A stretch of DNA of 34,931 nucleotides from Minisyncoccota bacterium (GTDB lineage: Bacteria > Patescibacteriota > Minisyncoccia > Phycocordibacterales > UBA2135), in contig JBBDJW010000004.1 in NCBI GenBank assembly GCA_040879685.1, positions 1 through 34,931 on the forward strand. The letters run 5' to 3'. Every line of letters starts with the position of its first letter. Positions within the stretch are counted from its first letter, which is position 1. The notes under the pieces are model-generated. The model was not told where the DNA came from. It was given only the letters and a program-made list of their open reading frames with translations, and did not search any database. A program made the translations under genes and the position numbers. Shown piece by piece: positions 1-34,931 of this stretch.

Positions 1-104
1 AAATCCTGCGGATTTTGCCCGAAATACATTCGAACTTCGTCCAATACACACCGCATTGGTAAATTACGATATCTACTTGATATTGTAATTTGGTAAGTTG
101 GGAT

Positions 105-184
105 GAGGGATTCGAACAGAAGTCCTGTTGTGGACTTCTGCGGAATTTTCCATAGGAAGAAAATTGAATCCCTCCCTCTCCGCA
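105..184 (+). repeat. tRNA-Ser-like 3' fragment (GAATCCCTCCCTCTCCGCA, 166-184) preceded by an inverted T-arm copy (GAGGGATTCGAAC, 105-117) with two hairpins in between
   Basis: 166-184 reads as T-loop end, T-stem, acceptor strand CCTCTCC and discriminator G, typical of tRNA-Ser. 105-117 is the reverse complement of GTTCGAATCCCTC. No D-arm or anticodon arm is seen in the window. Confidence 0.7.
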
Positions 185-247
185 ACTAACAGCTAGCACG
201 AAGAACTATATCGCAACAAATCTTTATGTTTGTGGTAGAGTTGAAAT

Positions 248-916
248 ATGAAGAAGGTGATCATTAATGCTGATGACTTTGGATATAGTAGCAGTATAAA
301 CAGAGGCATTCTTGAAGCTATAAAAAATGATGTGGTTACAAGCACTTCTGTCATGGTATATGGTAGAGCTGTTGATGAGGTTACTGAGCTTTCAGACATT
401 GAAGATATCTCTGTCGGACTCCATGTCCACATGGAGAAAACTATTCTCAATCCGCAAGAAGAGTTTGAAAAACAGGTTGAGATGTTTATTCGCCTGCTTG
501 GCAAAGCCCCCGATCATATTGATGTCCACAAACCTCGGTCATCTGATATGAGCCAGCTCATACCACTTCTTAAAAAATATTCAAAAGACTATAAAGTTCC
601 AGTTAGAGAGCTGAATCACGCAGAGTCAATAAAAGATTTTTTCGGTATTAACGTAAAAAATGAGAATGGTGTTGATCAAGAACGAGTGAGTGTTGAGAGC
701 TTGTTGCGAATCCTAAGGGAGTTAAAAGAGGGTGTTAGCGAGATTATGACCCATGCTGGGTATTCAGATGATGAGTTGAGAGGCATGAGTTCTTACAATG
801 ATACAAGGGAGATTGAGTTACAAACATTAACGGACAAAAGAGTAATTAATTATTTTGGTGAGCATCCAGAAATTCAATTAATAAACTGGAAAGACGTTGT
901 TTTGAAAAAAAGCTAA
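248..916 (+). CDS. ChbG/YdjC (HpnK) family deacetylase
   Basis: N-terminal IINADDFG motif, VGLHV, PDHIDVH, SEIMTHAG and RxxEL near the C-terminus. Confidence 0.9.
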   Translation: MKKVIINADDFGYSSSINRGILEAIKNDVVTSTSVMVYGRAVDEVTELSDIEDISVGLHVHMEKTILNPQEEFEKQVEMFIRLLGKAPDHIDVHKPRSSDMSQLIPLLKKYSKDYKVPVRELNHAESIKDFFGINVKNENGVDQERVSVESLLRILRELKEGVSEIMTHAGYSDDELRGMSSYNDTREIELQTLTDKRVINYFGEHPEIQLINWKDVVLKKS

Positions 917-1011
917 AATGACCTTATAGAATAAAAATATAAATTACAGCTCAGTGTAACTTTATTTACCGATCCACTGTCACTTTTGTCACTTTTTGAA
1001 AAATATAAGGC

Positions 1012-1254
1012 GCACGAGGAACCTTCGATTTATATTCCGAAAAAGGTTAAAATGACCTTACAGGGCTTGACCGACCACGGTTCTCCTCCAGAGGCGGACA
1101 AGTAGCCCGAGGTAGCCCGCAAAACAAGGAACGCAGTGACTATGTTTTGCGAGAGTCCTGAGCGAAGTCGAAGGGCTCCGCATCTTAGAGCTAGCACGAG
1201 GAAGCTTGTTGGCAGTTGCTATATAAGTTTTGCTGTTTGCGATAGAATAAAAAT
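1012..1254 (+). repeat. Intergenic repeat copy R1 (A box - B palindrome - C core - 62-bp insert - A box - promoter)
   Basis: Aligns with 2467-2623 and 3589-3720. Invariant 27-bp core ACCACGGTTCTCCTCCAGAGGCGGACA at 1074-1100. Confidence 0.92.
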
Positions 1255-2343
1255 ATGAATAAAGGTTTTATACAGATTCCAATTTTGATAGCAATACTTG
1301 TCGGTGTTGCCGTGCTCGGTGGCACTGGTTATGTTGCATATGAAGTTGGTCAAAAGTCTTCAGATGATATTCCCGAATCTACAACAGCAACGACTACTGC
1401 GGGGGGTGAAGCTACAACCACTTCCGATTCTACTGATGTTGAAAAAGAACAACCAAAAAATATACAGACTAAAACTGAAACGAGTGTTCCAGCACCAACA
1501 AAAGTTGATATCTCTGTAGATACAGAAATAACAGTTTATTACGGCACTCTGGACGAGGCCCTTATGCATGAAGTACTCAAAAGAACCGCCGACGGTACGT
1601 TTGCTGGTAGTAGATACGTTGAGGAAATCAATGATGAAGATATTGAGTCTTTTGTTTTAGAAAACGGAATCAGAGGCAACAAGGTCCCCATTACACAAGT
1701 TTTTATAGAGCACCATAATATAGAAACCGTTTGTGATGATGAGGGACAAAATTGTTACCCAGACCAAACCAACGCATTTTCAACGAAAGAATATGTAGAC
1801 GAGGCCCTTTATCTTATCCCTGCGACTCAAGACAAACTAACTGAGTTTAAAAATAGTGAACTAGGTTTTTCATTTGTGTTTCCAAAAGACTGGAATACAG
1901 GGGATGTTTATAGAGGCCCCGAAAATAACCATATAGCCCTTTCAGTTAGGCTGCATTCCCCTGATTATTTTTTTGACGAAAATATACGTAATGGAATGGG
2001 TCTTGGTGGGGTTGTTCAAGGAAACGAAATTGGGTTCTTGGTGTTTCGTATAAAAGAAATGCAGGCTATGTATAACTCAGTCCAGAGTATCCTAACTGGC
2101 ACATACCAATCAAAATCAGGCTATTTAAACCCAAAGCTTATATACTCCAATGCTCAAACGTATAAAGTTAGGGGGGTTCAATATTTATTACAACCTTATG
2201 AAGGAACTCCTCGTGGCCTTGTTTCACAATTTGATGAGAATGGACTTGAATACAATTTTTCAATGGACTTATATAAACGTCTCTCAGAAGAAGACTTGCT
2301 TATGTATAAAATAATAGTAAGCTCCTTTACTCTGTTGCATTAA
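1255..2343 (+). CDS. Hypothetical membrane-anchored surface protein with prepilin-like N-terminus (KG|F + hydrophobic helix), T/S-rich linker and PsbP-like C-terminal region
   Basis: MNKGFIQIPILIAILVGVAVLGG; STTATTTAGGEATTT linker; FKNSELGFSFVFPKDW resembles the PsbP-like Y/F-x-N-xx-GF-S-F-x-Y/F-P-xx-W motif. Confidence 0.75.
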   Translation: MNKGFIQIPILIAILVGVAVLGGTGYVAYEVGQKSSDDIPESTTATTTAGGEATTTSDSTDVEKEQPKNIQTKTETSVPAPTKVDISVDTEITVYYGTLDEALMHEVLKRTADGTFAGSRYVEEINDEDIESFVLENGIRGNKVPITQVFIEHHNIETVCDDEGQNCYPDQTNAFSTKEYVDEALYLIPATQDKLTEFKNSELGFSFVFPKDWNTGDVYRGPENNHIALSVRLHSPDYFFDENIRNGMGLGGVVQGNEIGFLVFRIKEMQAMYNSVQSILTGTYQSKSGYLNPKLIYSNAQTYKVRGVQYLLQPYEGTPRGLVSQFDENGLEYNFSMDLYKRLSEEDLLMYKIIVSSFTLLH

Positions 2344-2466
2344 TCTTAACTTTTTCATAAATCTCTTTTACCCCACCTTACGTCTAAATCCCGTAAATGC
2401 CTGGCTTTTACGGATGACTATAATAGCAGATAATACTGAAGTTTTCTTTTTGAATAACTTGAATAA

Positions 2467-2623
2467 CCGAAAATAGTTAAAATAACCTTACGGGGCTTGA
2501 CCAACCACGGTTCTCCTCCAGAGGCGGACAGGCAGCTCGAGGTGGCCACATCTTAGAGTGAGCACGAGGAAGATTGTTGGTGGTTTGCTATGTAAACTTT
2601 GCTGTTTGCGATAGAATGAAATT
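2467..2623 (+). repeat. Intergenic repeat copy R2
   Basis: Core at 2504-2530 and A box GCACGAGGAA at about 2562-2571. The promoter/leader segment nearly matches 1201-1254. Confidence 0.92.
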
Positions 2624-3517
2624 ATGAAAAACAAGGTAAAAAAAGATATAACAGAGGCATTAAAACGCCTGGGGCTGGCGCGCGAAGTTTCTTTAGCAGA
2701 GATTGAAAAAGAAATTTCTCGGGCGGAAACCTCTTTTCAATCTTTTCTGGTTTTAGGTATTCTTAGCCGAATTATGCATTTTCAAGACGATAAATCGGCC
2801 GAACTTTTCATTCCGGCAGTCACTCAATGGAAAAACTATCTGCCGTGCGAGGATTTGGGCGGGTCAACTCCCGAGGAAGAAATGAAAAAATATCCACCGG
2901 GTCCCCGTGAAAGTTTTTTTATCTCTGAAATGATGAATGAATACCAACAACGTCTTGAAGATTTGGAGGAAAAAGCGGAATCGCCCAATGCCGCGCTTGA
3001 ATTTGATGTGCAATCTGATTTTTCAAAATTTCAAGAACAATATTTAAGTCGCGTGCCTTTGGAACAAATATCTGATTTGGCAAACAGCCACCTTATGAAT
3101 ATAAAAGAAATTATAATGGAAGAAAGAAGGAAGGACGGTAAACCCGAGGATAAAATCGCTAAAATCGGCGTAAAAATATTTGCTGAAAATACGGCCGAAG
3201 GGACCGGCGCAAAAATAGCGGCCATTGAAGATAAGTATATAAACACGCTTGAAGAGTTAATGAATATGCAGCAAAATCCTGGCGCGCGGAGCAAGTCTCG
3301 CGTCCGCCAAATCCGTAAGCAGTTTGAACAAGAAGAACCTTACCATCGCTGCGGGCCGGCTCCGCATCAATTTTATTCTAATTATGCCGCCGTTGTTTTT
3401 CTTGACGATGGAGAGTCCGTAGAGTTTGCCATATCTCTTCTTGACCGCGCTCTTTCATACAAACCCGACTATGACTATGCACTGGAAATGAAAAAGGGAC
3501 TGAAGGACATGGCGTAA
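2624..3517 (+). CDS. Hypothetical acidic helical protein with a possible C-terminal TPR-like repeat
   Basis: 297-aa ORF. The C-terminus FAISLLDRALSYKPDYDYALEMK resembles a TPR helix pair. Confidence 0.75.
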   Translation: MKNKVKKDITEALKRLGLAREVSLAEIEKEISRAETSFQSFLVLGILSRIMHFQDDKSAELFIPAVTQWKNYLPCEDLGGSTPEEEMKKYPPGPRESFFISEMMNEYQQRLEDLEEKAESPNAALEFDVQSDFSKFQEQYLSRVPLEQISDLANSHLMNIKEIIMEERRKDGKPEDKIAKIGVKIFAENTAEGTGAKIAAIEDKYINTLEELMNMQQNPGARSKSRVRQIRKQFEQEEPYHRCGPAPHQFYSNYAAVVFLDDGESVEFAISLLDRALSYKPDYDYALEMKKGLKDMA

Positions 3518-3588
3518 ATTGGTTTAGACCCTGGTTGAAGTAAGGACTTTTTGGAATAATCACGATAAATAGCCCCGAGAATTAAGGT

Positions 3589-3720
3589 TCTTAGTACTAG
3601 CACGAGGAATCTTCAATTTATATTCTGAGTAAGGCTAAAATAACCTTACGGGGATTAACCGACCACGGTTCTCCTCCAGAGGCGGACAGGTAGGTCGGAG
3701 AGACTCGAGTGGTCAGCCCT
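3589..3720 (+). repeat. Intergenic repeat copy R3
   Basis: A box CTAGCACGAGGAA at 3597-3609, B palindrome GTAAGGCTAAAATAACCTTAC at 3629-3649, core at 3662-3688. Confidence 0.92.
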
Positions 3721-3864
3721 CTTACACGGAACAGACAGGAAAAGAGGACGTGCAAGAAAAGAGAACAGGAACACTTTATAAGAAGCAGGGAAATGATATA
3801 CTTATATATAGATTGTACAGATATTCTCTATTTATTAGTAGTATAATTTAAGATAGTTCACTTT

Positions 3865-4593
3865 ATGAAGTTACAAATTATTACCAGCACTGCAAGCGGT
3901 GTTATTGGCATCGGTATGCTTTTTGCGCTTGCTTTTACGGTGCCAACGCACGTTCACGCACAAAGCTCGGGGTTGACTGATGACCAGATCAATTCAATTC
4001 TCAACCTCCTCACAAGCTTTGATGCCGGTCCTGATATCGTTGATAAAGTTGGGAATGTCCTGCGTGGTGAAGTAAACGAAGAGGGAAATAAGGACGAAAC
4101 GGAAGATGAACAAAAAGACGAAGAGGAAGAAGAATTTAATAATCGTAGCGGCAGAAGCAATTCCGGTCCGGGTGCTGGGTTTCTCCCCGAACAAGCAAGT
4201 GATCGCGCGAAAGAGGTGATGCAATGCCTCCAAGTTGGCCGAACGCTTGGTGTCGGTAGTGTTGGTCAGGATGTGCAGAACATACAGAAATTCTTGAAGC
4301 AGAAGGGACACTTTGATTATACGGAAACAACAGGATACTTCGGTCCTATTACCCAAAAAGCAGTACAAGATTTCCAAGAGACGCAAGGGATTATTGATCG
4401 CGGTTCACCAGAAACTACTGGCTTTGGTCTTGTGGGTCCCCGTACGCGTGGAGCACTCCAACAAGCTACCTGCTTAAGTGGAAACGAGGTTGGCCCGGGG
4501 AATGATGAAGAGGAAGAGAGCGAGGACGAACAAGAAGAGGAAGAGGAAGATGATGATGACGACGACACTGCAACATCCACTGACGGATCGTAA
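3865..4593 (+). CDS. Secreted protein with peptidoglycan-binding (PG_binding_1-like) domain and acidic low-complexity tracts
   Basis: Signal peptide ending VHA|Q; LGVGSVGQDVQNIQKFL...TGYFGPITQKAVQDFQ...GLVGPRTR; D/E runs. Confidence 0.85.
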   Translation: MKLQIITSTASGVIGIGMLFALAFTVPTHVHAQSSGLTDDQINSILNLLTSFDAGPDIVDKVGNVLRGEVNEEGNKDETEDEQKDEEEEEFNNRSGRSNSGPGAGFLPEQASDRAKEVMQCLQVGRTLGVGSVGQDVQNIQKFLKQKGHFDYTETTGYFGPITQKAVQDFQETQGIIDRGSPETTGFGLVGPRTRGALQQATCLSGNEVGPGNDEEEESEDEQEEEEEDDDDDDTATSTDGS

Positions 4594-4613
4594 TACCATT
4601 TCACGAAACGATT

Positions 4614-4648
4614 AAAACAGACCGATGGAACTCCATCGGTCTGTTTTT
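4614..4648 (+). terminator. Intrinsic (likely bidirectional) terminator
   Basis: AAAACAGACCGATGGA-AC-TCCATCGGTCTGTTTTT, about 20 bp after the stop codon. Confidence 0.85.
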
Positions 4649-4960
4649 GTATGGGCGGAGGGATTCGCCCCGCACCTACGGATATTCCACTCCGCGTATT
4701 CATAGAATGTCTACATACTGCTACTTGCCGGCAGGTAAGATTTAGTTTCCGATGGGGGTTAAGAGCGTTTTTAAGATGTATACCCGTGGTGGTGTGGGGG
4801 GCCTAAAAAAATGAAAGGAAATTTATGGTTTTGGGTTCGAGCAAGGGTTAATATTTCACCGCAGATTTGAGCGCAGCGATAATTTTTTATCGGAGAGATC
4901 CGAGTGCTTTGTGTGTTATCCTATAGATGTTGTCTGAAAGACACCATCTCAGCATACGTT

Positions 4961-5623
4961 ATGAACAAGTATAACTACAAAAGATTTCAACCCAAACTTT
5001 ATTATTCGTCTGACGGGTTTTATGGTCCCAAGCCGGGCGAACAAGCGCCTGACTTTACCGCTTACACACTTGAAGGAAAAGAAGTACGATTGTCCGATTT
5101 TTTTGGAAAACCGATTGTATTGGAAATGGGCAGTGTCACCTGCCCGGTATTTGTCGGCGTTATGTCCCGCATGAAAAAGCTTATAAAGGAATTTCCACAG
5201 GTGCAATTTTTAGTACTCTATGTCCGCGAGGCCCATCCGGGAGAAAAACGAGGTGCGCATCGGTCGAATAAAGAGAAACGCCAACGTGCGCAGGAATACA
5301 AAGCAATGTACAAAGATCCGCGGACGGTACTAGTGGATGACGTATCCGGCTTAGCGCATACAACATACGGCTTGTTCCCCAATTCAGTCTACATCATCAA
5401 AGACGGAATAATCTTTTGGCGCGCCAAGTGGAACCATCCGACAGAACTGCAAAAAAACTTGCGCCTACTATCCGAAGGAAAACCGGCTGCAAAAGAGTTA
5501 CCTTCCGAGGTTCCGGGAGCGCTTAGTCCAAGAGTTTTTTTGAATGGCGGTTTTGTGGCGCTGTGGGATTTTGTAAAAGGGTTCCCGAAACTTATTTACC
5601 TAAAGTCTTTTAAGCGTCGCTAA
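4961..5623 (+). CDS. Iodothyronine deiodinase-like / AhpC-TSA thioredoxin-fold protein (Cys form)
   Basis: PGEQAPDFT..LEG..VRLSDF.GKPIVL; GSVTCPVF; LYVREAHP; LVDD....H..YG.FPN..YII. ATG at 4961 preferred over the upstream GTG. Confidence 0.8.
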   Translation: MNKYNYKRFQPKLYYSSDGFYGPKPGEQAPDFTAYTLEGKEVRLSDFFGKPIVLEMGSVTCPVFVGVMSRMKKLIKEFPQVQFLVLYVREAHPGEKRGAHRSNKEKRQRAQEYKAMYKDPRTVLVDDVSGLAHTTYGLFPNSVYIIKDGIIFWRAKWNHPTELQKNLRLLSEGKPAAKELPSEVPGALSPRVFLNGGFVALWDFVKGFPKLIYLKSFKRR

Positions 5624-5647
5624 GAAAGCAAAATTTGTGCGTATATA

Positions 5648-5685
5648 AAAAAGAAACCGGGTTACCCAACATGTGGATAACCCGG
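5648..5685 (-). terminator. Intrinsic terminator between convergent genes
   Basis: Minus strand CCGGGTTATCC...GGGTAACCCGG followed by TTTCTTTTT. Confidence 0.65.
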
Positions 5686-5688
5686 CGA

Positions 5689-5703
5689 GTCCGCTTCGCG
5701 GAC
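5689..5703 (-). other. GC-rich 6-bp hairpin with GAA loop, candidate DGR homing hairpin
   Basis: Minus strand GTCCGC-GAA-GCGGAC downstream of the putative variable region. Confidence 0.5.
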
Positions 5704-5774
5704 AAAGGTTCAAGGACTCAAAAGCATCAAGCGATCAAGTCTCAAGGTTCAGGACTGCGGAACAGCCTGTCTGC

Positions 5775-6665
5775 CTAGGGAAGAAAGGACGACACCGACC
5801 CATAGTGCCCGTGGGCGCTGACGTACCAGCGCGTGCCGAACTCGACCCTGCCGACGTTGAAGCTGAAGACCGGGGCGCGATCGAAGCGAACGACGGCAGT
5901 CGGATCGTCGAACTCCTCACCGGCGCAGTCGATCCAGAGATCATCCAGATGCTGGAGACGCTCGGGGTGTGTCAAGATCATAATCCCGACGGCGAACGCT
6001 CCAAGACCGCATTCGTTCACCTGCATGACCTCGCGAGCTCGGCGAACCGAGCGACCGCGATGACACAGACCAAACTGGGCGGCCACCACGAGGATGTCGT
6101 GATTCTTCTGCTCGTCGCCGAGCTTCTGGAACATCGCCTCCGTCTTGGCCGACTGGCGCAGACGTTCGCTGGTGATCTGGCCGTCACGGAAGTTGTAGAA
6201 CTTACCGTTACGGGCCACATGAATAGCCTCGAGCACCTTCTGCACTGCCTCGACGTAGGTCGGAGCGACCGTCTGCCACTTCGGGATGGCGAACCATCCT
6301 TCGGCGTGCGTCGGCACTTCTCGTTCGGCGAGCTTCTCGTCGGCGAACCCGATGCCTGGGAAGATCTGGCGCAGGATGTTGGTCTGCTCCGTGATCGACT
6401 TGGGCTTCGTGTAGCCGGAGAGGTAGCCATACTTCGAGGTAACCTCCTCGTTCTTGTACTTGTCGGAAACCGACAGGTCCTTGAGCGAGGTGAGGGCCAC
6501 TTCGCGAATCGCACGGGCGAACTCGTCGCCGTGCTCGATGACGCGCTGAGCGCCGGGGTTGTCGAGGCCGAGATCTTCGAGAACCTTCTCGATGGCATCG
6601 GACCCGAACCGGTTGATCTGCTTGATCTGGCCGGTGGTTGCGGACTGCTGAGTAATCGTCGTCAT
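5775..6665 (-). CDS. GC-rich hypothetical protein, probable diversity-generating retroelement (DGR) target with C-terminal variable region
   Basis: ATG at 6665 with upstream AAGGGAGA. C-terminus ...APVFSFNVGRVEFGTRWYVSAHGHYGSVSSFLP uses mostly NNC codons. Visibly higher GC than neighbours. Confidence 0.7.
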   Translation of the reverse strand: MTTITQQSATTGQIKQINRFGSDAIEKVLEDLGLDNPGAQRVIEHGDEFARAIREVALTSLKDLSVSDKYKNEEVTSKYGYLSGYTKPKSITEQTNILRQIFPGIGFADEKLAEREVPTHAEGWFAIPKWQTVAPTYVEAVQKVLEAIHVARNGKFYNFRDGQITSERLRQSAKTEAMFQKLGDEQKNHDILVVAAQFGLCHRGRSVRRAREVMQVNECGLGAFAVGIMILTHPERLQHLDDLWIDCAGEEFDDPTAVVRFDRAPVFSFNVGRVEFGTRWYVSAHGHYGSVSSFLP

Positions 6666-6857
6666 GACGTTATCTCCCTTTCGTTTAACTATCCGAACCG
6701 CTCGGATTAGCGACTTGTCTCGATCTTGAGACGAGCGTTCTAGGAGCAAAAACTCCCACAACGCTCGTCTCAAAAAGTCCTGAAATATCAAAGTATAATT
6801 ACCACATAAGTATAGCAGGTCGTCAAGTAAAAGTCAAGCGTTGCAAGGTGTCGGAGG

Positions 6858-7580
6858 TAAATGGGGTCAGCCACCATTTTACGATAAAATAACCACATGC
6901 CAAGAATAAACAGAGTTGATATAGGTGGTGAGATAGATCATGTTCTTAATCGCGCTAACGCCCGCGTTCAAATTTTTGATAATGATGCCGATTACAAACA
7001 ATTTGAATATATTCTGGAAGAAGCTGTTGAGAAATATGATATGCGTCTACTAGCATAGCGTATAATGCCTAATTATTGGCATTTAATTTTGTATTCCAAA
7101 AAGGATGGCGACTTACAAGCGTTTTATGGGTTGGTTAAGCAATACTCACACAAGACGCTGGCATATAGCAAAAGATACTGTTGGACAAGGACATCTCTCT
7201 CAAGGAAGATATAAATCTTTTATCTGTGAACAAGGTCAACAATTGCTTACAGTACTTCGTTATGTCGAACGCAACGCTAAAACAGCAAACTTAGTTAAAA
7301 GAGCCGAAGACTGGCGATGGTCAAGTGTATGGAGGAGGGAAAACAGAACATCCAAACAAAAGAAATTGCTAAGCGATTAGCCTATTGGAATACCACAAAA
7401 CTACATAAAAGAACTTAATCTTCCGCCAACAAACAAAGAGAACAAAAAACTGGAACGCTCAGAAGAAAAAAACATACCATTTGGTCGTGAAACGTGGGTT
7501 GATAAGACGGTAAAGAAGTATAATTTAGAACAAGTTTTGCGCGGGGTGGGGAGACCCGAAATGGTGGCTGACCCCATTTA
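6858..7580 (+). mobile_element. Degenerate Y1 (HUH) transposase element bounded by a perfect 22-bp inverted repeat
   Basis: TAAATGGGGTCAGCCACCATTT (6858-6879) is the exact reverse complement of 7559-7580. Confidence 0.85.
6897..7571 (+). pseudogene. Y1_Tnp / REP-associated tyrosine transposase (RAYT)-like pseudogene
   Basis: MPRINR...HVLNRAN...IF...MPNYWHL...GHLSQGRYKS...RYVERN...DWRWSS...GRP. In-frame TAG at 7056-7058, frameshift near 7122, TAG at 7378-7380. The HUH motif has lost its first His. End coordinate approximate. Confidence 0.88.
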
Positions 7581-7644
7581 TCCTAGCGAGCTCGCCAGCC
7601 GTTTTTCGGGTTTTTTTCATAAAGATTTTTGGTATCATAAGGAA

Positions 7645-7950
7645 ATGAAGCAACTTCACATTCTCTCCGAAGAAGAAATAGCAAAGGAGATTAAAACACT
7701 CCCGAAGTGGCGCGCAAAGGACGGCACCCTCAAAGCGGAGTATGTTTTCAAGGATTTTAAAACCGCGTTTGCATTTCTCACATGCGTTGCATCCTTCGCC
7801 GAGAAAATAAATCATCACCCCGCGTGGAGTAATCTGTACAATACGGTTTCATTTACCCTCTCAACCCACGACGCGGGTAATGAGATTACTAAAGCGGATG
7901 TTAAACTTGCCCGCTATATCAGTAAAACGGCGGTGCAATTTTTGAATTGA
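7645..7950 (+). CDS. phhB: Pterin-4-alpha-carbinolamine dehydratase
   Basis: FKDFKTAFAF, AEKINHHP, LSTHDAG..IT..D..LA. Start at MKQLHILS. Confidence 0.9.
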   Translation: MKQLHILSEEEIAKEIKTLPKWRAKDGTLKAEYVFKDFKTAFAFLTCVASFAEKINHHPAWSNLYNTVSFTLSTHDAGNEITKADVKLARYISKTAVQFLN

Positions 7951-8026
7951 CGATACCTCTCTGCAACTTGATACAAACATTCTGATATTCTTAAGAATAT
8001 AAGAATGTTTGTACTCGTTTTTACAG

Positions 8027-8695
8027 CTAGTGTGCAAAGGTATACGCGATGACACTTCGTGCGCCGGCTTCGCGAAGCACTTTTTCTGCTTCGCGAAGCG
8101 TTGCGCCGGTTGTGGTGACATCATCTATAAGAATAATATTTCTCCCCTTTACGCATTTTGAGTTCGCAACAGCAAAACATCCCACAATATTCGTGAGCCT
8201 TTCTTTTTTGTTTTTAATACTCATCTGCGGAGGTGTCTCTCTTACTTTTGAAAGTACATCATTTCTTAATGTGCAATACGAAGAGCATCGCACGAGCTCG
8301 CGGGCAATAAGTTCTGACTGATTATATCCGCGTGCTCGCAAGCGTTTTTTTGAAAGGGGAATGGGGACAAGGAGTGGTTCTGTGAAGTTTGAGAAAAGTG
8401 CAAGCTCGTTCATGTCCTCAACCAAATGCTCATAGATACATTCCGCGCACGCGCTTGCTAAGAATCGTGCGCTACGATATTTCAAAAGCCAGATTATCTG
8501 GCGTACGCGCTCATCCTTATAGGCAAAACACGAACGGATGGTGCTTGTAAGAGAGGGCTCGGCACTCGCTTCTTGTGAAAGAGTATGTATGCATGAAGAG
8601 CACACATCTACATCAAGGGTTCCGCAGAGAACACAGGTTCTCGGGAAAAGGAGGTTACTTATATCGGCAAATAATACGTGCAGGTGATACTTCAT
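8027..8695 (-). CDS. comF: ComF family (phosphoribosyltransferase-like) competence protein
   Basis: LLFP..CVLC...CSSC zinc ribbon; RGYNQSE; IILIDDVTTTGATL. Confidence 0.92.
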   Translation of the reverse strand: MKYHLHVLFADISNLLFPRTCVLCGTLDVDVCSSCIHTLSQEASAEPSLTSTIRSCFAYKDERVRQIIWLLKYRSARFLASACAECIYEHLVEDMNELALFSNFTEPLLVPIPLSKKRLRARGYNQSELIARELVRCSSYCTLRNDVLSKVRETPPQMSIKNKKERLTNIVGCFAVANSKCVKGRNIILIDDVTTTGATLREAEKVLREAGARSVIAYTFAH

Positions 8696-8865
8696 AATTA
8701 GTATGTATTCTACCTCATGAAGAGTTATAAACACATATTTAATCAACAAAATTGTTTTCATGTTTGATTGTCTTGGCTTCTCATGGAACTCGTCTTTCTT
8801 CGCTAATTTCCTCGCTGGGGATAGTGACAAGAAAAGCACTTTAAAAATGCTATACTAAAAGGTAT

Positions 8866-10014
8866 ATGGAGCAAAAAGAAAGCTCTGGTATTGCAGAGAA
8901 AATTCTCTCTCCTTTTGCACGGTTTTTAGACCGAGGAGGGAAAAGCGTTATTGGGATTGATGTTGGCGCATCATCCATTAAGGTTGTGCAGGTGCGCAAA
9001 AAAGCGGGGAAGGCAGTTCTTGAAACTTATGGAGAGATTGCACTTGGACCGTACGCTAATCTTGCTGTTGGGCAGGCGACACGATTAAAACAAGACAAGA
9101 TTCGCGAAGCGCTTGACGATCTATTGCGTGAGGCAAACGTGACCAGTCGTTCTGGCGGATTTGCTGTGCCGCTTCGCTCAAGCTTCGTGACTGTGATTGA
9201 GGTCATGAATGTCTCTGAGAAGGAATTAAAAGAGGTTGTAGAGATTGAGGCGCGTAAATACATTCCTATGCCGATTCGCGAGGTTACCCTTGATTGGAAC
9301 CCCCTTCCTTTGCTTGATGAGAACGGTGAGGTTTTTGATGAACATGATGGGAGAAAATCTCATGCAAAAACAAGACAAGTGTTAATCGCTGCCATTCACA
9401 ATGAAGCAATAAGTGCTTTCAGTAGCCTTGCTCAAAGCGCGAAGCTCTCCATTAGCTTTTTGGAGATTGAGGTATTTAGTCTCATTCGTTCCTTGCTTCA
9501 TAGGGAGCGCGCACCAGTCTTACTCGTTGACATGGGGGCAGGTTCTACGAAGTTGGCGGTGGTAGAAGGAGGTGTTGCTCGCAGGACGCACACTATTGAT
9601 CGTGGTTCACAAGATATGACAATAGCACTTTCTCGTTCACAGGGGTTGAGCATAGTGAAGGCTGAAGAAAGAAAGAGGGAAATAGGGCTCTCTAAGGACC
9701 CAAAATATAAAGATACGGCTGATTCACTGCGTTTTGCGATGCGCGATATTTTTGCACAGGCAAATAAGCTTTTATTACAATACGAAAAACAATATAATAG
9801 AACTATAAGCAAAGTAGTATTATCTGGAGGAGGCTCGCTCGTAAAAGGAGTGGTTGAAATGGCAAGTAATAATTTCAGTGCAGAGGTAGTCTATGCTGAT
9901 CCGTTCTCGCGTGTTGAGACACCTGCCTTTCTTGATCCAACACTCAAAAGCATTGGACCAAACTTCTCAGTATCGCTTGGTGTAGCTTTGCGAAAACTTG
10001 AAGAAGAAGGCTAG
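8866..10014 (+). CDS. pilM: Type IV pilus assembly protein PilM
   Basis: IGIDVGASSIKVV, EARKYIP, LVDMGAGST and VVLSGGGS actin-like motifs; first gene of the cluster. Confidence 0.95.
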   Translation: MEQKESSGIAEKILSPFARFLDRGGKSVIGIDVGASSIKVVQVRKKAGKAVLETYGEIALGPYANLAVGQATRLKQDKIREALDDLLREANVTSRSGGFAVPLRSSFVTVIEVMNVSEKELKEVVEIEARKYIPMPIREVTLDWNPLPLLDENGEVFDEHDGRKSHAKTRQVLIAAIHNEAISAFSSLAQSAKLSISFLEIEVFSLIRSLLHRERAPVLLVDMGAGSTKLAVVEGGVARRTHTIDRGSQDMTIALSRSQGLSIVKAEERKREIGLSKDPKYKDTADSLRFAMRDIFAQANKLLLQYEKQYNRTISKVVLSGGGSLVKGVVEMASNNFSAEVVYADPFSRVETPAFLDPTLKSIGPNFSVSLGVALRKLEEEG

Positions 10015-10035
10015 CGCGAATTTTTTCAATTATTT

Positions 10036-10794
10036 ATGGCTGAATTTAAAACATCATTTATACCAAAACAGAAAACTCCTCTTAAGGATGGGCAGAAGAA
10101 GCACCGGCGGGGGGGCTTAGGTTTTTTAGGTTTCTTGGCGCTTATTATTTTTCTTCTTTCCCTTGTCGGTACGGGGGCTTTGTATCTTTATAAAATTGTT
10201 CTTGAAGGGAATATTGAGAAAATGTCTGCTTCTATTGCGCGCGTAGAGGAGGCGATTGATCCAGAACTTATTGAACGGCTACGTGATGTTGACGCACGAA
10301 TTGAAACAGCAAAACTTCTTCTTGCAAACCGTACCATCGCTTCACCCATTTTCCGCCTTTTGGAGGATGATACCTTGCAAAGTATCGGTTACAGCCAAAT
10401 GGAGTTTTTAATTGATAATGGAGGTGAAACAGAACTTCGTCTGCAAGGGGAGGCAAAAGATTATTCATCCCTTGCCTTGCAGTCTGACATTTTCGGAGAG
10501 ACAAAAAGTTTAGAAAGCCCTATTTTTGAAAGCCTTCGCTTAGATGAAAGAGGAAATGTTTCTTTTAGTTTTAAAACACCACTTGCGCGCTCTCTCCTTC
10601 TTTATGAGAACAATCTTAATGCCATTCCTCGTTTTGTTACTGAGGAGAATTTCTCTCCAACATCCTCGGATGATCTTGAGAAAAGTACTGTGGGAGAGAA
10701 GGTGGACTCATCTCCCACCAAAGAGAGCGCAGAAGACGACCTTACTACTATTGATGAGGAGCTTGACGGCTTTTTAGAAGGACTTGGTATTTAA
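10036..10794 (+). CDS. pilN: PilN-like alignment subcomplex protein
   Basis: SFIPK near N-terminus, single TM, coiled coil, L.GEA.....LA; lies between pilM and pilO. Confidence 0.65.
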   Translation: MAEFKTSFIPKQKTPLKDGQKKHRRGGLGFLGFLALIIFLLSLVGTGALYLYKIVLEGNIEKMSASIARVEEAIDPELIERLRDVDARIETAKLLLANRTIASPIFRLLEDDTLQSIGYSQMEFLIDNGGETELRLQGEAKDYSSLALQSDIFGETKSLESPIFESLRLDERGNVSFSFKTPLARSLLLYENNLNAIPRFVTEENFSPTSSDDLEKSTVGEKVDSSPTKESAEDDLTTIDEELDGFLEGLGI

Positions 10795-10797
10795 CGT

Positions 10798-11337
10798 ATG
10801 AACCAGTATATTATTCCAGTTGTCATACTTGCAGCAACCGTCGGAGTGTTCTTGGGCTTTACAGATCCCTTGTATCAAGAAATAAAGCAGATACAAAATC
10901 AATCAACACAACTCCGTGATGCATTGGAAAACACAAAGACAATCCAAGAGGTACGAGATCGTCTCCTTGCTCGATTTAATGACATTGAGAAAAGTGACTT
11001 GGATCGCCTTGAGCGGATGTTGCCAGGCAAGATTGACAATGTTCGCCTTATTCTTGAGATAGATGAGGTAGCGTCACGCCACGGTATGCTTGTGAAAGAT
11101 ATTGGTGTGCTAAAACAAAATGCGGATGAGGATTCCATTGGTCCTGATGTGAAGCCCTATGGAAGTTTGGATCTCGCGTTTACTATTACCGGGTCGTATG
11201 ATTCATTCCGCGCTTTTTTGAGTGAACTTGAACAGAGTCTTCGTGTTATTGATATTCGTGCAATTTTATTCATTGCAAATACATCAGAGACGATCCATGA
11301 GTATAGTATTACCGTACGAGCCTATTGGCTTAGGTAA
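10798..11337 (+). CDS. pilO: Type IV pilus assembly protein PilO
   Basis: TM + coiled coil; LERMLP; GSYDSFRAFLSELEQSLRVIDI. Confidence 0.88.
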   Translation: MNQYIIPVVILAATVGVFLGFTDPLYQEIKQIQNQSTQLRDALENTKTIQEVRDRLLARFNDIEKSDLDRLERMLPGKIDNVRLILEIDEVASRHGMLVKDIGVLKQNADEDSIGPDVKPYGSLDLAFTITGSYDSFRAFLSELEQSLRVIDIRAILFIANTSETIHEYSITVRAYWLR

Positions 11338-11351
11338 GTTTTTTTTGAAAT

Positions 11352-11645
11352 ATGAATAAAAAGAACATAAAAAATATAACCCTTGTCGTCCTGCTCCTTG
11401 CCGGCCTCTTTGTGGCGTACTCGTTTTTTACAGGTGATTCATCAGACGGCGAACTTCTTTCTTCTTCCTCTGCCAGCGAGCTTACTGTAGTTGATAATCT
11501 TTTTGTCCTTCTTAATTCTCTCTCACAACTCCGTATTGACACGAGTATTTTTGAGAAAGAATCATACCGTTCTCTTAAAGATTACACGGTTATCTTGGGC
11601 ACAGAACCACAGGGGAGAACGAATCCATTTCGCCCAATCCAATAG
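11352..11645 (+). CDS. Small membrane protein in the PilP position
   Basis: N-terminal TM and C-terminal GRTNPFRP motif similar to the R-x-PF of PilP-like proteins. Confidence 0.7.
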   Translation: MNKKNIKNITLVVLLLAGLFVAYSFFTGDSSDGELLSSSSASELTVVDNLFVLLNSLSQLRIDTSIFEKESYRSLKDYTVILGTEPQGRTNPFRPIQ

Positions 11646-11728
11646 TAGTTAGTGGTGAGTAGTTTGTAGTTAGTAGTAAACAACCACCTACCATCTAGAG
11701 ACCATAAACTACCGACTACTAACTATAA
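11643..11728. repeat. Heptamer tandem repeats arranged as an imperfect palindrome
   Basis: Five TAGTAGT-like units (11643-11677), then ACTACTA-like complementary units (11683-11728). Confidence 0.75.
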
Positions 11729-11731
11729 AAT

Positions 11732-13591
11732 ATGGCATTTGTTGATTATCTTATACAAAAAGGAATCGTTGATTCACAAACAGGAGAAGATCTCTTGAAT
11801 GATGTTGCTGAAGCCGGAAGCGATGCGGTTGATATCTTAGTATCTCGTGGTCAGGATAAAGAAAAACTCATGCAACTTAAGTCGGAGTACTTTAATATTC
11901 CGTGGAAGAAGATTGACGCAGAGGATATCCCTCTCAATACACTTAAGTTTATCCCCGAAGATTCCGCGCGACACTATAAAATTGCCCCTATCGCACATAG
12001 AGACGATGCCCTTGAGGTTGGAATGGTGAATCCAGACAATCTAGAGGCGCGCGATGCACTGCAGTTTATTTCCTCAAAGCTCAACATCCCTTTTAAGGTG
12101 TTTCTCATCTCATATGCCGATTACGCTTCGTTACTTGAGAATTATAAAGGTCTTTCCCACGAAGTAACTGAAGTGCTTTCCGAGCTTGAAACTGAACTTG
12201 ATGACAGAGAAGAGCAAGAAGGAGAAGCGGAGGGAGACTTTTCATTTAAATATGAGAAAGGTAATGCTGATATAATTACCAACAAAGAAAAGAAAAAAGC
12301 CAAGAGAGGACAATCGCATGAGGAAGAAAAAGGAGAAGCGGGAGAGGAAGGCGATGTATCACAAAAAGGAAAGCCACTTTCTCCCGATACAAAAATTAAT
12401 ATTGTCGAAGACACACCGGTAACAAAAATTGTTGCCACACTGCTTCGTCATGCAGCACAAACCGGCTCCTCTGATATCCATATAGAACCAACAGGAGAAA
12501 AAATACGAGTACGGTTTCGTATTGATGGCGTTTTGCGTACCAATGTTTTTCTTCCTCATGCGGTACAAAATGCTGTCGTCGCGCGCATTAAGGTCCTTTC
12601 TAACCTGAAGCTGGATGAAAAAAGAAAACCTCAAGACGGCAGTTTTTCTGCAAAAATTGAAAATAGAAAAATTGATTTTCGTGTCTCAACCTTTCCGACT
12701 CAGCATGGAGAAAAGGTGGTCTTGCGAATTCTGGATCCGGAAAAAGGAGTTTCAAAATTAGAGGAGACTGGCCTGGAAGGAGATAATCTAGAGTGGGTAA
12801 AGGAAGCGCTTAGCAGGCCCTATGGACTCGTTCTCCTTACAGGACCGACTGGCTCTGGTAAAAGCACGACTCTTTACGGAATGTTAAACCTTGTTGATAA
12901 AGAAGAGAAGAATGCCGTCTCCCTTGAAGATCCGATTGAGTATAATATTTCCGGAATGAGTCAATCGCAGGTGCGACCAGAGATTGGCTACACATTTGCA
13001 AATGGATTGCGTTCCATTCTTCGTCAAGACCCTGACATTATCATGGTTGGTGAAATTCGAGACAAAGAAACCGCACAACTTGCCATTCAGGCTGCACTTA
13101 CCGGACATTTAGTCTTTTCAACGCTTCACACTAACAACGCCGCGGGAGTTGTACCACGACTTGTCGATATGGGTGTTGACCCGTATTTGATCGCTCCAAC
13201 ACTTTTAATTGCTGTGGGACAGCGCTTAGTCCCTACCATTTGTGAACCCTCAAAAAAAGCGGTTCCTATTGAGGGAAGTATAAAGGAGATGATTACTAAA
13301 CAATTTGAAGATGCTTCGGAAGCACTCAAGAAAAAAATCCCTAATGCAAAAGAGGTATACGAAGCCGTTCCTTCCGATGAATGTCCAGGAGGAACGCATG
13401 GTCGCACCGGTGTATTTGAGGTGATGCGTATCAATAAGGCAATGGAGAAAGTTATTCTAGAAAACCCAACAGAAGGGGCGCTTTTGCGACAGGCACGAGA
13501 GAATGGAATGACAACAATGAAAGAGGATGCCCTCTTTAAATCAATGCAAGGACGTGTGCCGTTCATTGAGGTTAATAAACTTGAGCAATAG
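11732..13591 (+). CDS. pilB: Type IV pilus assembly ATPase PilB (GspE/PulE family)
   Basis: SDIHIEP, RFRIDG, PQDG, Walker A GPTGSGKST, EDPIEY, LRQDPDIIMVGEIRD, TGHLVFSTLHTN. Confidence 0.96.
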   Translation: MAFVDYLIQKGIVDSQTGEDLLNDVAEAGSDAVDILVSRGQDKEKLMQLKSEYFNIPWKKIDAEDIPLNTLKFIPEDSARHYKIAPIAHRDDALEVGMVNPDNLEARDALQFISSKLNIPFKVFLISYADYASLLENYKGLSHEVTEVLSELETELDDREEQEGEAEGDFSFKYEKGNADIITNKEKKKAKRGQSHEEEKGEAGEEGDVSQKGKPLSPDTKINIVEDTPVTKIVATLLRHAAQTGSSDIHIEPTGEKIRVRFRIDGVLRTNVFLPHAVQNAVVARIKVLSNLKLDEKRKPQDGSFSAKIENRKIDFRVSTFPTQHGEKVVLRILDPEKGVSKLEETGLEGDNLEWVKEALSRPYGLVLLTGPTGSGKSTTLYGMLNLVDKEEKNAVSLEDPIEYNISGMSQSQVRPEIGYTFANGLRSILRQDPDIIMVGEIRDKETAQLAIQAALTGHLVFSTLHTNNAAGVVPRLVDMGVDPYLIAPTLLIAVGQRLVPTICEPSKKAVPIEGSIKEMITKQFEDASEALKKKIPNAKEVYEAVPSDECPGGTHGRTGVFEVMRINKAMEKVILENPTEGALLRQARENGMTTMKEDALFKSMQGRVPFIEVNKLEQ

Positions 13592-13593
13592 AT

Positions 13594-14658
13594 ATGGATT
13601 ACAAAAAGTCCTTAGATGATTTAATAGAAATCGTTATAAAAGAAGGAGGGAGCGATCTTCATCTTTCTGAAAATCGCACGCCGTCCATTCGTGTTTCAGG
13701 GGAACTTACTCCGTTGGTGAAGCATCAAACGCTCACTCGTGATGATCTCTCTGGTTTTTTGGGGATTCTTTTAAATGAACAAAAGTTGAAAGAATTTCAA
13801 AAAAACAAAGAAGTTGATTTCTCATATATGATACAGGGAGGTACGCGCTTCCGTGGAAGCTCTTACCTTCAACAAGGAGCCGTCTCTCTCGTACTGCGCC
13901 TTATTCCTTCTGAGATAAAAACACTTGAAGAGTTAAATCTTCCGGATGTGTTGTATGAATTCACAAGAAGAAAGCAAGGTTTTTTTCTAGTGGTTGGCCC
14001 GGTAGGGCATGGCAAATCAACGACACTTGCTTCAATAATAAGCTCTATTAATAAAGAACGAACTGAACATATTATCACTATTGAAGACCCTATTGAGTTT
14101 CTTCATAAACAAGAACGCTCGCTTGTTGATCAGCGCGAGGTCGGGGTTGATACGGACTCCTTTCAGAGTGGCTTGAAGGCGATGTTTCGGCAGGACGTTG
14201 ATGTTTTAATGATTGGCGAGATGCGTGACCCAGAGACAATCGCCGCCGCGGTAACGGCGGCAGAGACAGGGCACCTTGTATTTTCAACACTCCATACCAA
14301 TAATGCGGCACAAACAATAGATCGTATTGTTGATTCATTTCCCTCTGGACAACAAGACCAAATTCGTGCCCAGCTCTCCCAAGCGCTCTCAGGTATTTTT
14401 TCACAACGGCTCGTGAAGCGCACTTCAGGAGGGCTTATCCCGGCCTATGAGCTTATGAGAAATAATGCGGCGACAGCAAACCTTATTCGTGATGGAAGAA
14501 ATCACGAAATTAATTTGATAATTGAGACTGGCGCAGATGATGGTATGATTGATATGAATAGAACACTTGTTGATCTCTTGCGCAGAGGAGAAATCAGCGA
14601 AGAATCTGCTCGTGCATATTCACCTAACCCACGAGCATTAATGAGGCTTGTTGAATAA
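13594..14658 (+). CDS. pilT: Type IV pilus retraction ATPase PilT
   Basis: SDLHL, GPVGHGKSTT, EDPIEF, GEMRD, AAETGHLVFSTLHTN, ATANLIRD. Confidence 0.95.
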   Translation: MDYKKSLDDLIEIVIKEGGSDLHLSENRTPSIRVSGELTPLVKHQTLTRDDLSGFLGILLNEQKLKEFQKNKEVDFSYMIQGGTRFRGSSYLQQGAVSLVLRLIPSEIKTLEELNLPDVLYEFTRRKQGFFLVVGPVGHGKSTTLASIISSINKERTEHIITIEDPIEFLHKQERSLVDQREVGVDTDSFQSGLKAMFRQDVDVLMIGEMRDPETIAAAVTAAETGHLVFSTLHTNNAAQTIDRIVDSFPSGQQDQIRAQLSQALSGIFSQRLVKRTSGGLIPAYELMRNNAATANLIRDGRNHEINLIIETGADDGMIDMNRTLVDLLRRGEISEESARAYSPNPRALMRLVE

Positions 14659-14668
14659 CATTACCACC

Positions 14669-15880
14669 ATGCTTTTTAATTACAAAGTTGTCACTAAAGA
14701 AGGAGATCGGCAAGAAGGCACGATTGACACTATAAACAAGGATACTGCAATTTCATCTCTTCAAGGGAGAGGGTTTACAGTTCTTTCTGTTTCTTCCTCT
14801 GACGATGAGAAGGGAAGTATTTTCAATATGGATATAGAAATCTTCTCTGGTGTTCCTCGTCGTGACATTGTAATTATGTCGCGCCAGATAGCAACGCTCT
14901 CGGGGGCACAGGTCTCGGCGCTTCGTATCTTTAGGATGCTTGCTGCACAGGCGGAGAACAAAAGACTCCGTCGGGCGCTTACAGAGATTTCAGATGACGT
15001 TCAGGGAGGCTCGTCTATTTCTGCAGCCCTTGATAAGCATCCAAAGATTTTTTCCGAGTTTTATGTCAACATGGTTCGTTCTGGTGAAGAAACAGGAAAG
15101 TTGAGTGAAGTTTTTGAAGCGCTTGCTGATTATCTTGACCGTTCCTACGAACTTACTAATAAAATACGAAATGCTCTAATCTACCCAGCATTTGTTATTG
15201 CAACTTTTATTGTGGTGATGGCTCTCATGCTTACGCTGGTCTTTCCAAATCTTACCCAAATTCTTATTGAATCAGGGCAAGAAATACCTATCTACACCGC
15301 AATCATTATTGGCCTGTCAGACTTTCTTATTGACTACGGTATTTTCCTTGTCATTCTCATCGCAGTTGGTATTGGGTGGGCGGTGTATTATGGAAGGACT
15401 CCCTCAGGACGAAAGCTTTTCTCTAGGGTTGCAATGGAGGTTCCTATCCTTGGAGGGTTGTTGCAAAAGCTCTATCTCTCACGAATTGCCGATAATATGA
15501 ATACGCTTCTCTCAAGCGGGATTAATCTTGTCCGTGTCCTTGAGATAACAGGCACTATTGTCGGGAGCGCAGTATATGAGGATATTCTGAACGAGTCAAT
15601 GGAGCAGGTGAAGGGCGGTGCGACACTCTCTGATGTCTTATCGGAATATGATGAAATTCCTGTGGTGATGGTGCAAATTATGAAGGTGGGGGAGGAATCG
15701 GGAGAGCTGGGGAGTATTTTAAAAACACTCGCGACTTTCTATAAGCGAGAGGTTGATAATGCCGTGGATACCTTAATTGGTCTTATTGAGCCTATGCTTA
15801 TCGTGGCACTCGGTCTTGGTGTAGGAATTGTTTTGACTTCTGTTCTTGTCCCAATATATAATGTTTCAACGGGTATCTAG
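14669..15880 (+). CDS. pilC: Type IV pilus platform protein PilC (GspF family)
   Basis: SGEETGKL, ALIYPAF, VGEESGEL, LIEP; two GspF domains. Confidence 0.95.
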   Translation: MLFNYKVVTKEGDRQEGTIDTINKDTAISSLQGRGFTVLSVSSSDDEKGSIFNMDIEIFSGVPRRDIVIMSRQIATLSGAQVSALRIFRMLAAQAENKRLRRALTEISDDVQGGSSISAALDKHPKIFSEFYVNMVRSGEETGKLSEVFEALADYLDRSYELTNKIRNALIYPAFVIATFIVVMALMLTLVFPNLTQILIESGQEIPIYTAIIIGLSDFLIDYGIFLVILIAVGIGWAVYYGRTPSGRKLFSRVAMEVPILGGLLQKLYLSRIADNMNTLLSSGINLVRVLEITGTIVGSAVYEDILNESMEQVKGGATLSDVLSEYDEIPVVMVQIMKVGEESGELGSILKTLATFYKREVDNAVDTLIGLIEPMLIVALGLGVGIVLTSVLVPIYNVSTGI

Positions 15881-16015
15881 GAAAAAAATGTTATCCACAT
15901 GCGCCTTTTCCTTTAAAAAACCCCATGCTATACTTTTATTGTGTCTAGGTGGGTACTCTCTTAAAAGAGAAATGAGTTGATAAACTCTCGCCAGGCCTTT
16001 CTCAAAATTTTTTAT

Positions 16016-16462
16016 ATGAAAATACAAACACAAAAAGGTTTTACTTTAATTGAACTCTTGGTCGTTATCGCGATTATCGGCATCCTTTCATCTGTTGTTC
16101 TTGCGTCTTTAAATACTGCCCGCGAAAAGGCCCGCGACGCGCGAAGAATTGCCGATATTAAACAAATTCAAGTTGCTCTAGAATTTTATTTTGACGAAAA
16201 TAATACTTACCCATTAGCCATTATCGACCTCTCACCAAGTTACATTCCCGTTGCCCCTGTTGACCCGCTTGATACTCCGTTGACGGTGTATCCTTATCAA
16301 CAAATCTCAAGTACGGATTATCATCTCGGTGCAAACTTAGAAGATTCAAACAATAGCGTTTTAGATTCTGACAGGGATTTTGATGGTACAGTTATTGATG
16401 GACTTGATACTGACGGTTGTGCTGATGAGCCGGGACGATTCTGTTATGATGTAAGACCATAA
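16016..16462 (+). CDS. pilA: Major type IV pilin
   Basis: QKG|FTLIELLVVIAIIGILSSVVLASL..AR.KARDARR.AD; C-terminal Cys pair; own upstream -10 (TATACT) and downstream terminator. Confidence 0.9.
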   Translation: MKIQTQKGFTLIELLVVIAIIGILSSVVLASLNTAREKARDARRIADIKQIQVALEFYFDENNTYPLAIIDLSPSYIPVAPVDPLDTPLTVYPYQQISSTDYHLGANLEDSNNSVLDSDRDFDGTVIDGLDTDGCADEPGRFCYDVRP

Positions 16463-16480
16463 TACATCTCTTTGATTTTT

Positions 16481-16514
16481 ACAAAAACACCCCGCTAAAG
16501 CGGGGTGTTTTTGT
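16481..16514 (+). terminator. Intrinsic terminator after major pilin
   Basis: ACAAAAACACCCCGC-TAAA-GCGGGGTGTTTTTGT. Confidence 0.88.
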
Positions 16515-16530
16515 GATATACTAGTAATAA

Positions 16531-17343
16531 ATGGAGTTTCTTTTGTTATTTTTTATATTTCTCTTCGGAGCGATTATTGGCAGTTTTTTAAATGTGATTG
16601 CAACACGTTATGCTACGGGCATTTCTTTTCGTGGGCGCTCATTTTGCCGCTTATGTGGACACACTCTCGCGTGGTATGATCTCATTCCCTTTCTCTCTTT
16701 TGTATTCCTGAGGCGTAAGTGTCGGTATTGTAGCTGTAAAATTTCATGGCAGTATCCTCTTATGGAGCTTCTTGGGGGCGCGCTCTTTGCTGTACTTTTT
16801 CTCAAATTCTCACCACAACTGCTAGAAAGTCCATTTGCAGCAGCAGAGTTTATTTATTTTTTGGTTCTTTTTTCTTTTCTTCTTATTATTGGAGTCTATG
16901 ATTTTCACAATCACATTATTCCAAATCGCCTTGTGTATCTTTTTACCGGCCTTGCTCTTCTTGTTCCTCTTGGAGCAACGAGCCTCCCCCCCTCACTCCT
17001 CTGGCTTATCGCAGGACCTCTTTTAGCAACTCCTTTTGCACTTTTATGGCTTATCTCAGGTGGTCGGTGGATCGGGTTGGGTGATTCAAAGCTCGTCTGG
17101 GGGATAGGGTGGATGCTCGGGCTCTCGTCAGGGGTTGCGGCAATTCTCATTGCGTTTTGGGTTGGTGCGCTTATGGGCACAGCACTCCTTGTTGCACCGA
17201 GGATAAGTGTATTGTTGGGCTCTGGGAAACGATATACAATGAAAAGTGAGCTCTCATTCGCTCCGCTTCTTATTTTGGGGGTTTTCATTGTCTATTACTG
17301 GAACATTAGCTTTTTTCATATTCAGCTTTTTTTGACCCTCTAA
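16531..17343 (+). CDS. pilD: Prepilin peptidase
   Basis: IGSFLNV, RSFC..C...L.WYDLIP, C.YC, YP..E, D......IP, GLGDSKL, FAP. Confidence 0.95.
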   Translation: MEFLLLFFIFLFGAIIGSFLNVIATRYATGISFRGRSFCRLCGHTLAWYDLIPFLSFVFLRRKCRYCSCKISWQYPLMELLGGALFAVLFLKFSPQLLESPFAAAEFIYFLVLFSFLLIIGVYDFHNHIIPNRLVYLFTGLALLVPLGATSLPPSLLWLIAGPLLATPFALLWLISGGRWIGLGDSKLVWGIGWMLGLSSGVAAILIAFWVGALMGTALLVAPRISVLLGSGKRYTMKSELSFAPLLILGVFIVYYWNISFFHIQLFLTL

Positions 17344-17346
17344 GCT

Positions 17347-18066
17347 ATGCTCGCTAACATTCAAGCAAAAAATAATAACACAAAAAAAGGATTCACCTCC
17401 ACACCTTTCCTCACTTTATTGCGTGGTATAGGAAAACCACGAGAGAGTGTTGCTGTGTATGCACACAACAAACACCTCGGTATGAAAGGTGCAATGAGAC
17501 ACGAAGTGAGAAAAGGTAGTCGGGGGTTTACCGTCATTGAGCTTTTTGTAACTGCTGGTATTTTTGTTTTAATAAGCGGTCTCCTGCTCGCTAACTATGG
17601 AAATTTTGCCGGCTCAACAGTTATTAACAATCTCGCTCATGAGGTTGCGCTTTCTATTCGTCAAGCACAAGTTTTTGGTATTGGTGTGCAAGAATTTGGA
17701 GTTGGCTCGGGACTGTTCCTAAGCCATGGAATTTATTATTCCTCAAACGACCCGACCTTACTGCGTCTTTTCGCAGATGTCGATAAAGATGGTAAGTATG
17801 AAGAAGGAGAACTTGCTGAGCTTTTTACGCTTCGCAAAGGCAATGAAATACAGAGAGTTTGTGGCTACGAAACAACATCGAAAAATGCCCCCTGCGTAGA
17901 GCTTTCTGAGCTCAATGTCACCTTTACGCGCCCAAATCCTGAGGCGATTATTACCGGTACACCAAACGCGCAGTACGCTTACGCTCGCATTACTCTAGTC
18001 TCTCCTGGTGGATTAACGCGCGATATTTTGGTATGGGCAAATGGACAAGTTTCTATTTTGCAATAA
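17347..18066 (+). CDS. Minor type IV pilin with extended leader (duplicated GFT)
   Basis: KKGFT...(45 aa)...RG|FTVIELFV plus hydrophobic helix; C-terminal NGQV. Confidence 0.88.
   Translation: MLANIQAKNNNTKKGFTSTPFLTLLRGIGKPRESVAVYAHNKHLGMKGAMRHEVRKGSRGFTVIELFVTAGIFVLISGLLLANYGNFAGSTVINNLAHEVALSIRQAQVFGIGVQEFGVGSGLFLSHGIYYSSNDPTLLRLFADVDKDGKYEEGELAELFTLRKGNEIQRVCGYETTSKNAPCVELSELNVTFTRPNPEAIITGTPNAQYAYARITLVSPGGLTRDILVWANGQVSILQ
17389..17531 (+). mobile_element. 135-bp in-frame palindromic insert in pilin leader
   Basis: GGATTCAC (17389) and GGGTTTAC (17524) direct copies; terminal stem ACCTTTCCTCACTT / AAGTGAGAAAAGGT; internal hairpins. Confidence 0.7.
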
Positions 18067-18108
18067 TAAGCACTTTCTCCTGCGGAGTCTAGAATAATAA
18101 AAATTATC

Positions 18109-18702
18109 ATGTTGGAAAATAGTACACAACAAAAAATATCACACACCACAAACCTTGCGCCGCAAAGCAAGAAATGGTGTCGGGGGTTTACTTTAGTTGA
18201 GCTTATTGTTTCACTGGGGCTTTTTACCGCCGTGGCGCTTATTTCAATCGGAGCGCTTTTAAGTGTTGTTTCTGCCAACAAAAAAGTTCAGTCACTTCGC
18301 GTCGTCATGGATAATTTAAACTTTTCCGTTGAAAGTATGGCGCGCAGTATGCGTGTGGGAAGTTCCTATCAGTGTGGAGGCATTAATGCAATCCCCAATG
18401 ATTGCGGAGAGTTAGGAAGTGATATTGTTTCCTTCAAAGATATAAACGGAAGCGTTGTTGTATATCGTCTGCACGACAGCTCAATTCAACGCTCAACAGA
18501 TGGCGGACTCTCCTATCTTGATATGACAAGCCCTGAAATCACCATTGAAAAGTTACGATTTTTTGTTAGGGGGGCTCTTAAAGGAGATCAACGTCAGCCA
18601 CGAGTTCTCTTTATTACTGAGGGAGTCGCGGGGGTTAAAGATTTAGAGCAGGCTGAGTTTAACCTCCAGACAACCATTTCACAACGACCACTGGACACAT
18701 AA
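18109..18702 (+). CDS. Minor type IV pilin (PilW/PulJ-like)
   Basis: RG|FTLVELIVSLGLF; MARSMR; C-terminal LQTTISQR. Confidence 0.88.
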   Translation: MLENSTQQKISHTTNLAPQSKKWCRGFTLVELIVSLGLFTAVALISIGALLSVVSANKKVQSLRVVMDNLNFSVESMARSMRVGSSYQCGGINAIPNDCGELGSDIVSFKDINGSVVVYRLHDSSIQRSTDGGLSYLDMTSPEITIEKLRFFVRGALKGDQRQPRVLFITEGVAGVKDLEQAEFNLQTTISQRPLDT

Positions 18703-18730
18703 TTTTTCTATGATGAGAAAAAGAAAAACA

Positions 18731-19309
18731 ATGAAAAATAATAAAGAGTTCACCTCCACACCTTTCCTCACGAGGTTGCCTCTGGCAACGCACAAGGTGC
18801 GTCGAGATGAAAGGTGTCGGGGGTTCACGCTTATAGAGACACTCGTTGGTATCGCGATTCTCTTGCTTGCCGTAACTGGAACATTAACCACCGTTGCTAC
18901 AAACCTTTCTTTTTCAAGTTCTGTGAGAGAAGAGGTAACAGCTTTTTTTCTTGCGAGTGAAGCAATGGAAGTAATTCGTAACACACGAGATAATAATTCG
19001 TTAGAGGGAAATCCATGGCTTCAAGGAATTCAGGGTAATTGTGGCGGTTCATCGGCGTGTATCGTTGATGCCACAAAAATTGGAGACCCAACAACATCAT
19101 GTGGTACAGAGTGTCCCAATTTGCAACTTAACAGTGCAGGAGTCTATCAATATTCCCAAGGAGCCGAGACCCCCTTTAGAAGAGAGGTGCGAGTAAATGT
19201 TATTCATCCCGCCAAGGAGGCGATGGTTGAGGTAAGTGTTTTTTGGAAAAGACGGGGTATTGAGAAAAGTTTTTCCATAACAGAGAATATCCTTAATTGG
19301 CAAAATTAG
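18731..19309 (+). CDS. Minor type IV pilin (PilV-like) with leader insert
   Basis: KEFTSTPFLT...RG|FTLIETLVGIAIL; A..LA.E.ME..RN.RD. The start could also be 18710. Confidence 0.88.
   Translation: MKNNKEFTSTPFLTRLPLATHKVRRDERCRGFTLIETLVGIAILLLAVTGTLTTVATNLSFSSSVREEVTAFFLASEAMEVIRNTRDNNSLEGNPWLQGIQGNCGGSSACIVDATKIGDPTTSCGTECPNLQLNSAGVYQYSQGAETPFRREVRVNVIHPAKEAMVEVSVFWKRRGIEKSFSITENILNWQN
18746..18828 (+). mobile_element. 75-bp in-frame palindromic insert in pilin leader
   Basis: GAGTTCAC (18746) and GGGTTCAC (18821) direct copies; 23 bp identical to 17392-17414; internal hairpins. Confidence 0.7.
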
Positions 19310-19310
19310 T

Positions 19311-21852
<2,542 letters not shown>

Positions 21853-22182
21853 GAAACTGATACTTTTATGAGAGACCTTGAATATTCAAGAAACTCAAGA
21901 GCATTTTACTTTTACAAGGAGGGATGAAGAACGTGGCAGGTGCAGAAACCTTAGAGGAAGCTCAGCAGAAATATATTAGCTGGGTAAAAAGTTTCCTCAA
22001 TCGGCGATTCTACACTCATCCTTTGAGTCAAACAGATCGTTTTCTGAAATTGCTTCTGTTGCACGAAGAGTAAAATTACAGCAAAAAAATGAAGGGATAG
22101 AAGTGCTGTCGTGTATTTTGCCCTGCTACGACGGGTCTTTTCTTTACTTCAATTCGCGCTCATTTACTGCTATTATTTAAAA

Positions 22183-22464
22183 ATGGACAAAGAAAACGTA
22201 TTTAAACTCGCAGATCTCGCGCATATAGAAATATCGGATACAGAAGCAGAAAAGCTTGTTCGCGACCTCTCCTCTATTGTGGAGTATGTTTCCCATCTCC
22301 AGGAAGTTTCAGGGGTTGAGGCGCTGGAGAAAAAAGTAGGGGCATTTCACAATATAATGCGTGAGGATGAAAATCCTCATGACTCAGGAATCTATACAGA
22401 AAAACTTTTGAATGAAGCACCGGAGCGGGAGGGCGATTACATTAAGGTTAAAAAAATTTTGTAG
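22183..22464 (+). CDS. gatC: Asp/Glu-tRNA amidotransferase subunit C
   Basis: V.KLA.LA.I, MRED, NEAP..EGDYIKVKKIL; directly upstream of gatA. Confidence 0.92.
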   Translation: MDKENVFKLADLAHIEISDTEAEKLVRDLSSIVEYVSHLQEVSGVEALEKKVGAFHNIMREDENPHDSGIYTEKLLNEAPEREGDYIKVKKIL

Positions 22465-22466
22465 TT

Positions 22467-23924
22467 ATGATTGATGTGAGCTCACTTACAATAGATAAGG
22501 TACATGAGCACCTTGTGTGTGGTGATTTTTCTGTGAAAGAGTTGGTTGATGCATGCCTCTCGCAGGGCAGGAAGCACGCATCTCTTAATGCGTATCTTGA
22601 AATATATGGTGATATAGAGGGCGAGATAAAACGAGCACAAAGAGAAATTGATACAAAAAAAGAAAAAGCAGATGTACTGACAGGCATTCCGCTTGCTATC
22701 AAAGATAATATTTTGGTTGAAGAAAAAAAAATATCGTGTGGCTCAAAAATACTTGAAGGTTATAGTGCAACATATGATGCCCATGTAATTGCGGAACTTA
22801 AAAAAAGAGGTGTTATTTTTCTTGGGAGAACAAACATGGATGAGTTTGCGATGGGAAGCTCAACTGAAAATTCAGCCTTTGGTACAACAAAAAATCCATA
22901 TGATGAGAAGCGTGTTGCGGGTGGCTCGTCGGGTGGGAGTGCGGCAGTTGTTTCTTTTAGTGGCGCACTTGGCGCACTTGGCTCTGATACTGGTGGCTCT
23001 ATTCGCCAGCCGGCAGCCTTTTGCGGTGTTGTTGGTTTGAAGAGCACCTATGGAAGTGTTTCTAGAAATGGGCTTGTCGCGCTTGCCTCTTCTCTTGATC
23101 AAATTGGTCCCTTTGCAAAAAACGTAGGAGATACACGCATACTCTTTAATGCAATCTCATCATATGACCCTAAAGATAGTACCTCGTACAATGAAAAAAC
23201 AAGAAAAAAAATGCGTTTAGATGTTAGTAGCAAGAAAAAAATAGGTGTTCCGCGCCACCTTTTTAAGGAAGGGGTAGATGAAGATGTACTGGCAAACTTT
23301 GAAGAAACTCTCTCTTCTTTTAAGAGTATTGGATATGAGATTGTTGATATAGAGCTTCCTTCGTCGGAGTTTGCCCTTTCAGCATATTACATTATTCTAC
23401 CGGCAGAGGCCTCCAGTAATCTTGCGCGATTTGATGGCGTTCGCTTTGGTTTGCATAAAAACGGTAATGATATGATTGGGGATTATGGCGCGACCCGTGG
23501 GGAAGGGTTTGGCATAGAAGTGCGAAGGCGAATTCTTCTTGGTACCTATGTTCTTTCTGCAGGATATTATGATGCATATTACAATAAAGCAATTGCTGTT
23601 CGTGAAAAAATAAGCGAAGAATTTTTAGAAGCCTTTGAAAGTGTTGATGTAATTATGACACCAACAACGCCGACACCCGCGTTTAAAATTGGCGAAAAAA
23701 CAGAGAATCCGCTTGCGATGTATCTTTCTGATATTTTTACCGTCTCTTCTAATATCACAGGAACACCTGCGCTATCGGTTCCTTCGGGATTTGTTGAAAG
23801 AGATGGTAAAAAGTTGCCTGTGGCTCTTCAAATAATGGCGCCACATTTCGGTGAAGAAGAGCTTTTTAAGATAGGGTGTGAATATGAGGGGCTTCGGGAT
23901 ACAAAAGATGGTATTATAAAATAA
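22467..23924 (+). CDS. gatA: Asp/Glu-tRNA amidotransferase subunit A
   Basis: AIKDN, NMDEFAMGSSTE, GGSSGGS, GSDTGGSIRQPA, EASSNLARFDG. Confidence 0.97.
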   Translation: MIDVSSLTIDKVHEHLVCGDFSVKELVDACLSQGRKHASLNAYLEIYGDIEGEIKRAQREIDTKKEKADVLTGIPLAIKDNILVEEKKISCGSKILEGYSATYDAHVIAELKKRGVIFLGRTNMDEFAMGSSTENSAFGTTKNPYDEKRVAGGSSGGSAAVVSFSGALGALGSDTGGSIRQPAAFCGVVGLKSTYGSVSRNGLVALASSLDQIGPFAKNVGDTRILFNAISSYDPKDSTSYNEKTRKKMRLDVSSKKKIGVPRHLFKEGVDEDVLANFEETLSSFKSIGYEIVDIELPSSEFALSAYYIILPAEASSNLARFDGVRFGLHKNGNDMIGDYGATRGEGFGIEVRRRILLGTYVLSAGYYDAYYNKAIAVREKISEEFLEAFESVDVIMTPTTPTPAFKIGEKTENPLAMYLSDIFTVSSNITGTPALSVPSGFVERDGKKLPVALQIMAPHFGEEELFKIGCEYEGLRDTKDGIIK

Positions 23925-23926
23925 TT

Positions 23927-24550
23927 ATGGAGCAGAGTCTTTTAGCGCAACTAGTACGGGGAGAGATTTTTGAACCAACCTTTCTTAATCTAGGGTATCT
24001 TTACAACCTTATCTTAAATGGGATTCTTGACCTATTGCGCCTTATCTTTTCACCACTTCTTTTAATTGGTCCTCTTCAAGATGATTTTTGGAGAGTTGTT
24101 TTTTGGATTATTTCCCTCCTTCTCTTTCTGGCGCTTCTCTGGGTTTTCTTTAAATATCATGAGCTTCGTCGCGCCGAAGATGAGAAATATGAGGAATTAC
24201 TTGAGAGTACTTCCCGCGAGGTTTCAGAGACAAGGAGGAGTGCGCGGTGGGGGAAGGTGATGGATCATCTTGATTCACTGCATGAGGCTGACTGGCGACT
24301 TGGTATTTTAGAGGCAGATAACATGCTTGGTGAGATTCTTGATTCAATGGGATATGTGGGCGATACAATTGGGGAACAACTTCAAGCTATTGAACCATCA
24401 GACTTTCGGACACTTAACCAAGCGTGGGAAGCGCACAAGGTTCGCAATAAAATAGCGCACGAAGGCGCAGAGTTTGCACTTAGCAAGCGCGAAGCGCAAA
24501 GAGTCACCAACCTCTTCAAAGAAGTGTTTGAAGAGTTTCATTATATTTAA
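23927..24550 (+). CDS. Conserved hypothetical membrane protein
   Basis: 207-aa ORF with a TM segment, then W..V..H......WRL.ILEAD..L...GE.L...AWEAHKVRNKIAH; 2 bp after gatA. Confidence 0.8.
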   Translation: MEQSLLAQLVRGEIFEPTFLNLGYLYNLILNGILDLLRLIFSPLLLIGPLQDDFWRVVFWIISLLLFLALLWVFFKYHELRRAEDEKYEELLESTSREVSETRRSARWGKVMDHLDSLHEADWRLGILEADNMLGEILDSMGYVGDTIGEQLQAIEPSDFRTLNQAWEAHKVRNKIAHEGAEFALSKREAQRVTNLFKEVFEEFHYI

Positions 24551-24650
24551 AAAGTGCGTTAGTATTTTTTTTAGAAACCATAAAAGGGAATGGAAATAAC
24601 AACGGAAAGAAGTTGATTTTAACGGCATGGTAGTGTACTATCCTTATTGT

Positions 24651-24721
24651 AGCGGGTTGGAGGAGAGGTACCTCGGGAGGCTCATAACCTCCAGACGCCG
24701 GTTCGATTCCGGCACCCGCAA
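24651..24721 (+). tRNA. tRNA-Met(CAT), probable initiator fMet
   Basis: Cloverleaf with 1:72 mismatch, A11-U24, anticodon arm GGAGG-CTCATAA-CCTCC and T arm GCCGG-TTCGATT-CCGGC. Confidence 0.88.
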
Positions 24722-24725
24722 CATG

Positions 24726-24769
24726 AAAACAAAAGAATCCTTGCTTTAAAGCAAGGATTCTTTTGTTTT
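24726..24769. terminator. 44-bp perfect palindrome, bidirectional terminator-like
   Basis: AAAACAAAAGAATCCTTGCTTT|AAAGCAAGGATTCTTTTGTTTT. Confidence 0.8.
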
Positions 24770-24805
24770 GAAGTTAAGTGTGATACCTTTTGTAATGTAC
24801 TTAAT

Positions 24806-24879
24806 GTCGGGGTAGCTCAGTTGGTTAGAGCGCAACACTCATAAAGTTGAGGTCGTGAGTTCAATTCTCACCCCCGACA
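24806..24879 (+). tRNA. tRNA with CAT anticodon (elongator Met more likely than Ile2)
   Basis: GTCGGGG/CCCCGAC acceptor, TAGCTCAGTTGGTTAGAGC D arm, loop CTCATAA, A31:A39 mismatch. Confidence 0.9.
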
Positions 24880-24954
24880 CAATTGTAAAAGACACCTTTT
24901 TAGTGTATTGTATTTCCTATCTGTGATGGAATGTAAATTTCTGAAACAGTAATT

Positions 24955-25029
24955 GCGGTCGTAGCTCAATTTGGTTAGAGCGCCGCCCTGTCACGGCGGA
25001 GGTTGCGAGTTCAAGTCTCGTCGATCGCG
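24955..25029 (+). tRNA. tRNA-Asp(GTC)
   Basis: CCGCC-CTGTCAC-GGCGG anticodon arm; discriminator G. Confidence 0.95.
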
Positions 25030-25031
25030 CA

Positions 25032-25222
25032 TAAAACACTTTGGTATCAATGCCTGAGCGTTGATACCTTAGTGTTTTACCGACGACGCGAGACTTGAAC
25101 CGAGGACTGGCATTGCTCGCCGAAGGTGACAGCCCGAGTGGAGGTCAAAGGAGTGAGATATTTATGAGCACAAAGTGCGAAAGAAATATCCACGAGAGTG
25201 ACCAAGTCTCGTCGATCGCGCA
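25032..25222 (+). mobile_element. Miniature structured element at the tRNA-Asp 3' end with 20-bp direct repeat
   Basis: CAAGTCTCGTCGATCGCGCA at 25012-25031 and 25203-25222; inverted T-arm copy at 25089-25100; hairpin at 25032-25079. Confidence 0.7.
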
Positions 25223-25228
25223 CTACGT

Positions 25229-25264
25229 GCCACCTTAGCTCAGTTTCCGCCAGAGGCGGACAGG
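25229..25264 (+). pseudogene. tRNA-Thr 5' fragment interrupted by REP-like hairpin
   Basis: GCCACCTTAGCTCAGTT is identical to 25321-25337 and is followed by TCCGCC-AGA-GGCGGA-CAGG. Confidence 0.7.
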
Positions 25265-25320
25265 GTCCGAGTGACACTATGAGTTGAGGTGTAGCAACAA
25301 AAAAAGTACAAAATAATCAT

Positions 25321-25396
25321 GCCACCTTAGCTCAGTTGGTAGAGCGACGCACTCGTAACGCGTAGGTCCCCAGTTCAATCCTGGGAGGTGGCTCCA
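25321..25396 (+). tRNA. tRNA-Thr(CGT), CCA encoded
   Basis: GCCACCT/AGGTGGC acceptor; loop CTCGTAA. Confidence 0.95.
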
Positions 25397-25432
25397 GCTG
25401 AATATCAGCACCCAGTTCCCAGCACCCAGAGT

Positions 25433-25505
25433 GCCACCCTAGCTCAGTTGGTAGAGCATTCCCATGGTAAGGGAAAGGTCGCCGGTTCAAACCCGGCGGG
25501 TGGCT
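25433..25505 (+). tRNA. tRNA-Thr(GGT)
   Basis: GCCACCC/GGGTGGC acceptor; TTCCC-ATGGTAA-GGGAA. Confidence 0.95.
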
Positions 25506-25625
25506 CCTTAAAACACCTCTTCTGGGCGAGTGCCCAAGCGAGCATCTTGTAGGCGGGATATTCTGCTAATTTTTTGAGGTTTTTCCATATTGGAGAAGCC
25601 ACTCTAAATTGGTATAATAAGCCAG

Positions 25626-26513
25626 ATGGAAAAGCATACGGAAAGCACAGGAGAAAAAATAGAGAAGATTGAGAAGGAGATGGAGGGGCCGCACTTTTGG
25701 GATGACAAAGAGCGCGCACAAGAAAAAATTCGGGAGTTGAATGTTCTTAAGGAAAAACAAAAAGGAGCTCTGCGTTACGACACTCTTTCATCAGTTCTCA
25801 CACTCTATGCCGGCGCAGGAGGAGATGATGCGGAAGATTTTGTACGTATGCTCTATGAGATGTTTGTAAAATATGGAGAGAAGAGAGGGTGGGAGAGCAA
25901 CACACTTCATGAGCACCAAAATGAAACCGGTGGATATAAAAACATAAGTTTTGAGATTCGTGGCAAGGGTGCATATGGTACACTAAAAAACGAGGCGGGG
26001 GTGCACCGTCTTGTGCGCATCTCGCCGTTCTCTGCAAAAAAACTCCGTCACACTTCTTTTGTTATGGTTGAGGTGATTCCAAAGTTTTCTCAAAAAGACA
26101 CAGAAGTTGAAGTACGTGATGATGATATTGAAATTCAGTTTGCGCGCTCCAGTGGTCCGGGAGGGCAGAATGTAAACAAGCGCGAAACAGCCGTTCGTAT
26201 AACGCACACACCAACAGGAATTTCAGCGCATGCCAGCACAGGGCGGACACAAGCAGAAAATAGAGAACGAGCCCTTGAGATATTGAAAGGAAAACTTTTT
26301 CGTCTTGAACAGGAAAAACAAAAAAAGAAAGAACAGGCGCTTATGATAGGAAATACAACTCCCGCGGAATGGGGGAGTCAGATTCGCTCGTACGTTCTTC
26401 ATCCTTATAAGATGGTGAAAGACCACAGAACTAATGTTGAAGTAGGAGATGTAGATGCAGTGCTCCAGGAAGGTGAGCTTTCAGAATTTATAAAAGCAGA
26501 ACAAAAATTATAA
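25626..26513 (+). CDS. prfB: Peptide chain release factor 2 (N-terminally shortened)
   Basis: GAGG, GVHRLVRISPF (SPF), SGPGGQNVNK (GGQ), WGSQIRSYVLHPY. Confidence 0.95.
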   Translation: MEKHTESTGEKIEKIEKEMEGPHFWDDKERAQEKIRELNVLKEKQKGALRYDTLSSVLTLYAGAGGDDAEDFVRMLYEMFVKYGEKRGWESNTLHEHQNETGGYKNISFEIRGKGAYGTLKNEAGVHRLVRISPFSAKKLRHTSFVMVEVIPKFSQKDTEVEVRDDDIEIQFARSSGPGGQNVNKRETAVRITHTPTGISAHASTGRTQAENRERALEILKGKLFRLEQEKQKKKEQALMIGNTTPAEWGSQIRSYVLHPYKMVKDHRTNVEVGDVDAVLQEGELSEFIKAEQKL

Positions 26514-27190
26514 TGATTCATTTTGATAAAGTTTCTAAACGATATTCAAACGCCACAGCATTAGATAGTGTTGATTTTTCAATCACCCCTGGGGAATTTA
26601 TCTCGGTTGTTGGCCACTCGGGCGCGGGGAAAACGACGCTCTTGAGAATGCTTCTCATTGAAGAGAAACCTTCCGAAGGAAGCGTGTTTTATGAATCGGT
26701 GGATGTACATGCTTTAGATCCTAGAGAAATTCCCAATTATCGTAAAAAAATAGGGATTGTTTCTCAAGACTTTCGTCTTCTTCCCTACAAAACTGCTTAT
26801 GAAAATGTTGCTTTTGCAATGGAGGTTGCCGGGAAAACAGACACAGAAATTGAGTCTGATGTACCAGAAGTTCTTGAGCTTGTTGACCTTGGCGATAAGG
26901 TTTGGAATTTTCCGCATGAGCTCTCTGGCGGAGAAAAACAGAGGGTTGCTATTGCACGGGCTATTGTGAATCAACCCGACATTATTGTTGCTGATGAACC
27001 CACAGGAAATCTTGACCCATTAAACACACATGAAATTGTTGAGATATTAAAGAAGGTCAATGATATGGGCACAACAGTTATTTTGACCACACACAACAAG
27101 GGAGTTATTGATGCACTTAGTCGGCGTGTTATTACTATGGAGCACGGTAAAATTATCCGTGATGATAAAAGCGGGCGATATATACTTTAA
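26513..27190 (+). CDS. ftsE: Cell division ABC ATPase FtsE
   Basis: GHSGAGKTT, QDFRLL, LSGGEKQRV, ADEPTGNLD; upstream of ftsX. Confidence 0.93.
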   Translation: MIHFDKVSKRYSNATALDSVDFSITPGEFISVVGHSGAGKTTLLRMLLIEEKPSEGSVFYESVDVHALDPREIPNYRKKIGIVSQDFRLLPYKTAYENVAFAMEVAGKTDTEIESDVPEVLELVDLGDKVWNFPHELSGGEKQRVAIARAIVNQPDIIVADEPTGNLDPLNTHEIVEILKKVNDMGTTVILTTHNKGVIDALSRRVITMEHGKIIRDDKSGRYIL

Positions 27191-27201
27191 TTCACTCTAT
27201 C

Positions 27202-28146
27202 ATGCTACTTACCAATATACGAAGAATTATACGAACGGGGTTTCTCAATTTTTGGCGCAATGGCTTTGTGTCTCTTGCCTCCGTTCTTATTCTCACCATC
27301 ACGCTCTTTGTTATTGGCTCACTCGTTTTCTTTAGCGCAATAATGAACGCCTCACTTTCCCAATTGAAAGACAAGGTTGATATTAATGTTTACTTTGTTA
27401 CTGAGGCTCTAGAAGACAACATCTTTGCCCTTCAGTCATCTCTCGAGGCTCTTCCTGAGGTGAAAGAGGTGTCGTATACGTCTCGCGAAGTGGCGCTTGC
27501 TGAATTCAGGGAACGGCATAAAAACGACTTTCTCACGATCCAAGCCCTTGAAGAGCTTGATGAAAACCCTCTTGGTGCAAGCTTAAATATTAGTGCGCAA
27601 GAGACAAGCCAGTATGAGAGTATTGCACACTTTCTTGATAACTATAGTGAAGGGAGGGAGGGTGAGGTGCAGATTGTAGATAAAATAAATTATTATCAAA
27701 ATAAAGTAGCTATTGATAGGCTCGCCGCTGTTATTGAAGGGTCGGAACGACTTGGTATTGCCATTGTGTTGGTGCTTGCTGTTATCTCCATACTCATTAC
27801 CTTTAATACTATTCGTCTGGCTATTTATTCATCTCGTGAAGAGATTAACGTCATGCGCCTTGTTGGTGCTGATGATAAATACGTAAGAGGACCTTTTATT
27901 GTTGAAGGGTTTTTGTACGGATTAGTCTCGGCAATTATTGTTTCTCTTGTTTTCTATCCTCTTACTCTTTGGCTTGGCGGAGCAACCGAGCAGTTTTTTG
28001 GGGGTCTTAATATTGGAAAGTATTACCAAGAACATTTCGGCCAAGTTTTCTCCATCTTGGTGCTTTCAGGAATTGTGCTTGGTGTCGCCTCAAGTTTTTT
28101 TGCGGTGAGAAGGTATCTTACCAAAAAATATCTCAATAATTCTTAA
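27202..28146 (+). CDS. ftsX: Cell division permease FtsX
   Basis: Four TM segments; ENPL.AS; NTIRLAIYS.REEI.VMRLVGA....VRGPF.VEG. Confidence 0.93.
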   Translation: MLLTNIRRIIRTGFLNFWRNGFVSLASVLILTITLFVIGSLVFFSAIMNASLSQLKDKVDINVYFVTEALEDNIFALQSSLEALPEVKEVSYTSREVALAEFRERHKNDFLTIQALEELDENPLGASLNISAQETSQYESIAHFLDNYSEGREGEVQIVDKINYYQNKVAIDRLAAVIEGSERLGIAIVLVLAVISILITFNTIRLAIYSSREEINVMRLVGADDKYVRGPFIVEGFLYGLVSAIIVSLVFYPLTLWLGGATEQFFGGLNIGKYYQEHFGQVFSILVLSGIVLGVASSFFAVRRYLTKKYLNNS

Positions 28147-28169
28147 TTTTTTTATTCTCTATCTTGACT

Positions 28170-29834
28170 ATGTCAAAGAAAAATCATAAATATATATTTG
28201 TCATAGGTGGTGTTATGTCGGGAGTCGGCAAGGGCATCGCGGTTTCCTCGGTTGGAAACATCCTTCAAGCGAAGGGATATAAAGTTAACCTCGTAAAAAT
28301 TGATCCTTACTTAAATGTTGATGCCGGAACAATGAATCCCACTGAACATGGCGAGACTTTTGTCTTAGCTAGCGGTCTTGAGTGTGATCAAGATATGGGG
28401 AATTATGAGCGTTTTCTCAGTAAAGAACTTTCGCCGCATTCATATATTACCAGCGGAATGGTATATAAGTATGTCATAGATAAAGAGCGCAATCTTGGCT
28501 ATAAAGGAAAGTGTGTGGAAGCAATACCACATATTAGAGAAGAGATTCTCCGTAGAATTAAAAAATCTATCGGGGTGAATGGTTCTGAGGTTTCTGTTAT
28601 TGAAATTGGTGGAACCATCGGAGATTATCAAAATGCAATGTTTGTTGAGGCAGCTCGTGTTTTAAAATTAGAAAATCCTAAGGACGTTGTCTTTATAATG
28701 GTAAGCTACTTACCTATCCCCGGAAAATTGGGTGAAATGAAAACACGCCCAACACAAAACGCAATTCGGGCACTAAATTCATATGGTGTTCAACCTGATT
28801 TTATTATCGCGCGAAGTTCAGCGCCTCTTGATAAGCAGCGCAAAGAAAAGATTGCAACAGCCTGCAACATTAAGCCAAGCTACGTTATTTCAGCACCTGA
28901 TATTGAAAGCATCTATGATGTACCGCTTAATTTTGAGAAAGATAATATCGGTACAATGATTCTGGAGGCACTTTCTTTGGATAAAGGAAAAAATCGCGGC
29001 GATATGCGTAGCTGGAGAAACTTTGTTACTAAGATAAAAAAGGTAAAAAAAGAAATAAATATTGCCATTGTGGGGAAATATTTTGAGACAGGTGATTTTG
29101 TGCTCGCGGATGCATATCTCTCTGTTATTGAAGCGATAAAATACTCATCTTACCATGCGGGGAGGAAGCCTGTGGTACACTGGCTTTCTTCTGATGTGTA
29201 TGAGAAAGATGCAAAAAAATTAAAAGAGCTTCAAAAGTATGACGGCATTATTATTCCGGGAGGATTTGGTTCGCGAGGGGTTGAAGGGAAAATAGCTGTT
29301 GCCGGGTATGCCCGAAAAAATAAAATTCCTTACTTTGGGCTCTGCTATGGTATGCACATGATGGTGATTGAGTATGCCCGCAATGTCGCACGGCTAAAGG
29401 GAGCACACACGATTGAGGTTGACCCAAAAACATCACACCCCGTAATTGATATTCTTCCTGAACAGAAAGAAAATCTTAAACGGACCAATTATGGAGGAAC
29501 AATGCGCTTAGGTGTATATCGTGCGAATCTGAAAAAAAATACGCTTGCACAGAAAGTATACGGTAGTGGGAGTATTAATGAACGACACCGCCACCGCTAT
29601 GAGGTCAATCCTGAGTATGTTACGCGCCTTGAAGAAGCAGGCCTTGTTTTTTCTGGTGCTTCACCAAATAATCTGCTTATGGAAATAGCTGAATTACCGG
29701 AGCGCGAACATCCTTTTTATCTTGCTACGCAGTTTCATCCGGAATTTACCGCACGGCCACTTGCTCCGCATCCCCTCTATAACGCATTTATAAAGGCCTC
29801 TGTCAAAAGGAGTGAACGAAAAAAGAAAGCGTAA
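28170..29834 (+). CDS. pyrG: CTP synthase
   Basis: KYIFV.GGVMSGVGKG, KIDPYLNVDAGTM, GLCYGM, ERHRHRYE, QFHPE. Confidence 0.97.
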   Translation: MSKKNHKYIFVIGGVMSGVGKGIAVSSVGNILQAKGYKVNLVKIDPYLNVDAGTMNPTEHGETFVLASGLECDQDMGNYERFLSKELSPHSYITSGMVYKYVIDKERNLGYKGKCVEAIPHIREEILRRIKKSIGVNGSEVSVIEIGGTIGDYQNAMFVEAARVLKLENPKDVVFIMVSYLPIPGKLGEMKTRPTQNAIRALNSYGVQPDFIIARSSAPLDKQRKEKIATACNIKPSYVISAPDIESIYDVPLNFEKDNIGTMILEALSLDKGKNRGDMRSWRNFVTKIKKVKKEINIAIVGKYFETGDFVLADAYLSVIEAIKYSSYHAGRKPVVHWLSSDVYEKDAKKLKELQKYDGIIIPGGFGSRGVEGKIAVAGYARKNKIPYFGLCYGMHMMVIEYARNVARLKGAHTIEVDPKTSHPVIDILPEQKENLKRTNYGGTMRLGVYRANLKKNTLAQKVYGSGSINERHRHRYEVNPEYVTRLEEAGLVFSGASPNNLLMEIAELPEREHPFYLATQFHPEFTARPLAPHPLYNAFIKASVKRSERKKKA

Positions 29835-29850
29835 GCCTGACCATATTTTT

Positions 29851-30492
29851 TTAATATGATCTCGGAGGAGTATCGCCTCTCGTAAAGTACTTGTAGCCAA
29901 AAAACATTATCACGAGAGAAACAACGCCAATAAGAATAATGTAAACCAAGGAGAGCGATGAAGTGTAGGCAAAGACAAAAGCAAACGGCGTGATCCCGAT
30001 AAGTGTTGCAAGGGCAAAAAGAGAAGTTCTCATAGGAACAAAAAGCCCAACCGCATACGAGAGAAGGTCAACGGGAATAACCATACGAGCAAAAAGAACA
30101 GTCCAGAAAACATTGTGCGTAAGAAGCCCCGCACCGAGTGCTTCCACCTTTCGTATATCAAAAAATCGCTCAATAATTGGTCTGCCGTACCTGCGCGCCA
30201 AAAGGAAGGCAATGATACTTCCTAATGTCCATGCGGTAATTGAGAGAAGTGCCGCGGTGAAGCTCCCCCATGACGCGACAGCAACAGGTAAAATAGGAAG
30301 CGTGGAGACCGGCGCAATGACTGTCTCAAAGGTTGCAAAGAGTACATAGGCGACCATGCCCCAGCCATTATAACTTGTAATGAGCATTTTAATTTGAGGT
30401 TGGTATGCTTGCGAGAGATACGCTGACACAATAAAAAGGATTGCAACAACCGCAATGACAACAAGCTCTCCCTTGCTTATGTAACGAGACAT
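29851..30492 (-). CDS. VTT/DedA (TVP38/TMEM64, SNARE-associated) membrane protein
   Basis: LGSIIAFLLARRYGR, R..IP.DLLSYAVGL, ATLIGITP. Start at MSRY chosen from a -10 box 7 nt upstream. Confidence 0.88.
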   Translation of the reverse strand: MSRYISKGELVVIAVVAILFIVSAYLSQAYQPQIKMLITSYNGWGMVAYVLFATFETVIAPVSTLPILPVAVASWGSFTAALLSITAWTLGSIIAFLLARRYGRPIIERFFDIRKVEALGAGLLTHNVFWTVLFARMVIPVDLLSYAVGLFVPMRTSLFALATLIGITPFAFVFAYTSSLSLVYIILIGVVSLVIMFFGYKYFTRGDTPPRSY

Positions 30493-30504
30493 TGTCTTTA
30501 TCAT

Positions 30505-30539
30505 AACAAAACCCCGCGCGTAATGCGCGGGGTTTTGTT
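30505..30539 (-). terminator. Intrinsic terminator after small lysine-rich ORF
   Basis: AACAAAACCCCGCGC-GTAAT-GCGCGGGGTTTTGTT. Confidence 0.85.
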
Positions 30540-30610
30540 TAAAGAGTCTTAACCTTGCCTTTTTTAGGCTTCTTCTTCTCTTTTTTTTGTTTATCTCTTC
30601 CTTTGGACAT
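30539..30610 (-). CDS. Small lysine-rich peptide (23 aa, MSKGRDKQKKEKKKPKKGKVKTL)
   Basis: Translated by hand, ATG 30610 to TAA 30539. It ends exactly at a strong terminator and is below the ORF-track cutoff. Confidence 0.6.
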   Translation of the reverse strand: MSKGRDKQKKEKKKPKKGKVKTL

Positions 30611-30890
30611 AGAATAATGATTAAGCTTATAAATTGAAGGGGAAGATGTTTATTTTTTCATTGGACCAGAGTAGTTAACGATAATGATACTTCTATGATA
30701 ACATAAATCCGTTCCTTATGGTTCTATGGGGTTTCAACAACAAAAAATCCCTATAGTTTCTGTTCATAGAGCCCTGTTTATCTCTTAAAAAAGTTATCAA
30801 CATTTTGGTTTCAATGGCCCCCTTTGCTTGATATAATAAAGCCGAGGTAAGGGACCACTTACTCGTACTGGTATATAACTATTTTTTATT

Positions 30891-31085
30891 ATGAATGGAC
30901 TCAAATGGGTTTCAATGATACTTGTTGTCATTGGAGGATTGAACTGGGGTCTTGTCGGATTTTTCGGATTTGACCTTGTTGCGACGCTCTTTGGTGACAT
31001 GTCAAGTCTCTCTCGCGTTGTCTACGCGTTGGTAGGTCTTGGCGCACTCCATGTAGCGTTCCTTTCTCCTTCACTGATGCGATAA
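30891..31085 (+). CDS. DUF378 small membrane protein
   Basis: LVVIGGLNWGLVG.F.FDLV..LFG..S..SRVVY.LVGL.A. Confidence 0.92.
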   Translation: MNGLKWVSMILVVIGGLNWGLVGFFGFDLVATLFGDMSSLSRVVYALVGLGALHVAFLSPSLMR

Positions 31086-31108
31086 TCTCTAAGAAACCAC
31101 TATCTTTA

Positions 31109-31134
31109 AAAAGAGAGGCGAACGCCTCTCTTTT
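31109..31134. terminator. Bidirectional terminator between convergent genes
   Basis: AAAAGAGAGGCG-AA-CGCCTCTCTTTT. Confidence 0.8.
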
Positions 31135-31141
31135 GTTGTGT

Positions 31142-31591
31142 TTATTCTCTGAATCGTACACGAATTTCATAGGCATCGTCATGCTCGGCTAATCCTGAGG
31201 CGTTTGCCTTTTGAAATATAAGATGACCCCAATCAGAAAAATCACCACTATCTTCCGGTTCTTCAAATTCCAACTTTCCCTCAAAAGGAACAAACTCTGT
31301 TGTCATCCACTCACCATGGGCTTCTGCGTAGCTCTGGGCGATAATTCTTCCGTCCCAGTCGGTAAGAACAATGGGGAAAGTTGCCTCAAAATACCAATTT
31401 CCTCGTGCCTCTCCCTTTACTATAAGCGGGTTCCCAATCAGGCCTCCTTCTTGATGGGAGCTAACAGTAATCAACTGATGAGAAGAGGGAATTTCTTTTT
31501 GTTCTTCTCCCCTATTCCATAAGCCCCAGAGTGTGAGCACAACAACAAGGATAATGAGGGCAATAATAAGATGGTAAAGATTTTTAAGCAT
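31142..31591 (-). CDS. Gmad2 immunoglobulin-like domain membrane protein
   Basis: TM, then PL.V.GEARGNWYFEATFP...WMTTEFVPF...NASGL. Confidence 0.85.
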   Translation of the reverse strand: MLKNLYHLIIALIILVVVLTLWGLWNRGEEQKEIPSSHQLITVSSHQEGGLIGNPLIVKGEARGNWYFEATFPIVLTDWDGRIIAQSYAEAHGEWMTTEFVPFEGKLEFEEPEDSGDFSDWGHLIFQKANASGLAEHDDAYEIRVRFRE

Positions 31592-31634
31592 AAGAATATC
31601 GTAGCATAGAAAAGCTCTGTGATATAATAGTGTA

Positions 31635-31988
31635 ATGAAAGATAAAATCACCCTTTACGAAAAATCCACGTGTACCAAATGCCGACAGACGGAAAAAATA
31701 TTGCGAGAAAAAGGAGTTTCTTTTGAGCAGGTATATTATCACGAAACGCCGCTTAGTAAAGAGAAGCTCGCACAACTCATAGATAAAATGGGCATTTCTC
31801 CGCGAGAGCTTTTACGGACGGGGGAAGAGCTCTATAAAGAACTCGGCATCAAAGACAAGGAGTTTGCAGACGATGAGCTTATTGCCCTTATGAGAGAGCA
31901 CCCGGATTTAATGCAACGCCCCATTGCCGAGAAAGGTGAAAAAGCAGTGCTCGCGCGCCCTCCGGAGAAAATTCTTGAATTGCTTTAA
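31635..31988 (+). CDS. ArsC/Spx family arsenate reductase-like protein
   Basis: Y....CTKCR, LLR, HPDLMQRPI, ARPPE. Confidence 0.9.
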   Translation: MKDKITLYEKSTCTKCRQTEKILREKGVSFEQVYYHETPLSKEKLAQLIDKMGISPRELLRTGEELYKELGIKDKEFADDELIALMREHPDLMQRPIAEKGEKAVLARPPEKILELL

Positions 31989-32006
31989 TCTTGTCGCGCC
32001 AATAAT

Positions 32007-32426
32007 TTAGACAAGATCGTCCAAATTTGGCTCTTGATAGCTTGGTCCTTTTTGAACCTTTCCATCTTCTCGGTAGAGAGGTTTGCCGTCCTCACCGAGC
32101 TTGCTCATGTTTGAGATATGAACACGGAGAAAGGCTTCTCTAAAATTCTGAAATGGCCGCAGTGAGACAACGGTGCCCGAGAGAACAACTTGTACGTCCG
32201 CAAGCTCTTTGAGCATTTTAAGATAGAGTTCCTTGGGGATCTCCTCGCCGTTTTTAAGTTTTAAAATCGCGCTATCAAGTTCAGAAAAAAATTCTTTCAC
32301 TTCCTCTTCAATTAAGGTTTTTCGCAATTCCAAAAGTTTAATATTCGGTTCTTCATTAAGCTGGAGTGAAAATACCTCGTGGAATTCTCGTATGCAATCC
32401 TCATAACTTTTCTTTTCTAAATTCAT
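32007..32426 (-). CDS. MazG-like / PRA-PH nucleoside triphosphate pyrophosphohydrolase
   Basis: EFH..F, LIEEE..E, KELAD, VH.SNMSKL..DGKP..REDGKV.KGP.Y. Confidence 0.88.
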   Translation of the reverse strand: MNLEKKSYEDCIREFHEVFSLQLNEEPNIKLLELRKTLIEEEVKEFFSELDSAILKLKNGEEIPKELYLKMLKELADVQVVLSGTVVSLRPFQNFREAFLRVHISNMSKLGEDGKPLYREDGKVQKGPSYQEPNLDDLV

Positions 32427-32630
32427 ATCTTCATTTTACCAATTCGACGGGCATCGAGAACTTTAAAAGCATTAAAAAAATGCACCGCGTCTTTTTTATT
32501 AAATTGTAGAATTTATTCCACTCTTACCTGTTGCCACTTTTATCAAATATCCTGCCTGGCATTTTTAAAAAGTCTTTTATATCCTCCAATACCTCAACCT
32601 CCTGCTTGTGCACTTTTAAAGTGCACAAGC

Positions 32631-32969
32631 CTACGAAGTGCTTTCAAACTCGTATCCTGCCTGCATCCATCCAGCCAAACCATCTACATAATGTCCAATA
32701 TTTTTGTACCCGGCCTCTTCCAATGCGTCAGCAGCGAGCGCAGAAAGTTGACAGCCATTTGACGCGCAATAGGTGATGATAGGTGCATCTTTTGGCGCCC
32801 CCACCCTCTCTTCAAAGTGCTTTGCAAAATCAGGACCATAGGGAACGCTGTACGCTTTTGGTATGTGTTGTCCTTTGTAACTGTTTTCAGCGAGCGTATC
32901 TATAAGATAAAAATTTTCTTTGGTGTCTAATTTTTGCTTTACTTCTTCTGTTGAAATAGTTTTTGCCAT
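32631..32969 (-). CDS. Rhodanese-like domain protein
   Basis: LID......Y...HIP.A, IITYCAS..C..S, GY.N...Y..GL..W..AGY. Confidence 0.92.
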   Translation of the reverse strand: MAKTISTEEVKQKLDTKENFYLIDTLAENSYKGQHIPKAYSVPYGPDFAKHFEERVGAPKDAPIITYCASNGCQLSALAADALEEAGYKNIGHYVDGLAGWMQAGYEFESTS

Positions 32970-33183
32970 AGTTTGTTCATAGTTTAGTTAATAAAAAAGC
33001 TTATGAGAGACCTCTCTCTGTGGCATATAGTAACATAGAAAAAATCTCTATAGTAGGTCTGTTCTTAATATCAGAAATTATGAAAAATATATGTTCAAGG
33101 AGGGAGCAATACTTGGGAAGCAAGAGCTACTCACAATCTTCCAAGGCAAGTTATTGTTTGAGGATTGAAAGTTGAGGGTAGAG

Positions 33184-33221
33184 TAAAGTAAAATCACCCA
33201 ATTTTGGGTGATTTTACTTTA
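33184..33221 (-). terminator. Intrinsic terminator
   Basis: TAAAGTAAAATCACCCA-ATTT-TGGGTGATTTTACTTTA just after the minus-strand stop. Confidence 0.75.
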
Positions 33222-33238
33222 TTTATGATATTAAGAGA

Positions 33239-34312
33239 TTACGGCCTTCCTTCTTGTGATCCGGAGGTAACCGGAATGTTAACAGGGTTTCCTCCTGCGT
33301 CAATTTCGGTTTCATTTTCAATTTCTCTTTCTTCTTCTTCTCCTTCATTACTCCCTTCTCTTCCTTGCGAAGGAATAAATTGGCTTATGTCTACCGGAGC
33401 ATTGCTGGCACCGGTTGGCTCAGACGCATCACCACGTTCTTGTTCTTGCGGGCGTGTTGGGATTGAGGGTCGCAGATTTTGTACACGACTGGCATCATTA
33501 ATCGCGCGCTCTATACTCTCTTGCGCTTCAGCAGGAACACGAGATTGTACATCTTGCAGTATCTCAAGATAGCGAGATGTTGCGCGCTCCATCAATTCTT
33601 CAACGGTTGTATCACCAGTCTGTAGTCCTTCGGCAAGAGCAGAGATTTCTCTACCAAATTCCGCATACTCGCCAAACTCGTTCAATGCTTCTTCTACATC
33701 TTTCTCTTCTTCACTATCATCTCCTCCGCTCTCAGCTCGTGCGTTTGCCGCGTTAAGGCGTCCTTCTGCCGCTCGAGCAAAGATATCAATTGCGCGTTCT
33801 GGATCACGCTGTGCAATATCACGAAGCGATTCTATCTGTCCTTGCAGGGAGCGCTCTTTTGACGCCTGAATAGAAGCTTTCGCTTGTTCGGGAACCCGCG
33901 CAAGTACGCTATCAAGCGCGGTGAGATGCTTGGTCGTTGCGTCGGTTACCTGTGCTTCAAGGTCAAGTTCTCCTGTTTTGGTTGCTCGCTCTTTTGCTTT
34001 GGTAATTTGTTCTTCATAGCGAGCAACTGCTTCTTGTGCTCGTTCATCACCTTGATCGGCAAGCACCTGTGCTTCAGCGAGACGCTCTTCTGCGAGTGCA
34101 AGGTAGAGAGTCGCTTTGGCAGAATTGCTAAACGCAAAGAAGATGCTAATACCTTCAAAAAATCTATCTGCAAAATAGAATGGACTTCCCGGCACGGAGC
34201 CGGCTGACGGAAGATCACTCGTTTGCGCGCTTACCGGCCCGACAACCGCAAATGCCAGAAAGAGTAGCATGGCTACCTGTGCTGTGCCGAGTCTCTGTAG
34301 TGTCTTTTTCAT
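33239..34312 (-). CDS. Secreted helical protein, DUF5667-like
   Basis: Signal peptide VSA|Q; LP.AG..PGSPFYF.DR..E.I...F.F....KA...L..AEERLAE; internal helical repeats; acidic tail. Confidence 0.8.
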   Translation of the reverse strand: MKKTLQRLGTAQVAMLLFLAFAVVGPVSAQTSDLPSAGSVPGSPFYFADRFFEGISIFFAFSNSAKATLYLALAEERLAEAQVLADQGDERAQEAVARYEEQITKAKERATKTGELDLEAQVTDATTKHLTALDSVLARVPEQAKASIQASKERSLQGQIESLRDIAQRDPERAIDIFARAAEGRLNAANARAESGGDDSEEEKDVEEALNEFGEYAEFGREISALAEGLQTGDTTVEELMERATSRYLEILQDVQSRVPAEAQESIERAINDASRVQNLRPSIPTRPQEQERGDASEPTGASNAPVDISQFIPSQGREGSNEGEEEEREIENETEIDAGGNPVNIPVTSGSQEGRP

Positions 34313-34538
34313 AAAAATTATTTTAATGATTTATATTAATAAGAAGGTGATTTATATGATATTAGATCACCATATATAATTTTAGTATATCTTTCATTAT
34401 ATCATATATTATAGGGGTGAGTAAATATGTCGGGGAAACCGAAAAATCACCCCTGCGGGTGTTTTTTTTGTCTGGATAGCGCACAGAGAGAGGTTGCTCA
34501 ATACTTTTTGCTAATGTGTCGTCCTTATGAATACAAAG

Positions 34539-34838
34539 TTACTTCGTCTTGCTCAATCGCAAAAGCTTGCGAATGATAATGAATATAATAAACGCTAGAA
34601 TAAGGAAGTTGAGAAGTTCGGCGAGGAATGCGCCGTAGCGAATGGTTGCATCGCCAACAGTAAAGGTCGCCTCAGCCCATGTTTCGCTTGGCAGGAGAAG
34701 AGTGATAAGGGGCATAAAGATATCTTTTACCAGTGAGTTAACAAGCGCGGTGCTTGCCACACCCATCACAAAGGCAACCGCAAGGGCGACGATATTGTAG
34801 TCTTTTAAAAAAGTAATAAACTCTTCTTTTAATTCCAT
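34539..34838 (-). CDS. mscL: Large-conductance mechanosensitive channel
   Basis: EF..FL...NIVALAVAFVMG.A...LVNSLV.DI.MP; YGAFL..LLNFLILAFIIF. Confidence 0.92.
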   Translation of the reverse strand: MELKEEFITFLKDYNIVALAVAFVMGVASTALVNSLVKDIFMPLITLLLPSETWAEATFTVGDATIRYGAFLAELLNFLILAFIIFIIIRKLLRLSKTK

Positions 34839-34874
34839 ATGTATATTTTTATTGCCATTTTTTTTCAGGAGACT

Positions 34875-34931
34875 TGGCTGCCGGACTTGGACTCGAACCA
34901 AGATTACAGGTACCAGAGACCCCGCCTGACA
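34875..34931 (-). tRNA. tRNA-Gln(CTG), 3' part, truncated by window edge
   Basis: Minus strand ...GGT-CTCTGGT-ACC...CTTGG-TTCGAGT-CCAAG-TCCGGCA-G-CCA. Confidence 0.85.

What the first reader, a model, noticed from the sequence alone, without database searches (positions are those of the whole stretch)
192..3720. Array of unrelated genes delimited by a conserved multi-part repeat (integron-like cassette array without canonical attC)
Seen: three unrelated ORFs separated by related intergenic units built from three modules. A = (CTA)GCACGAGGAA at about 193, 1012, 1191, 2562 and 3597. B = imperfect palindrome (GT)AAGGYTA-AAA-TRACCTT(AC) at about 911, 1043, 2476 and 3629. C = invariant 27-bp core at 1074, 2504 and 3662 inside a GC-rich foldback. 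The first two genes sit between A and B, and the YdjC stop TAA lies within B. Two short A-to-B units with no gene (1012-1061 and 3597-3649) resemble each other and look like empty sites. The ~50 bp between A and ATG is nearly the same for two non-homologous genes, and 15 bp of it (ATAGAATAAAAATAT) recurs at 926-940 like a decayed unit. The array starts 8 bp after the tRNA-Ser remnant. No recombinase or GTTRRRY-type attC was recognised. Inference: a gene-capture or shuffling array driven by a recombinase encoded elsewhere.
Basis: partly seen in the sequence, partly recalled or inferred. Interest (0 to 1): 0.85.

Follow-up and report, generated by a model that had tools for sequence, protein, structure and literature searches.

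The report
Tandem mobile gene cassettes beside tRNA-Ser remnant
Three unrelated accessory genes at the start of this small-genome bacterium's contig are each framed by the conserved end sequences of a family of integrating mobile elements found sporadically in related ultra-small bacteria, so the region looks like a stack of captured gene cassettes rather than a classical integron.

Summary
The repeats are real. The B+C unit is not private to this genome. It is a variant of a ~95-bp element found in 25 of 119 loci fetched from other Patescibacteria/CPR genomes, but in only 2 of 11 genomes of this family.

In three genomes the element is the right terminus of an 8.2-8.8 kb mobile element. That element carries a large serine recombinase, terminase-like genes, a LexA-like repressor and swappable CBASS or Thoeris cargo, and homology between genomes stops exactly at the element's 3' arm.

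In the window, three single-gene cassettes lie head to tail. Each has a left end (CATCTTAGAG, box A, a TAGAAT promoter), a gene and a right end (B, C, 3' arm). They follow a tRNA-Ser 3'-end remnant.

None of the three genes has a homolog in the 10 family relatives. A second genus has the same architecture with different genes.

The element has no consensus RNA fold, no attC motifs and no codon periodicity. This genome encodes no serine recombinase.

Best reading: an accretion array of recombinase-less cassettes from this element family, now fossil or dependent on a recombinase in trans. It is integron-like in layout but is not an integron.

The parts
100..182 (+). Hairpin element: an inverted copy of a tRNA T-arm/acceptor, two short hairpins, then a direct copy of the tRNA-Ser(gct) 3' end (166-182)
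   Evidence: 166-209 is 95% identical to C7:282-239, which is the 3' end of the real tRNA-Ser(gct) plus 27 nt of its flank. Similar elements follow the tmRNA gene and the tRNA-Arg and tRNA-Glu genes. ARAGORN and Rfam call no tRNA here.
183..247 (+). Left end of cassette 1: CAACTAACAGCT, box A (195-205, AGCACGAAGAA) and the leader to the ATG
   Evidence: Member of repeat families D3 and D4. The same block follows tRNA-Ser on C7.
248..916 (+). Cargo gene 1, YdjC-like (222 aa)
   Evidence: Pfam PF04794, E 1.5e-35. No homolog at E<=1e-5 in 0 of 10 family relatives.
906..944 (+). Scar: a B copy (906-929) fused at CCTTA to a copy of the TAGAAT leader end (926-944, with ATG changed to ATA)
   Evidence: Repeat families D5 and D6; sequence read directly.
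944..997 (+). Upstream part of the module: palindrome TTACA-N6-TGTAA (944-959) and TGTCACTTTTGTCACTTTTT (978-997)
   Evidence: The same two motifs precede the element in many other CPR loci.
1011..1120 (+). Element copy U1: 5' arm/box A (1011-1023), -10-like TATATT, B (1043-1061), C core (1075-1100), 19-nt subfamily insertion, 3' arm AGCCCGAGGTAGCCCGC (1104-1120)
   Evidence: nhmmer E 5.9e-20 against the profile of CPR copies; alignment A2. Other contigs in the sample diverge exactly after 1121.
1164..1254 (+). Decayed tRNA-Ser 3' end (1164-1180), then the left end of cassette 2: CATCTTAGAGCT (1181-1192), box A (1193-1203), and a leader with TAGAAT (1243-1248) 6 nt before the ATG
   Evidence: The 21-mer is identical in G010.
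1255..2343 (+). Cargo gene 2 (362 aa, N-terminal membrane helix, no family match)
   Evidence: No hit in Pfam, PADLOC or PHROGs. Found in 0 of 10 relatives.
2458..2548 (+). Element copy U2. It has no 5' arm. B, C core (2505-2530), 3' arm AGCTCGAGGTGGCCA (2534-2548)
   Evidence: nhmmer E 1.8e-15, profile positions 21-96.
2549..2623 (+). Left end of cassette 3, joined directly to the 3' arm of U2: CATCTTAGAGTG, box A (2561-2571), leader
   Evidence: 85% identical to 1178-1262; pattern hit with 2 mismatches.
2624..3517 (+). Cargo gene 3 (297 aa, no family match)
   Evidence: Found in 0 of 10 relatives.
3587..3712 (+). GTTCTTAGTACT, then element copy U3: box A (3599-3609), TATATT, B, C core (3663-3688), diverged 3' arm (about 3693-3712)
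   Evidence: nhmmer E 1.8e-15; alignment A2.

Best explanation
Window 183 to about 3712 is a head-to-tail array of three small cassettes without a recombinase, sitting next to a tRNA-Ser 3'-end remnant.

**Cassette layout.** Each cassette has three parts:
- a left end: CATCTTAGAG(CT), box A (AGCACGAGGAA) and a leader whose TAGAAT lies 6 nt before the ATG;
- one accessory gene;
- a right end that is a copy of a ~95-bp element (5' arm = an A-type box, a -10-like hexamer, B, the C dyad, and a 3' arm that repeats the A-type core).

**What the element is.** It is the conserved right terminus of a family of integrative mobile elements scattered through Patescibacteria. The autonomous members are 8-10 kb and carry a large serine recombinase.

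**Shown:**
- the element family and its terminal position;
- the sharp end of homology at the 3' arm;
- the interchange of 3' arm and tRNA 3' end in front of the same flank in three lineages;
- the accessory nature of the cargo genes;
- a parallel array with other genes in another genus.

**Inferred:**
- Cassettes (or longer elements later trimmed) entered one after another by site-specific recombination at the tRNA-Ser 3' end or at the end of the resident cassette. This produced attP-like right-end|left-end joints.
- The two or three A-type boxes per joint are binding or crossover sites for the recombinase or its accessory factor.
- Because this genome has no serine recombinase, the array is now either a fossil or movable only by an enzyme supplied in trans.
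For: 1. **Family.** A degenerate 20-mer scan of genome contigs returned 119 loci. 25 of them hold the whole ~95-nt element (nhmmer E<=7e-10). The rest are seed-only chance hits. The titles of the 25 name Saccharibacteria, Paceibacterota, Campbellbacteria, Parcubacteria and others.

2. **Sporadic distribution.** The element is in 2 of 11 family genomes. The 20-mer was seen in 2 of 401 sampled phylum genomes, and the second of those is only a 30-nt partial match.

3. **Terminal position.**
- In pairwise blastn of 16 oriented loci, homology always ends 44-59 nt after the seed start, which is the end of the 3' arm.
- Three genomes share 8.2-8.8 kb at about 90% identity up to that point and nothing beyond it on either side.
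- That segment encodes a large serine recombinase (Resolvase + Recombinase + Zn_ribbon), TerL-like and HTH/TerS-like proteins, a ParB_N-methylase, a LexA/S24 repressor and CBASS. Thoeris replaces CBASS in two loci.
- Recombinase genes or remnants lie at the expected place in L139/140/141, L027, L087, L029 and L156. In L106 and L024 they converge on the element from the right, a right-end|left-end joint.

4. **Junctions.**
- L087: the element's 3' arm and the tRNA-Ser 3' end are each followed by the same ~130 nt.
- L048/L156: a tRNA 3' fragment followed by its flank lies beside a second copy of that fragment followed by a 1.2-kb two-gene cassette, element b and then the same flank.
- Window: the 3' arm of U2, the decayed tRNA end after U1 and the real tRNA-Ser on C7 are all followed by CATCT(T/A)A(G/C)AG..AGCACGAGGAA.

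5. **The left-end 21-mer is not a host flank.** With up to 3 mismatches it occurs only in G000 (3 times) and G010 (once, 21/21 identical) among 11 family genomes, and these are the same two genomes that hold the element.

6. **Cargo.** Genes 1-3 are found in 0 of 10 relatives. G010 has RibD_C gene | element | tRNA fragments | CATCTTAGAGCT+A | P-loop kinase | A + half element. Contig C10 of this genome has two diverged copies around a small ORF plus a Fic/DOC gene.

7. **The arms vary together.** A copy's own 5' and 3' arms share 7.14 of 12 positions, against 6.24 for shuffled pairings. 14 of 5000 shuffles reach the observed value, over 22 distinct pairs, not corrected for relatedness.

8. **Sample contigs**.
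- Other contigs carry a related element and diverge after 1121, after 1206, or before 1176 with a different tRNA-like end.
- One 134-nt contig at low depth joins 201 to 1216 with 10 other letters. This is a variant that lacks cassette 1.
Against: - This genome (96% complete, 19 contigs) has no serine recombinase. It has only one tyrosine recombinase, far away on C12.
- At genome level, serine recombinases are common in the family whether or not the element is present. They occur in 3 of 10 relatives, and two of those lack the element. The recombinase link therefore rests on locus-level co-location, and mainly for the main subtype.
- For the window's subtype, only L087 shows a recombinase fragment in cis.
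- The large element in the complete genome is not next to a tRNA on its left. An HsdR-like gene lies there. Its three relatives sit in three unrelated contexts. The attachment site is therefore undefined, and the tRNA-end junctions concern only the small cassettes.
- The crossover point was not mapped. No empty site and no circular form were seen.
- The leader duplication (86 nt) and the L087 flank duplication (130 nt) are longer than a typical core. They could equally come from homologous recombination.
- The element is absent from IMG/VR viral contigs (3 chance hits only) and from the phage and plasmid collections.
- Cassette order rests on a metagenome assembly whose unitigs break at every repeat.
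Confidence: 0.6

Rival explanations
1. An active cassette system based on a serine recombinase. The single-gene units are non-autonomous mobile cassettes. They excise as circles and re-insert at tRNA-Ser ends or at resident elements, using the recombinase of autonomous family members supplied in trans. This would be a functional analogue of integron cassettes, but with a different enzyme and a different site.
For: - Both ends are kept intact around single genes in at least six places: three in the window, MGE-b in L048, the kinase unit in G010, and the Doc unit on C10. Random decay of 9-kb elements would rarely leave this.
- The element starts within a few nt of the upstream stop codon in several copies, as attC sites do.
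- The U2|cassette-3 joint is a direct right-end|left-end fusion.
- A low-depth contig lacks cassette 1.
- The 21/21 identity of the left end between two genera suggests recent exchange.
Against: - No circle junction was observed.
- This genome has no recombinase.
- The copies are partly decayed: U2 lacks its 5' arm, U3 has a diverged 3' arm, and there is a scar at 906-944.
- The variant contig is 134 nt long at depth 2-3.6 and carries 10 substituted letters, so it may come from another strain or organism.
Confidence: 0.2
2. Local duplication of a regulatory intergenic region (operator, promoter, terminator-like foldback) by unequal crossing-over or gene conversion, with no mobility involved. 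The genes between the copies arrived by unrelated events.
For: - The three copies share a subfamily-specific 19-nt insertion and a 27-nt invariant core.
- The leaders of genes 2 and 3 are 85% identical through to the ATG.
- A -10-like hexamer sits at the same column in 29 of 31 copies, and TGnTAnnnT in 21 of 31.
Against: - The same unit occurs at about 80-90% identity in distant lineages but in only 2 of 11 family genomes.
- It forms the terminus of a discrete mobile element.
- The 3' arms of U1 and U2 each resemble copies from other genomes (L011/L069 and L083) more than they resemble each other.
- tRNA-end copies are part of the joints.
- No terminator or sigma-70 consensus promoter was scored in the units.
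Confidence: 0.1
3. The unit is a small gene of its own: either a structured small RNA, or a micro-peptide starting at the ATG in B (MTLQGLTDHGSPPEADK in U1). It has been duplicated between the genes.
For: - An internal promoter-like TGnTAnnnT points into B-C in 21 of 31 copies.
- An ATG in the same frame is present in the main subtype and in U1.
- Some copies are followed by a terminator hairpin.
Against: - RNAalifold on 31 copies finds 2 pairs at -1.25 kcal/mol and no compensatory change.
- No Rfam family matches at the gathering or E-value thresholds.
- The ATG is missing or out of frame in many copies, including U2 and U3 (ATA).
- The variable positions of the core show no 3-nt period (read by eye from the column counts).
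Confidence: 0.05

Closest known systems
Tycheposon-shaped genomic islands of Prochlorococcus (Hackl et al., bioRxiv 10.1101/2020.12.28.424599; abstract and found passages read)
   Same: - The host has a streamlined genome.
- Integrative elements are stacked next to tRNA genes by repeated integration.
- Partial tRNA copies and degenerate remnants lie between cargo genes.
- A minority of the elements use a large serine recombinase.
- Some members are PICI-like and carry terS.
- The cargo behaves as plug-in cassettes.
   Different: - The host phylum is different.
- Here the hallmark is a ~95-bp conserved terminal element with repeated A-type boxes, which the passages I read do not describe for tycheposons.
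- The units here are single genes with both ends kept and no integrase.
- The large relatives here are not inside tRNA genes.
- Most tycheposons use tyrosine recombinases (910 of 937, per the paper).
Integron cassette arrays and CALINs (clusters of attC sites lacking an integrase). Definition recalled, not read here.
   Same: - Unrelated single genes in one orientation are separated by a conserved recombination-type element that starts right after the stop codon.
- There is no recombinase in cis.
- Cargo includes a toxin-antitoxin-type gene (the Doc unit on C10).
   Different: - No attC architecture or RYYYAAC/GTTRRRY boxes.
- No consensus fold of the single strand.
- No IntI-type tyrosine recombinase. 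The only tyrosine recombinase is distant.
- The cassettes carry their own promoters.
- tRNA-end copies are part of the joints.
Phage-inducible chromosomal islands and phage satellites with variable defence cargo (general knowledge, recalled)
   Same: The autonomous relatives are 8-10 kb and carry an integrase, terminase-like genes, a LexA/CI-type repressor and a swappable defence slot holding CBASS or Thoeris.
   Different: - No helper phage, capsid or induction evidence.
- The element was not found in the viral collections searched.
- The window holds only the ends plus single genes.
tRNA-targeted genomic islands mapped by their displaced tRNA fragments (Islander, PMC4383910; search listing only)
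   Same: Copies of the tRNA 3' end mark the borders of inserted DNA, and serial insertion pushes older inserts outward.
   Different: - In that model a tyrosine integrase crosses over inside the tRNA gene and the island restores the gene.
- Here the visible joints lie at the last base of the tRNA.
- Two of the three inter-cassette joints in the window lack a recognisable tRNA piece.
- The associated enzyme is a serine recombinase.

Membership tests
Integron / CALIN | attC sites with R''(RYYYAAC) and R'(GTTRRRY) boxes 40-140 nt apart | tested here: not met
   A regex over window 1-4000 on both strands found one RYYYAAC, one GTTRRRY and no pair.
Integron / CALIN | Imperfect-palindrome fold of the single-stranded site, conserved by structure rather than by sequence | tested here: not met
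   The 31 copies are conserved in sequence. RNAalifold gives 2 pairs at -1.25 kcal/mol. RNA energy parameters were used, not DNA.
Integron / CALIN | IntI-type tyrosine recombinase next to an attI site (not required for a CALIN) | tested here: not met
   The only PF00589 hit in the genome is at C12:49828-50337, on another contig. Whether it carries the IntI-specific insertion was not examined.
Right terminus of the CPR large-serine-recombinase element family (defined here) | Full-length match to the ~95-nt element profile (5' arm, -10-like hexamer, CCTTRCRGGGCTTGAC core, 3' arm) | tested here: met
   nhmmer gives U1 E 5.9e-20 and U3 E 1.8e-15. U2 scores E 1.8e-15 but lacks the 5' arm. Alignment A2.
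Right terminus of the CPR large-serine-recombinase element family (defined here) | Homology to other copies ends at the 3' arm | tested here: met
   The sequences after the 3' arm of U1, L069, L087 and L011 all differ. Contigs in the sample diverge after 1121. The same holds for the main subtype.
Right terminus of the CPR large-serine-recombinase element family (defined here) | Large serine recombinase in the same element | tested here: not met
   None in the window or in G000. Present in cis in L139/140/141, L027, L156 and L106, and as remnants in L087, L029 and L024.
tRNA-targeted integrative island (tycheposon-like accretion) | Inserted DNA flanked by a full or partial copy of the target tRNA 3' end | tested here: met
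   tRNA-Ser 3' end copies lie at 166-182 and, decayed, at 1164-1180. The same flank follows the real tRNA-Ser on C7. The joints at 2549 and 3587 have no recognisable tRNA piece.
tRNA-targeted integrative island (tycheposon-like accretion) | Cargo variable between related genomes | tested here: met
   Found in 0 of 10 relatives for each of the three genes. G010 has different genes in the same frame.
tRNA-targeted integrative island (tycheposon-like accretion) | Excision and integration observed (circular junctions, empty sites) | tested here: inconclusive
   Only assembled contigs could be laid. One short low-depth contig skips cassette 1. No raw reads were available.
Structured non-coding RNA (any Rfam family) | Covariance-model match or conserved secondary structure | tested here: not met
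   No Rfam hit in the units at the gathering threshold or at E<=5, and none in 12 related loci. No consensus fold.

The most novel reading that the evidence does not exclude
Patescibacteria may host a gene-cassette system that works like an integron but is built on large serine recombinases. In it, single genes with their own leaderless promoters would be packaged between a short left end and a ~95-bp right-end element carrying repeated recombinase boxes. They would move as non-autonomous circles, stack at tRNA 3' ends, and be serviced in trans by 8-10-kb satellite-like elements that also shuttle CBASS and Thoeris.
Probability: 0.25. Interest if true: 0.85.

Novelty: new variant of a known kind. 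Interest (0 to 1): 0.62.

Why it matters
Ultra-small CPR bacteria are thought to have few classical routes of gene exchange, and how they gain accessory and defence genes is poorly understood.

This locus ties a recognisable DNA signature, a ~95-bp terminal element plus a left-end block, to two things: discrete mobile elements carrying a serine recombinase and CBASS or Thoeris, and stacks of single accessory genes next to tRNA remnants.

If the small units are mobile, the signature gives a direct way to find the flexible gene pool of these organisms in metagenomes. It would also give a compact, testable recombination system (defined ends, candidate enzymes).

If they are fossils, the locus still documents how islands build up in genomes of about 0.5 Mb.

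Tried and rejected
- **Known RNA family.** Rfam at gathering threshold on the whole window, at E<=5 on 1-5000 and on 12 related loci gave only tRNAs or chance snoRNA-like hits.
- **Single-sequence folds** of the three units on both strands gave no common structure.
- **tRNA mimicry of the element's 3' half.** Local alignment against the 39 tRNAs of the genome, with 300 shuffles, gave p about 0.78 (U1), 0.02 (L087, T-arm-like CGGTTCCAGCCCGA) and 0.52 (main type). Not robust, so dropped.
- **Micro-peptide reading.** Dropped because the start codon is not kept and there is no codon periodicity. The script failed to anchor the ATG, so the periodicity statement rests on reading the per-column counts.
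- **Coding on the minus strand.** The recombinase ORF of L106 runs through the element in a different frame from the small minus-strand ORFs of the window, so this is not the conserved feature.
- **dif/Xer site.** There is a loose resemblance only. It was not tested further and is not claimed.
- **Dyad as crossover site.** The dyad GGGCTTGACCG-N4-CGGTTCYAGCYC is intact in all integrated copies, so it is unlikely to be the integration crossover. Its role is open.
- **Viral origin.** The scan of viral contigs gave 3 loci, all seed-only chance matches in high-GC contigs. Distant blastn of a main-type copy found nothing in the phage collection or the plasmid collection.
- **Exact 23-mer of the C core in genome contigs.** 0 hits.
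- **Genome-level link to serine recombinases.** 3 of 5 element-bearing genomes have PF07508, but so do 3 of 10 family relatives. This is not used as evidence.
- **Joining flanks around the large element of L156.** The two flanks do not restore a tRNA.
- **HUH/IS200-like pseudogene at 6888-7380.** I suspected this from a recalled motif. Pfam on the three pieces gave no supporting hit.
- **Cargo function.** PADLOC gave nothing for the five proteins searched (cargo genes 1-3, 3865-4593 and 5775-6791). PHROGs gave nothing for cargo genes 1-3 or 5775-6791, and gave only endolysin-family matches to the PG-binding gene 3865-4593.
- **Parts of the window without contig cover in runs X2 and X3** are not interpreted.
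- **Literature.** Two searches found no description of this element (terms: Patescibacteria, serine recombinase, tRNA, integrative; and Candidate Phyla Radiation, genomic islands, integrase, defense). That is the whole basis for saying I found it nowhere in print.

Full report
**Setting.** The window is the first 34,931 bases of contig C4 of a 530,787-bp assembly in 19 contigs, about 43% G+C and 96% complete. The finding lies at the very start of the contig.

- The 26-nt C core is exact at 1075, 2505 and 3663. Even with three mismatches allowed it occurs nowhere else in the genome.
- The units are 88-92% alike over 62-94 nt.
- The A-to-ATG leaders of genes 2 and 3 are 85% alike over 86 nt.
- B recurs four times, and a 19-nt piece of the leader recurs at 926-944.
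- The three proteins are unrelated to one another. One is YdjC-like and the other two match no family in Pfam, PADLOC or PHROGs.
- The exact A 11-mer occurs four times in the genome. The fourth copy lies 12 nt after the real tRNA-Ser(gct) on contig C7.

**What lies left of the array.**
- Window 166-209 is 95% identical to the 3' end of that tRNA-Ser plus 27 nt of its flank.
- It is the last part of an ~80-nt hairpin element (100-182). That element consists of an inverted copy of the T-arm/acceptor, two short hairpins and a direct copy of the tRNA end.
- Related hairpin elements follow the tmRNA gene, two tRNA-Arg genes and a tRNA-Glu gene, each built on the end of its own tRNA, some of them in tandem.
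- The array therefore starts at a tRNA-Ser 3' end on the same strand as the genes.

**The unit belongs to a wider family.**
- Only one other genome of the family (G010) matched the unit (2 of 11 genomes).
- The exact C core was absent from genome contigs and occurred once in the metagenome contigs (L011, behind a gene).
- A degenerate 20-mer from the B/C border returned 119 loci. In 25 of them the match extends to a ~95-nt element (nhmmer E<=7e-10). The other 94 loci are seed-only chance hits in unrelated bacteria.
- The consensus of the common subtype reads: GCTCAAAGACCGTCG (5' arm), AATGATAAGAT (TGnTAnnnT), an A-rich stretch, GTCCTTACRGGGCTTGACCGACCACGGTTCT, then AGCTCAAGGACGCCAGCA (3' arm).
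The window's subtype has a 19-nt insertion (CCTCCAGAGGCGGACAAGT) before the 3' arm, which is shared with L011 and L083.
- Many loci carry two more motifs upstream: a palindrome TTACA-N6-TGTAA and TGTCACTTTTGTCACTTTTT. A small ORF is often placed between these and the element. Window 944-997 has both motifs without the ORF, as do L027, L074, L083 and L087.

**It is not a structured RNA, a peptide gene or an attC site.**
- RNAalifold on 31 copies finds two pairs and no compensatory change.
- Rfam finds nothing.
- The in-frame ATG of the common subtype is lost or shifted in many copies, and the variable positions of the core show no period of three.
- No RYYYAAC/GTTRRRY pair exists in 1-4000.
- What is conserved is sequence:
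  - a -10-like hexamer at one alignment position in 29 of 31 copies, with TGn in front in 21 of 31 (not in the window's copies);
  - a dyad, GGGCTTGACCG-N4-CGGTTCYAGCYC;
  - two arms that are direct repeats of each other.
- A copy's own two arms are more alike than arms paired at random: 7.14 against 6.24 of 12 positions, with 14 of 5000 shuffles reaching the observed value. This is uncorrected for relatedness. It fits two sites read by one protein.

**The element is the right end of a mobile element.**
- When 16 loci are oriented on the element, every pairwise homology stops 44-59 nt after the seed start, which is the end of the 3' arm.
- I fetched 20 kb from three genomes. They share 8.2-8.8 kb at about 90% identity, ending at that point on the right and at a sharp border on the left, with nothing shared beyond.
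- From left to right the shared segment encodes:
  - a large serine recombinase on the opposite strand (Resolvase, Recombinase, Zn ribbon);
  - a weak TerL-like protein;
  - an HTH/TerS-like protein;
  - a ParB_N-methylase;
  - a LexA/S24 repressor;
  - a 303-aa protein;
  - CBASS (SMODS, Cap15);
  - the small ORF and the element.
- In L015 and L016 the CBASS block is replaced by Thoeris (ThsA, ThsB) between the same borders.
- A complete genome holds a 9.7-kb version running from the recombinase stop codon to the element.
- Recombinase genes or remnants are also found to the left of the element in L027, L087 and L029. In L106 and L024 they converge on the element from the right, which is a joint of a right end with a left end.
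- The element is rare. It is in 2 of 11 family genomes. Its 20-mer was seen in 2 of 401 sampled phylum genomes, and one of those is only a partial match. Rarity with high identity across distant lineages points to mobile DNA, not to a housekeeping site.

**Junctions tie the right end to tRNA 3' ends.**
- In L087, the element's 3' arm (..GGTAGCCCG) and the 3' end of a tRNA-Ser 370 nt further on (..CACCGCCTCCG) are each followed by the same ~130 nt.
- In L048/L156, a tRNA 3' fragment is followed by ACGATAATCCAAAATACCGATTGAGGTATT. A second copy of that fragment is followed by a 1.2-kb two-gene unit that begins AATGATCTTAG, ends in element copy b, and is then followed by the same flank. That unit has no recombinase.
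- In the window, CATCT(T/A)A(G/C)AG followed by box A comes after the real tRNA-Ser (C7), the tRNA-end copy at 166-182, a decayed tRNA end at 1164-1180, and directly after the 3' arm of U2.
- The 21-mer CATCTTAGAGCTAGCACGAGG, with up to three mismatches, is found only in G000 (three times) and G010 (once, identical) among the 11 family genomes. These are the same two genomes that have the element. It is therefore part of the mobile unit, not the native flank of tRNA-Ser.

**Reading of the array.** Window 183 to about 3712 parses as three units in series. Each unit consists of a left end (CATCTTAGAG, A, leader with TAGAAT 6 nt before the ATG), one gene, and a right end (element copy).
- **Unit 1** starts after the tRNA-end copy. 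It contains a scar at 906-944 and ends in the complete module U1. A 43-nt spacer and a decayed tRNA end follow.
- **Unit 2** ends in U2, whose 3' arm abuts the left end of unit 3.
- **Unit 3** ends in U3.

**Supporting points for this reading:**
- None of the three genes has a homolog at E<=1e-5 in any of the 10 relatives.
- G010, in another genus, shows the same frame around other genes: RibD_C-like gene, element, tRNA fragments, CATCTTAGAGCT+A, a leaderless P-loop kinase gene, then A plus the first half of an element 2 nt after its stop codon.
- On contig C10 of this genome, two diverged copies flank a small ORF and a Fic/DOC gene.
- In several copies the element begins within a few bases of the upstream stop codon.

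**Evidence from the sample.** Only assembled contigs of three runs from one study could be laid.
- Unitigs at depth 7-12 tile the region with no differences, and they break at each repeat. The order of units therefore rests on the original assembly.
- Other contigs carry a related element and diverge exactly after 1121 (the 3' arm end) or after 1206 (box A). Another brings a different tRNA-like end in front of 1176.
- One higher-depth contig has two element copies in tandem.
- One 134-nt contig at depth 2-3.6 joins 201 to 1216 with ten other letters, as if cassette 1 were absent.
- These are hints of variation at the predicted borders, not proof of excision.

**What does not fit, or is open.**
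- The genome has no serine recombinase. Its single tyrosine recombinase is on another contig.
- Serine recombinases occur in 3 of 10 relatives, two of which lack the element. Only the locus-level association counts.
- The large elements are not next to a tRNA on their left side, and they lie in unrelated contexts in different genomes. Their attachment site is unknown.
- The crossover point, the role of the dyad and the role of the internal promoter are all inferred.
- The long duplicated leader (86 nt) and the 130-nt flank in L087 could also reflect homologous rather than site-specific recombination.

**Comparison with known systems.**
- The closest described case is the tycheposon-shaped islands of Prochlorococcus. 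There, elements integrate at tRNA genes in a streamlined genome and stack by successive integration. They leave partial tRNAs and degenerate remnants, a minority use large serine recombinases, and some are PICI-like (abstract and passages read).
- The layout also recalls integron arrays or CALINs, but every integron feature tested here was not met.
- I therefore file it as a new variant of tRNA-linked island accretion, with a distinctive, widely shared terminal element and unusually small units that keep both ends.

**Verdict.** The bold reading, cassettes mobilised in trans by serine recombinases, is not excluded (about one in four). It is testable with reads and with simple recombination assays.

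Noticed in passing
window 100-182; G000 C7:9216-9480, C7:28163-28272, C2:30355-30703, C2:39128-39172, C6:18606-18668: A repeated ~75-nt hairpin element lies next to tRNA and tmRNA genes. It consists of an inverted copy of that gene's own T-arm/acceptor, a conserved core of two hairpins (..GGAAGTCTGGGAGGAGACTTCC.. and ..GGGATTTTCCCTGGGAGGAAAATC..) and a direct copy of the 3' end. It is often preceded by a terminator-like hairpin and is present in 2-3 tandem copies. A differently built analogue lies in L048/L156. Its function is unknown.
   Followed up: partly
G000 C7:239-700 (minus strand): The real tRNA-Ser(gct) is preceded by a small GIY-YIG gene that looks frameshifted. Upstream of that gene is a 14-nt copy of the tRNA's 5' end (GGAGAGGTGCCAGA). 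Small GIY-YIG genes also lie near the element in 5 other CPR loci, and directly upstream of tRNA-Ser in L087.
   Followed up: partly
L139, L140, L141, L156 (other genomes): An 8.2-9.7-kb integrative element is shared at about 90% identity by different CPR genomes. It carries a large serine recombinase, terminase-like genes, a ParB-methylase and a LexA-like repressor. A cargo slot between the repressor gene and the terminal module holds CBASS in some genomes and Thoeris in others.
   Followed up: partly
L087:3590-4200: About 130 nt are duplicated, once after the element and once after a tRNA-Ser. ARAGORN reads that tRNA with anticodon ACT. A GIY-YIG gene lies between the two copies.
   Followed up: no
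G000 C10:883-1656: Two diverged copies of the element flank a 61-aa ORF and a 95-aa Fic/DOC-family gene (Pfam E 3.7e-8). This is probably a toxin-antitoxin pair.
   Followed up: partly
window 4614-4700: A perfect 16-bp hairpin (4614-4647) is followed by TGGGCGGAGGGATTCG, which resembles the inverted tRNA-end start of the hairpin element at 99-114. It may be another island border.
   Followed up: no
window 5600-6800: A block of 54-61% G+C sits in a genome of about 43% G+C. It holds a 338-aa ORF on the minus strand with no family match, found in 2 of 10 relatives. It is probably foreign DNA.
   Followed up: partly
window 6888-7380: A broken reading frame with an in-frame stop and a frame change. 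Its pieces reminded me of an IS200-type HUH transposase (the motif is recalled). Pfam gave no supporting hit.
   Followed up: partly
window 1243-1257, 2612-2626; G010 L149 (reverse strand) near 8160-8180: The cassette genes have a -10-like hexamer (TAGAAT, TATAAT) 6-7 nt before the ATG and no Shine-Dalgarno sequence. This suggests leaderless transcripts.
   Followed up: no
window 24651-25507: A cluster of five tRNA genes: Met, Met, Asp, Thr, Thr.
   Followed up: no

What the first reader, a model, noticed from the sequence alone, without database searches (positions are those of the whole stretch)
17389..18828. Site-specific palindromic inserts at the prepilin G|FT cleavage site in three minor pilin genes
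Seen: two pilin leaders contain GGNTTYAC-like direct repeats 135 bp (17389/17524) and 75 bp (18746/18821) apart, both multiples of 3. They share an identical 23-bp left end TTCACCTCCACACCTTTCCTCAC and the right end AAAGGT(A)GTCGGGGGTTYAC, which is an imperfect reverse complement of the left end. Their interiors are different and full of hairpins. A third, eroded copy (about 18138-18191) keeps GGTGTCGGGGGTTTAC and an ACACCA/TGGTGT stem. The major pilin and the PilX-like gene (GYV) lack it. Established: PilD removes everything before the Phe, so in-frame additions upstream of the last GFT are discarded. Inference: a non-autonomous element that targets conserved prepilin cleavage-site codons as a safe haven. 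Alternatively, a structured mRNA or recombination module controlling minor pilin expression or shuffling.
Basis: partly seen in the sequence, partly recalled or inferred. Interest (0 to 1): 0.85.

Follow-up and report, generated by a model that had tools for sequence, protein, structure and literature searches.

The report
Mobile hairpin inserts in pilin leaders
Three neighbouring minor pilin genes of a tiny-genome (CPR-type) bacterium each carry, exactly at the codons for the leader-peptide cleavage site, a copy of a small hairpin-shaped mobile DNA element that is also found scattered in related genomes, sometimes carrying its own small nuclease gene.

Summary
The 23-nt left end occurs exactly twice in the 531-kb genome, and the right end occurs in all three minor pilin leaders. 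The inserts are copies of a MITE-like family with inverted ends CCCCCACACCTTTC...GAAAGGTGTGGGGG and a 4-bp target duplication (consensus g|TT(T/G)A|c). A context-blind search found the family in 32 of 401 genomes of the order, with about 24 copies in one genome. The 71-nt pilin C insert aligns end to end with the 70-nt subfamily, whose three-helix fold shows compensatory changes. Versions of about 313 nt with the same ends, but different duplications, carry only an 84-aa GIY-YIG (UPF0213-type) nuclease gene. Most orthologous pilins in relatives have short leaders without the insert. The element starts with CC and ends with GGG, and it duplicates TTYA. Both junctions therefore read Gly-Phe-Thr, which explains the doubled GFT and why the insert is harmless if PilD removes the leader. 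The same family sits at the prepilin G|FT site in 13 genes of 9 CPR genomes, and the reading frame is always open. The family is not pilin-specific: most copies are intergenic and some lie in frame in housekeeping genes, as Rickettsia palindromic elements do. That the nuclease mobilises the element is inferred, not shown.

The parts
16531..17343 (+). Prepilin peptidase (PilD) gene, directly upstream of the minor pilins
   Evidence: Pfam A24_N_bact 9.6e-28 and Peptidase_A24 2.3e-9
16037..16045 (+). Gly-Phe-Thr codons (GGT TTT ACT) of the major pilin (ORF 15977-16462). The target motif is present but there is no insert
   Evidence: N_methyl 2.8e-9
17347..18066 (+). Minor pilin A ORF. With the insert the leader is 59 aa. 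Removing the insert and one duplicate gives MLANIQAKNNNTKKG|FTVIE
   Evidence: Orthologs at 40-51% identity in 10 of 10 family relatives
17392..17395 (+). Left copy of the 4-bp target duplication of insert A (TTCA)
17396..17526 (+). Insert A, 131 nt. Ends are CCTCCACACCTTTCCTCAC ... GTGAGAAAAGGTAGTCGGGGG, with a closing stem and inner hairpins. The interior is unlike that of other long copies examined
   Evidence: (I6)
17527..17530 (+). Right copy of the target duplication of insert A (TTTA). Together with the element's GGG and the following CC it rebuilds Gly-Phe-Thr
18109..18702 (+). Minor pilin B ORF (leader MLENSTQQKISHTTNLAPQSKKWCRG|FTLVE)
   Evidence: N_methyl 8.8e-4
18140..18186 (+). 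Probable eroded third copy, about 47 nt. The right end AAATGGTGTCGGGGG is kept, with an ACACCA/TGGTGT stem and an inner hairpin CTTGC...GCAAG. The left terminus and duplication are degenerate
   Evidence: (2 mismatches)
18710..19309 (+). Minor pilin C ORF. Removing the insert and one duplicate gives MMRKRKTMKNNKE|FTLIE, so the left Gly codon has drifted to Glu
   Evidence: N_methyl 2e-6; orthologs
18749..18752 (+). Left copy of the target duplication of insert C (TTCA)
18753..18823 (+). Insert C, 71 nt. It aligns along its whole length with the 70-nt subfamily: a TIR stem plus hairpins GTTGCC..GGCAAC and GCAC..GTGC
   Evidence: The family model scores it 75.8 bits, E 2e-12, though it was one of the training rows
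18824..18827 (+). Right copy of the target duplication of insert C (TTCA)
19311..19793 (+). PilX-like gene (G|YV) without an insert

Best explanation
The three inserts are copies of a non-autonomous, hairpin-shaped mobile DNA element (a MITE-like family). The pilin B copy is eroded.

Anatomy of the family:
- 14-nt inverted ends CCCCCACACCTTTC / GAAAGGTGTGGGGG.
- The whole element folds back on itself.
- It inserts with a 4-bp target duplication at g|TT(T/G/C)A|c.

Why the prepilin site tolerates it:
- The prepilin cleavage-site codons GGN-TTY-ACN contain this target.
- The element begins with CC and ends with GGG.
- The left junction therefore reads ...G-F-T(ACC)... and the right junction rebuilds GGG-TTY-ACN, which is Gly(-1)-Phe(+1)-Thr.
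- A complete PilD site is restored in front of an untouched mature pilin.
- The extra 25-45 codons are translated as part of the leader and then cut off. This step is inferred from the established action of prepilin peptidase.

Consequences:
- Insertions here survive in a very compact genome, and they recur in many CPR lineages.
- Mobilisation is most likely by the 84-aa GIY-YIG (UPF0213/SLX1-like) nuclease. It is the only gene in the roughly 313-nt versions that share the same ends. This is inferred and the chemistry is unknown.
- The window's own genome holds no such long version. Its six copies (three in pilin leaders, three intergenic) are probably old and immobile.
For: What is shown, by topic.

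Family and distribution:
- The end motif hits 32 of 401 genomes of the order. The backwards-read control hits 3.
- One genome (G070) has 48 end matches against 1 for the control, about 24 copies.
- Nearly all hits come as left/right pairs 29-318 nt long.

Target duplication:
- 30 of 43 context-blind pairs have an exact 4-nt flanking repeat. Re-paired controls give a mean of 7.5 and a maximum of 16 in 1000.
- The repeats are TTTA (17), TTGA (7) and CTTG (4).
- G precedes the repeat in 14 of 30 and C follows it in 21 of 30.

Homology of the window copies:
- Insert C aligns over its full length with copies from 3 other genomes and with 3 further copies in its own genome.
- The fold is 93.4% paired against 34-57% when the partners are slid. 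10 of 31 pairs show changes on both sides.

Long versions:
- G070:C25 has an intact 84-aa GIY-YIG ORF exactly between the ends, with duplication TTGA.
- G004:C2 has the same arrangement with a frameshift and duplication TAAA.
- G005:C3 has duplication TTTA.
- Of the 20 closest nuclease loci in which my motif filter found the ORF (of 30 fetched), about 14 have inverted ends of 16 nt or more spanning 279-328 nt.
- 7 of the 10 genomes with a nuclease at least 63% identical have the end motif, against 32 of 401 overall (read by eye).
- The nuclease matches PF01541 at 2.8e-19 and PDB UPF0213 entries 1ywl and 1zg2.

Empty sites in orthologs:
- Orthologous pilins A, B and C in most of 25 relatives have leaders of 6-25 aa without the element. 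Examples are G004, G024, G022, G017 and G021.

Recurrence at G|FT:
- 13 genes in 9 genomes carry the family at this site.
- Window A, B and C.
- G001 pilin C, with 3 tandem copies.
- G060 (2 genes), G235 and G146. These came from the context-blind search.
- A Saccharibacteria MAG, with 3 tandem 141-nt copies.
- Two genes of one Parcubacteria MAG, a Portnoybacteria MAG and another Parcubacteria MAG.
- All have a frame open from an upstream ATG. In G001 this holds except across a run of N.
- Removing the insert restores ordinary leaders, for example MSKHQKG|FTLFE and MLKRIFSKQKG|FTLIE.

Enrichment:
- About 4 of roughly 57 context-blind copies lie at prepilin sites.
- In the window's genome such sites are 4 of 2580 TTYAC sites.
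Against: - No movement was seen. Contigs of two runs show only the filled form and no joints. Contigs drop rare variants, so this is weak evidence.
- The empty sites are in orthologs only 41-51% identical, not in close strains.
- Insert A's interior matches no other copy examined. Insert B is eroded.
- Two pilin copies in one Parcubacteria MAG add 140 nt, which is not a multiple of 3. There the upstream ATG lies in the shifted frame, so a simple 'neutral in-frame insertion' does not describe them.
- The GIY-YIG link is associative. G045 has 18 end matches but no small GIY-YIG gene.
- Only 17 of 32 genomes with the end motif have a nuclease homolog, against 124 of 369 without it (read by eye).
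- The window's 4 small GIY-YIG genes lack these ends.
- No GIY-YIG nuclease is an established transposase, to my knowledge.
- Leaders of 59 aa, and up to 153 aa elsewhere, are far longer than any I know to be processed by PilD. Cleavage at the second GFT is untested.
- Unrelated palindromes at the same spot in G008 could also point to a function for a hairpin at this position.
Confidence: 0.8

Rival explanations
1. There was one insertion followed by copying between paralogs. The element entered one minor pilin leader once, and then spread to the neighbouring pilin genes by gene conversion or recombination between their similar leader and FT(L/V)IE flanks, not by three separate transpositions.
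For: - The three window copies share derived features not seen in the canonical family: CCTCC instead of CCCCC, and an extra C in GGTGTCGGGGG.
- Copies A and C share 23 identical nucleotides although the genes are otherwise diverged.
- In other genomes the leaders of paralogous minor pilins are homogenised even without hairpins. Examples are G013 (KTTHYSLPTNHSSG in all three), G006 and G005.
Against: - The interiors of A (131 nt), B (about 47 nt) and C (71 nt) differ. Conversion would be expected to copy them too.
- Each copy has its own TTYA duplication.
- The same CCTCC/GTCGGGG variant occurs in a pilin of a different family, G146.
- This rival concerns only how the copies multiplied within the operon. 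It does not question what the element is.
Confidence: 0.25
2. The hairpins are kept because they do something for the minor pilins. They could be an mRNA structure or a long basic leader that tunes translation, stability or membrane insertion of low-abundance pilins. The mobile element would have been co-opted.
For: - Strong folds lie at the same place in three genes.
- Unrelated GC-rich palindromes sit immediately before TTYAC in pilins A and B of G008, in opposite orientations.
- In this genome the major pilin has the target but no insert.
- The base that encodes residue -2 departs from the family consensus in 9 of 13 pilin copies: Trp becomes Arg, Ser or Gly. This suggests that the peptide is seen by selection.
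Against: - Most orthologs work without any insert.
- In other genomes major-type pilins carry it too (L016, L062, L063).
- The same family lies in intergenic DNA and in unrelated genes.
- No expression data exist.
- Selection on residue -2 fits mere tolerance (keeping PilD cleavage) as well as it fits function.
Confidence: 0.12
3. The inserts are removed at the RNA level, as an intron-like or ribozyme-like element, so their coding content would be irrelevant.
For: The fold is compact and conserved, with compensatory changes. GIY-YIG nucleases are typical passengers of group I introns, and NCBIfam gives a weak hit to a 'group I intron endonuclease' model, 26.8 bits against a cut-off of 56.
Against: - No Rfam family matches, even at E up to 1.
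- 31-136 nt is far too small for a group I or group II intron.
- All 13 pilin-borne copies keep an open frame joined to an upstream ATG. That would be unnecessary if the insert were spliced out.
- The flanking 4-bp duplications are a DNA-insertion signature.
Confidence: 0.03
4. The similarity is ordinary paralogy or chance. On this view the long leaders are simply inherited protein sequence.
For: The three genes are tandem paralogs.
Against: - No shuffle reproduces the ends.
- The same ends occur outside pilins, on both strands, in other reading frames, and around a nuclease gene.
- Orthologs lack the extension.
Confidence: 0.01

Closest known systems
Rickettsia palindromic elements (RPEs). 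Ogata et al. 2000 is cited in the MITE review PMC10969869; I read passages of the review only
   Same: Small palindromic repeats that sit in frame inside protein-coding genes and are translated as extra peptide. Here copies lie in pilin leaders, a class I tRNA synthetase, a TatD gene and N-terminal signal regions. Both occur in reduced genomes.
   Different: There is no sequence relation that I could test, because no RPE sequence was at hand. Here there are clear 14-nt inverted ends, a 4-bp duplication and a candidate autonomous partner. From recall, no enzyme is known for RPEs. Here one recurrent site is a cleaved leader, so the extra peptide is probably discarded rather than kept in the protein.
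Bacterial MITEs such as Correia elements of Neisseria, ERIC, RUP and Nezha (named in PMC10969869 or recalled)
   Same: Short, multi-copy, with inverted ends, a target duplication and no transposase gene. Subfamilies share only their ends with a longer version.
   Different: Known MITEs are tied to classical IS transposases (DDE or HUH). Here the only protein between the same ends is an 84-aa GIY-YIG nuclease. The whole element, not just the ends, is a conserved fold-back.
REP/REPIN elements with RAYT (TnpA-REP), and IS200/IS605 hairpin-dependent transposition (abstracts seen in the listing)
   Same: Palindromic elements whose hairpin, rather than a long inverted repeat, seems to be what is conserved. 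A single small enzyme gene is associated with them.
   Different: Those systems use an HUH Y1 transposase and make no target duplication. Here 30 of 43 copies have a 4-bp duplication, and the enzyme is GIY-YIG.
GIY-YIG nucleases: the UPF0213/YhbQ-like proteins (PDB 1ywl, 1zg2), SLX1 and homing endonucleases of the I-TevI type
   Same: PF01541 at 2.8e-19. The best solved relatives are the UPF0213 proteins. There is a weak match to SLX1, a structure-specific nuclease.
   Different: Homing endonucleases spread by cutting an empty allele and copying across it. They do not have inverted ends, duplications or MITE derivatives. I found no function in mobility reported for UPF0213 proteins.
Type IV prepilins and their class III leader removed by PilD
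   Same: G|FT(L/V)IE followed by a hydrophobic helix, with PilD, PilT, PilC and a major pilin in one operon.
   Different: The leaders are 25-59 aa here and up to 153 aa in a Saccharibacteria MAG. Orthologs without the insert have 6-25 aa.

Membership tests
MITE (miniature inverted-repeat transposable element) | Terminal inverted repeats | tested here: met
   CCCCCACACCTTTC / GAAAGGTGTGGGGG pairs in nearly all loci. The window copies are imperfect variants.
MITE (miniature inverted-repeat transposable element) | Target-site duplication | tested here: met
   30 of 43 context-blind pairs have an exact 4-nt repeat, against a re-paired mean of 7.5. Window: TTCA/TTCA in copy C and TTCA/TTTA in copy A.
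MITE (miniature inverted-repeat transposable element) | Small, non-coding, multi-copy and dispersed | tested here: met
   Length 29-148 nt. About 24 copies in G070. 32 of 401 genomes. 6 copies in the window's own genome.
MITE (miniature inverted-repeat transposable element) | A longer autonomous relative with the same ends | tested here: met
   Units of about 313 nt with the same ends and a GIY-YIG ORF in G070, G004 and G005. That this ORF is the mobilising enzyme is not shown.
MITE (miniature inverted-repeat transposable element) | Evidence of movement (filled and empty sites) | tested here: inconclusive
   Distant orthologs have empty sites. No empty allele was seen in contigs of 2 runs.
RPE-like in-frame intragenic palindromic element | Inserted in frame in protein-coding genes with the frame kept open | tested here: met
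   13 of 13 pilin genes, plus a tRNA synthetase, TatD and signal-peptide regions.
RPE-like in-frame intragenic palindromic element | Sequence relation to the Rickettsia families | not tested
   No RPE sequence was available from a tool. This is treated as an analogy only.
Type IV prepilin (class III signal peptide) | G|F(T/S)xxE motif plus a hydrophobic N-terminal helix, with a prepilin peptidase present | tested here: met
   N_methyl hits for pilins B and C and for the major pilin. Pilin A has GFTVIELFV but no Pfam hit. PilD is adjacent.
Type IV prepilin (class III signal peptide) | Cleavage at the second GFT by PilD | not testable with these tools
   Needs protein chemistry.
GIY-YIG nuclease (PF01541, UPF0213 type) | Domain with GIY/YIG, Arg and Glu motifs | tested here: met
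   PF01541 at 2.8e-19. PDB 1ywl at 3.6e-6. The motifs ..YMYIL....LYIGST.., RRR and ..YYEAF.. are visible in the ORF.
GIY-YIG nuclease (PF01541, UPF0213 type) | Nuclease acts on the element's ends or target | not testable with these tools
   Inference from co-location only.
IS200/IS605 or REP-RAYT hairpin elements | No target duplication; HUH Y1 transposase | tested here: not met
   A duplication is present. The enzyme between the ends is GIY-YIG.
Group I intron with homing endonuclease | Intron core fold; removal from RNA | tested here: not met
   No Rfam match at E up to 1. Size is 31-136 nt. Open frames are kept.

The most novel reading that the evidence does not exclude
The roughly 300-bp units are a previously undescribed kind of minimal autonomous DNA transposon.
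- Each consists of inverted ends and a single 84-aa GIY-YIG (UPF0213/SLX1-like) nuclease gene, and is flanked by a 4-bp duplication.
- The small nuclease would recognise the element's fold-back ends and a g|TTTA|c target.
- The hairpin MITEs are its non-autonomous offspring.
- These units and MITEs are widespread in CPR bacteria. Nuclease homologs occur in 141 of 401 genomes of this order.
- They have colonised the prepilin cleavage-site codons repeatedly, because insertion there rebuilds the PilD site.
- This would also give the large UPF0213 family its first biological role.
Probability: 0.4. Interest if true: 0.85.

Novelty: new variant of a known kind. Interest (0 to 1): 0.72.

Why it matters
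**A clean case of why a mobile element survives inside a gene.** The element's own end letters (CC...GGG) together with its 4-bp duplication rebuild the signal-peptidase site. The extra peptide is then thrown away with the leader.

**Practical use for annotation.** It explains odd, very long 'leaders' and doubled GFT motifs in CPR pilin annotations. It also warns that start-codon and signal-peptide predictions there can be misled.

**A possible new transposon type.** The family links hairpin MITEs to a tiny GIY-YIG nuclease gene bounded by the same ends. If that nuclease moves the element, it would be a new and very small type of transposon, and the first role for the UPF0213 proteins.

**Genome evolution in reduced genomes.** In-frame copies in a tRNA synthetase and in TatD show that Rickettsia-style 'selfish DNA in coding genes' also operates in CPR genomes.

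Tried and rejected
**Searches and tests that gave nothing**
- Rfam (4227 families, E up to 1) on four loci that include both window inserts and two outside copies returned only chance-level hits.
- Literature. I found no report of GIY-YIG genes bounded by inverted ends with duplications in bacteria, and none of repeats in prepilin leaders. Searches gave listings and abstracts only. Passages of PMC10969869 and PMC11602168 were read. Supplements were not available, and the large MITE census in PMC11602168 may list such families there.
- Sequencing runs. No RNA holder was listed. Contigs of X1 and X2 showed no joints and no empty alleles, and X3 laid nothing.
- A search for a conventional transposase next to six solo ends (L008, L022, L023, L027, L028, L034) found none. 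This covered only 3 kb around each end.
- Insert A's interior was compared with 15 other long copies. No convincing similarity was found; the best was L030, about 3.7 sd above shuffles.
- The covariance model R1 found no copy in the window's genome beyond the four already in its training set.
- The window's four small GIY-YIG genes, and most of those in G147 and G004, showed no flanking inverted repeat with exact 8-nt seeds within 200 nt.

**Rows dropped and filters used**
- In one search, 66, loci L059-L065 (fetched with a pilin-dependent pattern) were excluded from the 'context-blind' counts. A few very short pairs in that list (for example L010 at 2262, L064, L065 at 1044) may be chance pairs. 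They were left in.
- In one search, 20 of 30 fetched nuclease loci passed my motif filter and were examined. The other 10 were not.

- Structure prediction, complex prediction, the protein atlas and the large protein databases. They would not have changed the reading.


Full report
**1. Setting**

The window is contig C4 of a 530,787-bp, 19-contig genome, 96% complete and 42.6% G+C. That is the size typical of CPR/Patescibacteria. The region is a type IV pilus operon:
- PilT-like ATPase, 13594-14658.
- PilC, 14648-15880.
- Major pilin, 15977-16462.
- Prepilin peptidase PilD, 16531-17343.
- Minor pilin A, 17347-18066.
- Minor pilin B, 18109-18702.
- Minor pilin C, 18710-19309.
- A PilX-like gene, 19311-19793.
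- DNA ligase follows.

**2.

- The 23-nt left end is found exactly at 17392 and 18749. There is nothing else with up to 3 mismatches, and no match in 100 shuffles.
- A 21-nt core of it occurs only at these two places in the whole genome.
- The right end matches at 17512, 18172 and 18809.
- The ends are complementary, and the inserts fold well beyond shuffles, with z -4.2 and -3.9.
- The third copy, in pilin B, keeps the right end and a 6-bp stem. It has lost its left terminus, and its fold is not significant.
- Contigs from two public sediment-metagenome runs reproduce the insert-bearing sequence. The inserts are therefore not an assembly accident of one data set.

**3. What the inserts are**

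*A dispersed family.* A search of 60 relatives with the left end found the same ends in two other genomes, outside pilin genes. An order-wide search with the canonical end GAAAGGTGTGGGGGTTTAC (up to 2 mismatches) hit 32 of 401 genomes. The backwards-read control hit 3. G070 has 48 end matches against 1 for the control, about 24 copies.

*Paired ends and size classes.* Hits almost always come as a left end and a right end 29-318 nt apart. There are size classes of about 32, 70-74, 86, 130-141 and 313 nt.

*Target duplication.* Among 43 pairs fetched without reference to pilins, 30 are flanked by an exact 4-nt direct repeat. Re-paired flanks give a mean of 7.5 and at most 16 in 1000 trials. The repeats are TTTA (17), TTGA (7), CTTG (4), TTAT and CTCA. 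G precedes the repeat in 14 of 30 and C follows it in 21 of 30. The target is therefore about g|TT(T/G)A|c.

*A conserved fold.* The 70-nt class has a closing stem that continues the inverted ends, plus two small hairpins (GTTGCC-loop-GGCAAC and GCGC-loop-GCGC). It occurs in either orientation relative to its flanks.
- The window's insert C aligns with this class over its whole length.
- On 15 copies from 4 genomes, 93.4% of cells pair, against 34-57% when partners are slid.
- 10 of 31 pairs show changes on both sides.
- The copies are related and the structure was read from them, so this supports a conserved fold-back but is not a formal proof.

*Other copies in the window's genome.* It has three further copies of this class on contigs C11, C13 and C8, all between genes. 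The genome therefore holds six copies, and half of them are in pilin leaders.

**4. Long versions**

- In G070:C25 an intact 84-aa ORF lies exactly between CCCCCACACCTTTCGTTTTATT and AATAAAACAAAAGGTGTGGGGG, flanked by TTGA/TTGA.
- G004:C2 has the same unit, with the ORF about 80% identical but frameshifted, flanked by TAAA.
- G005:C3 has one flanked by TTTA.
- The protein is a GIY-YIG domain (PF01541, 2.8e-19). Its nearest solved relatives are the UPF0213 proteins 1ywl and 1zg2, with a weak match to SLX1.
- Homologs at E up to 1e-15 occur in 141 of 401 genomes of the order, often in several copies.
- Of the 20 closest loci that I could examine (of 30 fetched), about 14 are bounded by inverted repeats of 16 nt or more spanning 279-328 nt. 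Some have the same ends and some have related ones, such as CCCGCACAC... and CCCCCGAAC....
- 7 of the 10 genomes whose nuclease is at least 63% identical to the G070 one also have the end motif, against 32 of 401 overall (read by eye).
- The association is weaker at a distance: 17 of 32 against 124 of 369.
- G045 has 18 end matches and no small GIY-YIG gene.
- The window's four small GIY-YIG genes, two of them broken, lack these ends.

I therefore treat 'the nuclease moves the element' as the best inference, not a result.

**5. Why the prepilin site**

The cleavage-site codons GGN-TTY-ACN contain the target. Insertion duplicates TTYA. The element begins with CC and ends with GGG.
- The left junction reads GGN-TTY-A|CC, which is Gly-Phe-Thr.
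- The right junction reads GGG|TTY-A-CN, which is again Gly-Phe-Thr.
- The mature pilin is untouched and a complete PilD site precedes it.
- Removing each insert with one duplicate gives ordinary leaders: MLANIQAKNNNTKKG|FTVIE for pilin A and MMRKRKTMKNNKE|FTLIE for pilin C. In C the now-unused left Gly codon has drifted.

That PilD removes everything before Phe+1 is established knowledge of prepilin peptidases. That it does so on leaders of 59 aa is an inference.

**6. Orthologs**

Pilins A and C have orthologs (41-51% identity within the family) in nearly all of 25 relatives. Most have leaders of 6-25 aa without the element. Examples:
- G004: MSRNKKKQKTRRG|FT, MRLPATHHSFLARQRG|FT and MDPHSKTRTPKPAERG|FT.
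- G024: MKIVKNNTSG|FT.
- G022: MKTHTTKG|FT.

The inserts are therefore derived. One relative of the same family, G001, has three tandem copies of a close variant (CCCCCACACCACAACG...TTTGGTGTCGGGG, duplication TTTA) in its pilin C ortholog. That stretch is interrupted by a run of N.

**7. Recurrence**

A scan of one genome per species (185,579 species) for the right end followed by F-T-x-x-E codons gave 7 loci. Five are prepilin genes with the element at G|FT:
- A Saccharibacteria MAG with leader MNKDTQYLTKKG followed by three 141-nt copies, all open.
- Two pilin genes of one Parcubacteria MAG.
- A Portnoybacteria MAG: MSKHQKG FTPTPYF...KRKVWG|FTLFE.
- Another Parcubacteria MAG: MLKRIFSKQKG FTPTSN...SKVWG|FTLIE.

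The other two loci are nested copies in non-pilin DNA.

More telling, the context-blind loci already include four such genes:
- Two consecutive minor pilins in G060.
- A major-type pilin in G235.
- A pilin in G146, with the same CCTCC/GGTGTCGGGG variant and GFTSTPF peptide as the window.

Counting the window, that is 13 genes in 9 genomes. All have a frame open from an upstream ATG, except that G001 cannot be read across its run of N.

*Added lengths.* The added length is a multiple of 3 in the window (135 and 75), in G146 (138), in G235 (36), in the Saccharibacteria MAG (3 x 141), and in the Portnoybacteria (99) and Parcubacteria (102) MAGs. The two genes of the other Parcubacteria MAG add 140 nt. 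There the upstream ATG is in the shifted frame, and one of them also has an in-element ATG that would give MRRKVWG|FT. This is a loose end for the simple model.

*Enrichment.* About 4 of roughly 57 context-blind copies sit at prepilin sites. In the window's genome these sites are 4 of 2580 TTYAC sites. The enrichment is real, but it can come from survival as well as from preference.

*Residue -2.* The base encoding residue -2 departs from the family consensus in 9 of the 13 pilin copies. Trp becomes Arg, Ser or Gly. This hints that the junction peptide is under selection for cleavage.

**8. Not pilin-specific**

- None of the roughly 24 copies in G070 is in a pilin.
- In-frame copies lie in a class I tRNA synthetase (12 extra residues), in a TatD gene (26 residues), and just before the hydrophobic stretch of several N-terminal signal regions.
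- This is the behaviour known from Rickettsia palindromic elements (passages of PMC10969869).
- Other palindromes use the same pilin site. A CCCCGTTAGAAATT...AAATTTCTAACGGGG family with duplication TTTA is in two more Portnoybacteria pilins. An unrelated GC-rich palindrome lies in opposite orientations in pilins A and B of G008.
- In several genomes the leaders of paralogous minor pilins are alike without any hairpin (G013, G006, G005). Copying between paralogous leaders also happens, and it may have helped to spread the window's copies.

**9. Verdict**

The inserts are copies of a non-autonomous mobile element that persist at the prepilin cleavage-site codons, because the leader is disposable and the junction rebuilds the site. 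'Site-specific' is too strong.

What is new:
- I found no description of this family, of MITEs in prepilin leaders, or of GIY-YIG genes bounded by inverted ends and duplications. This rests on open-access full text and preprints only, without supplements.

What remains untested:
- Actual movement.
- The nuclease's role.
- PilD cleavage of the long leaders.
- Absence of RNA-level removal.

Noticed in passing
L118 (G008:C3), upstream of positions 1501 and 2125: Pilins A and B of relative G008 carry a GC-rich palindrome (GCCTGCCCGCCTCGCAAGCGTCAGCGTTGCGGGCGGGC) immediately before TTYAC. The two copies are in opposite orientations and have no obvious duplication. This is a different element family at the same site.
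   Followed up: partly
L132 (G013), L119 (G006), L121 (G005): leaders of minor pilins A, B and C: Paralogous minor pilin leaders within one genome share near-identical non-hairpin sequence, for example KTTHYSLPTNHSSG in all three genes of G013, built from a 7-nt CTACTCA repeat. The sequences differ between genomes. This suggests concerted evolution of the leaders.
   Followed up: partly
L062 (Portnoybacteria MAG), about 1250-1440 and 4420-4610: Two further pilin genes have a doubled GFT made by another fold-back family (CCCCGTTAGAAATT...AAATTTCTAACGGGG, duplication TTTA). Three pilins in this MAG therefore carry inserts at G|FT.
   Followed up: partly
L081:121-3012 (G070:C18), L006:841-1860 (G261:C8), L094, L068, L084 (G070): In-frame copies of the family lie inside a class I tRNA synthetase (12 aa, next to a Cys-rich motif), inside a TatD DNase (26 aa), and just before the hydrophobic core of N-terminal signal regions of three secreted or membrane proteins.
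   Followed up: partly
L080 (G070:C14, about 10430-10805): A head-to-tail array of at least four copies, each joined by the same TCAA. The pilin arrays in L059 and G001 look the same. This suggests repeated insertion into the target rebuilt at an element's edge.
   Followed up: no
G000:C7:399-599, C13:1684-1857, C8:6008-6208, C19:7856-8056: The window's genome has four small GIY-YIG genes. One has an internal stop and one is broken by four stops. None is flanked by the family's ends.
   Followed up: partly
window 17521, 18179-18188, 18673-18674: Contigs of run X2 end at or next to the right ends of inserts A and B and at the pilin B/C junction. This is as expected if the assembler breaks at repeated sequence.
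   Followed up: no
L041 (G147:C43): A GIY-YIG gene bounded by a perfect 24-nt inverted repeat, CCCCCCACCACTTTTATGTATCAT, that includes its start codon. This is a related but distinct end type.
   Followed up: no
L061 and L064 (two MAGs labelled Deltaproteobacteria): Identical nested copies of the family occur in contigs of MAGs labelled Deltaproteobacteria. This could be mis-binning of CPR contigs, or the family may reach beyond CPR.
   Followed up: no
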